A stretch of 62,446 nt of DNA, filler included, from Sluysia triapertura (Eukaryota): NCBI GenBank assembly GCA_046118255.1. It is 4 parts of 4 records of this genome, joined end to end, with 100 filler letters (N's around TTAATTAATTAA, not from the genome) between each part and the next. Parts side by side here need not be neighbours in the genome. Positions count along the whole stretch, not along the records: positions 1 to 17,753 come from JBJNIA010183945.1; 3 more parts are not named here. The stretch is one strand, 5' to 3'. Position numbers and translations under genes: made by a program. This document shows positions 1-62,446 of this stretch, piece by piece. How positions within the stretch are numbered: position 1 is the first letter of the stretch; every line of letters starts with the position of its first letter. Under the pieces are notes generated by a model, which was not told where the DNA came from, searched no databases, and was given only the letters and a program-made list of their open reading frames with translations.

Positions 1-639
1 AATAAACAATGCGAAAAATTTAAAAGAATTCTCGGTATTATAATTTATAATTTTCATTAAAAGTTGGTAAATTATTGAGAAATTTGATTTTTTTTACTAA
101 CGAAGCATTCAAAAAATCTTTGAATGTTAAAAGATATTGTTTCAAGTACCCAATTAATAAAAGAAAATCGAAACGAATAACGTGATTAACACAGTTTCAC
201 ATCAACGCTAAAATTGTGATTTGATGTATTTATTTTAAAACAGTTATTGTCGGCCAAAACTTGGTACAGTACGTAGCAACTGCCTTGAGACTTGGTTTAG
301 TATATAGTAAATTAGCATCATCCAACTTATTTTTATAAAGTTTGTTTCCAAAATCTATCATACTAAAACTCTAGGAACTTTAATCTTTTTAAGATAGTAT
401 TGAGGTTGTAATATTACTTCAATACACCAAAATAGCTATCTTGCAGATTAATGTTAATCCCAAGAACAAAAATATTGATTAAAATCCCAATTCCATATAT
501 TATTAAATTTTTATTATTATTTTAAAATACTAGTATTAAAATACTATTATTATTATTATCATATAATAATAGTTCATATTAAAAACTAAGAAACGAAATA
601 ATCTCGAAGTTAAGAGAATTTATTGTTGTCATTATTATT

Positions 640-1390
640 GAATCCATCATCTGTTTTATTTCTCCAATTCATCACTTGAAAGCTTACTTTTGTTAGCATT
701 ATAATTGTTATTTGTATTATATTTCGAATTGTCTTTAAAAAAAGAAAGCAAAATATCGCGATCTTTCGTCAAATGCTATGTAACTAACCTTTTGGTTACA
801 TAGAACGAAATATCGTTTTCTTCACCTATTTTTTCAACTTTAACATGATCATCTCTTACTAAAAAGTCTCTATTACCAACAATTTTGCCAATATTGAAAC
901 TTATCTTTTTTATCTTCAAGTGGCGCATGAAAATTCGAAATTCGTTATTTCTTTCATTTTTTTAAGATAACAAAATCTAAATTGCCTGATGAAAAATTAA
1001 ACCGTGAATTTGATTTGACAAAATTAGTATTGTTGGAAATTTTGTTTCCTTTGTATCAGTTATTGTTCTCAGTTGATTTCGAAGGTTTTCAGCGGAGCCC
1101 ATTGACCTTCTCGTTATCACTATCAATACCATAAACACAATTTTTGGATAGCCACAAAAATTTACAAGTTGATGAGCTTTCTACATTGTTACACAAGCAA
1201 GATGCCTTTAGAAATTGTGGTTTCGCAACTTTTACGCAACAATCCTGAATTGATTTAAGCTTTTCTGATTTTGAAATTTTTGAATCTTGATTATGCGAAA
1301 AATTCAACATAAATATATTTGGAATTTGTTGTTGATGCTGCAACTATTTCATTTGCAATTTGTCTTGCATTTGAAATAATTTTAACATGT
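640..1390 (-). pseudogene. Degenerate coding remnant, unidentified
   Basis: ORF 1089..1343 extends both ways through in-frame stops and a frameshift (MLKLFQMQDKLQMK*LQHQQQ...GLR*KPSKSTENN*...ISFNIGKIVGNRDFLVRDDHVKVEK); no recognisable domain. Confidence 0.25.
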
Positions 1391-1552
1391 TATAAGGTCA
1401 TCAAAAAGAAAATAAGAAAGAAAAGTATTGATGTGACTTTGACTTAAAAAATATAATCATTTATATTGTTAATTAAAAAGAGAACGTAATAATGGAATAT
1501 GATGTGACGAAAATTAGAAAAGGAGAAAAAAATACAATGATAATACGTCTCA

Positions 1553-1850
1553 TGTAGAGAAATCATATCAAAATATCAATGCTTAATCATATAAAAACAT
1601 CTCTTACATACACGGAACATTAAACAAACTACTTAACTCATTCAAAAAACAAACCTAATCATTGTATGTAATTGTCATGAATTATAGTTATTGTTATTAT
1701 AAATCCAATCGTATTAATAATCCTTATAATAATTTTTCATAATAACTTTTATAATAACGTCACAACACCATTATTTTAAAATATATAATAATTACATTAT
1801 TGTTATCATTATTATTTCTTTTATTACTACCATCAACCTTTCTTCTTATT
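1553..1850 (+). repeat. LTR-like repeat family A, copy 1
   Basis: Starts TGTAGAGAAATCAT; shares aaacaaactaYtWaactcattcaaaaa, taattRtcatgaa, aataacttttataataa and ttgttatcattattat with 7936-8329; the 5' motifs also occur in the reverse complement of 17854-18031. Confidence 0.75.
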
Positions 1851-2299
1851 CTTTTGTTTGTGTGAATTTGTATATATTTATGTATGTGCGTATCTGAAAA
1901 AATATCTGTCTAAAAAACAAAACCTAATGATCGTGAAATCAAATGTTATTTCATCAGGAAAATGTTTTATATTAAAAAGTGATACTATTTCGAAATTATC
2001 AAGATTAATCATTCCAAACTATCGTATTTCGTTGTACAAATTATCATTGTGTATCTTAATTACAGCATGAACAGTTATGTCAGTTATTGAAGAGAACAAT
2101 CATGGATCGTTGTCACTTTTAGGTGCATTTTTATGGTTTAATTTCTAGTCTTTGTAGAATATACAACACGTGAATTAAGTACAACTTGAAACGTTATGTT
2201 AATATCTTATGTTATGAATTTTGGTACTTTTATCATTTTATTACCTATTGCCTTAATATCTATTCCATCAATTTTATCAATAATTGCTTATTAACCAAT

Positions 2300-2900
2300 T
2301 ATTTTCCAAAACAAATCTTCACAAAATTTCCAAATGTTTTTATTTCTAACAATTCAAATGAGTATTCAAAATTACCACTAAGTTCTGTTGCAAATCAAAA
2401 CAAGTACATTACTTCAAGTTCTAAAGTACAAAGACTAGATCAAACGATTCCACAATGTCAATCTCATCTTAATTTTTATTCTGCAATAGAGACAAATTTA
2501 TAGGCAAACATATGTTCAAAATCATCTTTAATTCGTAAACCAATACCTTACAAAAGTGATCCTTTATTTTCTACTGTTCCAGAATTATTCATTCCTCATT
2601 CTACATCTCCATTTCTTTTTTTTCGGATCATCTGGTATTCACATGAATTCACAATAATTTTTAGACAGTCTTATTAGCTGCTGCTTCATTTCAGATGCGA
2701 ACTAAACCACGTAGATCTATGTTACGTCGATCACTATTTTCCGATAGTCAAATACAAGGTTTTGAAGATGCCTTCAAGAAACATGCATACAAAGCTAAGC
2801 CAGATCGCAAGGAATTAGCAGATCGACTTGCATTAAAAGATGCACAGGTGAAAATATGGTTTCAAAACCATCGAATGAAATAGCGTAACTTTAAAGAGTT
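2300..2900 (+). pseudogene. dbx: Dbx-class homeobox pseudogene fragment
   Basis: KPRRSMLRRSLFSDSQIQGFEDAFKKHAYKAKPDRKELADRLALKDAQVKIWFQNHRMK*RN matches Dbx (KPRRGMLRRAVFSDVQR...SKPDRKKLA..LGLKDSQVKIWFQNRRMKWRN); Trp codon is TAG at 2881-2883; WFQNRR is WFQNHR; upstream coding-like sequence has stops. Confidence 0.85.
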
Positions 2901-3058
2901 GCCCATAAACTAGCGATTGCAGAAGTAGATCTAGAAAGAACTGAATCTCGCTTAGAAAATTGCGAAAGCAAGACCATAGAACTGGGAGAAGAATTGAAAA
3001 TTGTTGTAATAACATGAAGTCATCGGAGATATCCGAGTAAGAAGCAGCTCAACGAGAA
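2898..3058 (+). pseudogene. tpm: Tropomyosin internal fragment (about residues 165-218) fused to the Dbx fragment
   Basis: [52 protein letters not shown] matches spiralian tropomyosin ([52 protein letters not shown]); one frameshift, one stop; not in the ORF track. Confidence 0.88.
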
Positions 3059-3097
3059 AGAAATGAAAATACCGAAGACAAAAAATTACGATTTTAA

Positions 3098-3536
3098 ATG
3101 GAAGATGAATCAAATGAGCCTAAGTCATTATTTAATTGGTCGAAATATTCCGAATTTCAATCTTATTCAATAATTGACAATGATGATGATACTTATGATA
3201 AAACGTCTGATCATTCTTATACTGAGCAGTATGATGACCAAGAAGCTAAAAATAACGAATTAAATTTTGTTGTATTTCAGCCATCATTTATTGATCATCC
3301 GTTAGCAGAATGCACACGATTATCAAGTCAATATCAGACATTTGAACCGTTAAATTTGATAACCTCTGTTACTGATAATGCTGAAGACAATTTATACCGA
3401 ACAGGTTTAACAAATTTTTACATTACGTAGTAAACCTAGAATTAATTTTAAACTATCATTTTAGTCTATTTGGTGCTTTTGCACATTATTATGTTGCGGT
3501 ATATTTATACATAATTATTATTGTATCATTACTGTG
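3098..3536 (+). pseudogene. Further gene fragment(s): acidic segment, then a possible DHHC palmitoyltransferase-like TM segment
   Basis: ORF 3098..3430; candidate GT..AG intron 3405-3464 gives ...SVTDNAEDNLYRT/VYLVLLHIIMLRYIYT, loosely like the ZDHHC2/15/20 TM1-TM2 region. Confidence 0.25.
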
Positions 3537-5217
3537 GTAATAAAAAAAGATCCAAAAATTAAAACTATAAAAAAATTCATTAAAATGTTAATAACTAAAA
3601 ATTTGGAATCTGTACTAACAAACAAATTAGTTGAATTAGATTTAGAAACTACTTATATGCACTTCATTTATATTTTTAATGCTGTTTTTTGATAAAATAT
3701 CAACAACTAAAATTAGTGTAAAATTCGATACGAGTACTGTGTCAACATTATGTCAAGTAGAAGTTCTTATTTTTGATTGAGACAAAATCCATGGTTAGAT
3801 CGTTGGTTACAAATTAATGGATGTTCACCTTCCAAATATGGAGTTTATTATCATAGTTTTATGATGCCAATACATCGAAATATTTATAATAAACGATTCT
3901 CAGGCAAAGATGATGAAACATTTTTGAAAAAAATAGAATATTAGAATAAAATCGTTTTTGTAAAATTTGTTAAACAGAACCAATTTGTATTATGAGTTTT
4001 GAGACAAAATGTTTTTGAATTCGATCATAACTTTAGCAAAGTTTTTGGAGCCATATGCTGGATACTGTTTAACGAATTTTAAAGATAATTACGTTAGTTT
4101 ATTTGTGTTAGGGTAGGTTATACATTAAAAATATCCAACTAAAATATTCTCAAAATCATTTTTCTAAATTAATTTTTTAAAGATCTTATAATAGATCTCC
4201 GTAAAATCTGTACTAAAATATTACTTATTTTTAGGAATTAATTTAATTCCTCACAAATTACCATATTTTATTATACTGTAAATTCGTTTATATTTTGTAT
4301 GTAATAAATTTTTTAAGAAAACCTTCATTATTTTTTAAAATTTTATAGCTTTAAATATAAAATCTCTAGAAGAATAACGCTTTCAACGATTAGAATTTAA
4401 ATCTAATCCCGTAAAATCAATTTTATAGATAATTTTCATAGGATCATCGTAAAATACTTAATAAACTATTTATTTAATTACTTTAATCATTTCGAACACT
4501 TAATACTAGAGATAATTTGTATATCTCCGGAACTTACTAAAATCGAGAATCAATAATTGTTAAACTATGAATAGCAGAATCACTCATATCTTAGAAAGTT
4601 TATACACTCCTTAGACAACATTAATTCTATTAAAATACCTCCAGATTTAGATTAGATTTGAAAGAATAACATTGATTTTTATTGAAATATCTCCAAAATT
4701 AAATCGGAATTAACAGTCAAGTTATTAAGTAAAGAATACCCTAACAGAACTACACTTCAGACAATGTTTCCTAACCTTTACTTTAAAATATTTTATCTAC
4801 AAATCCAACGGCTAGCCCTAACTGGTAAGCCTAGTACGTTGGTGGACTCACGTTAAAATTATTCTTTATTCTAAAATTCTCACAAACGTATTATACAAAA
4901 GATTTCTATGAAAAATAAATTTATTATTCCATTAACTTTATCCTCAATTTAAGTTAATAAATTGCGTTATTGATAGAATAGCTATATAATAATAATATTA
5001 AATTTTAATTTAATTATACTAAAAAGATAACAAATCCCACTATCTTTGTTAATTACAAAAGATAATTAATTGGACATAGGCTGAAATTACTATTTGAATT
5101 TAATCAGTAAAATTAGTCGGCTTATCACAGACTAAAAAGATTAATAATTTAATTTCCGTCTTGTCCAATTTCCATTCTTCCAAATGATTATGAAATTACT
5201 GCATAGGTAGTAATAAT

Positions 5218-5753
5218 CAGGGCCGGATTTAGAGTTTTGAGCGCCCAGGAAAAAAAAATTTGGCGCCCTTTCATACAAGAATATACAAATTTACTGCGAA
5301 TTAAAAAAATAATGAAAAAGACAAAACATCAAAATTACACAATAAGAATCTGTGTAAAAATTTATTTATTTAAAAAATAATACAACAGTGATTTACTTAC
5401 AAGCGATATAACATATGGAACTTTGAAAAGTAAGTTATGCTATTCTTCTTGCATATGTGTGACATACATGATTTTTTGTAATGCTATTTTTCAAAAATTC
5501 AATAACATAATTCATTAAATTAATTGTTTTTGAAAATCAGTTTGCAAACAGTTTACAATATTAAAATAATGTGCCTTGTGACCTTTATTTGGTATTATTA
5601 AAGAAAAAAATTTACTGCTTGCTAAAAAATCGATGTCTCATGAAAAATGATCGATTTTAATTTATAAAATCTAAAAAAATAATGAATGTAAAAAATATTT
5701 TTATATCGGCGCCCGGGAAGTGTCCGGCTTTTCCGCACCGTTATCCGGCGTTA
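5218..5753. mobile_element. hAT-like non-autonomous element
   Basis: Left end CAGGGCCGGATTTA; degenerate right end TTATCCGGCGTTA; subterminal GCGCCC motifs at both ends; no clean TSD. Confidence 0.55.
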
Positions 5754-6725
5754 AGTAAAACGAAATCCACATGGTGTTACACTTGTTAAGAACATTCCTC
5801 GACGTAAAATTGTTTCGCAATTTAGGCAAATATAACTACTACTTAATGACAATCTTTTTCAAGGTTGAACTTTATTTATTCGATCAAAAAGAATTTATAA
5901 TTAATTTTACCTTTTTAATTTTTTGATAACTTTTGTGTTGCACCTTTTTTGGCCAACTAATAATTTGGCATTAAATTTAATTTTTATTAATATCACATAA
6001 TTATGATGGTAATAATTAAAAAGTTATTATTTTAGTTTAAATTCATTTACTTATCCAAGCAAGATATTATACACAGGTTGTATACCTAAAGTTAAGATGT
6101 GATACGGTTAGGGTTAATGATGCTAAAAATGTATATAATTCAAAATAAACTCAAACAAATTGTTATACACTATACAAGCTAATTGAACTGCTTATTTAAT
6201 CCTATAAGTACAAAATTATCACAGGTGATGAAATTTTCACGTGCAAGTTGTTTGTTCAAATATGGTAATTGATAAAATAAAGGAAAACATTTTTATGATT
6301 AATAACATTTTATAACAGTAACATTTAGTGTTCATAAACAATCATTTACAAGCCAGAAGTTTCGATTTTCACATAAAAATTTATAATTTTTGCTAGTCTA
6401 ATTAGTCTCTCGAAAATGTACATTTTAAGGATATTGTTTCTGGTCGTAAACGAATTATCGTTTTTAAAGAAACCACCTTCATAAAATTCTAACTAAGCAA
6501 ATAAAGTTAGAAATGATACACAATTTCATTAAGAAACAGAGACATTAAAAAATAAATGCTTGCAATTATTAAATTATAAAATTGTTAATGTGTTCTCAAT
6601 TATTTTTTTAGTTTCATGTATATATTTGTTCATCCTTTCTACAATAAGAATTAATATCCTCCAAAAGATTTCATTTACCATTAAAAGACAAACAAATTTA
6701 CATATATTTATAATATGAGAACATA

Positions 6726-7511
6726 TTATTTCAATCTACTTTTTTTTCTTGTTGGTTGTTTAGAAGCATATTTTTCTTCTAAATTATTGAAAAAACATTC
6801 CATTGATTTTTCCCGGTTTTGTTGTCGTTGAAGTATAAGTTGTGTTAGGTCTGCGTCTTTTTCTAATTTCATATTCTTTTCATAATCCCTTTTCTGTCTT
6901 TGAGCATTTCTCATCCTAGCATTACGTTTTTGTTTCGTTTCATTTGTATACGATTTATAAGGTTCAACTTCATTAGATTCAATCCACTTATCAATAATTG
7001 ATCTATAACGTGGTTCATCTTCAACACTTGAAAGCATAAGACTTTCTATTATTTGATCCATATTTCCTTTATATTTAATATATAAATCTTTGAGATCGTT
7101 TTCCTCTTCCTTACTGCCTTTATAAGAGTTTTCAAACTCTTCAATTTTTTTTATAGTTACTTTAGGATACAACAGTCTAAAATACGTTTCCCAACTTTCA
7201 AACGTGTCATTATCAAATGTATCATCAACATGACCAGTATCGTCATATATTTTTCTTTTTTCTGGATCACTTAATATATTGTGAATTTTAGAAATCAACT
7301 GAAATCTAAACTTAGCATTTTCTTTATCTGAATTTTTGTCAGGATGATGTTTTAAAGATAATTTTTTGTAAGCTTTTTTTACTTAAAAACATAATTAATG
7401 ATGTATTAAGTTACTTTCATCATCAGAACAGTTTTTTGATAATCCAAAAACGTTATATAAATTTTCATCACCAAAGTGAAAATTTAAATCTTTTAATAGA
7501 GACGATTTCAT
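6726..7511 (-). CDS. DNAJC9: DnaJ homolog subfamily C member 9 (exons 7511-7415 and 7381-6726)
   Basis: ATG at 7511; a 33-nt GT-AG intron (7382-7414) restores MKSSLL...NLYNVFGL...IKKAYKKLSLKHHPDK...ILSDPEKRKIYDDTG; DNAJC9 hallmarks YKGSKEEENDLKDLY and FFNNLEEKYA; ends in TAA. Confidence 0.93.
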
Positions 7512-7935
7512 CTATTTTATTTCTTAATTACACTTTGTATTAATAAAATTACAAAATATAAAATATAAAATTAATTATAATGTTTAGAGCTAATAACAAA
7601 ATGAAGAGAATATAACATAAATTATATTGTACTTTATTCAACTAATAAATGATTCAACTTTCTGATTATTTAAACAACATGTGTAAGAAAATTATGAATA
7701 ATCTTAAGTAAGATTAAAACATTGTCAAAACGTGTAAATGAAAATATGGATAATAATTAAAGTTTCCAGCGATTGAATGATTAGAATTGGTTAATTAGAC
7801 TTGCACTAAGAATTTTCATAGTCTGTAGTTGTGCGTGTTTATCGTAATATTTGCTTGATTTATTTACTATTTTTCTTGTCTGTTATTTTAACTTCATTAA
7901 ATTACTTTTTTAAAATTAATATCACTATTACTGTG

Positions 7936-8329
7936 TCTAGGGAATTCATCACACAAAATCCATCACATAAAAACACTTCACATGTACACAGATTATTAAA
8001 CAAACTATTAAACTCATTCAAAAACAAACGTGACCATCACATCTAATTATCATGAACTATCGCTATTAATATTACAATTCAGATCGTATTAAAACATATA
8101 TAATAATTATAGTCATTATTGTCATATAATATGATCATATAGTAATAACTTTTATAATAAATTTCATAACAAATTTCCACAGCAACATTTCAATATTAAT
8201 AAACATAATATCCACATAATTGTTATCATTATTATTATTTCCTTATTCCTATTATTTTTTTCGTTTATTTTTATTATCAATCTATCTTTCTATTTTTTGT
8301 TGTTTTTCTTCAATACTCTTTTTAATACA
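7936..8329 (+). repeat. LTR-like repeat family A, copy 2
   Basis: Starts TCTAGGGAATTCATCA; aligns by eye with 1553-1850 and the reverse complement of 17854-18031. Confidence 0.78.
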
Positions 8330-8364
8330 ATATATCTGATCCTGATATATCTTACTGTGATACT

Positions 8365-8921
8365 CCCGTTGTTGGTAGAAGATTGCATCCACAATATCCA
8401 TTCATTGAAGCAGAGGTAAAATGGGCATGCTTAGAATATGCAGTAAAAGCAGTTGATGTATTTGCATATCGTTTACGTCTTTCATTTCTCAATGTTTATG
8501 CTGCAGAAGAAGCTTTACCTAAAGTGATTGAAATTATGGGACAGCATTTCAATTGGTCACAGGAAAGAAAACAGCGAGAATATGATGAAGCTATGGATTA
8601 TCTGAGAAAACAAATGGGTCTAGGTTTGAAATGTCATATTCAAAGTATTCCAATAAATTTTTCTGAATGTGAAAAGAAAGAATTAATGGCTAAATTTAAA
8701 GCTATAGACAGTGACAATAAGGGATTTTTAACCGTTAAAGATCTGAAGAAATATTTAAAGGAACAAGATGAATCAAGTGAAGAAGTAATCACTGATGCTC
8801 AACTATTGAAAATTCTTGAGGAAGTTGATACAAATAAAAACGGTGAAATTGATGAAAATGAATTTCTTCGGTTTATGAGTGCTCTTAAAACGGGTGCAGT
8901 TGCTGAAAGTGGATTTAAACA
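8365..8921 (+). pseudogene. GPD2: C-terminal fragment of mitochondrial glycerol-3-phosphate dehydrogenase (EF-hand region), 5'-truncated
   Basis: PVVGRRLHPQYPFIEAEVKWACLEYAVKAVDVFAYRLRLSFLNVYAAEEALPKVIEIMG...EVDTNKNGEIDENEFLRFMSALKTG matches GPD2; FAD domain and final residues absent; no splice acceptor upstream, abuts repeat A. Confidence 0.9.
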
Positions 8922-9521
8922 TATGCTATTCAAGTGAACAATTTAGATGGGAGTGAAGCTTTGGTGTCGTTAATACAAAAAACTACTCGCAGTATTAAAA
9001 GAGATTTTAATTCTACTGGTTTAATACATATAGGATTTTCCATTTTTAGAATTGAATTTAATCGAATTACTCGTGTTCGAAAAGTAAATTATCAGAATTT
9101 TCAAGCATCATCGGTATTTATTAATAGTAGATCAGTTTTCTTAAAATTATTTCTTAAAAAAGGTTATTATTTGATTGTACCTTACGCTTACAATCTTGGA
9201 ATACCGAAATCATTTATTCTCCGATTATATTGTCAACAGAAACTGAAATCATTCGAACTATCTTTGTCTCGCCAACATTTGCCACAAAGATTGTCTGGAA
9301 TGTCTTTAAAAAGTACAAAGCTGATCACTAGAGTTACAATTCTTAGAGCTGTCAATTTACCATTCATAGATCCCATTGATGGAGCTAATACTTACGTGTT
9401 ATTACTATGTGAAGGTCAACAAGTAACAACATCAATTTGCAAAAAGTCACTTAACCCTATTTGGGAAGAATCTTTTTTCTTTTATCGCAAATGTCCAAAG
9501 AAAAAATTTATTCGAATTTTT
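8922..9521 (+). pseudogene. CAPN5: Calpain-5/Tra-3-type fragment (domain III plus start of C2 domain)
   Basis: YAIQVNNLDGSEALVSLIQK...HIGFSIFRIEFNR...FINSRSVFLKLFLKKGYYLIVPYAY...FILRLY, then C2 (RVTILRAVNLP...ANTYVLLLCEGQQV...SLNPIWEESFFFYRK); starts mid-motif (NPQY) and ends at donor GTTAGT 9522. Confidence 0.85.
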
Positions 9522-10129
9522 GTTAGTACATTACATTTTTATACAAGCGATTTTCCAAATTTATATATACGATTAGTTTTATTTCTTATAATCATGACAA
9601 ATATAAGAAATGGATTTAAACGTTTGATTTAAATATTTAATTAATAAGTTTTAAAAGGTTATAGAAAATGAGGCTATATATAAATCTTCTTTGGGTTAGG
9701 AAATGCTTAAAAATTTTTACCCCACAGTGCGTTTTGGTTTACATACATGCACCAAACAAATTTTTCTTTGATATTTTATTACATAAACAACTAACAAAAA
9801 CAAGACATGTACTTTATAATTACTTTGAAGGTAATTACTTTAAAGGTAATTACTTTAATTGTATTATCTGACATTTGTCATTAAGATTTTTGCGCTGGTG
9901 TTATTGACGTTTGTTCCAATTTGAAATTAAAATAAGTAGTAGTTACTGATTAAGCTAAGCTCTTTTTTCTCTCATTACATAGTGCATGTATTCATTATGT
10001 ATGACAAAATATAGAAAACGAACATATTTAAGATTAGTGGATTCAAGTATGTATTGAATACTTCATATGTGATTTGATTTTTCGTCATTTTTTATTCTTG
10101 AATATCCCAGCATTTGGGTTTAAAATGTT

Positions 10130-10609
10130 TGTTTTAGAAACAGTGAATGATGATGAACTGATTGATAATCTGACAGTGATGGTAATTCTGAAGATAGTGA
10201 TGAAAATGAGCTGGAAAATAGTGATGTAGAAGATGCAACCCATGCACTAAAATAAGTTGTGATCATTATTTTCAAAGACACTCCAATAATAGTACTAATT
10301 TTGACAATCAAGAAAAAACCTAAGTCAAGGTAATTCTTGTGCAGAAAAAGAAGAATTTTAAATGTTTTTTGTACACATAGCAGAATAATATTAGTGTTTG
10401 AAAACATTGCAAAAGCCATTTCTTTTTTAAATATTTTTAATGGATAGATGCGTAACAAGTGTTACAGAACGTGGAAGATACGTCATTTCTAAAAGACCAG
10501 AGACAACTATTAATTTTTCAAAAATTGAACTTGTGAGATATCTCGGTATTTATGCTATATCATCAGTTGTACACATGCCTAATGTAAGAATGTACTGGAG
10601 ACAATTAAA
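10130..10609 (+). mobile_element. piggyBac transposase N-terminal remnant
   Basis: Acidic N-terminus, then KPFLF*IFLMDR...ELVRYLGIYAISSVVHMPNVRMYWR, a typical PGBD motif. Confidence 0.75.
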
Positions 10610-10613
10610 TTAA

Positions 10614-10683
10614 CCCCTTAACGCGCAGAAACGCATTAACACGGATGTGCACGGTTTTTTTTAAAAAATTGTGCATTAAGGGG
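10614..10683. mobile_element. 70-bp piggyBac-type mini-MITE
   Basis: TTAA|CCCCTTAACGCGCA...TGTGCATTAAGGGG|TTAA: inverted termini and TTAA on both sides. Confidence 0.8.
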
Positions 10684-11689
10684 TTAAATTCTGAGTTCTA
10701 ATTAACATTATCAGGATCCAAAGTTCTTAGACTAGTCGTAATAAATTCAATGATAATTTGTAAATAACGTAATAATAATAATAATATTAATAATAACTAG
10801 AAGAGAAATGAACTTGTGCAACTAATGTGAAGTTTTATATTAGCATGATAAAATTAAAATAATAATGAAAAATTCTAATAGAACAATAAAATTGTATATG
10901 TAAATAATTGTAATTATTGAAAATATGATTGATTAATTTAATTATTTGTGAATAATTTTTAATAATTTGAATAATTTTTGAATAATTTTAGTAATTTGGG
11001 AAATATTTTTAGTTAAAAATTATATAATTTAAAAGTACAAATTAATAGACTAATTAATTAATTAATTAATTTTATCAAAAAGATATAATTTAGCAAATAA
11101 TTTTAATCGTATTTTCTTTTAAAATAAATAAAATAATATCTACCGAAAGCAAATAGCCGGTACATATTAAAGCTTACCGGTAAGCATCAAAAATTTTGCT
11201 TAGTATAAATAGTTTACGGTTTTCGATAGCAATCACAATTTGGTTACACAAGTTTTATACACGATTTCAAGAAGAGTCGTACGTAAGTACACAAATCTGT
11301 TACTACAAATTTGTTTACAACCCGTGGTCAATAACGTTGGATTTGATTTGGGATTATCATTTAATATATAATCTATTTGGCAAATATCTGCACATTTTTG
11401 ATTGATATTCGAGCTTTGCGTTCAGAACTTACAAGTGTGCAGCAAGATTAAGATTTCCTTTTCGTAGCATTGACATATTAAATCCTATAACTAAGTCTTC
11501 CATGAGATATAAATCTTAGATTATAGGCGAACCCACTAAGATATTCATAATTGTTCAGTTAAAGTTTTAATAAAATCTGAACATTGTATACAATAGCTAT
11601 GTTTGTTTTTGAATGATTCAAGTAGTTTATTTAGCGTTGCGTATGTAAGAAATGTTCTTATTTGATGAAGTGTGGAATTTTATACGATT

Positions 11690-11815
11690 TCTCTACACTT
11701 TATGATGGTCCTTATGTGGTACAAGAAGAAACAAAATAAAATCTGAAAATTCTAAAACCTACAATTACCGTACATTGAAATAGATGTAAGAAATTTTATC
11801 CTCCTTCAGAACAAA
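11690..11815 (+). mobile_element. Ty3/gypsy integrase C-terminal (GPY/F) remnant
   Basis: LYDGPYVVQE...TITVH*NRCKKFYP. Confidence 0.5.
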
Positions 11816-13551
11816 ATCTACATTGTAAAGATGAAAATGATAATGAAAATAAAAATAAAATTAATATATCTCCATCTGGTTCACTTGTGGCAAATGCATT
11901 ATTTGCAGTATATGCTGTTACACAATAACAATTACATCTACTCGAAGTTCTCTTTTAATAATATGGAATTATTCAAAACTTGGATTTTTAGTCCGGGTGT
12001 ATTTTATATTATAATAAATCCGATAAAAATCATCCTAATAATATTATATCTATAATATGCAAAAATAAGAATGAAATGCATTTAGTTAAAGATCAAGAAA
12101 AGCATATGCACATGATTGAATCCGGATACATTTTATGATGTAGAAATTAAGTATATTAATGACTCCATTAAAAAAAGTTTTACAAGTTTTAGAAGTGCTC
12201 GTAATGGCTCGATATTTGAAGGTAAAAAAATGAAGCTCCGTTAATTAGTACTTACATAAATTAAGGATAACAAAATTAAGAGTATTATTTTAGCTAACAG
12301 GACTTGTTGGTTTTTGAGAATAGGTTAATAGTCTCACCATTCAGTCATTATAAGGAAATGTAGCCATTCAAAGTATTTTAACAAGCAATGTCTTGGAGAA
12401 AATTACCAGAAGGTTAAAATTAAATATGCACCAAATAAAGTCTGTTCAGATTGGACAAGAAAAGTCATATTTGTGCTTATTTATTTACAACAACGAATGC
12501 TTTATCTGCGAAACTCACGTTGATATATGATAATCAATTTCGAGTTATGACACTAGGAAGTACGACTGAAGGTGGCCCTGAAAACTTGCAGGTTACTATA
12601 CTATGCAATCGATATATTGATTATTATATCGGAATCTTGTATTGTAGTTGTTTATATTACAGATTTTCTTCGTAAATACAAAGTATTTTGTTTCATACAC
12701 AAACAATAGATAAAAATATATAAGTAGGATATAAAAATCGTAACAAACGACACGTGATAATACAAATATAAAAAAAACTGGACAAACAAGTTCATGAGCG
12801 AAAGCTCCATTATTCAAAACTCGAAACATGTTTATTGAAATATATCCCGCATACAAAAAAACCAAATTCTTAGATTATCGATTAACCAATAGTTAAGTAG
12901 CAAGGAATATTTCAGAGTTAAATCAACTAATAAGCTTATTATTACTGCCGTTATCATCACTGTCGCAATAATATTTAGCAGTTAGTAACTCATGCATGCT
13001 TATAACAATTTATCTATTCTTATTTATTAAGGAGCATTATTTTTATTACTTTATAATTTAATATTTTTCTCATTTTGGTTTTTTATTTATTTAACTTTTA
13101 TTGATAATTGATTCTTATTACTAATTTGATCATTATTTGATCATTTCTGTGATTATATAAAAATCATTAAAATTTAATTGCCACAATCGAAGCACTAGAC
13201 ATAAATATTATTGATAAAGTTAATGAATTTAAAAAAACTGCCGAATCTAAAATTTTCGAGTATGACTATATAATTAAAATTACATACTTATTAAACTTTA
13301 ATAATAGAAAGAGAACACTGATTTTGATTAGTAATCATAAAGATTGGTTATCTTTATGAAATATCACAGAAACCTTTATCATGCGCTATGGAAATTCAAC
13401 TTTATTCAATAAAAATGAAATTATTGTTTAAACAGCAAGAAGTTATTATTGGTCTGCATCAAACGCTGAATCTTAAATTTTGCTATAAATCATTATCCCT
13501 TACATTTTCCAATAAACAATCTATTATGTGTAGAATTTTACAAGAGCATGT

Positions 13552-13709
13552 TATTGGGGTAAAAAGGCCTAAGGTGTCATTTAGTAAAATTGACAATAAT
13601 AAAATAAAACTGTTAGATGGGGTTGATAGCTCAGTGGTAGAGCATTCGAACTGCGCAGAAAAGGTCCCGGGTTCGATCCCCGGTCATTCAATTTTACGAA
13701 GTCTAACAA
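13552..13709 (+). repeat. tRNA-Ala-derived repeat (SINE-like), copy 1; tRNA-like core 13620-13691
   Basis: A box TAGCTCAGTGGTAGAGC and B box GGTTCGATCC; about 65-nt upstream leader shared with 51250-51410; TTTACGAAGTCTAACA tail shared with 33986-34032 and 51250-51410; anticodon arm does not fold normally. Confidence 0.85.
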
Positions 13710-13721
13710 TTTAATTATTTT

Positions 13722-15092
13722 TTATATTAAGACTACAATACATGAAGATTGTAAATATGGCCGGGGTTTATTATTGAAATTGAGATAAAAGTTATAATTA
13801 ATACTTATTATTTTCAAATAATTAAAATTTATTACTTCTGTATTATTAGAAATCATATAGAGAAAATAATCAATAACGTTATTATATTTATACAAAAAAT
13901 TAAAATTGAGATTTGAGTTACACAACAATTTATAAAAATTTAGTTTAGGCTTCCAAAGCCCATACATTTCACTATAAGAAACAATCTTGAAAAACAGATG
14001 AATTGAATTGCAAGTATTTATGTAATCAGCTGTGAAATGAGGAGTTAATGACTGACGTTCTAAACTGGCCATAGGTTTCTGACTTTCTAGTAAAGCTTCA
14101 AGAACGCGATCATGATCTGGGAGATAATTCTGAACTTGTATCAAAAACTCGTACAATACTAAATCAAATTTTAAACTTACAAAAACTTTTAAAATTTCAA
14201 CACTGCGTATCATAATATTGTGAAACAATTCTAATTGAATAACACTAATATAACTAGTTTTAAAATATTGTTTATTATTTTCGCGAAAATAAAAATGAAT
14301 ATAAAAATAAACTTTATAAAATTTAACAAAATGGGGGTACAAATGTACCGATACATTATTAAAATCGAAATAATAAGTCAAGACATATTTAGTTAATATA
14401 AAACCTTTTCTTAGATCGCCTAGAACATCTTTATCTGATACATAATTCAAAGCATTACTGTGATCTAAGGTAAGTCCACATTTATCTGACACATGATTTG
14501 AAACATGACAATGATCTAAAGTAAGACCACATTTATCTAATACATAATTTAAAACATAATAGTGATCTAAAGTAAGACCACATTTAACTAATACTTCATT
14601 TAAAACATAATAGTGATCTAAAGTAAGACCACATTTAACTAATACATCTTTCCTCTCCACATTAGAGCATTCACATTTCAAAATACTAATAGTTGGACAT
14701 TTTAAAAGATCAGCATTTAACATTCTATACAGGTTATGAACTGAGTTGGTCAAATCTCCTTCGTCGTTTGCATCTATGATCATTTCTTCCTTCATCTCTA
14801 TGGCGTCTGATTCCTTTTCAAATTGCTTCATGAACATTTGTAACAGTGGCAAGTTCGTAGGTCTAGTCATACGTTGCATGGTTTTCATAACTTCTTTCAT
14901 ATCCTGGGTCATCATATTTGTCGATCGCAATATTTCCATCTGCATGGATTTCGTGATATCATTACTTGGACATTTTGTTTCTTGCGTCTTGATTTTCTGT
15001 TGCATTAATGCAGACAACTCGAACAACTGTTCAGCATTTTCACTTTCCATTGCTGCTTTCATTCCAAATACTTGATGCTTTAAACTAAACAT
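13722..15092 (-). CDS. Intronless 456-aa CHMP2/Vps2 (ESCRT-III, Snf7 family)-derived protein with 17-aa tandem repeats and a novel C-terminal half
   Basis: SMQMEILRSTNMMTQDMKEVMKTMQRMTRPTNLPLLQMFMKQFEKESDAIEMKEEMIIDAND aligns with CHMP2A SLKIQTLKSNNSMAQAMKGVTKAMGTMNRQLKLPQIQKIMMEFERQAEIMDMKEEMMNDAID; repeat VLDKCGLTLD resembles CHMP2 VLDELGLSL. Confidence 0.75.
   Translation of the reverse strand: MFSLKHQVFGMKAAMESENAEQLFELSALMQQKIKTQETKCPSNDITKSMQMEILRSTNMMTQDMKEVMKTMQRMTRPTNLPLLQMFMKQFEKESDAIEMKEEMIIDANDEGDLTNSVHNLYRMLNADLLKCPTISILKCECSNVERKDVLVKCGLTLDHYYVLNEVLVKCGLTLDHYYVLNYVLDKCGLTLDHCHVSNHVSDKCGLTLDHSNALNYVSDKDVLGDLRKGFILTKYVLTYYFDFNNVSVHLYPHFVKFYKVYFYIHFYFRENNKQYFKTSYISVIQLELFHNIMIRSVEILKVFVSLKFDLVLYEFLIQVQNYLPDHDRVLEALLESQKPMASLERQSLTPHFTADYINTCNSIHLFFKIVSYSEMYGLWKPKLNFYKLLCNSNLNFNFLYKYNNVIDYFLYMISNNTEVINFNYLKIISINYNFYLNFNNKPRPYLQSSCIVVLI
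14429..14649 (-). repeat. Coding 51-bp tandem repeat, about 4.3 copies
   Basis: agtgatctaaagtaagaccacattta recurs at 14561 and 14612 (51-nt period); translates as xVLxKCGLTLDHxxVLN. Confidence 0.92.
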
Positions 15093-15299
15093 TTTTTGAA
15101 CTGTAATATTTTTGAAATGTATATTTTAAAAAATTCGAAAAATTTCTTTGTAACCGAATTGACCTTTGGACTATATTGCTAAAAAATAAATTCGTAAAAT
15201 TAAAACAAAAATACATAAAATAAACAATAATAAAAATAATAATAATCATAATAATAAAAATTAATAATCATAATAATAAAAATTAATAATAAATAATCA

Positions 15300-16474
15300 T
15301 TGTATAAAAATATTTCAACTGGTAATTTAGTTAAATTGTCATAACATTGGTTGATCCATGATGGTTTTATAAATGAAACATTGTCATATTTAGAATTAAT
15401 TGGTAAATTATTAACGATAACATGTGTTGGTTTATTTGTATCAATTTTTCCACCTAAATTAAGAATTTTCTCAGTTAATTTAGTTATTAAATCAATTGAA
15501 CAATTTTCAAATGAAAATAAGCAATCTTCAAATATATTAGTTTCATCAACAAATTCTGATTCGCCATTTAATTCTAATACCGCATCAATTTCATTTAAAA
15601 TTTCTGTATTATTAAGAACTTTGTGTGTAGTCTTTTTATTAAGGTTGTATAGATTAATATCTTGACAGTAATTATATTTGAAACTTTCTTCTAAGTCTAA
15701 ACTTACAGTTGGTATATTCCATAAATTAGCATGATGTCACTTACTTCCAGTTCGATCATGAGATACTAAAATCGTTGTTGAATCTTTTAACAAATCCGCT
15801 GAAAATTCACCGCCATTTTCTATTATTTTCTTTCTATAACGTTCTTTTATCGTTGAACTAAAACCACTTAAACAAATCTTCAATTTATAAAATAAAGGCA
15901 CTTTATGTTTAGTTGTTAATTCCGATGACAGAGCATCGAAATGAATTACAGTTGAAGATATATCCAAAATTTCATCTATCCAACTTCGTTTTAAACAAAC
16001 GACGCCTTTTTGATTAGCAATTATGAATTTATCTGTCAATATGTTTTCTACGATTAAAGCATTTACTTCTTCGGTTAACCCAGTACAAACAATGCCACCC
16101 ATCATTTCAATTATTTCAAAAATACTTCCCTTTAGTTCTTTTGTAAACCCAACAGTACAAATGCGGATATCTTCTAATACACTATTAAGTCTGGGATTTT
16201 TAATGATTGGCAAATGGAGCTTTTTCATTAAACAATTTAATACAACCGCTGGATGTAAAATATGCATTCCTAGCTTCTTTAAATGCAAAAAAGCAGGACC
16301 ATGAAATTTTGACATAACAAAAAAAATATCTTTCTTAAATTCTTGGTATGACACAGCTTCAATTTCATTTATTATTTTAATAGAAACACCATCTAAAGAC
16401 TTAATTTCTTGCACAACCTTTTTCAATAAAAGTGATTTATCATCTTTAAAAAACAACATATTCCATTTACCCAT
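15300..16474 (-). pseudogene. TOPBP1: TOPBP1-like N-terminal multi-BRCT copy: intronless, internal TGA, 3'-truncated
   Basis: FHGPAFLHLKKLGMHILHPAVVLNCL, IEMMGGIV...SWI and PLFYKLKICLSGF...IENGGEFS match TOPBP1 BRCT0-2; frame continues past TGA 15737-15739 (GSK*HHANLWNIPTV...YCQDINLY vs GQKYECAKRWNVHCV...FCQDESIY) into another BRCT (NLGGKI...PTHVIV...PSWINQCY), then runs into TTA-rich sequence. Confidence 0.82.
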
Positions 16475-17064
16475 TGAAAGAAAATAAAATTAATGTCTCT
16501 TCAAAATATACATATAAAATAAAACAGAACTCATTTGATTTATGTAAATGATAAAATAATTTTTAAATACCTTATTAAACAAACAAATTCGCTTAATTCT
16601 TTTTTTAAATAGTGTAAAATATTAAACATAATTTATTTTGAAAATAAAACCAAATTTTAAACCAAAATTTTAGCTTAAATAAAATATCATATTTTTGTAA
16701 GTAACTATTGAAATATTAAAACAAATGTTTTAAAAAAAAGAGTAGTAATATTCAATTACAAATGAGATACATTTTTAATTTGACTTTCAGAATGATTTTG
16801 GTAGATTAAATGTATTATATTGTTTGTTATCGGGTACTAAAAGGAAATGAAAAATTTCTAAAGAAATTTTTAAAGATACGACTTAAACGATCAAGCATAT
16901 ATCTTAAGAAAAGCTTACCATAATAAATATGATTAATTATTATTACTTATTGTTATTTACCATAATAAATATGCTATTTATCTGTCTAGGTATGACAATT
17001 GCGTGAAAATTATTTGTTTTTAGGATGCCTGTCTTTTATTAGACATTTTCTTTTCTTGTTATAC

Positions 17065-17546
17065 TGTTGGGATACAAAATGAGTGAAGAAAACGTGGAAT
17101 TGAAAAATGCTAGAAGAATTCGTATAAAACATCGTTGGAATAAAAATGATGAAGATCAAAACATCTATAGTCATTTGAAGAATTGAGAATATTTTGGAAT
17201 TCCAAAGAGCCTTAGGCTTTCGACCTTTGGGGAAGCTTGATAATGGCTTTAAAAAGTTTTGTGGCTCTGAAGTACTATTGAGCTTGTGAACCTTGAAACC
17301 ATTTAAGACGTTATCAATCTTAAAGAATCTCTGAAATTCTGATAAGCATTTCAGAGCTTTGAGTAAAGTTTAGAGTGTTTGAAATCTTTAAAATATTTGT
17401 AAAATATAATCATTGTTAATAATATTTAAAATAAAATAATGAAAGTGAAAATACCTAGGATCTCTGAGTGCCTTAAAATAATCAAACAATGTTAAAACCT
17501 TAATAAAACCTTTAAGCATCAAATGAGATTAAGTCTAAAAATAGAT
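17065..17546 (-). repeat. LTR-like repeat family C, 3' part
   Basis: Aligns with 39358-39870 (ggaRttccaaaga, catttaagac, tttaaaatatttg, taataaaacctttaa, attaagtcta); minus strand ends in CA. Confidence 0.75.
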
Positions 17547-17548
17547 TA

Positions 17549-17753
17549 CTGTAATATCCCGAGCATAAGCTGCAGCGCGTATTGGCTACAGAGAACGTTT
17601 TTATGGATGTGTATTTTTTCACCTTTATTGACAATGAAAAGTGTGATGGTTTTGAGGAGTATGATGTTGAAAATTGAAATAAATAATCTTATCTTCAATT
17701 TGAATTGTTTTTTAGTTGTATAAGCTGCACATCATATTAGCTGCAATTCAAAA
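17549..17753. mobile_element. pogo/Tigger-like MITE end
   Basis: TA|CTGTAATATCCCGAGCATAAGCTGCA with a repeated ATAAGCTGCA motif; cut by the contig end. Confidence 0.4.
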
Positions 17754-17853
17754 NNNNNNNNNNNNNNNNNNNNNNNNNNNNNNNNNNNNNNNNNNNNTTA
17801 ATTAATTAANNNNNNNNNNNNNNNNNNNNNNNNNNNNNNNNNNNNNNNNNNNN
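17754..17853. other. Artificial contig linker
   Basis: 44 N + TTAATTAATTAA (stops in all six frames) + 44 N. Confidence 0.97.
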
Positions 17854-18031
17854 TCATGATAATTAGATGGGATGGTCGTGTTTACTTTTGAATGAGTTTA
17901 GTGGTTCGTTGAATAGTTTGTGTATGTGTGGGGCGTTTTTAAGCGATGGATTGTGATGAACTGTATGTGATGAGTTATCACGAATATTATATGATGACTT
18001 ATGGTGAATACTATATGACGAGTTCCCTACA
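17854..18031 (-). repeat. LTR-like repeat family A, copy 3 (5' part, cut by the contig end)
   Basis: Reverse complement TGTAGGGAACTCGTCA...aaactcattcaaaagtaaacacgaccatcccatctaattatcatga; its ORF tail LNSFKSKHDHPI mirrors LNSFKNKRDHHI of ORF 7831..8046. Confidence 0.8.
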
Positions 18032-18041
18032 GCCCATAATT

Positions 18042-18795
18042 TCAATGATTTTTCCTACGAAATAAAAGTAATTTATCATAATCGTCGTCATTCAGATCAA
18101 TATAATCAAGGTTATTGTCAATGACACTATCAATGTTATCTATAATATCAGAGTCTTCGTCATCTAAATCAACTGGTGGTGAAGCCACACGTTTCAATCG
18201 TTTTGGTTCTGGTGAAGGTGTGGTTGTAGATTGGAAGTGCTGTGATGTCGTAGTCGGATTGTGTTTTTTATGAGGTCCGTATTCTGTAGATGGTAATGAT
18301 GTAGGTGGTAATGATGATGATGCTGCTGCTGGTTGAGATTTATGTTTTTCTTTAATATGTATTGTACTATGTTTAATTTGCGTGCTACTTGTAGATGGGA
18401 TAGGTGTGCTAAATCCATATTTATTACAACTATTGTCAAGACAGCACCCTTTATGTATCAAAGATAAATCAGCAGATATAGAAAAGGGAGAATCAGATTT
18501 ATGCTTGTCTAAATTTTCGTGTATATCATATCTGTATTAGAAAAATCGTTATTAGTGCTTAAGTAAGAAGAAGTAGAGATAATATCACTTTCCCGATTCT
18601 GTGGTAAGAACGTTGGATCTTTTTTAATTAGAAAGTCGTATAAGGCGATGAACTCTTTGGCCAATTGTTGGCAGGAAGTTTTCGGGTGAAGGGATATATC
18701 AATTTTAACAACCTTCTAGTTTTTGTAATGGGATTCAAGGACGTTTGGGGCATTAAATTTGTACAATTCAAATTAATTATTCCTTTTAACCATCC
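18042..18795 (-). pseudogene. Degenerate ORF ending about 10 nt before repeat A copy 3 (possible element-internal ORF)
   Basis: Readable through two stops and a frameshift into the S/T/P-rich, then acidic, ORF 18042..18461; no known domain. Confidence 0.35.
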
Positions 18796-18799
18796 GTAG

Positions 18800-21700
18800 G
18801 GGATTTGCAAAGTCCTAATTATTAATTGCGATCAATTATGTTTCCCTCCAGAAATTCAAAAGCCTAATAATTATCGTGGTTGTATAACGTCTGACAATCA
18901 TATAGAACTGAAAAACTCGAATAATTGTAGTTTTATTCGCCATGTACCTGATCAACCACCGAAAAATGACATCGATGAAACGCGTAGTAATTTAAGCAAA
19001 ACTGTTCCAGTTACATCGAACACTTCGGATTCTTTGATACTCATTTTGTACAATTCCACTGATTCTTTTGTTTATTCGTTAAATACACATACTAAAACTC
19101 TTTCAAATGGATCCTTATTGTTAAAGTACGACTATTTACACAACATTCAATTGGATGTCCTCAGGTCGACTATTTATTGGTTGGATTTAGGAACCAATTG
19201 TCTAAAGATGTCCAGATTGACCCAACAGACTAAAATTAGTCGACCATTAAAACCAACCAATCCAATATTTCATAATAATGATGAATCATTATTATGTGGT
19301 AGTAACCTTGGTATTGACGAAAATATACTAAGTATTTCATTGGATCAAATTCATAACAATATGTATTTATTAATATCTAATCCATATTGGAGTCGAATTG
19401 AAGTCATGAGATTACCATTTCCAATTAGTGAAGTAAATAAAGTAGATAATGATGAGATAGAAGAAACTTCAAAGAAACTATGGCGACGATTAGTTGCTAA
19501 TCATATGGCAGATACAGGATGGAGAATTTTATCGGTTCAAGTACAATCTAAGTTACAGTTAGTAATCTATTGTTTTATATTTCCATGTAATTAATACTAA
19601 AACTGTTTTTCTTTTTTCTTTGTTAAGTTAACCGAGATAAAATTAGAGTTAGTTTATTTTGATACTTTTGCATATTCGGTTTGTAATGTTTATAGCAGAT
19701 AGTATCGCGTTTCTTTCGTGATATTATTTGTGTGAAGTTGGTACTGAACAGTAAATATTTGAAAATTGAAATATTTTTAAGAATACAAAAATTTCTTTGT
19801 AAATTTAGTTATTGTTTATCAACAAAGAACAAAGCTGATATCCTATTAATTAAAATTTTTATTTTAAAATAAATAATTAAAATGGTTTTGTTTAATAAAA
19901 TATTACTAGTGAAAATGAGTACATTTAAACAAAATAAATATATAGTGAAACAGTTCAAAAACTACTTAATTACCAATTAATCTGAAGCTTAATAATAAAA
20001 AACAAAAGTACAGCTAAATTAAAGTGGTTATAAAAATTAATAAATATTAAAGAGTCAAACAAATTTTATATAATAGCATGATGATGTTGAAATCTTTTTT
20101 TTGCAAACAGTATGTAAACAAGCTGTTTAACTATAATAATATTTCAACCCACTTAATTCAATGTTAAAATACAAATTATGAACATGTGATAATAAAATTT
20201 CTAAATCTAATACATTTTGAAAATTTTATAACAGTATAATTTAAAAAATTGAAAATTAGTATGAACTTATTCTTTTATCCTATAGGTCATATTCTGGCAA
20301 CTTTAGAAAAGGTAAGTACAATCAGATATATCATTAGCTGCGAAAAGCGCCTTAAAAGTGAATCCACAAAAATAATGATATAGGAAACATAGATGAAAAC
20401 TTACTAGACCCCATTAGGAAAAATTGAAGTTACGAATAAAACAGGATAACTGTGGAAACGCAAAAAACATTGTATGAATAAAATAGAATTAAGAAATGAA
20501 CATTAACTTACGCAAATAAATACAAACTAACACAAAGCAGAGCTATATAATAAAATATAATTAACTAAAACAGAAGAGAAAATACATCACAGAAATACAT
20601 AGATTAAAAGTATATGGAATGAAATTGACCATGTAATAGAATTAATTGTAGAAAAATATATATTAGAATGCATTTGTTGGGTTGTATTTTAAAGGGTTTG
20701 GTACATAAATATTATTAATTGCATTTTCAGATACAGCATTCAATAATGCACCATCATTATTAAAATTGTTACTAAAAGAAAATATTATGAAATCATAATT
20801 AATAAATTTAATTAACTCTTTATTATCGTTACATGGAAAATTATACAAATCTTTATTAAATGCAATATTGTTATGAGAAATAAAATTACCTAGCCTTTTA
20901 TTTTCAACGTAGGACTTAAATTAAATAAGAAAATTAAATAAGACAAAAATAACGTACAATTTTATTTACCAAGACAAGGTACAAGCATTTAAAAAACGCA
21001 CGTAATTAATAATAATTAATAATTAATAGTAATAATTAATTACAACGTTTAATTAATTAATTGAGATTGAAAGTCTAAACGCAAATAAAATATGTATAGT
21101 TTCATATATTAATATTAAATGAATTTTAAAACTTAGTTTAATAAATCCATGTACAACTTTATTAAAATTAAAAATTTAAACTTAAAAAATTGCCGAGAAT
21201 ATATACATCTTCCATTTAGTTAGATGAAATAAGTTTGTTACTTCCACTTGGTATTTTAGCTCTAGTTTTATTAGTTTTTGTAGCATGATTAACAAGTGCC
21301 AATCGACCGCGAACACCATGTGGAACTTGTAAGATTAGCAAAGTTTTTCTAAATTTCTTAGGCAGACTTACATTGATTAACATTACATAAATCTTAGACA
21401 TTTTAAATAGTAACTTGAACTGTATTCAAATTCATAAAAAGTGCCTTTAAACATATATTATTTAAATACGTCAAATTTTTTTGTAAACGAAACTTATCAA
21501 AACCTAAAATATAAATAGTGAATACTTGTGAAAATTTTACTGACTATAACTACTTAAACCTACATTAATACACACTATTCATCATTTTGCTCCCTCTTTT
21601 ACACTTTAACATTTTTTCACTCATCACTATTATTAATTATCTAATATTACTTTACAAAACTTTTTAATTTGATTGAACGTTATTTCTAACACAGAGGTTA

Positions 21701-22339
21701 GGGCTAATGGATGATGAATTAATTGAATTACTTTACATATTATGATATATTTATTTTTAGGATCTGATAAGAAAAATAATAATACACGACGTGGATAACG
21801 TGCATCATATAAAATTATTCCTGTATATGACAAATATTTATAAATTTCAAAACTGTTAAAATACGTATTAGAAAATACTCATTGCACATTTCACCTCTGT
21901 CATCATTGTCTTAAGCTTGTTAATGTTTATCATAACTTTAACTATTAGAAGATGAGGGATACTAAGGGTGCACGACGTTATGCTCTCCCTTTAATATATT
22001 TAATTTTCGGGCATAATTACCGCCATTACTAAATGAAATAATTATCTATTCAAAGACAAACATTATTATCGGAACACTATAAATCAAAAAATACAACAGT
22101 TCTCAAAAATTAATATATCACAATAGTTTATAATAAAAGATTTTAACTTTTAATTCTTTTACAATTTCTAATTTTAGATTTTAAAAGGTTTAAATATCGA
22201 ATGAAAACGTTTACAAAATGTATTTATGAGTGTATTTAAATTGACGCAATAATAAAAATCAACTAATACATAAAATCAAAATGTCACAGTCTGATAATGT
22301 GTCCCGGTGTTCACGTTTGTTTTTGTTCTCACAAAAATA

Positions 22340-22371
<32 letters not shown>

Positions 22372-25363
22372 GTGTGCGTATATATAATTGTAAACACGGA
22401 ATTTATTAGAATTTTATTGATTTAGAAGTGTAAAAATATTTACAAGTATCAATTATTGCTTTTGCCTACTGCCTGTTCTCAAACTCACGTCCATTTTGAC
22501 CCAGACACTGCTCACACGCCAAGCATTGGAGTCGCACACGTCATGAAACAATTTCCTTGATATTTGACCACATTCATGTTCAATTGCTCCTCTCAATTCA
22601 ACGACTGTTGTAGGTTTATTAGCGCATACTTTGTCTTTTAGATATCCCAATAAGAAAAAATCTAGTGTTGCGAGGCCATGGTGAACGCGGAGGATATTCA
22701 ACAAACCTCTTTGTCCAATTCACCTGTTTAGCAAGAGCTCATCAAGGCAGCACGTAACATCGCGAAGGTAATGTGGGGGTGCTCCATCTTGCTGAAAATA
22801 TAACCCTTCATCTTCAAAGTCAATTCTGATGCTTGGCATAACAGACTGTTGCAGCAAGTTTAAGTAAAATAGACCGGTTACAGTAGCGTCGAAAAAGAAT
22901 GGTACAATTAGTCCTTTTGATGTCAAACCGCACCACACTGTTATTCCCGGTATATTGACATGACGATCGACAGTAACTTGTGAGTTCTCAAGTCCCAATA
23001 AGTACAATTGTAGCGGTTAATGGAACCATTTAATTTGAATGTGGCCTCATCACTCCACACAATTTTTGTTAAAAAAATTTGCTTTTTCTGACAATATTCC
23101 AAATATCACTCGCAATACTGCACTCTTCGGTCTGGATCATCGTCATTAAGAGCGTGAACTAATCTTGGAATATAACTTTTCAATGACAACATTGCGAATT
23201 CATAATGACAATGTTGTGAATTCTGCCTCGTGTCTTTATTTTTATTTAAATTATGTGGGTTATTAAAGTATTTCTTTTAATTTCTGATTTTGTATTTTGA
23301 ACATAAAATTAAATTATTTAATGCATGTATGTTTTTAAAATTACATGGAGTTTAATATTCTTATATAGATTATTTTTACTTGATTTATATGTTTGGGATA
23401 ATAAACGCAATGTTTTATTAATTATTTTTTAGATTATTATTTATTTTTTCCCAATCTTCAAATACAACTATAGTAGGAGAACAGTGTGAGTTGGATGGAT
23501 CTAATTGTATACAGTTATGGTCTCTGACATCTAACAATAATCCTCCTATGATTGTATCGCCGGTACTCGATACAGAATCAAATTTTCTTTACTGGTTCAA
23601 CTTCAACTGTTCTATTCTTTATCAATTTCGAATAGATACATCATATAAATACAAATCACGAAGAATGAGTACTATTCGTAAATTTCGAATACCAAATCAC
23701 AAACCATTAATTTTCAAACAACGTTGTCGACATTTAACATTTTCAAAGAATCGTAATAATTTATTTTATTCAACAAATAATTTACTGCATTTTTGGTTGG
23801 TTAGTTATGTCCTATTTTTAGTATGTATCAATTTATTTATTAGAAAATCGTTATTTTCATTATGCGTAAAATTATGCGTACAACCTAAATTAACATCGTA
23901 TCATTTGCATGTACCTTTGTGGTGATCAGTGGCAAGCCGAAGTCGTCTCCAAACACCACCAATGGTCAAAAGGCACTATACATTGACTAACATTTATTTC
24001 TTTTTCTCTTTTTCTAGAAGCACTTTCACGCTCCCATGACGCCGCGCCCCAAGTCATTTACTCCCTTTGTTCCACCACTGGTGGTGATTCAAAACTTTAG
24101 ATCATTGTAAATATAATAATAAATTCATCAAACATTAAATAATAAATAATCATTTTGCCCTCTCTTTTATACTTTAACATTTTTTCACTCCTCACCATTA
24201 TTGGTTATCTAATATTAATTAAATTATAATTAAACATGTAAATTTTATTTTAAAAATTAATAATATAACTATATATTAATAAAATCAGTATTTATTTAAT
24301 TAAATAAAAAATAAATTTATAATTTAGTTACTTTTTTAATAAAGAACTTGGCAAAAATTTATTTTTATTTTACTGTATTATATTTTATCGGTTTAAATTT
24401 GTTCCAGAAAAATTATCAAATTTAAAACGACATTTTAACAAGATTACAATTAAGTGCTTGTTATTTAGAAATAATGACTTTAGTGAGAATGATGAATTTA
24501 AAGCAATTTAATTTATAATATACATTGCCGAAATCATTTACAACAATTGGAACAATATAATTTGGAACCATTTCACATGCATAGTGTAATGAACAGTTTA
24601 CATTTTGATAAAAATAAATTAGTTTATCGTGAAATGACATTTGATCGACCAAAAGGTTTTTTTATCCAGTTTTAAAATATATACAAATTTGATACTGAGT
24701 ATTGATGATATAGAAAGCGTGTGGAAAAATTTTAAAAATAAACATGTGCCAATTGGAAATTTAATTAGAGTTCAAACATGTGGTTTCAGCACAGTATATC
24801 AAAAAGTCAAGGTATTTATTAATAAATCAATTTCATCAGATGTGAGATGTAGAAATGACAATGAATGATGTGTTAGATCATAATGATGGAAATTCTGAAT
24901 ATAAAAGTTTGGAATTTTTAAAAAAATCTAAAACTTTAATTTTGAGATAAAATTAAAATAGCGCGTAAATGTTAAGAAATCAAAGGTATTTATTGCTATG
25001 TAAGTTAAGATAGTGAAAACCTCATTACTACGTTTAGGAGTTGTATAGTGGCATTTAAAGTTCTTATAGAAATAAATGTTAACTTTGCATGATTTAATGT
25101 CGCACTTGACTTTCGAAGATGTGATTTTAAACATTCATCTTAAGTAACTGCATCTTAAGCATATTATTAATTTATAAAAATGACATTGGTCACAAAACAT
25201 AGCAAAGTTTATAAAAGGATATGCACTAACGTAATGTGGATACGAACTGTCAATAACTTGTGCGACCAAGTTTTTAAGCTCGCTATAACGTAGTGATTTT
25301 AGGAATTAAGGGAACATTACAGCTGTTAAGATAAAGCCATCAATTGTTACATATTTGAAACGT

Positions 25364-25426
<63 letters not shown>

Positions 25427-28400
25427 TATAAGCATAATTGGGTCGTTTACTTCTTCTACTGACAATTTCATATTCGTAAGCTGTAATTTGATGACTTCGT
25501 AGAGTCACTATATTCAAGATACCAATAATTGTTATTAATCCATCATTTTCAACGAGGTTGGCATTAAAATGAACATGTAAAACTATATTATGTAAACATT
25601 CTTCAGAAACATGGATACTTTCAACATTTTCAAATTCATTTAAAATCTTCAAATAATTTCAATTTCCTTTTATCTACATGTATGTAAGAATTTATCTTAT
25701 GTCACCTTGTTATTTCTGATAAATCTTTAATTGATTTCGACATAACACCTGAAAAACTTTTCGAAATTAACCAGTCATTGTTGGAAAAATTGATCAGAAC
25801 GACTTAGCAATCCGCTTTTTAATTTTTTTGTATCGATTTTACGAAATATGTTGTCTTAGGTAAAGTTCAGCAACTGATAACATAGGAAATAAAGAAACAA
25901 TGTATCAATTCATTGATTTTCCATTCGGATGATATTCTAAAGATTAATTAATCTTGCAGTATAATAATTCATACATACATATTTGCATACGTCATATTGT
26001 TCATAATCACATACATTATTGCTCACCATTGGAATTTCGAAATAATATTCGAAATTCACTAGTTTACAAGTGGGTTGTGTAAAAAATGGATATAATTATA
26101 AGGTTAAAGATTATAATGATTAAATAGTTATAATAGTAAGTAATTAGTAATATTAATAATAATAAAATAATTAGTAATAATAATAATAGTATTATTATTA
26201 TTGTAAAAAATTTATCAATTAGTTTAAGTTGTTATTTATAAGAATTGAATTTCTTTAAAGGCTATTCTTATGTTTTATGGATTTTATTTTATACTAATTA
26301 ATATAAGTTTCTTTATGGATTTTTGTTCTTAATAATAATCTAGATATTCTCTCTTTGTTCTAATTTTAATTATGACTTTTCATGAATACAAAATTTAAAA
26401 CTCTTTAATGTAAAAATTACGAAATGTTATTACTCTTTGTAATATTTTTGTAATGGCTTCTTAACTTTTACTAATACGAACTATTAGTTTTCAATGATAA
26501 TCTAAATATCTTTACTTAAGTTATTATTATTCTTCAATAACAGCTTAAAAGTTTCTTTATTAATAAACGCACTGTACGTTTTTTGTGATGCAGAACCCGA
26601 AAATTTTATGAATAACAAAGTTCCTAAAGATCATAAGTCGCATAGTATGAATTTTATTGCATTAAAATTGTGTTATTCAAAGACATTAAGTGTTATCATA
26701 GTTTGAATTTATACATTAAAAATTTCTTAAGTTTTCTAAAGCCTTTTTCTGTTTAAATAAACTGCAGCGATTCGGGTTTTGGTCATTTTGCCTTTTAGAT
26801 TGATGTTTTCGAATAATCTCTTTCTAATTTTAAACATTATTTATAACTAATTATAACTAAAGGAAAACTTCAAGTTAACCGATATCTATGTAGACCTGAC
26901 TTCTTTTATAATATTTGAATGAAGATAAAGTGCGATAATATGGAGTTCACACAGTGTTCTCATTTACCTAGACTACATTAAACATGTATTGTTTTCATGT
27001 ACTATGAAATTGTTATAGTATTCATATAAAATACGAAGCTTTATTTGAAAACGAAAACCGTATTTTAATAAATTTTTCAATAAATTTTAATAAATTTTAA
27101 TTTTGAATTAAAGTATTAACGATTCTGACTTTAGAAAATTATTTTAAAATTAGTATTTTTTAAAAATTATTAAAATAAATCAAATTCAAAAGCAAACTTA
27201 ACAAATGTCGTTGCTGAGAAACTTTTAGGACAAATTTGCGTCATCTAAACTAAATTGATGATATTTCGATTGTTCCTTGTTTCAATTTGTTATTCAATTC
27301 AAGCAATTCATGATAAACTGCTTGCATTATGTTTGGACTTAAATTTGTTCCTTTATGACCTTTTTTTGCTAAAATATTTTCCAAATCTCTAATTATTTTT
27401 TTTGGTCGGAGCTTTATATCAGGTCTTGAAAATTTTTTTTATCAAAAACTTATATTCTACGAAAAACTACGAAACTTCACCTATAAAAAATTTTTTTAAT
27501 GACAGTTAACTTTCAAGGCAAAGCTGCTTCTTAATTTTTGAAAAAAATCAAAATCGGACATTTATTTTTGGACGGAGGGAGTATCGTATTGCTTCGCTTT
27601 AAATTACTTAATATTGTAACCAAATTATTTATTTTAATTTAGTGAATAAATTTTTTTCTACTAAATATTGTCCACACATGTTATTGACTAAATAGACGAA
27701 AGTTCCTTGTGATTAATCGTTCGCGATTAAGTGGGTGATTTTATTTTATTTTTAGTTTTAATTAAAATTTAGTTAGTATTAAAAATAAATACTGTGCAAC
27801 TGATATGCGCAAATGCAAATTATTTTAAAAGAACAGTCTAACAAATATTTTATGGGAACAGTTTAAATAATTAGACATTTTATATCCAAATAGTTAAATA
27901 TTATATTGATAAATATTTTCAGAGTAATCCAAATATTTTATAAACATATAATTTATAATTTAATAAATATTCTCATAATATTGTAAAGAAATAATCATTG
28001 TACATAAAATACATGCTTTATCAAAGTAATTAATTATGTAACATGTTGGTAGTCAGGTCTAGGTTAATTGTTAGAATTTGAATTTAAAAAAAATGTAGAA
28101 AGAACTTTTATAAGTGTGTCAATGAAATATATCCACTGGTACTGGGACAAATGATTAAAATTAAATTTTTACTACAAAAATAAGATTTAATTTCTCATTT
28201 TATTGTTATTACATTTTTATATAACATTATCTTAAATGTTTATGATGTAAATAATTTAAATTTACCAAAGTGTGAATAAGCACTTTTTGATAAATTTCAT
28301 TGAATTTTAGAATCACGAAGTGAAAAGTGGTTTTGGAATATAAATAAATAGATTTTCTAATGAATATATTTTAATTTTATTATGAATTTTATTATTATTA

Positions 28401-29096
28401 TTATTAACTTTAATGTGAATATAATTTTAATTATTTAATTATGTCCAGTATCACTGAACATTAACATATATTCATTACTTATTTCGTTCTAAAAATTATC
28501 CGGGACCTGGCTGGCAGCAGCATTCTAATAAAATCTGTGAATCGCAAAAAGTTAAATATTTCAAAATAAAAATATATTTATTATTTATTATAAAATAAAA
28601 TAAAATTATTATTTATTATAGAACGATGGTAATTTGTATCAATTGAATATGAATAAATTCAACAATTATCGATCTAGACAACCTTACATAACAATTCTAC
28701 TATCTCATTTCTTTAAAATCACTCCAAGACAATCGCCATACATTCGTCAATCGTATGAATCGGGTGAATATAGACAATATACAAATCTCGATAATATTAT
28801 GTCAAATTTTCTATCAATTTCCAACATTTTGATAGTGGTTCCAGGTATAGTTAAACATACTGATAACACCAAAAACAATGATTTGAAGACATTAAAATCT
28901 GAAGTTTTTGTTTCAAATATTGCTACTTTATTTCAATCAGAAAATGGATCAAATCAATATTTTATTTCGTGTCCTAGAAATAGTAAACATACAAAAGTAC
29001 TTTGTCAACAATTATGTTTACCAACTTCAAAATCTATGTGCGCTTGTTCTTCTAAATTTCTTGGTTCAACTCCTGACAACAAAGGATATTGTCATC
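18800..29096 (+). CDS. LDL-receptor-related (LRP-like) gene, partial; exons 18800-19557, 23433-23799, 28622-29096
   Basis: EGF-like modules (NCDQLCFP; [17 protein letters not shown]...GYCH), degenerate YWTD propeller repeats ([29 protein letters not shown]); GT-AG junctions are phase-compatible (2, then 0). Confidence 0.8.
21219..21323 (-). pseudogene. RPL8: Short ribosomal protein L8 (uL2) fragment with an internal deletion
   Basis: [32 protein letters not shown] vs RPL8 [40 protein letters not shown]. Confidence 0.6.
21578..21650 (+). repeat. About 70-bp dispersed repeat; second copy at about 24149-24220
   Basis: atcattttgcYcYctcttttaYactttaacattttttcactcWtcacYattattRRttatctaatatta occurs at both sites. 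Confidence 0.75.
22385..23230 (-). mobile_element. Tc1/mariner DD41D (rosa-type) transposase remnant
   Basis: [25 protein letters not shown]...[34 protein letters not shown]; reconstructed D-D spacing about 41; stops and frameshifts. Confidence 0.88.
23927..24080. mobile_element. 154-bp hAT MITE with a perfect 8-bp TSD
   Basis: GTGGTGAT|CAGTGG...CCACTG|GTGGTGAT. Confidence 0.88.
25366..25426. repeat. (AT)n(GT)n microsatellite
   Basis: Direct reading. Confidence 0.95.
27210..27581 (-). mobile_element. Plant-type mariner (DD39D/Stowaway-like) 5' end with transposase N-terminal remnant
   Basis: Reverse complement TA|CTCCCTCCGTCCAAAAATAAATGTCC is a Stowaway-type TIR; followed by [29 protein letters not shown], resembling the N-terminus of plant mariner transposases. 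Confidence 0.7.
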
Positions 29097-32000
29097 GTAC
29101 GTTTTTAATTTTGAATGACGTATAAATTAATTAAAGTATTAAATCGTTATTTTATTAGTTTAATTTATTTTTATATAAATTGTTTTCTGGGAAGAAAAAG
29201 TAATGCTTTTTATCGCCTATTAAACTAATTATACATAAGTTTAGCACGAATTATTTTCAAAAAATAATCTATTACAATTAAAATCGAATATAAAATTTCA
29301 GTAGTGAATTATTAAATTCGTACAAATTATCCAAAACTAAATTGTAATACTAAGCTTGATTATATTTTCAATAAATATTTTTATCTTGATTAACTCTTCA
29401 ATAAATGTTTCGAGTTTTATTAGACACTTCCATAAATATCGAATGCAATTGTTAAACTTCAAGTATTAATTTGACTTAGTTTATATTTAAATAATATAAC
29501 TCAAATTATTTGAAAACTCGAAATAAATATATGGTATCGTCAATACATTATTCGTTAAGTTAAATTATAAGAATAAATGTATAATTTCTTGAGTAATTTA
29601 GAACTTGTTTCTGAATCCCAAAATAAAATCAACAAAACCTAAATTTTAAGGTTTATTCTATTACAAATAATTTTATACGAGATATATGAATATTAATTTA
29701 AACAAGCTTTCATTAATAAATCTCAAACACCCTTCGATTCATCTAAAATGCTAACTTTGATATGAATTATTCATATAACAATATATAAAATTCCTAAGAT
29801 CCTAAATATTATTGTTTCTGTCTTAATTTAAATTGTATAAATATTCTCAGTGGACCACGTTTTATTTTTAAAATAGAAGTAATATATAGCTTGTAATAAC
29901 TTTTTTGGACTACATGCATTTTGCAGATTTTACTACTCATAATATTTCTATTATTTTTATTTTATTTTAATTCTTGAAAATATTTTATTGAAATTTGAGT
30001 CTTACATTGATAAATTTAAATTTATCTTTACAAATAGAAATTATTTTTTTAATTTTAGTCAAAATAATTAATTTATTAAATAAATTTATAAATTCAGTTT
30101 TAATTTTAAACTTGTGAAATTATCTTTAATCCTTAAGATCATTGTTTTAGTGGCCCTCGTTCCTTCAAATAAATAACTAAACCAAATATCAATTATAAAA
30201 CAAAGTATCAAAAGAGACTTTATAAAAAATACATCGATAACAAATATTTTGCATTACTTCTAATAATCCAGCATAATAAAAACAACCATCTTCAAACTAT
30301 GCAAGATAGCATTCATAAAGTGTTTGGTTAATAATCTGTTTTAAATTTTGTACTAATACAGCTAAATAAATATGCTGAACTAGATAACTGTAATGTTGCG
30401 ATTGAAGAAAATTGTGACTCCTGTCCTTATCTATAATGCAGAATAAAATGTCTTTTGTTTGTATTATTTTGATGCTTCAACTTTAATACTATTTAAATTA
30501 ACGGACTTATAGTAACTAAAACTTTTAAAATTATACATAACTAGTATATATTATAACATAGTTTACTTCGTATAGTAACTTTCTGTTGCAAATAAAACAG
30601 GTTTTATCTTTTATATAACTTATATTACTCATAGCTATAATTAAAGGAAATGACGTATTATAATAACCAAATTAACTTCTACTTTGAAAAATCACAAATT
30701 ATGTTTTACAACCAACCTAAATGTGTAGTATCAACTTCACGAATTCGATGACTTTTAAACTCGACTCGATATCAACATTTAAATTTACATTTATTGAAAT
30801 ATAACTAAAAGCCACTATTACTTTCCTCATAATTGTTAAATTTGTAATTAAATTTTCATTTAGGAATAATAGCTCCTTTGAGAGCTTTTAAAATTTTTGA
30901 AAATTTGCCAATAATATGTTAAAGAAAAATCTGGATATGATCAAAGACCTTAAAAGTCATATAGATTTAAATTAAAAAAATTAAAATCTTATGATACAAT
31001 AATTAAAGCAAAAGTAATATTAAAAATTACAAGAATTATGTTCGGGAACTTATTGAAAAAGATAGTAATTGAACTTATAACTACTGCACATAATTACAAA
31101 ACGTTTAATTAATTATTTCAAAAAGTGTTCTTCGGTCTGTACTTCAAAAAAATGTTAAATCACTGATAAATCAATATTAAAACAATGTTGAAATTAATAT
31201 CAATATTAAAATATTTTCAACTATGAAATATTTACAGCTAATCAACCAATGAAAAATGTTAAAATTATAACTCTGCTAATTCTCTTCGTGATTTATAGTG
31301 CTTTTTATGTTCATTAGTCCTCGTTTACCATTTGTTTTATTTAAATGCCAGATTTTTAGCTCATTTGCTTTATATTTTCATTCTTTTTATTTTAAATTTG
31401 ATTTTTCTACTCGGTGTTTTATTACTTGAGTGTAATTTTTCGTACGAATATTGCCTTAATATATTTGTCAATTAAGAAATAGTAAAGGTTAATTACTCTT
31501 GCCCTTGGGTTCATACAATTTATCTAGATGTAGAAATGAAATAAATTTTAGTATTATTAAGTGCACATACATTTTCACAAATTACACATAAATACAATAA
31601 ATCGATACAATATTTATACAACTAATTATATACACTGGCGAGAAACATTCTTTTTACTTCGATTTTATCGAAATTGTATTTTATATTTATTAGTTTAATA
31701 ATGGAATTTCAAACTTAAATTAAAATGTTTATATTAATAAATAGCTGTGATATCATTTTAAGCATATGTTTTATTAGAGCCATTCAACATATTACTTTAC
31801 TTTGCTTCTTGAACATGTTAATTGAACTTGGAGAGTTATCAGGATGTCGCTCATGCTTTAAACTTTGAAATTAATATTAAAATTACAAGTATATTATAGG
31901 CTCTTCTATTACAAAATAAATGTGTTAGTGCATTCCTACACAACATATGTAAAATATTTAATTTATCAGCAAAAGTGCAAGATATCCTTGCCAAAACCAT

Positions 32001-32901
32001 TATCTAATAGCTATTGAAAATATATTAACATAAATTCAGCTTAATGTAATAAAAATAATTTATTATTTAAATATAAATTACTTGAAGTTGTAATAAAAAC
32101 TTATTACTTTAAAATGTAATAATATAAATTATATTTTACATGGATGGATATTTCAGTAATATCGAAATTGTGTTTGGGAGCTTTGGTGAAAGAGAATTTA
32201 AAGATTTCTTAAAGATTTATGAGTGGGGTTTTATTACCTAACCAATAAATTAGAATTATTACAAGTCCACTTGAGATTCTATACTGATGGGCTACTTCGT
32301 AGGATTTAAAAAATGTTTCAAGTAAATTTAACTAATGGAGGCCGCACTGCTTTGGTAAATGTTTTAGCTTATTAATGAATTTTATTGTGCTAAGCAACTA
32401 TGAAACAGGTTTCGACTATAGTGTTAAATAATTTAGCTTTAATAGTAGTTAATGAAGATCTTACAAAAACGATATTTTGCACTGCTTATGGTTATAATCC
32501 AAAAATTACAAATTGATTCAGTTTCCGCTTTAAAGAAAGAAAGATACTCTACATAAAATAAAAGATTTTATGAGTCGGTCTTAAAAACCGAAAAATTTCG
32601 AATAGTATTTATTTTAAATATATTGATGCCATACAATTTAGAATGTAGTTTATCTACGATCCATATTAAAAAGATCGGATGAAAAATAAAATTTATGAAA
32701 CTTTGCTTATTCAAATACTTTATAAAATTATCTACTCTTATTACATATTTTATGCTTAGTTAATAATCAACTAATGTGAACTTTAAAGCAAACAACCTTA
32801 TTGGTTTTAAACGATAAAGATAGATTCGACCTAAAGGAATTTCAAAAACTTCGTTATTAATCAAAATAATAATATTGCAAATTTATAAATCAACGTTAGT
32901 A

Positions 32902-32980
32902 CAGTACCTTCTCTCTTATCCGCCAAAAACGGGACCATGAAAAAGGTGGCGTATTATAGAAAATGGCGGCTTTTAGAGTA
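32902..32980 (+). mobile_element. pogo/Tigger-like MITE terminus
   Basis: TA|CAGTACCTTCTCTCTTATCCGCCA with downstream inverted TGGCG(G/T) motifs. Confidence 0.4.
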
Positions 32981-33985
32981 AAAAATAATAAAATTATTTA
33001 AAAAACTAGTAAAACAATTTTTGTATTATCCAAAGTTATATTAAGGTTTCGACAATTTAAATTTGCCTCTCTTGTTTTTCCTTATGTCACAAATCGTCCT
33101 TCTTGATACGATTTTCTTTAATTTATATGAAAAATACTCTTGAACACACGGCTATCTGTTATGTTTCGATTTTCTTCACAGTATTTGATTTTTTCAAATT
33201 TTTTTTATTTTGCTCATCTAAAAGGAAATATTTAATACAAAAATAGCAAAAATTATAAACAAAAATAATTAATAAAATATATTATTAAACCAAATTACAC
33301 TTATATTAATTTTTGCAAAAAGTAGTTACTGTATGACAATAGAATTTATTCGTTAATTACAATAAAAATATTAGAACAAATCAAAACAATTTACAAATAA
33401 ATTTTTACATTTCAACAACAAATAAGTACAAATCAAACCAACTTTAAGTAATTATAAATAGAAAAAATTACGAAGTTTATTACGTGTTAATATTAATACT
33501 AATGCACAATTGCAATTTATGTGGTTTAATAGTATAATTTAATATATTGGTGTTCAATTTAATAATAATATCAAATAATATTACTTTATAAGATTAAAAT
33601 TATTAATCTTTACTCAGTAAAATGACCACATTAAAACGTCTTTTATAGTATTAAATGAAAATTTACGTTAATTTTAAATACAGTTTAAAATGTGATACTT
33701 GAAAAATTACAAACTAACGATTAATACAAAATTTCGATGTTCAAAATTGTGTTACTTTTTCCTAAAGATGAATTGTCTAATAATTTTTCCTTTCCAAAAA
33801 CGTAAACGTTAAAATAATGTAGTTTAAAGATTAATCTTTATAATTAACTCTGTAGTTATTAATATGATAAAATGATTAAATATATCGCGACATTTATGTA
33901 AAATTTTTAACGATTGTTTTTCTTTATATGTATATAAACTTAAAAGTATGTTTGATTGTTATTATTATTATTATTGTTATTATTA

Positions 33986-34032
33986 CTGTTAGACTTCGTA
34001 AAATGGACTGACCGGGGATCGAACCCGGGACC
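33986..34032 (-). repeat. tRNA-Ala-derived repeat, copy 2 (3' half, cut by the contig end)
   Basis: Reverse complement GGTCCCGGGTTCGATCCCCGGTCAGTCCATTTTACGAAGTCTAACAG, then an (AAT)n tail. Confidence 0.85.
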
Positions 34033-34132
34033 NNNNNNNNNNNNNNNNNNNNNNNNNNNNNNNNNNNNNNNNNNNNTTAATTAATTAANNNNNNNNNNNN
34101 NNNNNNNNNNNNNNNNNNNNNNNNNNNNNNNN
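34033..34132. other. Artificial contig linker
   Basis: 44 N + TTAATTAATTAA + 44 N. Confidence 0.97.
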
Positions 34133-34328
34133 AAATCAGATTTCTATGTTTTGTACCTAATAAAGTTTGACAGACCGTACCATGTAGTTGTCAAAGTTGT
34201 TATTGTCGGCTTGATTCTCAAAGAGGTTTGGATGATTTGTGTGAGAGAATGTTTGGTTGTGAGATTGTGAACTGATTGGATGATCAGAGAGTATAAAATA
34301 AAGATTGAGAAAGTAGTGATTTTCTAAA
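34133..34328 (-). repeat. LTR-like repeat family C, 5' part
   Basis: Aligns with 40350-40500 (acctaatRaagtttgacaga, tcaaagaggttt, ggatgatSagaRagtataaaataaa); minus strand begins TTTAGAAAATCA, like the TGTAGAGAAATCA start of family A. Confidence 0.75.
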
Positions 34329-35807
34329 ATAAACAACGATAAATTTTACTGAGTTTATGCTGTTTTAATTCTCTAAATATATTATCAAAAATACAAATAA
34401 ATATATAACAATTATGATGTAAAATTTAAAGTTTAATAAATTAGTGTGAACTTAATTTTTCGAGTACTATTTAATAATTAATTAATAATATTTTAATAGA
34501 ATTTTATTAGCTATATAAAAGTAGCTATTGAAAAAATGGATTCAAAATTTTCAGTGGATTGTAAAACATTAATGATGTACTCTCAGAAATACTTTAATTA
34601 TTATTATTATGTTATATTTCAATTTTTTTTACTATTTTAATTAATTAATTAATAATAATAATAATTGAGATAGCATAATTAATTCAATTAAAAATTTCAT
34701 TATATAAATTACAATTGAACCCATTTAAGCTGATAAAAACATAATTCGGACAAAAACGGAAAATGTCACTAAAACTGACAAATGACGATATTTTTTTAAT
34801 ATTAATAGATTTATTTCTGATTTTTTTTGTAAATTAAATTTTCTTAGATTTATCAATTTAATCTATAATTAGTGATTCAATAAATCATATTTTTCTACAG
34901 TTTGAGTTTGTCTTTGCTTTTCTTTTCTATTTTGTTTTATAAATAATACATAAATCATCGTCAAAAAGGCCAAATTTGTTTATCGTTATTATTAAAAATA
35001 TATTTTGTGAATATTTGCAAAAATAAATTTATTTTATCTAACGCCTTTGTTTATCTATTTATAAAATTTTTATATTTTATTGATAAAACTGGAAATTTAT
35101 TATTAATTAGAACATCATTTAATTTAATTATTGTTCTATCAAGTCTATGAAAATACAATATTCCAAGTTCGTAAAAATATAACAGTAATACTAAACTAAA
35201 TTATAACTCAAAAAAATGATCGAAACATTATTAAAATTTAATTAATTTAAGAAAGCAAATTTTAAAATAAAATTCATTTATTTTCATCTTAAAATGGTCG
35301 ATTTAATATTGATTATTTAAAATATTAAAATAAAAATTAAATAAAACGTAGTTTTATGTGAAAAAATTGTCTTATCATTTTTAACAACTCAAACTGTGAT
35401 ACTTCCTGCTTTTTTAAGAAAAATATTCAAGGTTAGATTTTGATTTTTTTATTCGGATATACATTATCCGTGTCTTTTAATTGGCCCTCATTATCATCAA
35501 TTTCAAGTATGTCAATCATACTTGTTTTCATTTCCATTTATCTAGCTGCGTTTTATAAACATTGATTTTGTCGACTAAGTGGAGTTATTTTCAATTTTAA
35601 TTTATTTATAATGATAATGATAATATTTTACATTTTTCGTTAAAAAAACATATATTATTTGTCATAGAATAAATATTTTGATAACTGCCATTATCGAAGT
35701 TAGACTGGTGGTCCTAAAAATTAATATAATAATGATGCAAGAACAGTTCTACAAAAAAGTTACGTGCTTTAATTAGACACTTGACAATAATTAAAATCAT
35801 ACAATTT

Positions 35808-36175
35808 ATAATAATAATATATTAATTTACATTGCGCTCATATCTACTACAGAGTAAGTACTCAGAAGCGCTTAAAATAAATCATTCATTATAATATTTC
35901 TGAAACAGAAACAACTTTGCCTTTGACATTCTCTAGTAGTACAGGTTGTATATTTTTGAAACATAAACGGTATACAACCTATCACCTAGATCTTGTTATC
36001 ACTGTGGATTCTGAGGTATATTCATCTTGGTTTCCAAATTTTTCATTATTTCTAAAAGAAATTCAGGACTTCCATAATGTAATCATTTGTAAATTATTGT
36101 CATTATTTTGAATTCTATTCTTGCTTTTATTGGCAACCAATGTAATTCCTTAAGATAAGGTGTCACATCGATTTA
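35808..36175 (-). mobile_element. L2/CR1-group LINE 3' fragment
   Basis: DVTPYLKELHWLPIKARIEFKIMTIIYK*LHYGSPEFL (LHWLP motif), then 3' stem-loop AAGCGCTTCTGAG...GAGCGCAATGTAAAT and a TTA tail. Confidence 0.82.
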
Positions 36176-37376
36176 AGCAACAATTAAATCGATTATTTAA
36201 GCAAATTTTGTTTCAATTATGAAAAATATTAATTTTGAGTAGAAAATTTTTATAATATCAAATAATCAAAATGTTTTGTGCTTTTTATAACAACCTGGAT
36301 GACCTGTTATAACCTGTCCCAGTGATACATATTGAAATATAAAGTATAACTTACATCACACTGATATTTGATCTCCTGCACCAGTTCCTCCTGAATTTAA
36401 AACAAATAATACATCGATTATCAATTATAATTTACAATATTATATTTTATTCGTTATATGTTAGAACTTACAATAGAATATATTTTATTTTCTTGCTGTT
36501 GCATTTATTGAGTTATTAATCTTTTTAGAAACTAATATTTGATTTAGGTTTGCTATTTCCATCTTGATTAACTGTAGTATTTTGTTTGTTCGACTTGCTT
36601 ATCTGATTTTCTAGTCATTTCATAACACATTTCAACTTATGGAATCCATTGTTTTCATTTATTTATATCTTTAGTATAACGTAATTCCCTCCAATGACAA
36701 TTTAGAGTCACTGATACTAACAAGTTCTTAATTCCTTGGATCAAAACAGAACTAAACTTAAATTAAATATCAAAAACGACAAATGTAATTTCTTCTTTTA
36801 TGTCATTTTATTCTTTTCCTTCTGCGAATAGTAGCGTAATCGTATTGATTTTGTTCAGCGCGCGCTTCTTAACCCTCATTCTTACAAATGCAGCTAAGGA
36901 CTTTAGTTTTAAACGAACGTATCTTTGTTATTAAGAATTACTATGCATGTTGAAGAAAGATGGAAAGCAAACTTATGTACCGAGTAAGTCAACAATGCTC
37001 AATATTGTACCCAAATTTGAACTGGAAGTGTCAAAAATAGCATTTGTTCACTATCCACAAGGCATCGAAAGAATTGAACATTTCTCGAACCTCACTCCAC
37101 TGTATCTTGGACTAAAACCATGCTCTAAATAAGGCTGACTCGAATAAATCACCAAAATTTCCAAATTCCGGAAGAAACTTACCAGAAAGTATGTCGTAGT
37201 GTTATCAAAAGATGTCGTCCTTTTATTGAAGTTCAAGGTGGACATTTTGAACGTTTGTAAATACTGAATATACCTATTAAATTTGTCGTTTGTACCTAAT
37301 TTTTATTTAAGTCGTGGCCTTAACTTTAGAACTAATACTTAAATACAAACAAATCCAGATGCACTTAATTTCTAAC

Positions 37377-38548
37377 CTTTTTATCATAAATTTGAGGCGA
37401 GATATTCGAATTTGTAACTGCAATTTGTTCGATTTCATTCTTAATATGACGAACACCTCTCAAATGTATATGAAAAGCACGACTGGATTTAAAAAGTTGT
37501 TTACAAACTTCACAATACAATTCATCACGATTTTCTTCGTTATCACTTTTTAATTTTTCATTTACAAATATCACGGATTTACCTATAAACAAAAATGTTA
37601 TTTATTACAAGTATTAACCTTCTATGTCACACTCATGTACATTTTCAGCAGAATTTTTAATTTCTAATCGTACGTTAACCATTTCACGTGCTTCTAAATC
37701 TGTGCGAAACATTTGCTCAAAATCAATACCCATTTGTGCGCTTAATTTTACAAATTTATCAAACCATACCGGTTCTAAATTTGCAATATTTCTCAAGTAA
37801 TTGTTCCATTTTGACCAACTCCATTGTCCAGTTGTTAAATAATCTTGAAAAAATTGAATCATTATCGTATAAGGATCTTTGTTTATACATTCATTATTTA
37901 CATAAATACTAGAATAACTTTTGTCTGAAAATAAATCTGATTTCGAATCATGATTCTGTCGTTTCTATTTAAAAATTTAAATTAAATTTATTTAAACTTT
38001 ACTCGTTCACATTTCAATTTTTTCCACGCGATTTTCTTTTTCTGTAATAATTTTTCTACTTTACGTCTAACTTTTCGATACTGAAAGTCAAATTTGACTT
38101 TTAGACATTTAATTTCTTTAATTGTATTAAAATATGTTTTAGTGATTGGTACCACACTTTCACAGTCATTTTCGAAATTTGAATAAAACGGATTTGACGG
38201 TGACATTGAACCATCTTCCAAATTACCATATTCCAAATAGCTTATAACTGTTTTTACGATATAACTAAAAGAGCGTTTTTTGGTTTTTAAAACATTATAA
38301 ACTTCTTTCCCTTTCACAAATCGACTCAAATCATTTAACAAATATTCATGTATTGAATCTAAAAATGATAATAGCAAAGAAGAATTTTCATTATAATATT
38401 GTTGACATTGTGACAATGACTTTAACTTGTTTGAAAATGGTGGATGAAGATTCTCAACTAAAACTTTTAACTGTTTTGTTCGATGAACAAAATTATCGTA
38501 ATTTCGTATCAAAACTGTTTCAAAATCATTAATGCGACGTACATTGCT
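37377..38548 (-). CDS. Unidentified protein with a U1/matrin-type C2H2 zinc finger, partial; exons 38548-38003, 37964-37619, 37582-37377
   Basis: 38-nt and 36-nt GT-AG introns join three ORFs in frame; LYCEVCKQLFKSSRAFHIHLRGVRH; downstream exon-like pieces to about 36360 do not splice cleanly. Confidence 0.65.
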
Positions 38549-39357
38549 CTACAAAAAAATTATAAACAATAAATTTAGAGTTAAAATATAATTAAAGTTT
38601 AAAATTTCTAACCATTTTATATACTAAGTTTTAAAAAAAATTGTAAATTTTATGACACTTTTTCTTAAAAACTTTCCCAAAAAGAAATAAAATATTACAA
38701 TAGAAGATTCTATCAATCTCAACATATAATATATATATTAAAAAAATTAGATGTAAAATTTATAAGTGCAGACATTTAAACAAATAAGCTAAGAAAATTG
38801 CGGTCATTTCTTTAAAAAAATTAACTTAAAAATTTTTAAAGTGCTTTAATATTGGATTTCTAAGAAAATGATTACTGAATTTTTCGAATACATTAACGTT
38901 TCTCATAATTAAAGCATATTAATATTAGATAAGCTTTTCAAAGTCGTAATAGTAATTAAAGTACTAAGGTACAATAACTTGCCAAGGAATTTGACTTCAT
39001 ATTTAATGTTTCGTAAAGTTATTAAAAATTCAAAAACATTAGAAATATTTTAATTCAATCTATTACGTCTTGTGATAAAGTAAGTTATTCGTAATAAATT
39101 ACGTTAGAAAATCAAACTCCTAGTTTGATTCTCCTTTTCTGTTTCTTAATCATCGAAGAGGAATAGAGGATAGTAGTTCGGATGTATTGGAACAAATTAT
39201 ATGATCGACCAAACTTATACATTTAAAGAATACTCAGCATGTTAAGGGTACGTCACACGTCAATTTCAATAACACATGTAGAATAATTTTTTAATGAATA
39301 TTAATTTGATATATACTTTTACTATGTATGATCATTATTGTTGGATTCACAAGTATG

Positions 39358-40510
39358 TGTCAGGAAATGAGGGAGAAACCTATGGAGTTATAAAATAAAG
39401 AGAGAATTGATGGATTAAACATTACAAACATTGTTGAAATAAAAATCATGAAAAGAAAACATTTCAAATGATGTTAGCAGCTAAAGAATACCGTGGAGTT
39501 CCAAAGACCTATATAAGGGTTTGAGACCCTGTGGAAGTTTGAGATGGACTCGAAAAACCTTTAGAAGCATTAAGTACCTTTGAACTTTAGAACTTTTAGA
39601 TCATTTAAGACCTTATTAACCTTGAAGTATTCTTCGAGTAATGTTATAAAGTGCATAAAATTTTTAAAATATTTGAGAAATAAAATCATCGTTATTCGTA
39701 TTAAGAATAAATCTAGTATAGTAATAATTAACATGAAGAAGTAGAAAAAGTAATCAGAGAGGTGAAGGTGAAAACATCTAGAGCCTCCTGGGTGTCTTAT
39801 AATTTACTTGAAAGCTTTGAAACTTTAATAAAACCTTTAAACATAAAATAAAATTAAGTCTACAAATAAATTAATTAATTAAAATTTTAAGAAAAAGTAC
39901 GTTTTTGTGAATCACTTTTGAATGCGGAATTTGAAACTGCGTATTTGTTTTGAAAAGACCTTTAGATGAAGGTATGGGTTGACCGAGTTCATGCAAGGAA
40001 AGCCTCAATAAGTTAAAATTTAATTAATTTTTAATTTTGAAATGATGAATTTTTAATGCTTAGACTGATGCAAATAAGATGAATGGAATATGAGATGATT
40101 GCTATGAAAGTGGAGAATCTAGAATTGAGTTCGAAATGTTTGTAAAATGGTTCGTTTGAGAATAAGAACCTTAAAACATTTTTAATTAGAAAATTGGGTG
40201 TGAAAAATGGAAAATTAATTAAATAACAGTAAGTGAAATTAAATTCATTATTTTTATGTATTTTAATGTATATTCTTGATTGTTATTTTAATGCAAGAAG
40301 TAATATAAGTAAAAGTAGATTGAGTAGAATAAAAGAAAATGATGGTTGATAAGAAATCATATTTTTGTGTTTTTACCTAATGAAGTTTGACAGAAGGTAG
40401 CATGTAATTGTCAAAGAGGTTTTGATGATTTGTATGAGAAAGTTTTTGATTGTGTAACTTAGGATTGACTGGATGATGAGAAAGTATAAAATAAAAAACT
40501 TAAAAACTTT
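39358..40510 (-). repeat. LTR-like repeat family C, near-complete solo LTR candidate (about 1.15 kb)
   Basis: Contains both the 17065-17546 and 34133-34328 segments; strong strand skew; TATA-like CCTTATATAG; ends ...CCTGACA. Confidence 0.72.
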
Positions 40511-43365
40511 ACAACACAAGTGCACAATCAAGTTATATTCATTAGAAGATCCATGCTTTTGGTAAAACTTAAATATTTTATTTCTGATTTTATTATTTTA
40601 ATATTATTACTTTGATTATTATTATTTTATTCGATTTTATTATTTTTTGGGAAAGTCCTTAACTTGTTTTAACTTTGTAGGAGACACTGTCCAATTTATT
40701 TTTTAAAAATTATTTGATTTTGATTTTGTTTTATATTATTTGGAAAGAATATAATATTATTATTCGTCAAATCTTAATTTTGTTGCGTCACCTCTGGGTT
40801 TTCTTTTTGCAATGGTTATTGTTTACTTAGTATCGTTATAAAAGTTAGTGTTAATTTTCTTTTAATTGTTATCGTTTCTAGTTAACTCATTTATATTATT
40901 GTGAAAGCAGAGACTTACTGTAGTAATTTGTACTATTTTATTTTTTCTAATTATTATAATATTGAGTTTTGTTATTAATCTGAATTAAAAAATATAACTT
41001 CTGTTGGGTTCAATAGTTACCGCTAATGATCTAGTAGAATTTGAGATAACTTAAATTTACTTTAATAAGTATGAAAATATTGGGGTTTCGTTTAAGTAAA
41101 ATTAAATTATTACTGACTTATTGTAATCGGTTCATTCAAAGACGAAACAAAATGATTGAATATGTTTGTAGTGGTTCATCTAATAATCAAAAATTTTACA
41201 CCACATTATGCATCCACATAAAAAAGTAATTAAAAGTAAACAATACTGCATTTTAGCCAAACAATCAATTTAAATATATCCAATACAACACATTAAGTTC
41301 TATATCTCATGACATAAATTCTCAAATTTAGGACCTCCTGTAAATAAAAACACATCTCACTTCTATTTCTACGACCTTCCTTCACCTACACGTAAATCTC
41401 TTTATTCAAAAACATTTTACCAATAACAATAACTGCATCTGCAGTGGCCAGTCATGGTGATAATGGTATCATTTTTATTGTTCTATTATCATCAGTGTAT
41501 CACCATCAAGACTAATTCGTGATGCCAGTACCATAATGTCTGTAATATCTCATTTTCTTAATTTTAATTTACCGCTATTCTTTCATTGGAAATCTTAGGA
41601 CGGTTTATTAAAGGAAGCTTCAAAACACAATTAGAAGCAGCATTAAACAAAAATATTACTTATTCAACGGATTGTGATGTCAAACATTTTGCAAAAAAGC
41701 TCTTAAGCTTCTGGAGCTTTGATTAACGCAAAAAGTCAGCATTATTCTCTGTTGATTTTGGATAAACACTTAATATAATTTTTGAACTAGAAATCTGACA
41801 ACTATCATATTACTCATACCACAATAATTTATTATTTACATAAAAATTGGTTATAAATAAAAATTATTATCTATGTTCTATATTTTTGTTTTATTTTGAA
41901 ATTACATTGGTTTATAATTATGTATTAAATTTAAAAATAATTTGCCATACATACTAACAAAAATTATAAAAATGCAAATTAATAAAAAATGTCAATAAAA
42001 CTATTTTTTAATAAACTTATTTTTCGTTTATCAATGGCAAACAAATTTAAAACTAGTTTTCTGCATCAAATCATAAAAACACATAGCTTAAACTCAATAA
42101 ACTCGCAAAAATGTTATTATTCATAAAGCATTAGAAATGAAGCACATGTTACCATTCATAAATTATTAAATAAAGTCAATATTCGTAAAATGATTTAACT
42201 AAACAAACTGATATTCGTAAGAAAAGTAAATAAATGGTTAAAGGTAACACAAGATGTCGTTACTATGAAGTTATTCAACATAAGTCCATCTATCAGATTG
42301 TGGACCATCAATTTAACTTATACCAACTAGATGTTTCAGAATACAAGTACCAGTAAGATAATTATGAAATTAGAGTCATAAATTTTTTAAGTTATGTAAA
42401 AATACTTTTTCTAGGTTTCATTAAATCCAATCGGCGTCTAATTTCAATGCATCAGAAATAGTATATCCCAACTTTAGATTACTACCATTTCCTGTCAATC
42501 ACAATTTCGGAAATTTTATCTAATAATTACTTCTTTTGGTCTTCGAACTCTTTCTGATGACGTGCATTAAATACCTTACTTTTTATAAGAATCTCAATTT
42601 ATTTATCAGAAGCGCTCATCAGTAGGTTTAAACAATTAAAAATTAAATGCGTTAATAATGTACGAAGTTTTTCAAATCTTTAAATTTTAGATTCGTTTAT
42701 GGAACTCATGTTTTGTTTCATATTTTTAAATTAACGACAATAATTACATAAAACAATTAAATGAGTCTGAATCTCAATATATTCTAACTTTATCTCAAAT
42801 CCTTTAATTATAACTCAATATAAATAAGTCCATTTATGACAATTAATTATAAATCAATCTATTTATAACGATTAATACATAACTCAAAATAAGTCAATAA
42901 TAATGATAAATCAATTATAATACTCAATTCTAGGGTTACGCAACATTTAGATGCTGGTATACGTAAAAACTCTAGATTCAACGAATAAGTCAGTTAAAAA
43001 TAAGAATTAGTCCGATTACTAAAGAACTATAAGATTCAATTAGTATTTGCCAATACTGTACTGAATCAGCCTTCTTACAACAAAAAAGAATTATTGCAAT
43101 GCTTTCTATTGGATGGATTATAATTTCGATTTTAACTAAATTTGATGTACTCTTAAAATACTGTTTCTATAGCGCCTTGTCTTGAATACATTTTCAGTGG
43201 ACAATCTTCATCTGCATTGGATTCTGTAAATCTGCGTCATGTACTGCTAAATAAAACCAAGTCAGTCGTGCTCGAGCAACAAATATTACGTATTCCATGA
43301 AGGGTTACAATAGACCCACTTCATAATATTAGAAACAAAGTATTTATTGTACAAACAAAATCGTT

Positions 43366-43813
43366 CTATTTGTAATCAGGAGCTTCCTTAACATATCTTT
43401 TATTTCCACGCATTTTATTCCTTCTTTCACGACGAAACTTGTTCAGCTTCTCTATAAACGAAGCAGGTAAACTGGCAGCTCTGGGCACAATCTTTGTCAA
43501 TTGATCCTGCACGTCCAGTTTCGTTATTCGATTAAAGAACCAAATTCGATTTGGGTGGGGCAGTTTCCACGATTTTGCTTGATCTGGGACATTGACTATT
43601 TTGTCTTGGTAATACTGAATCTCCTTTTCAGTTGCCTTCTTCGGATCGAATGTAATTAAAAATTCTTCACGATCTCTAGATGGTTGATATTCCTTGTCTG
43701 CTGGCTTCAAATAGGGTTGTAAGGTTGACGTATTCATGTGACAGTAGACCGGCATAGTCATTGAAGTTAGAATCTGATGAATCACTGATCCGTCAATGTG
43801 GATCTCACCAGTT
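43366..43813 (-). CDS. Terminal-exon-like coding segment of an unidentified gene
   Basis: Acceptor at 43814-43815, about 149 open codons, GC above background; upstream exon-like sequence (43900-44155) contains stops, so it may be a fragment. Confidence 0.45.
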
Positions 43814-44925
43814 CTAAATTACAAATATGTTTTAGCAACAGACATTTCAAATATCTTATTTTAATAGATATTCTTTACATCTAGTTTCACACATCCACCT
43901 ATTGACTACAAATGGATACAAATAAAATTTCTTTTCAGATAATTTATTTTTACAACTATTTATTTAGTTCCAGCTTTTTTAAAATTCCGAAGAATTTGAT
44001 TTAAAATATTTACATTGTTCCTTGGCTGCAAAAAAAGAAATATTTCTCGCTTGATCCGCAGATATCGAATAAATTGATCTACAAAGTTAAGCAACCGTGG
44101 CAATTGTAGATTCATGACAGCTTGGAAATGAGCGATACTGATGGAAATAAATTCTAATTATATTCTTCTCTAAATGCGAGTTTCATATTCATAATCAAAC
44201 AATATGCCAATGTATGCAAGAAGAAACTTCAAAAATTCAAAAATATTAAAATATATAATAGATTCACAAAAACTTTAGAAATACGAAAAAAAATTACTGA
44301 GAACAAGTCGTTTAAGGAATGTTATTGAACCTAGTGGAAAAGTTATTAATGTCGGTTTAATTCTCAAAAGAAGTTCTAATTATTTGTTTTAACGAATGTT
44401 TGATTGTAAAATTCAAAAATGATTGGATAGTGAGAAAATATAGCGGACACAGAATGCTGCTTATTCATGGTCCGTGTTTTCATTCATTGATTCGATTGTT
44501 GCATAGTTAACATTATAATAAAATTAGTTGTTAATTATCTAATGTCAATTTTAGGTATTCTGAACATTTCATTTTTAAGATTAGTTGAATTTGCTCATTT
44601 TAGTTGTGTAATTGTAATATTTGTGTTACACTGAATATAATTAAGTTCGAATTTTATTCTGATTTAAAAGTTTTGAATTTAAAGTTAATATAAACTAAAT
44701 TTAATTAGATTAAAGACGCAATATTATACTGTAATAAAAGACCCACTTATTTTCCGATCCCTATCTCGTATGAAAACATGTGCATCCTTAAACTTTCCTT
44801 AAATTTATAACTTCTAAAGCTCGGCAGAATTAAATTTAGAAACGAATGAGTTATCGTTGTTTTAATTAATTAAATATTGTTGTGCATTACAAAATTCTTA
44901 AAAATTGAAATCAAATGAAACTAAC

Positions 44926-46328
44926 TTGTCGTCAATCTCAAAAAGTTTCATCTTTGGACCTATCCAACACAAATTAACAGGCTGATTAGCATCTTTCGGT
45001 TTCCAGAGACCACTAATGTTATTCAATTGATAATAAGCCATGCGCATGTTCTGACCATCCGTGAGCAATAAACTGACACAAAATGGATAATCCAGATCAT
45101 CATAAATCATAAATCCTTGAGATTGTGCTTGTGAAAGACACCACGTAAATCCATGCATCACAGCTTCGGCAATAAAATGACGATCGACGACATTAAGCGG
45201 AGTTAAAATGTGACTATATTCATCTATTATACATTTACTGTTATTATAATTGATGACACCTAATATTCCAAACATACACGCATCTCCTGGTTTGAAAATA
45301 GTATCTCCCCAGGTCGCTGGACAATTGGAAATAAAAGACCATCTATTAAATGGTCGAAAAGGTTGACATCGAAATTCCAAATTATCAGATGATTTAATAT
45401 CGAATAATTCTGGACTGTAAGGATAATCAGGAAACGTTGCGTTTTCACATTCATTGGGATTTTCTTTATAAAACGGTACAAATGGCTCTAATGGATGTCT
45501 ACAACGAATATTCCACGATAATTGACCTTTAATTTTATATTTTACGAAACCATCTTCATCTTTAACATGTTTAGGTATTGTATCAAATGTATAATCAGAT
45601 CGTTTAAAAAATGACTCTATCTTCGACACAGGACCAGTTGTATAATTATTTATAATATCTTCAGTTAAACTCGATCGATAAATTGTATTCATTACATAAT
45701 TGATCATTTTATTTGATGCATTAAGCTTCTCTTCGTTATCACAATCATAAACGAAAGGAACATTTTTCAAATAAAAAAAATTTATATGTCTAGCTAACAA
45801 ATTGGTTGTTTTTTCTATGTCTGAAGAAAGTATTTTGTTTGAATTAATTTTAACGCGTTCGGGAATATCCTCAATAACACTAGTTCGTGTAATGAATTGG
45901 GCAAAATTTAATGTTTCTGGAAATAATAACGGTAAATTAATTTCATTATAAAAAAAATTAAATTCATTCCACGACATTTCGTGATATTTTTCCATTAAAG
46001 TACCAAATTTATGAAAATGATTTTTCAAATCATATCTGTATAAATAGTAAGTTCAAATAAAATATACTTACAAATTCCAAGCTTGCTTAACCGGCATAGA
46101 ACCCCAACTACCTGGCGGATAGGAAAAATACCTATTTGTTATAACTTCTTTTGGCCCATCACTATCATTATCGTAAAATACATTTAAAAAGGGAAATTGT
46201 CTTGAACGAAATATTGATCTATAAAATGGATGTCTTCTCTTATTATGCACAGTCGATAAACTAATGGCTCTAATCGAACAAGTATAAGGTAAATAACCAT
46301 TAATTTTAATTCTATTAAATAAAAACAT
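44926..46328 (-). CDS. MRPS30: Mitochondrial ribosomal protein mL65/S30; exons 46328-46072 and 46035-~44926; last short exon uncertain
   Basis: Basic targeting-like N-terminus; 36-nt intron 46036-46071; FTWCLSQAQSQGF..DDLDYPF....LTDGQ....YYQLNN...NLCW matches MRPS30 FAWTGAQAMYQGF..DVTRPF....ITDGK....CYQLNT...NICW. Confidence 0.88.
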
Positions 46329-47302
46329 TCCTTATTTATGTATATAGAATATTTATAAAAATAAGGTATAAACACATTATTATGAAATTACCAATTATGA
46401 ATATAAATTTACAAAATGGTTCATATAATCGGAGTTATTTTTAAGTACAATAAATGCATTAATATAACTGTAAAAAAATATTTTAATAATGATTATTAAA
46501 ACAAATTTAAATAAATTTTTATTTTAAGAGTATATCATTAATAGTATTCACCTTTAATTTACTCCTACAAAACAAATTAATAAAAAATGTTATAGCTTTA
46601 AGGTAATTATGAAAATTTATTTTTATGATACTTAATTTATGAAATAACAACTGCAAAATATTTTAGTTCCATTAATTTATAATCAATTGAAAACGAAAAA
46701 TACGTAACAAATAGATGGATTTAAAGACTTTTCCACACGAATCGTAATTAAATAAAATATCGCGTTCGAAGTCAATCAAAAAGTGTGCTTGAATAAAAAT
46801 TGTCACGATTGAAATTAACCGAAAATATTTTTTGCCATCCAACAGGTAGTTCGTTAATTTCAAAGTGTCCGTCGTACGTTTCATTTGTTTTTGTATATTT
46901 CACCTCTTTCGTATTTATACACGTTAATGTACGTTATGTATGTAGAAATTTGATAATAACCTTTTATTACTAAAATGATAAGATTTTTATTGTAAAAATG
47001 ATATTGAAATTTTTATTAGATTGTTTATTAACTATTAAAATTTATTACAATAGATCTAATAAAATTTTTATTAAACAAATTATATTAATGTTACTATTAA
47101 CATATTGATGTTATTAATATCTATAAATATCTATAAACAAATTGATGTTATTAACATCAATAATCAAATTCAAATTAAGTTTTTAGGTTGGCCCTATTTG
47201 GGAAAATAATTATTATATTTTATTTTTATGAAAAAATTATGAAATATTTAAGAAAAAAGCAAAGTTCTTTCTGTTTCAGAAATATTAAGGTGAATAATTT
47301 AC

Positions 47303-47356
47303 CTTAAGCGCTTTTGAGTACTTTCGTAGTAGATATGAACGCAATATAAATTAATA

Positions 47357-47409
<53 letters not shown>

Positions 47410-47416
47410 TTATTAT
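47303..47416 (+). mobile_element. Isolated 3' tail of the same L2/CR1-type LINE with (TTA)n
   Basis: TAAGCGCTTTTGAGTACT...TAGTAGATATGAACGCAATATAAATTAATATA(TTA)n matches the reverse complement of 35810-35875. Confidence 0.78.
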
Positions 47417-49337
47417 TTTACATAAACTTCATGATTTCAGAAATATCCTATTAGTATCTTCGTCATTAGCAAATCCTATGGAATACATTCTTTAACCAAT
47501 GCCTGTGCTATGATTGTCCTGACCAAACCTTTTATAAACTCTTGATTACTTCACCACATTTATAACTGATAATAATTTATCTTTTTATATCCTTTTAGCA
47601 ATTTTGACCGACAAAATAAGAATTAATTACTCTGTATAATCAATCAAAAGTTTGCACACACACGTTATTTGAAAACTTCACGCATCTTACACTCATGTAT
47701 ATTAGATAACACTTTATTAACAAATTAAAATCATATTTAAAATAAAATTAAAAACATCTTCAATTTACAAAACATCTCTTCTTCATCGATTTTCATTAGA
47801 AATCACTGCGACATTTTCAGTATCTGTTTCTACTCTTTATCATTGTAATAATTTAAGTTCGATATCTACAAGGTTACAATCAAACAAGTTATCTAAAGTT
47901 CCACAGTAATTGTTTAATTCACATTTATAGTCTGATATTTGGTTGTACACTAAAAAGAATGAACATGTTAATTTGCAATTTCCAATCTCTAAAATGATTG
48001 CCTTTACTCTTTTTGAAATCCTTTCTACATTAGTTAATGTTTATATGTGTTTATACATATGTGTTTATGTATACGTATCTACTTAATATTCCATTAAAAA
48101 GGAGTCTCAAACTCAGGGATTTTTTATTTATCTTCTCTTAATAGAGTTTATAATTTATTCATACTTTATGCAATGCATAAGATGTTAATACGATGTTAAA
48201 TACCTTTCATTTCAGAGATTGAGTTCATTATTCGTTTATGTTGTTAGAGATGGAAGTGTTTATTAAATTAAATATGAATTTGACCTAAAAAAATTCAGCT
48301 TTTCGATCCCTACATCAAAAAAATACTAAGACAATTTATATTAATACCTAAAGTATCCAACGAATAATGATGATAATATTCTGATTTTATAAATGATTTT
48401 AACACATCAAATGTTAAAAATATGAATAAATAGAATGTTTTACAATTTTTATATTGTAAAGTCTTATTGGTTAACTTATCCTCCAATGTGTTGATTTTTA
48501 TTATTAAAATTAATCTTTTTTATTTATTTATGCGAATAATAAGACTACTCACTACAAGTTTCAGTTCGAAATCTTCAGCAGCAATATTACCGTATAATGA
48601 TCAAAATTTCCTGTATAACACGTTGCCCAATCTTTCCAATCGATTATACTGTTAATCTACTGCCTATTTATATTATCTCGCTGCATATATTTCATTAATA
48701 TCTCTATCACATTACTAATGTAAAATTTACTAAGGTAGCACAAACTTTAATTATATCTGGCAATGATATGCTTTTACTGTAGTTTATAATAACTAATAAT
48801 AATTGTAATATCATATAAATAATAACTACACATTTAAAATTTATAGTTTTTTTGTTATTTTATTTTATAGTTTAATTATTTTTATTTAGATATATTTATA
48901 TGATTTATAACATATATTTAATTCATTATTAACATTATTTCTATCAAAGGTGTCAAAAGACACCTTCTAACATTTTAATTTGAAATTATTTTCTAAGTTT
49001 AACCATTTTTTTCTCAATTCATGTTTCGTATAATAATTGTTAAATTTATTTATAATTTTCCTTCAGTTCATCCTAGATCTAAATATACGCATCTGGTACA
49101 CAAATAGGTGTATACATAAAATCGTGGCAAAAATAGCGTTAAATAGATATGTTTTAATATCTGAATTAAATACACATACATTAAATACAGATCATTTTTG
49201 TTATTAGAATTCACTGAAAAATTGTGTATATTATATATATATATATTGTATTTCCACTACATGCATTATAAATTATTTAATAAATTCAGATACATACATT
49301 TTATTTACGGGTTCACAAAGTATTATCAAACTTTCGA

Positions 49338-50190
49338 TTAGAGTATATTTATGGAGGGGATGGTTGAAGTTTTTTGTAAAATAATATGATTAAGTGCCAT
49401 GTTGGAATTGGGCGTTATCAAAGTCTTTGAGGGTTTAATAATATTATAAACAAGATTCATTAGTTTCAAAACTTTAATATTAAATTGTAAGAGGATATAC
49501 GTCTTTAAAAGCCTATAGAATGTTAATTCATCTTGACTATTTGTGTCAACGTTATCAAAAGATATTTCGTGATGTGAAAATTTCACCGCGACTTTATAAT
49601 TGTAGTCTTTAGGTCTCATTTTGTGAACGTGGCGTTCAATTTCTTTAAATACCTTATTGGAGTTTTGTCTGTTCTGCAACTTAACATCTTTATCAATCGT
49701 TATGTTATTAGTTTTAAAATCCTTTTGTGTTATTCTAATATTTAAATTAAGATCTTTACATATATGGAATAAAGAATGAAGTCTGAAATATTTGACAAAA
49801 TGATTTATTAAAATTTTTGATTTATGTAAAATTATATACATTGACCGTTGGTACATAGAATGCCACATCTCGCCATCCCAAGATCCGGTTTCTTTGTTAA
49901 AAGATCTACAATAAAACAAATATAAATATTTACAATATACAAGGATGTAATTAAAATTCAATGTTAAATTATTACTTGTGGAACTTCCGTAATTTCCATC
50001 AACTTCTTCCGATTCGTCATCAAATGGTTCGTCCTTTTCTCCCGAGTCGGCTTCACAAACGAGCATTCGGTCTAAATAAAATTCGGTTTCTGAATTCTTC
50101 AACCTTTCCACCATTACGATCTTTCTTCTTGCGTTTATACTGAATAACGGCAATAATGTGTTGGTAGTAACTTTCGGTAAATTTGTTGAA
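49338..50190 (-). CDS. Unidentified coding segment, cut by the contig end
   Basis: 271-aa ORF with an acidic patch; includes intron-like stretches (about 49907-49976 and 49783-49838), so the true reading frame is uncertain. Confidence 0.35.
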
Positions 50191-50290
50191 NNNNNNNNNN
50201 NNNNNNNNNNNNNNNNNNNNNNNNNNNNNNNNNNTTAATTAATTAANNNNNNNNNNNNNNNNNNNNNNNNNNNNNNNNNNNNNNNNNNNN
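50191..50290. other. Artificial contig linker
   Basis: 44 N + TTAATTAATTAA + 44 N. Confidence 0.97.
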
Positions 50291-51249
50291 TAAAACAAAT
50301 AAACACAAATTAAAATTAAAACCCGACATACTAATTATTGAAATTATTAAGTTTTAAACTGATCAAGACAGTAAGATTGAGTTTTAATATTTAACAATTT
50401 TTAAAGACGCAACAATTTCAATAAATAAATAGTTATTACAAATTTTATAATTATAATACAATATAAAGAAAGTTCTTATAAAATTAATAAAAAGTCAAAA
50501 TTAATTACCAAATAGAGGTATATAACAAGTTTATGACAATCAAACAATAATAATTGTAAACGTTAATACAAGTTAACTTTTCTTACTATCCTAAATTTTT
50601 TCCGAAAACTAAATCGATTGAAACCCATTATAACAACGAAGTGTAAGTGTTTTTTCTTTTCTGCGAATTCTAACCGTACACTTACAAAATATATAAGGGT
50701 CGTTTCGCCTAATAAGCACATTTTACGTTTATTTCTAAAGGATGGCTTATTAGGATTTTTACTAACTAAACTAGTTACTCAAACAAGTTTTATTACGAAC
50801 AAAATTACTAAAAATATTATACCATAAAATTATTATTAAATTCGATTACAGTATATCTTTGTAAAAAATATGTGACGAAAAAAACATAATATAAATAAAA
50901 TTTATTTAATATTAACACACCATCTTAATATTCAATGATTTTAATGAGATTTTAAGATAACCTTTAGAACCACCGTAAAATTATTTATTTTAAGTATGAT
51001 TTTAAGTTTTAAGTGAAGTATATAAAAACGTACAGGAATAAACTTACGCTTAGAATGGAACTAAAACTGTTGATTATAGAAATTGTCCTTTCCAAGTTGA
51101 AAATACCGAGCAAAATTAATAACTAAATTACAAAATTTGCTCCAAATGTAGTTATTCTACAATTTTTTTTGTTGCCGTTGCGACATATTAAAAAGTTCAC
51201 TATATATTTTTGACAATTATTTTGATAAAACAATTTTAAATTTTTATTT

Positions 51250-51410
51250 ACTGTTAGACTTCGTAAATTGGACTGACTGGGGATCGAACCCGGGACCTCT
51301 CGCTGCGCAGTTCAGTGCTCTACTACTGAGCTATCAGCCCCATCTAAACATTTTATTTTATTTTAGTCAATTTTACCAAATGGCGCTTTAGGTCTTTTAC
51401 CACAATATTA
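51250..51410 (-). repeat. tRNA-Ala-derived repeat, copy 3; tRNA-like core 51269-51340
   Basis: GGGCTGA/TCAGTCC acceptor stem with G3:U70; D arm intact, T arm with one mismatch; anticodon stem mispaired; same leader and tail as copy 1. Confidence 0.88.
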
Positions 51411-51636
51411 CTTTAATTATAATTTAATTTTCTTTAATATATTATATTTTGAATTTTAATATATTTACAAAATTAAGAATATTTAAAAATTTTACATTAA
51501 ATTTTACAAAATATAAATTACATATATGCATTTTAATAAAGAGAAGTTTTTCATAAATGATATTCAGATCTAGAAGAGATTACATACAAAAATTTTTAAT
51601 TATCACATAAACGACATTTAATTTAAAAAGAAATTT

Positions 51637-52247
51637 TAGGGTATGACAGAAATATAACAACACTTAGTTTAATAATGAATTAACTTTAAAATTAAAATTT
51701 TTTAATAGCCAATAAAGTCACCATTCTACTTTAAGACTTCAATATGTCTTTTAGGCATTGAGCTAACTGGATTTTTCATATCCTCAAGGCTGAATTCTAC
51801 CCAAGCAGAAAGATGGGTGCTTTCAAATCCTTTACGTCGTCAAATTGGCGTCCATTCCGGACGCGTAAACCCCAGAGGTTTTGAATGGGGTTTAAGTCTT
51901 AGCTACAAGATGGCCAACTCAAAATCCGAATTTTGTTATCTTCAAACCATTTAGTTGTCTCCGCGGAGCAATGTATTGAACTATTGTCTTGTTGGACGAT
52001 CCGGTTTCTGCCTGCAATTTGACCTGCGGCGGGGATGAGGAAGTCATTGAGTGTTTGAATATACTTCTGTGAGTTTTGTTTACAGTCTAAGAACGCAATT
52101 TCTGTTTTTCCATTCAATCCAAAGGCTGCCCAGATCATCACCGAACCACCTCCAAATTAACGTTTTTTGAAGTACTCCGGTCTCTTCCTCCGGTCTCAAG
52201 TCATGCAAGTAAAACTGGCATCCACCGGAGCCATGAAGATTAAATTT
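51637..52247 (-). mobile_element. Tc3-like (DD34E) transposon, 3' portion
   Basis: VMIWAAFG, QQDNSSIH, WPSCS*DLNPIQNLWG; TIR TAGGGTATGACAGAAATATAACAACAC; closely similar to 59232-59800. Confidence 0.9.
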
Positions 52248-52319
52248 ATATATATAATTTTAACAATTATGTGTTGATAACAATTATGAAAAATAAAAAA
52301 TACTGATGAAGAATAAAAT

Positions 52320-52840
52320 CATGCAAAAAAATTCCAGATAACAAAATGAATTTATTAAATCATTAGAAAATACAAATCGGTCAGATATCGGTCACAATCG
52401 ATCACTTCCTTCCACCGTTCTGGCAGTTTGTCAATCCCACGTTTGAAGAAGCTTGGTGATTTTTGGTAGAAAAGTTCTTCAATCCACGTTGTTATTGCTT
52501 CTTCATTTCAAATATGAGACGACCAGAAAGATGTTTCGACATGGAAAGGAAAAGATGAAAATCTGTTTGGGTTAAGTCGGGCGAATACGGCGAATGAGGA
52601 AGAACTTCCCAGCCAACTTTGTCTTTGTGGCGACATAAGGGCAAGCATTGTCATGCTGTAAACGCAGCAAATCATTCTGGTGGCTTCTGCAGTGTTTAAA
52701 TGTTGATTAAAATAGAAAAGGAGTAGATGCCGGAAATGTTCATTTTTATCCACCTTACATTCCATTTTAATGAGGGTAATGAAAGTGAAAGTTAGTCTAA
52801 AATGATTTAAATAGATAATTCAGCTGAATGAAACAAGAAG
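52320..52840 (-). mobile_element. Internally deleted mariner (DD34D type)
   Basis: MECKVDKNEHFRHLLLFYFN...EATRMICCVY joined to GWEVLPHSPYSPDLTQTDFHLF...FFKRGIDKLPERWKEVI. Confidence 0.9.
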
Positions 52841-52924
52841 TTGGTGTGTTTTCTTAGAACGAACAAATTTTATATATGTATATTATTTTCAAGGTGCATT
52901 ATTATTAATTGTATTACTTTTCAG

Positions 52925-55900
52925 AATCATTTTCGATGTTTAATTTCGGAACTGAAACTTAACACCGAAGAATTCAAGCGATTGAAAGAGTTGATGGAAG
53001 ATTCTGAAACTTATGAAGCAATAAAACATTATCACGAAGAAAAACTAATTAATTTTAAGAACTTAAGTGACTGTGTGAGAAATTTGAGTGATTTTGATAT
53101 GTTAAAGACAAATTTAATTAGATCATGCGATATTTGTTGTGATAATTTTCCATCTAGCATGGTTTGTTTAATTATTTATGTGTTTTTCTATTTAAATTTT
53201 ACTTCTATTGATGTCCAACTTTGCATTTCAATGATTCTTAGGTCGTATTTGGGCAGGCGTAATAAGTACTATCAGTTTTTGATTTTAGTATCATTTTTCT
53301 ACTGGGTTGTGATCCAAATGAAGATATTCTTTGTACATTTTAAATAATAATTCTCTAAATAATGTTGAAAACGTCTTCAATTGATGCCATTGATGAAATA
53401 TAAGGACTGTTTTATTTTTCCATTAAATCTATCGATGATTCTCGAAAGCAACAAACAACCATCCAATCTAATTTGATGTTATAATTGGAGTCGAAATAGA
53501 TAAATTTTTCACAATTTTGGATGCCAACCGAACTCTTTCTCATTAACTTTATCGAATTTATTATCAGTGAATATCGATGTTCACATATCAAAAATCCAAT
53601 TTAATGGTTCATTTTAAAACAGGATAAATATGTTTTTTTGGTTTTCTTAATATTTGCTGATTATTGAATGTGTAAGATACGAAATATTATACATATACAT
53701 ATATATAAAATGCGAAATATTATGCAAAATGCGATATAGAATATAGCTGTGTTCTAAATCGCGAGAAGTGATAGATATTTTGTGAAAATTTTTATGATGA
53801 ATCGTACAGCTACCAGTATCACTTTGCAGGAGCAGTGAGGAGATTTGTAGACAATGGTTTGCGAGCGAGACGACCCAGAAGAAAGCCTAAGTTGATACTA
53901 GGGATGATCCGTAAAAGGTCGGCATGGGCTATGCAACACCAACATTTAACTGAGGATGACTGGAGTCAAGTGTGTTTTAGTGATGAGTCGTGCTTTCAAG
54001 TGAAACATCCAATAGGAGTAATGGCTATTTCTTGTCAAAACCCACTATCCGTGTTTCTTCTTGATCAAGCAATGTGCTATATCAACTTTTATAACATGTT
54101 TGATTATGTAAATATAATTGAAAAGTAACTCCCCATTTTAAAATATCTACAATTTAATTCATATGCCCTAATATGTTTATCAACTTTTGTGTATATCTTA
54201 CTTAATGTATGACAATTAATCTATGCTCTAGTTTTCTTTTTAGTGATATGTTTTAATTAATTAGTTTGAAATTTCAAAACCCTACAAAAATTGTTGGACG
54301 TATTACAGCATAGATTTCTTGTGAAATCAATTGATACGATTCCTGGTCGACTTGAGAAACTGGTGGTGAATGGTGGTGTCTATATTGAATTTTAAATAAA
54401 GTCCATGCAATATACTTTCTTCTCATATTTATTATATTTAAATTATAAACTACAGTTATTTTAAAATAGGTAGTCACATTGTATTAACCATTATTGAATT
54501 TGTCGGTAAATATTACAAACAAAAATTATCATTTTGTACACACACAGACACACAAATTTCCATTGGTTTATATTTTTAGGGTTGTTGGGTAGTCAATAAT
54601 ACATTGAATAATATTTTTGTTTCTTTAAAAGTTATAATTAAATCTTTGATTAGTCTTATTCGAAGATACATTATGTGGTTATTGAAAATTTGATTTATAC
54701 TAACATTTAATTTTGCTTTATTATAACCGTCAAAATTATCAATTACAATAATTGTATTACAATTAACAATCGAAAGTTTTATTTAAATTTTTAAAAATAA
54801 TTTAGACCTAATTATTTCATTCTGCATGTGATATGAGAAGGGTTCCATATTCCGTCAACTGAAAACAAAATATCATTATAATTATTATGAATTAAATAAA
54901 AAATAGCTATTACTTTAACATTTTCAATTCCATCATCACCTAGGATATGATAGGCATTAATTTTGAACTCAATATCTTTACAATTATTAACATTGTTGTA
55001 ACAGGATCTAACATAAAAGCTATTACCTCTGATTTTATGATCATAGACATTATTAGTATCGATTTTGTAAATATAGTATCTGTTATTATTTTATCATTTG
55101 AGTTTGAGATTGCAACCTCTATATTTGTGACACCTAATTTATAATATTCATGATGTTGGACAATTTTTACATTCAGAACATGGTCCTTGTGATCATAGAT
55201 GTCGTGATTATTGTATTTCTGTTTGCGATCATCGAGCATTACTTTTTTTATTGGTCTATTCTTTCTGTTTCTTCACTGGTTTGAGTTAGTTCTTCATCTA
55301 ATTTTACAGCATGACTTTCATAAACATGAAAAATATTATTTAAAGTTTCCATATGCCGAAGATGAAATGCATCAGCAAAAGCATGACCATTTGTTGTCGG
55401 TGTATTTTGATTATCACTACCTCCAGAATTTTCGGTTAGACTTTGACTAGAAACAAAGATTTCGGAGAAATTTTTCATAATTTTGTACTGCTTCAAAAAT
55501 CTCTTTTATATCGTTTGCAATGTTTGTTTGTTATTTCTTAACTCTTTCGTCTTTGCTTGCAACTTCGATAGTTGAGTTTAAAGTTGAGCAATGTGTTTCT
55601 GTAAAGAAATGGGTCGATAACTAACATCACGAATTGTGACGAGAACATTGCCATTTTCGATTCTGAATGAATTTTTATCAACACTTGGTGACAACTGATC
55701 AATAACTAACTTGACTACTTGATATGGTTCAAGTTGAAACAAAGACAATATTTGACAAACTCCATATTTATTTAGAGAAAGTCATTAGTTGTTGGTGGGA
55801 GTGGTGATTTAGGTAAATCTAAAATTTGCTCGTTTAAACTTGTTAACACATGGTATTAAAATCATTTAATAGACGTTTGAGATTCTTCAACAAAAAGAGA

Positions 55901-57461
55901 TTTTTTAAAATTAATAGAGAACTTTTATTTACTTTTTTGTTTTTTAACAAATTGTTATTTTTGGTTGATAAATTTTCGTATCACGATTGGCTGTCGAATC
56001 AAAAATGATTTTGAGAGTTTAAACACGACTACTGATTTGGTTGGACAGCCAATAATCTGTTATTTTATTTCATTAACTTTGAGTTGAATCAAACTGTGTC
56101 ATCAACACTGACACAGAATTGTAATTGTGAAGCAAAGTGTTATTGCTGATGATGGTAGTAACTCAGTTGATTTTGAGCTGCTTTAATTTAAATTAATTTA
56201 ATTATACAAAATGGTGATAATAANNNNNNNNNNNNNNNNNNNNNNNNNNNNNNNNNNNNNNNNNNNNNNNNNNNNNNNNNNNNNNNNNNNNNNNNNNNNN
56301 NNNNNNNNNNNNNNNNNNNNNNNNNNNNNNNNNNNNNNNNNNNNNNNNNNNNNNNNNNNNNNNNNNNNNNNNNNNNNNNNNNNNNNNNNNNNNNNNNNNN
56401 NNNNNNNNNNNNNNNNNNNNNNNNNNNNNNNNNNNNNNNNCTTATGTTGTACTAGGTAACTTTGCATGATGGATTCTAATTTTTTGACTGGGATAATGTT
56501 TTTTGGCTGAAATGTTATTAAGATATAAATAATTTTGAACTAAACATTTAGAATAATGTAAACGTTAAAGTGAGTGATGATGATGTTTGGCTATTAAGAT
56601 TAAATAATACAAGATGTATGTTTATGGTGTTTACATTTATTTTGAACGTATTTCTTGATTGATTACGAATGTGAATGTGATTGAATTGTTTAAGATGAAG
56701 GATAAAATACTATAGATAACTTTTTAATGTAATTTGATGATTTAGAATGTTATTGTGGTTTATATGTTGACACTGGATATAATTAACTTTAGCGGATGAA
56801 TTGTTTTGATGGATATAGAAGAGATATATATGATATAAAATGTTACGGGGTGTGGTTTTATGTACATTGTTTTGGTTTAGTTTGATATTTTTTATATTGA
56901 TTTTTGAATATAAATTGTAATTTTTGAGGGTGTATGTGATTTTGTAATATTGTGAAAAGGGATTTTTATAAAATTTGAAAGGTTTACCACCACAATATTT
57001 TCATTGAGATTCTTTAAAAACTTCACCTTAAGTAACTTCAAATTCCGACAAATTTGATTGGCTAATCTTCAGAGCCTTTCACAATAGCCAGTTTATAAAA
57101 AATAATTTGCACATTATATTTATGGAGTATGTTATATTTCATCTATTCTAAATTATTTCAGATGCGTACTCTTTTCATTTGCAGTCATGAATATTGTCGA
57201 AATTGTTTACGCAGCTCATTAATGGCGGATATTGAAACTAAAAGCCTATCTGATTTGGGATGCCCCATATGTTCTCAAACAGCAGGTAGTAACTATATAA
57301 TGTACTCGGCAATTAGGCAGTTTTTACAAACAGAATTAAATCAAATGAAAGATGAAAAAGATAGCGTTGAATTGAAAAGAATTCTAGAAATATACGATTC
57401 GAAACTGCTTGATGGATGTCTAAAATCTTCAGATAATTATCACAACTGTCCTTACGATGAT
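52925..57461 (+). CDS. RNF31: RBR E3 ubiquitin ligase, RNF31/HOIP-like, partial; exons 52925-53161 and 57162-57461
   Basis: Phase-0 splice gives RING1 CDICCDNFPSSM/MRTLFICSHEYCRNCL...IETKSLSDLGCPIC, then IYDSKLLDGCLKSSDNYHNC (IBR start), paralleling HOIP; orthology within the RBR family is less certain. Confidence 0.7.
53790..54075 (+). mobile_element. Tc1-like transposase remnant
   Basis: GLRARRPRRKPKL...RSAWAMQHQHLTEDDWSQVCFSDESCF. Confidence 0.85.
54272..54483 (+). mobile_element. Tc1/mariner transposase C-terminal remnant
   Basis: LVKSIDTIPGRLEKLVVNGGVYIEF*. Confidence 0.5.
54900..55853 (-). pseudogene. Degenerate ORF downstream of repeat family B
   Basis: Chain of broken ORFs (55248..55496, 54940..55239) starting near ATG 55852; unidentified. 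Confidence 0.3.
55855..56994 (-). repeat. LTR-like repeat family B, copy 1 (contains the N-gap)
   Basis: Minus strand starts TGTGGTGGTAAACC and is A/C-rich; aaaccacaataacattctaaatcatcaaattacattaaaaagtt matches about 60938-60980; inverted CCAAT boxes; aaatttatcaac motif before an ATG. Confidence 0.65.
56224..56440. other. Ordinary scaffold gap (217 N, no linker)
   Basis: Direct reading. Confidence 0.95.
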
Positions 57462-59231
57462 GTTAGTTTATTCAAATAATATATCAATTAATAAATCATT
57501 GCACATCTTTTTATTCTAACTCTGAAATTCGAACAAACTTCGTTCGACAAGATCGAGGAATTCAAGTGTGTGTATTAATTACTGAATTTAGTAAAATAAT
57601 TCTATCCAATGGAAGGATGGATAGAACAGTTTCATTGAATATTTTTTATTTGTTTCAACTACAACTACAATCGAGATCGATTTAGCCATGTTCCCGACAG
57701 ATTTAACTGTTTTACGCTATACTCGCGCATACAGTACAATGGACTGCACTGCTACAACTGCATGCAAGGGACAGAAGAACATTTGTAACTGTTTTCTAAG
57801 ATTAAAATACTAAATTATAAACTATTCGGCCGAGTTTATGACGGTCGAGTGAAATTAGGACAAAACTGCCAAACAGGTTAATTTCAATATTCGTGAATTG
57901 TTTTATTAAATTCATTAACAATACAGACTCGCATTCCTCAATCTTATCACAGTAATCCCACCGAATAATTGTTCGAATAATCGCCTAAATTGTACCTTTA
58001 AACATTTGTGATAATTGCATCCCTTTTTCAAAGTATGGAAAATTTGTCGAAACTTTTCCACCAAAAAATCAATGAAGTGAGTGCATTGGTGATGCAGATA
58101 AAGAATGACGAATTGCGTAATATTCTAGTAGCTTATTTGAAATTTCGCAAGGTTTTTTTGTGGAAATGTGTCATTGAATCAGATTTCAAAAGAAAGAATA
58201 GATTTAAGAATAGATTTTTAATTGACGCCTTCTGTGATTTAGCGTAGTTCTTGGAGCCAGCATTTCTAACACTAGTGAACTAATTGTAGAGTGAATAAGA
58301 ATCATTGATTATTGGGACAATAATCACTTTGGGACTATTTTTCCACAACTTACTAGTACTTTTGAATGAATAAAACCCCATTTTGGTAAAAAGTAATAAT
58401 TATTTTAGAAATTTCGAAAAGAATTCAATAAAAATGATTTTATTATTCATGTAAAATTCATTTTGATAAAAGATTATTATTCTCAATTTATTTTACAATT
58501 TCGTAGAAGGGTGAGAAAGTTAACTTATAATAAATAGAGATGAGAATATGTAAGGATATTGAGACGTGTTTTAAAATATTATTTGATTTCTAAAGTAAGT
58601 CAAATCACAAAGGAAGGAAATCATAGCTCACTCTTGCTCCACAATGTGATACCAATTAAAAATAGATGTTCACCAAACTTTTCGTTATCTCAGATCCAAT
58701 CAATAGATAAAATCACAGAGAAGCTTTCCAAAAAGGCGTCAGAGATTCAAATGGCTGGTTTCACAGATTCTAAAAACAATTCACAATTCTTCGAAGCAAA
58801 TCCCTATAATCAGCAGAAAATTTGCGATAATTTAATTGTGGAATATGATGAAGAAAATGTTTTCAGTATTTATAAGAGTTGCAATTTCACGTTGTAATTT
58901 TATTTTGTTTTTACTTTTATTTTCCAACTTATTTTTATCTTCCATTATCATATTGGTATGTGTGGGTATTTTATACTTAACGATTTTCCCTAACTTTGTA
59001 CTGGTATACAGCCATTTGTTATCAATTGTATAATTTATATTTGTATAATTTGTATCTTCCCTTCACAATTGTTGCAAATTGCACTTACTATTCCTATATC
59101 CAACTTTTCTTGATTAGTCTCCATGCAATAAACATAATACTGCCAGTTAATAGACTGTTTGTTCTAGCTGGAATTATATATTTACTTCTGCTCGTTTTGA
59201 TCGGCCATTCATCAGTCTTGCATGGTAATTT

Positions 59232-60384
59232 TAGGGTATGACAGAAATATAACAACACTTAGTTTAATAATGAATTACCTTTAAAATTAAAATTTTTTAC
59301 TAGCCAATAAAGTCATCATTCTTCTTTAAGACTTCAACAAGTCTTTTAGACATTGAGCTAACTAGATTTTTCGTATCCTCAAGGCTGATTTCTTCCCAAG
59401 CAGAAAGAATGGGTGCTTTCAAATCCTTTTCGTTGTCAAATTTGCGTCCATTCCGGTAAACCTTCCGAACGAGTAAACCCCAGAGGTTCTGAATGGGGTT
59501 TAAGTCAAGGCTACAAGATGGCGAACTCAAAACCCGAATTTGGTTAGTTGTCTCCGCGGAGCAATGGATTGAACAATTTGACCTGCGACGGCGTGATGAA
59601 GTCATTGAGTGTTTGAATATACTTCTGTGAGTTTAGTTTACAGTCTAAGAACGCAATTTCTGTTTTCCCATTCAATCCAAAGGCTGCTCAGATCATCACC
59701 GAATCATCTCCGAATTCACGTTTTTTTGAAGTACTCCGGACTCTTCCTCAAGTCACGCAAGTACAACTGGCATCAATATGGGCCATCAAAATTAAATTTT
59801 TTCTCGTCACTGAATATAATTTGATGCCATTTTAAAATCCATGATATATATAATTATTCCCAAGTGACCCGTACCGACTTGTGCGCTGCTGTAAGTTTTA
59901 GTTTGGGTTTCCTCTTTTCAGATCTTAAATGTTGGCAGTTTTTTACAACCTTTTGGACAGTTCTTATGGAACAAGGAGCTGATGGACTAATTTACTCTAT
60001 TTTGGTGATATATTTTTTCAGTGACGTCACGAAATATGCTCCTTTTGTCTCTCCATATCAACTTTTATTTCGCTATTTTCTTATTTTCTTGCTATAATTC
60101 TCGGGATCTTGCAGAAATCGACTGATTGTGCGTGCATCGTTGTTAATTCGACGTCCAATTTCTCTTATTCCCAAAATTTGTCCAATTTCAATAGGCAGTA
60201 ATTGTTTTCCCTTTGGCGTCTTTAAATAATTTTATTTGTCAAAATTTTTTAATTAAATACATAACTAACAAAAAATTATTTAAATAGAATATATTAAATA
60301 AAATTAATTATCTTTGATAGACTAAAATTGACTAATTAATGTATTAAACTTTAGAATGGTGTTGTTATAATTTTGTCACATATA
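59232..60384 (-). mobile_element. Near-full-length degenerate Tc3-like transposon
   Basis: TIRs TAGGGTATGACAGAAATATAACAACAC and GTGTTGTTATAATTTTGTCACATATA; PKGKQLLPIEIGQI...ISRFLQDPENYS, IIFSDEKKFNFDGP, DLNPIQNLWG. Confidence 0.92.
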
Positions 60385-60536
60385 AGAATCACATTCTATT
60401 TTTTAATCCAAATGCGGCGCAGTAATTAGGTATTTATTTTAATAATATTTTAATTGTTTTCATATGTGCTTCTAATAATAACATCAGAAATAAATATCAT
60501 TAATAATTAAAATAAAACAAAAAAACTACTGTTGTT

Positions 60537-62125
60537 TGTGCTGACCAACCCAGCAATTTGAAATTTTATCCCAATAAATACAACAAAATTACTAGCCAAA
60601 AATTTCATAATTCTTAATACTTCTAAACATAAACTTACAATACACTAAATTCACATTCAATACTGAAAATAATGGAAGATTAACTTTACAAATTAATTCG
60701 TAACAGTACAAACTTAATTCAATACACTTCACATAAAATCATGTACCATAACATTTCACCCATTTTTCTATCAAAGCCTTTTCCCACATTTTTTTTCTTC
60801 AGCGGCACTAGAACTATTCTCATTTTAATACGTTTTGAGTTATAAACTTATTACACCAAAATTTCATCGACATCTAAAACCATCACCTCACATTAAATTT
60901 TACTTAAAACATTTTAACCTTTAATTCATAACATTAGAACCACAATTACATTTAAAACCATCAATCTACAATTTAAAGTTTATTCAAAACAGCTCATTTC
61001 ACAAGCCCTCACCATTCAAACCACAATTTACATCTCAAATTATCAAATTTACATCTTAAAATCAATCCAAGATATTGTAAGTTTACAACCTTAACCCTCA
61101 ACATTTAATCTCTAACATCACTGAAACCATTGAACTAACACTTTGAAATCATTTTAGATGTTGTAATCAAAATAACATTCTCTCAACACTTCGTTCAAAC
61201 ACTTTCTTACCAGCCCTTTCTATAATTTACATCTTTCTTATTACTCAGTAAACTCTTTTCCAAATGAAATAAGAACTAAAACTAATATTGCAAAATTGAT
61301 CTAGAAAAATAGACCAACCGTTGCGTTGCTCTAAAGTTAAAAGAGACCTATAATATAAGAAATTTACAATGTAACAAAGATAAAGGAATATCATGATGAT
61401 TCTTTCTTTTAAAGAGATGTCAAATATGTCTAAATACAGCAATTTTTATTAAGTTAATTTTATGTTGAGAAATAATTTTTATTAGAAGTATTTTAATTTC
61501 AATCATTTTTTAAAAAATTTTAAGATGTTCAGAAAATAGTTAAAATTAAAAGAAAGATTATGTTATTGCCTATAAAAGAGTTTATGTTTTTAATTTAATA
61601 TTTTAATATTTCAATTCTGCATTTTGTAATTTTTGTATTATTAATCTCATCCATTTATTATTATTATTTTTCATCACCGTTATTTCTCATTACCAATATT
61701 GTTGATAATACTGTTTCGACCTGGTGCTGATTTTAATTCATTAACTGTCACCGATAGACAGAGTTATTAGCATTAACCTGACATTTCATGTTAACTGTCT
61801 ACCGATGACAGTTACTAAGTCGATTATTTCAGTTGAATGAGGATAGTTAATCATGCTTTACTGTCGTTTTATTGTGTACTAACACTTCTACTGGCTGACC
61901 AATTAAAATTTTTAGTACTTCTCATCAATGCCTGTTTTGATTGGTCGGCCAGTTACAGTGCACAGTTGCAGGTGCAGGTGCAGTTACAATTAGTAAGAAC
62001 GTAATTAACGTTAAAATTTAAAATATTTATGTAATACTGTTAATTTATTATATCTTAAAAAGTGATCACGTTGTCATAAATTTATCAACGCTTTCATAAA
62101 TTGTTCAAAATGAAATAATTAGTAG
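60537..62125 (+). repeat. LTR-like repeat family B, copy 2, with promoter-like region
   Basis: Starts TGTGCTGACCAACCC; nearly G-free A/C-rich strand; homology to 55855-56994; inverted CCAAT pair at 61891-61952. Confidence 0.62.
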
Positions 62126-62422
62126 ATGTCTGGTGATACTGACACAGAGTATTATGAAACAGGAGATAATTATTATTTTGACGATGATTATAAAACCGAT
62201 GAACCTAAAACAGATACGGAGTACTTACTTCATGAAGAACTACAAACTTCAAATGTGGAAATAATGTTAAATAAAGTTATACATGAATTGGCAAATAAAA
62301 TTGTTTCTTTTATTATCGCTAAAATGTTATTTATATCATATAATTCATCATTTGATAAAATTTGTCTAGATCAGGCCTTCTTAAACTATGGGTCGCGAGA
62401 GATTTTAATGTCAAATATTTAA
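62126..62422 (+). CDS. Acidic ORF start downstream of family B (possible element ORF)
   Basis: ATG directly after the shared aaatttatcaac...aattgtt motif; MSGDTDTEYYETGD...; no known domain. Confidence 0.3.
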   Translation: MSGDTDTEYYETGDNYYFDDDYKTDEPKTDTEYLLHEELQTSNVEIMLNKVIHELANKIVSFIIAKMLFISYNSSFDKICLDQAFLNYGSREILMSNI

Positions 62423-62446
62423 ATACACGATTTTATAACATCTAGT

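Follow-up and report, generated by a model that had tools for sequence, protein, structure and literature searches.

SVA elements depend on L1, finish in a poly(A) tract and gain exons at the 5' side. The non-canonical SVA subfamilies, in the sections of PMC6139936 that deal with them, formed when host exons were spliced to the element and then retrotransposed. In Drosophila, LTR-mediated retrocopies can combine two genes and re-amplify, according to parts of the account in PMC5131818. Helitrons are defined, in an extract of PMC3288121, by a 5' TC, a 3' hairpin followed by CTRR, and insertion between A and T. A literature search by title and start of abstract, with most subscription papers and supplements outside it, found no paper on gene-capturing repeats of flatworms. 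Nor was a paper found on a chimera of GPD2 and calpain, most subscription papers again lying outside the search, and there was no calpain-5 exon map among the listings.

The locus lies in a window of 62,446 nucleotides from Sluysia triapertura, the window being the whole stretch of DNA that was analysed. It is AT-rich eukaryotic DNA, mostly 20-35% GC, from an animal genome, and is interrupted by scaffold gaps, the next to the right of the chimera being at 17754. Host-gene introns in the window are short (33 and 36 bases), and neighbouring host genes contain long exons, of 218 and 384 open codons. DNAJC9 (6726-7509, - strand) looks intact, with one 33-base intron and its 5' part at single-copy depth; approximately 430 bases upstream of it a repeat head is inserted, head to head. 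A decayed piggyBac-type relic occupies 10038-10690 (PF13843 match at 10431-10610, E 5.6e-4, below cutoff), and in this zone, near 10614-10684, there is a mini-element with CCC...GGG ends flanked by TTAA and a bin depth of 14,122. An open frame of 467 codons at 13722-15125 (-) has a weak match to Snf7, which is fused to tandem repeats of 51 bases. The TopBP1-like BRCT piece at 15203-16489 (-) is free of introns, has an in-frame TGA at 15734-15736 and is probably another cargo or a pseudogene. A tRNA-cored repeat has three copies in the window (13552-13708, 33973-34032 and 51240-51407), and a second, strand-biased repeat family with a G-poor minus strand was seen at 34133-34302, 40354-40495 and 44339-44442. 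A promoter scan gave 5 against 6.3 expected, using a bacterial model that is uninformative for this eukaryotic DNA.

The key to the locus is the repeat head, which is missing from the earlier note. It lies at 7936..8245 (+), is about 310 bases long, G-poor (6% G) and of very high copy, and runs from a sharp 5' end to a (TAT)n tract. Three further copies were located by blastn and the start motif: at 1553..1810 (+), before a homeobox mosaic; at 11588..11697 (-), inverted; and at 17854..18031 (-), where the head is cut by a scaffold gap. The start motif is common to all four copies, with unrelated DNA before it, and was derived from those same four copies, so that its chance figure is inflated. 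Two of the heads align over approximately 300 bases up to the (TAT)n tract and then diverge. The public contigs of run X1 give this left end independently: a single-copy contig ends at 7965, which places the first of the shared 31-mers at 7936. The head matches nothing in Rfam, lacks pol III A and B boxes and has no unusual fold (z -0.07). In X1 a contig connects 8247 with 7938 over a stretch of 34 letters, so that heads may also occur in tandem. At 1553-3430 (+) the same head precedes a mosaic whose homeodomain ends in a stop, and in which one scrap is, we presume, tropomyosin-like.

The head is followed by a T-rich linker of lower copy (8246..8364, +) which contains no pol III boxes and ends in an ATG-less frame reading ISDPDISYCDT (8332-8364). 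As the earlier note stated, this peptide is in frame with the GPD2 piece; there is no ATG before it, and the first in-frame Met is at 8536. The note's further claim, of a capture into the start of an element ORF, was based on a likeness to a frame starting at 62126 and was not supported, given that there is no ATG and that 62126 follows a twin-hairpin head unlinked to the present one by blastn. The peptide scored 22 against the start at 62126, the highest of 314 ATG starts, with the next three at 21, 21 and 21, and 0.4% of 20,000 random stop-free 13-mers reached a score of at least 22. No convincing Pfam match was obtained for the frame at 62126. Twin-hairpin cassette heads of another family were spotted by eye at 61700-62419 (+) and 55960-56220 (-).

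The first cargo is the 3' part of GPD2, the mitochondrial glycerol-3-phosphate dehydrogenase, at 8365..8921 (+). It comprises the end of DAO_C and both EF-hands, without an intron. The frame is open from 8326 to 8937 and gives a DAO_C match (profile 56-126, E 7.5e-21) followed by an EF-hand pair, the arrangement by which it was assigned to the FAD-type GPD2. All five GPD2 queries matched by tblastn over 8365-8916/8928, at 37-52% identity; no closer relative was found, the best identity being 52%. The piece covers approximately residues 517-700 of 720, so that about 515 N-terminal and about 18 C-terminal residues are missing. Homology searches found neither the FAD-binding DAO domain nor the full GPD2 C-terminus in the window, and no other part of GPD2 elsewhere in it. 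The stop codon of the frame, at 8935-37, falls beyond the joint. Of 50 conserved columns 46 are kept, on a par with working homologues. Three of four near homologues, and a trematode model, show intron-like breaks within this stretch which the window does not have. The 5' end, 8365, coincides with no intron position seen in the homologues compared.

The second cargo, at 8922..9521 (+), is domain III and most of the C2 domain of a calpain of the calpain-5/Tra-3 type, again without an intron and out of frame with GPD2. Its frame is open over 8919-9632, overlapping the GPD2 frame at 8919-8937, and matches the Calpain_III (41-137) and C2 (4-71) profiles. All five calpain queries matched by tblastn (8922/8952-9497/9554). 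Domain III followed by C2 places it with calpain-5/6, whose layout and names are shared by its full-length relatives. The piece begins at the Tyr after NPQ, and its last residue directly precedes the V/I-W of C2. A protein from a monogenean shares the starting point Tyr-Ala-Ile in its alignment, with 31% identity over 196 residues. Neither the Peptidase_C2 protease core nor the end of C2 matched in six frames of the window, in a search whose control passed. Longer calpain relatives were absent from 1107 candidates, and a search of a representative set did find some. The calpain frame keeps 21 of 24 conserved columns, five columns past the cut being set aside. The two cargoes meet at 8921/8922, where AAACA is followed directly by TATGCT. 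The earlier note's description of this stretch was accurate: its estimates of about 185 and 200 stop-free codons are exactly 185 (8365-8919) and 200 (8922-9521), the out-of-frame joint that it put near 8920 is the one given here, and the GTTAGT at which it ended the calpain part begins at 9522.

Sequencing depth, taken from public contigs, falls from the head to the calpain piece. Run X1, a possible source of the window, accounts for 75% of the words sampled; its single-copy flank contigs have depths of 16.7 and 15.4 (about 16). Summed over short contigs, which overcounts and does not give a copy number, the X1 depth was 140,000-268,000 over the head (242,760 at 8211, 89,239 at 8239), then 11,195 at 8264, 5,841 at 8299 and 2,485 at 8343 in the linker, and 260-1300 in GPD2 (1,118 at 8530, 261 at 8716). 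Single contigs in calpain had depths of 94.6 (0 of 141 letters different) and 74.3 (1 of 171), and past 9522 the depth returns to 15.4. The successive levels were taken to mean thousands of copies, then tens, then about five or six. Both the GPD2 and the calpain pieces are amplified. This disposes of the possibility, raised in the earlier note against its own reading, that these are the only GPD2 and calpain-5 copies in the genome, and the note's suggestion of a recent capture, here behind a mobile repeat, is supported. None of the eight X1 contig pieces listed spans the joint. In X2 and X4 there are contigs that match GPD2 as far as 8921 and differ from the window beyond it, from which it follows that GPD2 exists without the calpain piece; apparently GPD2 was captured first and calpain second. 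X2, X3 and X4 repeat the X1 pattern at 0.35%, 0.04% and 0.16% of its head depth, with no long flank contig among the pieces listed, and their signal is probably carry-over or traces rather than independent support.

The explanation which we favour, and to which we give an even chance, is that calpain was added second by the splicing of a read-through RNA driven from the head, likely with reverse transcription, and that the result is a young non-coding passenger. The head would first have taken up the GPD2 piece and spread. One head-GPD2 unit would then have landed, sense-oriented, upstream of the calpain domain-III exon, and splicing of its transcript would have used a cryptic phase-2 donor that follows AAACA in GPD2 together with the phase-0 acceptor of calpain; a junction between these phases would break the frame. 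Finally, a reverse transcriptase would have copied the spliced product about five or six times.

The argument for splicing comes from the position of the calpain ends in homologues. Of the 142 sequences that passed a loose filter, unrelated C2 proteins included, only calpain-type rows were counted. In the cluster P0108, P0193 and P0194 a 30-residue insert stands exactly at the Tyr after NPQ, with Val first and Lys or Gln last, and in P0050 and P0158, too, foreign sequence is attached at that Tyr. From the Val start and the Lys/Gln end these inserts would appear to be introns, and the acceptor side of the captured exon thus matches a putative intron position. At the other end six homologues read into intron-like sequence where the calpain piece stops: P0054, P0105 and P0155 re-enter cleanly, and P0087, P0112 and P0156 run off. 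Intron-like breaks inside the calpain stretch of P0158 and P0198 are missing in the window. A random break would land on an exon start with p of approximately 0.003-0.02, assuming 6-12 exons. As both calpain ends fall at predicted intron positions, the GPD2-calpain joint is likely a splice joint which was re-copied via RNA. Several points weigh on the other side. The cryptic GT after AAACA and the parent acceptor are predicted sites; the putative intron positions were deduced from protein predictions, unannotated, in other animals, and the clean 5' insert occurs in only one cluster among the 62 sequences in which NPQ was located. The GPD2 5' end at 8365 matches no intron position shown. Given the long exons of neighbouring host genes, missing introns alone do not prove an RNA step. 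A poly(A) tract, a target-site duplication, an LTR pair, a primer site and a reverse transcriptase were all looked for at the locus and not found, and among 73 frames scanned for a mobilising enzyme only DNA-transposase scraps and host domains matched. Moreover, a spliced copy would be expected to continue into the last calpain exon, and what is seen here is a donor.

That donor, GTTAGT at 9522..9527 (+), stands where homologues show an intron-like break. GTNAGT occurs at 0.06% of window positions, and a chance origin for the motif at a homologous intron site seems unlikely. After it, single-copy non-coding DNA (9522..10030, +) could be flanking DNA, an intron that was captured, or an intron of the parent gene itself. 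The contig covering 9492-10638 has a depth of 15.4, no differences and no fork, and its first 31-mer ends at the donor G, 9522, exactly where the other copies depart. The earlier note took the retained donor as a sign of a DNA or unspliced pre-mRNA source. This is not established, as the calpain piece starts at a putative exon start and the contig at the donor G. A copy with a captured parent intron should share it with the parent and fork later, against which no later fork is seen up to 10638.

These features make it a substantial possibility, though one that falls short of probable, that the capture is real and the right end is a mis-join, or an ectopic recombinant, that leaves via the parent calpain exon and intron. 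The first 31-mer of the contig ends on the donor G, so that the donor is not shared with any second copy whose exon end is the same. The contig paths listed lack the letters of the window at 9207 and also its length at 9472-9479, a length that agrees with homologues; a lone allele would be missing in this way. Over 141 letters (8967-9107) the copies are identical, long enough for crossing over, and the window is a gapped scaffold in which the DNA up to the next gap is mostly mobile or broken sequence. Against this, the last calpain exon is absent from the 8.2 kb before the gap and from the whole window, where the best score was 1.9 bits; in the control, a left-out flatworm tail gave 28 bits, or 12 bits from its first 20 residues alone. 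A short shared intron start would also be masked by a single private change within the final 30 bases of the exon, and the bins after 9522 have depths of 24-38, above 15, although chance matches in AT-rich DNA give a like excess elsewhere. A mis-join is compatible with the splice explanation: the donor, and possibly the clean calpain frame, may then be the parent's own.

Capture at the DNA level, the reading of the earlier note, we consider unlikely. A rolling-circle or TIR-type element would have overrun its end and taken up genomic GPD2, then calpain with its donor and the beginning of its intron, and the parents would have long exons in the captured stretches, as neighbouring genes indeed do. 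The donor lies at a homologous intron site, the head copy at 7936 starts with TC, one contig shows tandem heads (8247 to 7938), and stepwise capture is known for Helitrons from passages of PMC3288121 and PMC4224331. Set against these are the start TGTAG, not TC, in three of the four heads, and the lack of an insertion site between A and T. The sole candidate for a hairpin with CTRR, at 9868, lies in a tandem repeat of AT-rich sequence and has a C after it. No matched inverted arm was found by blastn; the inverted third head gave no match to the 7936 copy at E 1e-4. DNA capture also leaves unexplained both a joint on the first base of an exon, without acceptor-side intron, and the single-copy status of the intron DNA. 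The hexamer TTACTG, present both at 7928 and at 9943, was put down to chance.

Somewhat more doubtful is template switching during LTR-type reverse transcription, by which head, GPD2 mRNA and calpain RNA would have been joined at short shared words. Both pieces are cut at both ends without poly(A), as are Drosophila LTR retrocopies in the parts of PMC5131818 that describe them, and heads start with TG in three of four copies. Yet from 9522 to the gap at 17754 blastn detected no further head in direct orientation, though a mis-join would hide one, and searches found neither a TGG primer site (8230-8364) nor a purine tract around 9521, nor a target-site duplication. A selected new gene is very improbable, whether as an EF-hand protein of 133 residues that starts with the ATG at 8536 or as a fusion of GPD2 and calpain by frameshift: both frames are open and conserved residues are kept (46/50 and 21/24), but the joint is out of frame, a stop is present in 40% of the GPD2 depth and calpain siblings carry frameshifts.

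The open frames can be accounted for by age. In neutral simulations (1,500 runs each, substitutions only) both frames stayed open in 67%, 47% and 20% of runs when divergence was 0.5%, 1% and 2%, respectively; at higher divergence the GPD2 frame was open in 14% at 5% and 5% at 8%. Among the copies G8530T, which changes a Glu codon to a stop, accounts for 448 of a depth of 1118 (40%) in five contigs. Calpain siblings show +1 at 9472 (58/93), -6 at 9474 (34/93) and -1 at 9501 (22/337), and a skip of 43 bases at 9260-9302. With stop and indel variants among the copies and no in-frame ATG, selection is not needed, and the open frames probably reflect youth, with which the retention of conserved columns is also in keeping; any hint that selection keeps them open is not supported, in view of the same variants. 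One contig at single-copy depth differs at 13 of 194 letters within GPD2, and if it is the parent, a GPD2 frame open by chance becomes less likely. A -1 frameshift at TTTAAAC before the joint was rejected, since a canonical -1 slip would need the heptamer in another frame, and a stop at 8916 closes the -1 frame. The chimera is thus probably a young passenger without a coding role and not a new working gene.

As a probable dead-end passenger, the chimera has its value as a young and readable case of a gene-capturing repeat. It also urges caution, for open frames and a "retained donor" in short-read repeat assemblies can stem from youth and mis-joins. Returning to the splice explanation, the exon-precise joint predicts a GT after AAACA in the parent GPD2 and an AG before TATGCT in the parent calpain, a prediction that separates splicing from both template switching and DNA capture. 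Only tentatively would we generalise to a repeat of no assigned class which grows at its 3' side by serial exon trapping: its transcript would run through the cargo, be spliced to whichever host exon came next after the landing site, and be re-copied, the staircase of depths recording the order of capture. If true, this would mirror the exon trapping of SVA and supply a general mechanism behind the many gene mosaics of this genome.

The defining ends of SVA, LTR retrocopy, Helitron or Pack-TIR elements could not be recognised in the chimera, which is filed under none of them. With Helitrons it shares nested families to which one gene fragment is added per step, as passages of PMC3288121 and PMC4224331 relate, but TC begins only one of the four heads, and there is no credible hairpin-CTRR end and no insertion between A and T. 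Animal Pack-TIRs, in the portion of PMC8277862 that treats them, are likewise repeats carrying multicopy host fragments; unlike Pack-TIRs and Pack-MULEs, the cargo here is flanked by no matched inverted ends and no target-site duplication. A small-RNA-derived head with pol III boxes, as in SINEs, was not found by the Rfam and A/B box searches. As for a SINE- or SVA-like tail, the high-copy body ends in (TAT)n and neither poly(A) nor a duplication follows the cargo. The likeness to LTR retrocopies, as sections of Tan et al. 2016 (PMC5131818) present them, lies in two parents, cuts at both ends, the absence of poly(A) and L1 marks, and re-amplification, and a start in TG (three of four head copies) recalls LTR elements. 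In contrast to them there is no LTR pair, primer site or purine tract, and the joint is at an exon start rather than at shown microhomology. Like SVA in the relevant sections of PMC6139936, a non-coding, high-copy element would here have gained a host exon by a splice joint, re-amplified and gained more, as we infer for calpain; unlike SVA, its cargo is 3' of the head, and poly(A), duplication and partner enzyme were not found. By analogy, its mode of action would most resemble those of the splice-made SVA subfamilies and the two-gene LTR retrocopies.

What the first reader, a model, noticed from the sequence alone, without database searches (positions are those of the whole stretch)
13722..15092. 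Intact, remodelled ESCRT-III (CHMP2) derivative with an amplified C-terminal helix and a novel tail of about 230 aa
Seen: an uninterrupted 456-codon ORF in very AT-rich DNA. The CHMP2-like core is kept, the N-terminus is unrecognisable as CHMP2, the VLDELGLSL-like segment is amplified about 4-fold as a Cys/His-containing 17-mer, and no terminal MIM is evident; an F/Y/L/N-rich tail follows instead. Known: this C-terminal region regulates ESCRT-III autoinhibition and VPS4 handling, and truncated CHMP3 retrocopies in mammals act as virus-budding inhibitors. Inference: a lineage-specific neofunctionalised or element-borne ESCRT-III, possibly dominant-negative or membrane-tethered.
Basis: partly seen in the sequence, partly recalled or inferred. 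Interest (0 to 1): 0.8.

Follow-up and report, generated by a model that had tools for sequence, protein, structure and literature searches.

The report
CHMP2 fragment inside a high-copy repeat
The 456-codon reading frame is real, but it is one copy of a family of several hundred about 1.5-kb mobile-looking repeats that carry open reading frames patched together from host-gene pieces (here 63 residues of CHMP2A), not a remodelled ESCRT-III gene.

Summary
The ORF (13722-15092, minus strand) exists and is far from chance. Only residues 49-111 are recognisably ESCRT-III: 57% identity to residues 87-149 of the genome's own CHMP2A, and a Pfam Snf7 score of 21 bits, below the 27.3-bit cut-off. The N-terminus, the 51-bp x4.3 repeat and the 230-aa tail are modules of a dispersed repeat family. 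The tail has at least 644 candidate copies. The 3' end motif CCGGCCATNNNTACA occurs 364 times against 6 for the control.

Units are about 1.5 kb. They begin in a (TTA)n/22-mer tract and end sharply at that motif, with unrelated flanks, no poly(A), no terminal inverted repeats and no stop codon of their own. Other members carry HSP70, TPR or EF-hand fragments in place of CHMP2, all sense and in frame. All CHMP2 pieces form one clade derived from the host CHMP2A, which points to a single capture.

About 71% of long copies keep the frame open, although neutral drift of 2.5% would already add 1.2 stops. The amino-acid sequence is barely constrained (dN/dS about 0.6; codon-position changes 142:120:156). 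The tail has no homologue in 1.84 billion proteins and no confident fold.

Best reading: a composite, probably retroposon-like element with a captured CHMP2A fragment. Expression could not be tested.

The parts
13722..15092 (-). 456-codon ORF plus stop codon. The last 8 codons and the stop lie in flanking DNA beyond the end of the repeat unit.
13750..15327 (-). One complete unit, about 1.58 kb, of the dispersed mosaic repeat family. The 5' limit is approximate (15292-15327).
   Evidence: Homology to other copies starts at query positions 94-129 and stops at the 3' motif. Read depth is 850-4400 here against about 8-170 in the neighbouring single-copy gene.
13750..13764 (-). Conserved 3' terminal motif CCGGCCATNNNTACA. 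Homology between copies ends within 0-1 base after it.
   Evidence: 364 exact genome matches against 6 for the reversed control
13749..14414 (-). Tail module (about aa 227-448), the part shared by all family members.
   Evidence: At least 644 first-look candidates and 153 scored matches at 35-93% aa identity; alignment A2; no homologue elsewhere; AlphaFold2 mean pLDDT 40
14430..14647 (-). 51-bp (17-aa) tandem repeat, 4.3 copies. The copy number differs between family members (7 in L035, 3 in L037, 2 in L033).
14760..14948 (-). CHMP2A-derived segment (aa 49-111), a decayed part of a 342-nt fragment captured from the host CHMP2A gene.
   Evidence: BLASTP 57% identity to own CHMP2A residues 87-149; 82% nt identity over 171 nt, and sister copies 86-93% over L011:1516-1857; tree; Pfam Snf7 21.2 bits
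14958..15092 (-). N-terminal family module (aa 1-45, including the ATG). It is shared with copies that lack the CHMP2 piece.
   Evidence: L075, L076, L081
15093..15189 (-). Leader upstream of the ATG. It contains a TATAG...AAGGTCA motif (about 15159-15177) that recurs in other copies, often beside the palindrome ACTATATAGT.
   Evidence: A promoter role is inferred, not tested.
15190..15327 (-). 5' terminal tract of (TTA)n-like sequence and 22-nt tandem repeats. All full-length copies begin with it, and upstream flanks are unrelated.
   Evidence: TRF period 22 x3.3 at 15226-15297

Best explanation
The ORF is one copy of a high-copy, dispersed, mosaic repeat family. It is most likely a composite non-autonomous retroposon, comparable in build to SVA elements.

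Build of a unit:
- It is about 1.5 kb long.
- It starts with a simple-repeat/22-mer tract followed by a leader with conserved motifs.
- It carries a long open reading frame that runs right to a conserved 3' terminus (CCGGCCAT...ACA). The unit has no stop codon of its own.
- The 5' half of the frame is a patchwork of modules. These include sense, in-frame fragments of host genes and a variable-number tandem repeat.
- The 3' half is a family-specific tail of about 215 aa.

In this lineage of copies, a 342-nt piece of the host's intronless CHMP2A gene (residues 63-176) was captured once and then amplified and decayed. The window copy keeps 63 recognisable residues.

Shown:
- family membership and unit boundaries;
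- a single origin of the CHMP2A fragment;
- maintenance of the frame across the family despite almost free amino-acid change;
- at least one 5'-truncated copy with an intact 3' end.

Inferred:
- Copies spread through an RNA intermediate, using the reverse transcriptase of one of the genome's many retroelements.
- Source copies must stay translatable, either for transcript stability or ribosome association, or because a loosely constrained protein is needed.
- The CHMP2 piece has no ESCRT function here.
For: Family and copy number:
- The tail matches at least 644 candidate sites, 153 of them scored.
- The 3' motif occurs 364 times against 6 for the control.
- Contig depth over the ORF is 850-4400, against about 8-170 over the adjacent BRCT gene.

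Boundaries:
- More than 25 copies end at the same motif and have unrelated 3' flanks.
- Copies begin in the (TTA)n/22-mer tract and have unrelated 5' flanks.
- No inverted copy of the terminus is present and no terminal inverted repeats were found.
- L052 is cut at unit position about 1291, has 1.5 kb of unrelated upstream DNA and keeps an intact 3' end. Other internal partial matches also end at the 3' end.

Mosaic structure:
- Members carry pieces of CHMP2A, HSP70 (Pfam E 2.7e-10; PDB matches), TPR and EF-hand.
- Tandem-repeat copy numbers vary between members.

Capture of CHMP2A:
- The copies checked share the same 5' boundary on the CHMP2A gene (L011:1857), and two of three also the same 3' boundary (L011:1516), at 86-93% nt identity.
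- The fragments form one clade (support 95/90) sister to the host CHMP2A.
- The segment shows no significant similarity to the CHMP2B-like gene.

Frame maintenance:
- 50 of 70 matches of at least 150 aa have no stop (counted).
- In a neutral simulation, 2.5% divergence gives 1.2 stops in 215 codons (P of none 0.29), and 10% divergence gives P 0.0075.
- dN/dS has a median of 0.63, and differences by codon position are 142:120:156.
- The proportion of open frames is similar to that of reverse-transcriptase domains in the same genome: 112 of 150 without a stop, from at least 3354 candidates.
Against: - No poly(A) tail or microsatellite follows the 3' end, and no target-site duplication was seen in the copies examined.
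- No partner LINE sharing the 3' end was found. None of the contigs listed coincide, but both lists are partial.
- The repeat tract at the 5' end would be an equally natural 3' tail for an element read on the other strand.
- A conserved leader with TATA-like and AAGGTCA motifs inside the unit also fits DNA-level duplication of a complete gene.
- An open frame of 400-550 codons is not a feature of known composite retroposons.
- Only one truncated copy was inspected base by base.
- No RNA data exist for this organism in the run index, so transcription and translation are untested.
Confidence: 0.55

Rival explanations
1. It belongs to a lineage-specific, greatly expanded host protein family. The genes would diversify by duplication, ectopic recombination and exon shuffling. 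The window ORF would be an expressed gene whose product has a function, possibly interference with ESCRT-III through its CHMP2-derived helices.
For: - Frames stay open across copies that share only 35-40% identity.
- dN/dS is below 1.
- Indels in the family alignment preserve the frame.
- A leader motif and, in this subfamily, the ATG are conserved.
- Units appear to carry their own upstream region.
Against: - Changes are spread almost evenly over the three codon positions.
- The family alignment gives a mean pLDDT of 40.
- There are no homologues in 1.84 billion proteins.
- The unit lacks its own stop codon and ends inside the frame.
- Truncated copies exist.
- Copies have landed inside other repeats; for example, L044 continues in frame into an IS1595-like transposase fragment.
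- The CHMP2 piece is optional within the family.
- The window copy differs from L035 with dN/dS 0.84.
Confidence: 0.2
2. It is a DNA-level mobile element of the gene-fragment-capturing kind (like a Helitron or Pack-type element), moved as DNA rather than through RNA.
For: - Several unrelated host-gene fragments are present.
- There are no target-site duplications and no terminal inverted repeats.
- The 3' end is sharp and conserved, with a small G+C-rich island about 10 nt from the end.
- The upstream regulatory-looking region is carried along.
Against: - The termini do not fit Helitron ends (no 5' TC, no 3' CTRR, no real hairpin).
- The flanking bases show no A/T insertion-site rule.
- All captured fragments are sense and in frame.
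- No transposase or Rep/helicase was seen next to any copy.
Confidence: 0.12
3. One reading: a single neofunctionalised CHMP2 paralogue whose amplified C-terminal helix and new tail give it a dominant-negative or membrane-tethered ESCRT-III function.
For: - The ORF is intact.
- It contains a segment truly derived from CHMP2A.
- It has no MIM.
Against: - Only residues 87-149 of CHMP2A survive, and Snf7 scores below threshold.
- Every other part is a module of a repeat family with hundreds of copies.
- No transmembrane segment is present.
- Divergence from the closest copy is near neutral.
Confidence: 0.03

Closest known systems
SVA-type composite non-autonomous retroposons of hominoids (SVA, LAVA), including subfamilies that picked up a host exon (own knowledge, not tested here)
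   Same: Both have a simple repeat at the 5' end, an internal variable-number tandem repeat, a conserved 3' module and acquired host-gene pieces at the 5' side. Both reach hundreds of dispersed copies, include 5'-truncated copies with intact 3' ends, and encode no enzyme of their own.
   Different: Here there is no poly(A) tail and no target-site duplication was seen. The unit carries a 400-550-codon frame that is kept open across the family and runs to the very 3' end. The modules are unrelated in sequence to SVA.
Gene-fragment-capturing DNA elements (Pack-MULEs, Helitrons)
   Same: Both carry several fragments of unrelated host genes joined in one element, giving chimeric reading frames.
   Different: Here there are no terminal inverted repeats, no 9-bp duplications and no Helitron ends. 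The fragments are all sense and in frame, and the frame appears to be maintained by selection.
CHMP2A / Vps2 (ESCRT-III, Pfam Snf7 PF03357)
   Same: Residues 49-111 descend from the host CHMP2A (57% identity). The tree places all repeat-borne fragments next to it.
   Different: The ORF lacks helix 1, the first half of helix 2, the acidic autoinhibitory end and the MIM. It scores below the Pfam threshold. It is multi-copy and embedded in a repeat.
Truncated CHMP3 retrocopies of mammals that block virus budding
   Same: Both are a partial ESCRT-III sequence duplicated away from the parent gene.
   Different: Those retrocopies keep the N-terminal polymerising core and lose only the C-terminal end. 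Here the N-terminal core is the part that is missing, and the piece is a passenger in a repeat family.

Membership tests
ESCRT-III / Snf7 (CHMP2) | Snf7 domain scoring above Pfam's gathering threshold over most of the profile | tested here: not met
   21.2 bits against the 27.3 cut-off, covering profile positions 71-141 of 171. The window copy is not listed among the 28 matches at E <= 0.01 in the genome-wide Snf7 scan.
ESCRT-III / Snf7 (CHMP2) | N-terminal basic helical hairpin (helices 1-2) that forms the polymer and binds membrane | tested here: not met
   BLASTP aligns only CHMP2A residues 87-149. Residues 1-45 are a family module found in copies that have no CHMP2 part.
ESCRT-III / Snf7 (CHMP2) | C-terminal autoinhibitory region ending in a MIM that binds VPS4 | tested here: not met
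   No motif of the form (D/E)xxLxxRLxxL(K/R), nor a looser form, is present. BLASTP gives no significant alignment to the MIM-bearing C-terminal end of CHMP2A; one weak match (E 0.08) reaches residues 167-214.
ESCRT-III / Snf7 (CHMP2) | Descent from a CHMP2 gene | tested here: met
   82% nt identity over 171 nt to the host CHMP2A, with sister copies at 86-93% over 342 nt. The fragments form a clade with the host CHMP2A.
Composite LINE-dependent retroposon (SVA-like) | Dispersed copies with a fixed 3' end and variable 5' truncation | tested here: met
   The 3' end is sharp in more than 25 copies. L052 is a truncated copy. Internal partial matches end at the 3' end. Only one truncated copy was inspected base by base.
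Composite LINE-dependent retroposon (SVA-like) | Poly(A) or simple-repeat 3' tail and flanking target-site duplications | tested here: not met
   No A-run or repeat follows the terminus, and no direct repeats were found at the flanks of the copies examined.
Composite LINE-dependent retroposon (SVA-like) | 5' simple repeat plus internal variable-number tandem repeat | tested here: met
   A (TTA)n/22-mer tract lies at the 5' end. The 51-bp repeat occurs in 2 to 7 copies, and some members have a 24-bp repeat instead.
Composite LINE-dependent retroposon (SVA-like) | A partner LINE whose enzyme recognises the shared 3' end | tested here: inconclusive
   Reverse-transcriptase genes are abundant and many are intact.
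Helitron | 5' TC and 3' CTRR ends, a subterminal 3' hairpin, and insertion between A and T | tested here: not met
   Units end in ...TACA(A) with no hairpin, and the flanking bases vary.
TIR DNA transposon / Pack-MULE | Terminal inverted repeats and fixed-length target-site duplications | tested here: not met
   No inverted copy of the terminus occurs in any locus. No convincing inverted repeats lie within the unit.

The most novel reading that the evidence does not exclude
The family may be a so far undescribed kind of mobile cassette whose spread depends on being translated. It would be an open-ended frame with no stop codon of its own, reaching the element's 3' terminus, which picks up host-gene fragments in frame (ESCRT-III, HSP70, TPR, EF-hand). 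Alternatively, the same cassettes may be a host-used, fast-diversifying protein family built from such fragments, some of which could act as decoys for ESCRT or chaperone partners.
Probability: 0.15. Interest if true: 0.75.

Novelty: new variant of a known kind. Interest (0 to 1): 0.42.

Why it matters
For annotation, this ORF should not be called a CHMP2 paralogue. The genome has a normal ESCRT-III set, including intact intronless CHMP2A- and CHMP2B-like genes. It also has a dozen or more CHMP2A fragments that are passengers in a repeat.

For genome biology, the family is a clear case of host-gene fragments being captured and copied hundreds of times while the joint reading frame stays open, even though the protein sequence is hardly constrained. 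This raises a testable question: is it translation itself, rather than the protein, that is selected in a mobile element? Such cassettes could also be a steady source of chimeric proteins in this AT-rich invertebrate.

Tried and rejected
- Whole-ORF search of 5.8 billion proteins: no hit. The length window excludes normal CHMP2 proteins.
- Tail profile against PDB sequences, 1.84 billion representative proteins and the ESM Atlas: nothing.
- AlphaFold2 with the 25-member family alignment: mean pLDDT 40. No fold search was attempted on so poor a model.
- Idea that the tail is the decayed C-terminus plus 3' UTR of CHMP2A: a weak BLASTP hint (E 0.08) was not borne out by a profile search of the CHMP2A locus in three frames.
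- Idea that the whole family is a decayed full-length HSP70: rejected. Only HSP70 positions of about 125-190 match, and the piece I first took for the HSP70 N-terminus is TPR-like.
- ARAGORN found no tRNA in the window, but Rfam does find the tRNA-like head of a SINE.
- Terminal inverted repeats and inverted copies of the 3' motif: none.
- Target-site duplications, looked for by eye at the flanks of the full-length copies with a recognisable 3' motif and of L052: none.
- Expression: no RNA run holds the stretch. The four runs laid are DNA contigs, so expression remains untested.
- Organism: names are coded. The guess Protopolystoma xenopodis was rejected: its proteome is public, yet the best CHMP2A hit is only 77% identical, and monogenean genomes are reported at 31-38% GC.
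This stopped the search for a partner element and a wider census of truncated copies.

Full report
**1. The observation**

The minus strand of 13722-15092 holds an ATG-to-stop ORF of 456 codons, in DNA of 24-30% GC.
- In the last 230 codons the reading frame has no internal stop, while the other five frames have 17-32.
- None of 20,000 shuffles of that stretch stayed open. The frame is not a chance product.
- Tandem Repeats Finder reports a 51-bp unit repeated 4.3 times at 14430-14647.
- No MIM-like motif and no transmembrane-like segment is present. The best 19-residue hydropathy window scores 1.69 and contains four charged residues.

**2. How much ESCRT-III is there**

Pfam gives a single sub-threshold Snf7 match: 21.2 bits against a cut-off of 27.3, covering residues 49-113 and profile positions 71-141 of 171.

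The genome (619 Mb in 263,945 contigs) has a normal ESCRT-III set, including an intact intronless CHMP2A-like gene of 228 aa and a CHMP2B-like gene.
- Against that CHMP2A the ORF aligns only over residues 49-111, to CHMP2A residues 87-149, at 57% identity.
- Against the CHMP2B-like protein it does not align significantly.
- Helix 1, the first half of helix 2, the acidic C-terminal part and the MIM are therefore absent. The statement that the core is kept does not hold.

**3. The ORF is one copy of a large repeat family**

The ORF region matches dozens of contigs of the same genome at 76-96% identity. Several counts show the scale:
- The 230-aa tail used as a protein query finds at least 644 first-look candidates and 153 scored matches, at 35-93% identity.
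- The last 15 bases of the shared region, CCGGCCATNNNTACA, occur 364 times in the genome against 6 for the reversed control.
- Contigs of the best DNA run pile up to depth 850-4400 over the ORF, against about 8-170 over the neighbouring single-copy BRCT gene.

The unit has defined ends:
- In more than 25 copies homology stops within a base of the 3' motif, and the sequence beyond is unrelated, with no A-run.
- At the other end all full-length copies begin in a (TTA)n-like tract with 22-nt tandem repeats, again with unrelated flanks.
- In the window the unit spans about 13750-15327.

Other features of the unit:
- The frame has no stop codon of its own. It runs 0-94 codons into whatever lies beyond the unit, 8 codons in the window.
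- There are no terminal inverted repeats and no inverted copy of the terminus.
- I saw no target-site duplications.
- Between the repeat tract and the frame lies a leader with recurring TATA-like, ACTATATAGT and AAGGTCA motifs. That these act as a promoter is inference.

**4. The family is a mosaic**

Members share the C-terminal stretch of about 170-215 residues and differ upstream.
- Some carry the CHMP2A piece, with or without an internal deletion.
- Others carry an HSP70 piece (Pfam E 2.7e-10; matches to solved HSP70 nucleotide-binding domains), a TPR-like piece, an EF-hand piece, acidic repeats or unassigned sequence.
- All of these are in the sense direction and in one continuous frame.
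- The window's first 45 residues, including the ATG, are a module shared with copies L075, L076 and L081, which continue into a different middle part.
- The 51-bp repeat is present 7, 3 or 2 times in other copies. Some copies have a 24-bp repeat in its place.
- In sister copies the 17-residue unit lies downstream of an intact VLDELGIEMN segment. Its similarity to that CHMP2A segment is faint: 22 of 29 bases, reached by 6 of 500 shuffles.

**5. Origin of the CHMP2 piece**

- The copies checked match the host CHMP2A gene from the same 5' boundary (L011:1857), two of three down to the same 3' boundary (L011:1516); this corresponds to residues 63-176, at 86-93% nucleotide identity. The window copy matches at 82% over 171 nt.
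- In a maximum-likelihood tree the repeat-borne fragments form one clade (support 95/90) next to the host CHMP2A, inside metazoan CHMP2A.
- The window copy sits on a long branch (0.45) with L080 and L022 (support 99/96).
- This fits one capture followed by amplification and decay.

**6. Selection**

- Of 70 tail matches that span at least 150 residues, 50 have no stop (counted).
- In a simulation that mutates the window's tail with the family's base composition, 2.5% divergence already gives 1.2 stops on average (probability of none 0.29). At 10% divergence the probability of none is 0.0075. The lineages that produce copies are therefore kept open by selection.
- The amino-acid sequence is barely constrained. 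Pairwise dN/dS is 0.4-1.2 with a median of 0.63.
- In ten disjoint pairs the differences fall 142:120:156 on codon positions 1, 2 and 3.
- The window copy differs from its closest relative, L035, with dN/dS 0.84.
- The share of open copies resembles that of reverse-transcriptase domains in the same genome: 112 of the best 150 have no stop, out of at least 3354 candidates.

**7. The tail has no known relative**

- There is no Pfam family and no useful match among solved structures.
- There is no hit in 1.84 billion representative proteins and none in the ESM Atlas.
- AlphaFold2 with the 25-member alignment gives a mean pLDDT of 40.
- The species' own proteome is not in the public collection. 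The best CHMP2A hit is 77% identical, and the best named one is from the flatworm Macrostomum lignano at 74%. The blank therefore speaks only for other organisms.

**8. How it probably works**

At least one copy, L052, is cut off at unit position about 1291. It has 1.5 kb of unrelated DNA upstream and a complete 3' end. Other internal partial matches also reach the 3' end.

The following features together resemble composite, enzyme-less retroposons such as SVA more than anything else:
- a fixed 3' end with variable 5' truncation;
- a 5' simple-repeat tract and an internal variable tandem repeat;
- host-gene pieces in the sense direction;
- the lack of any enzyme gene;
- a genome full of intact reverse transcriptases.

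I therefore read the unit as a non-autonomous element copied through RNA. The open frame would be kept because source transcripts must be translatable, or because a loosely constrained product is needed.

This step is inferred, and four things speak against it:
- There is no poly(A) tail, no target-site duplication was seen, and no partner LINE was found.
- The repeat tract would also make sense as the 3' tail of an element read on the other strand.
- The leader motifs would also fit DNA-level copying of a whole gene.
- An open frame of 400-550 codons is not a feature of known composite retroposons.

The main rivals are a fast-evolving host protein family or a DNA-level capturing element.

**9. 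Limits**

- No RNA run holds this stretch, so expression is untested.
This stopped the census of truncated copies and the search for a partner element.
- The organism's name is coded. It is an AT-rich, intron-poor invertebrate.

**10. Verdict**

The finding is a captured CHMP2A fragment inside a member of an unusual, frame-preserving mosaic repeat family. The family, rather than the CHMP2 piece, is the point of interest.

Noticed in passing
window 13620-13691 (+), high-depth block about 13522-13743: A tRNA-like sequence (Rfam tRNA, 37.9 bits; not called by ARAGORN) lies in a block of about 190 bp with enormous contig depth, 270,000-750,000 against about 100 for single-copy DNA. It is a very abundant tRNA-derived SINE, inserted directly after the ORF's stop codon. 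A related copy lies near the canonical CHMP2A gene (L011:3059-3150).
   Followed up: partly
window 15300-16474 (-): A TopBP1/ECT2-like gene has BRCT0, BRCT and twin-BRCT domains in large exons of 245 and 178 aa. Its last reading frame runs straight into the repeat unit's 5' (TTA)n tract, so the insertion may have replaced the gene's original end.
   Followed up: partly
window 6726-7298 (-), 8383-8937 (+), 8934-9632 (+): By eye, long ORFs look like a DNAJC9-like protein, the EF-hand C-terminus of a mitochondrial glycerol-3-phosphate dehydrogenase, and a C2-domain-like piece. They suggest an intron-poor animal genome. None was checked with Pfam.
   Followed up: no
G000 contigs C211088, C186499, C5300, C25564, C214538 (loci L011-L014, L023): The canonical ESCRT-III genes of this genome are each one uninterrupted ORF or nearly so. 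CHMP2A-, CHMP2B- and CHMP5-like genes are uninterrupted; the C25564 and CHMP1-like (C214538) genes are only partly covered by one ORF.
   Followed up: partly
G000, HSP70 scan: There are at least six intact intronless HSP70 genes. There are also dozens of partial HSP70 fragments of differing extent inside long open frames of 300-470 aa. Many of these are probably further members of the mosaic family with fresher HSP70 pieces.
   Followed up: no
L044 (G000:C20382), just after the unit's 3' end: One copy's frame continues in frame into the C-terminal half of an IS1595/ISXO2-like transposase fragment, so the unit inserted into another mobile element. L030 holds a hAT/ZBED-like transposase fragment.
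   Followed up: no
runs X2-X4 laid on window 13300-16600: Runs labelled as three other organisms hold near-identical short pieces of the ORF and the SINE, at about 1/300 of the depth in X1. This looks like carry-over between libraries, or traces of the same or a close species. It is not independent evidence of conservation.
   Followed up: no
family alignment A2, last residues; window 13750-13764: The Arg-Pro codons at the 3' terminus are CGG CCA in nearly all copies, forming a G+C-rich island in a genome of 25% GC. This suggests that the terminus is conserved as DNA or RNA rather than as protein.
   Followed up: partly
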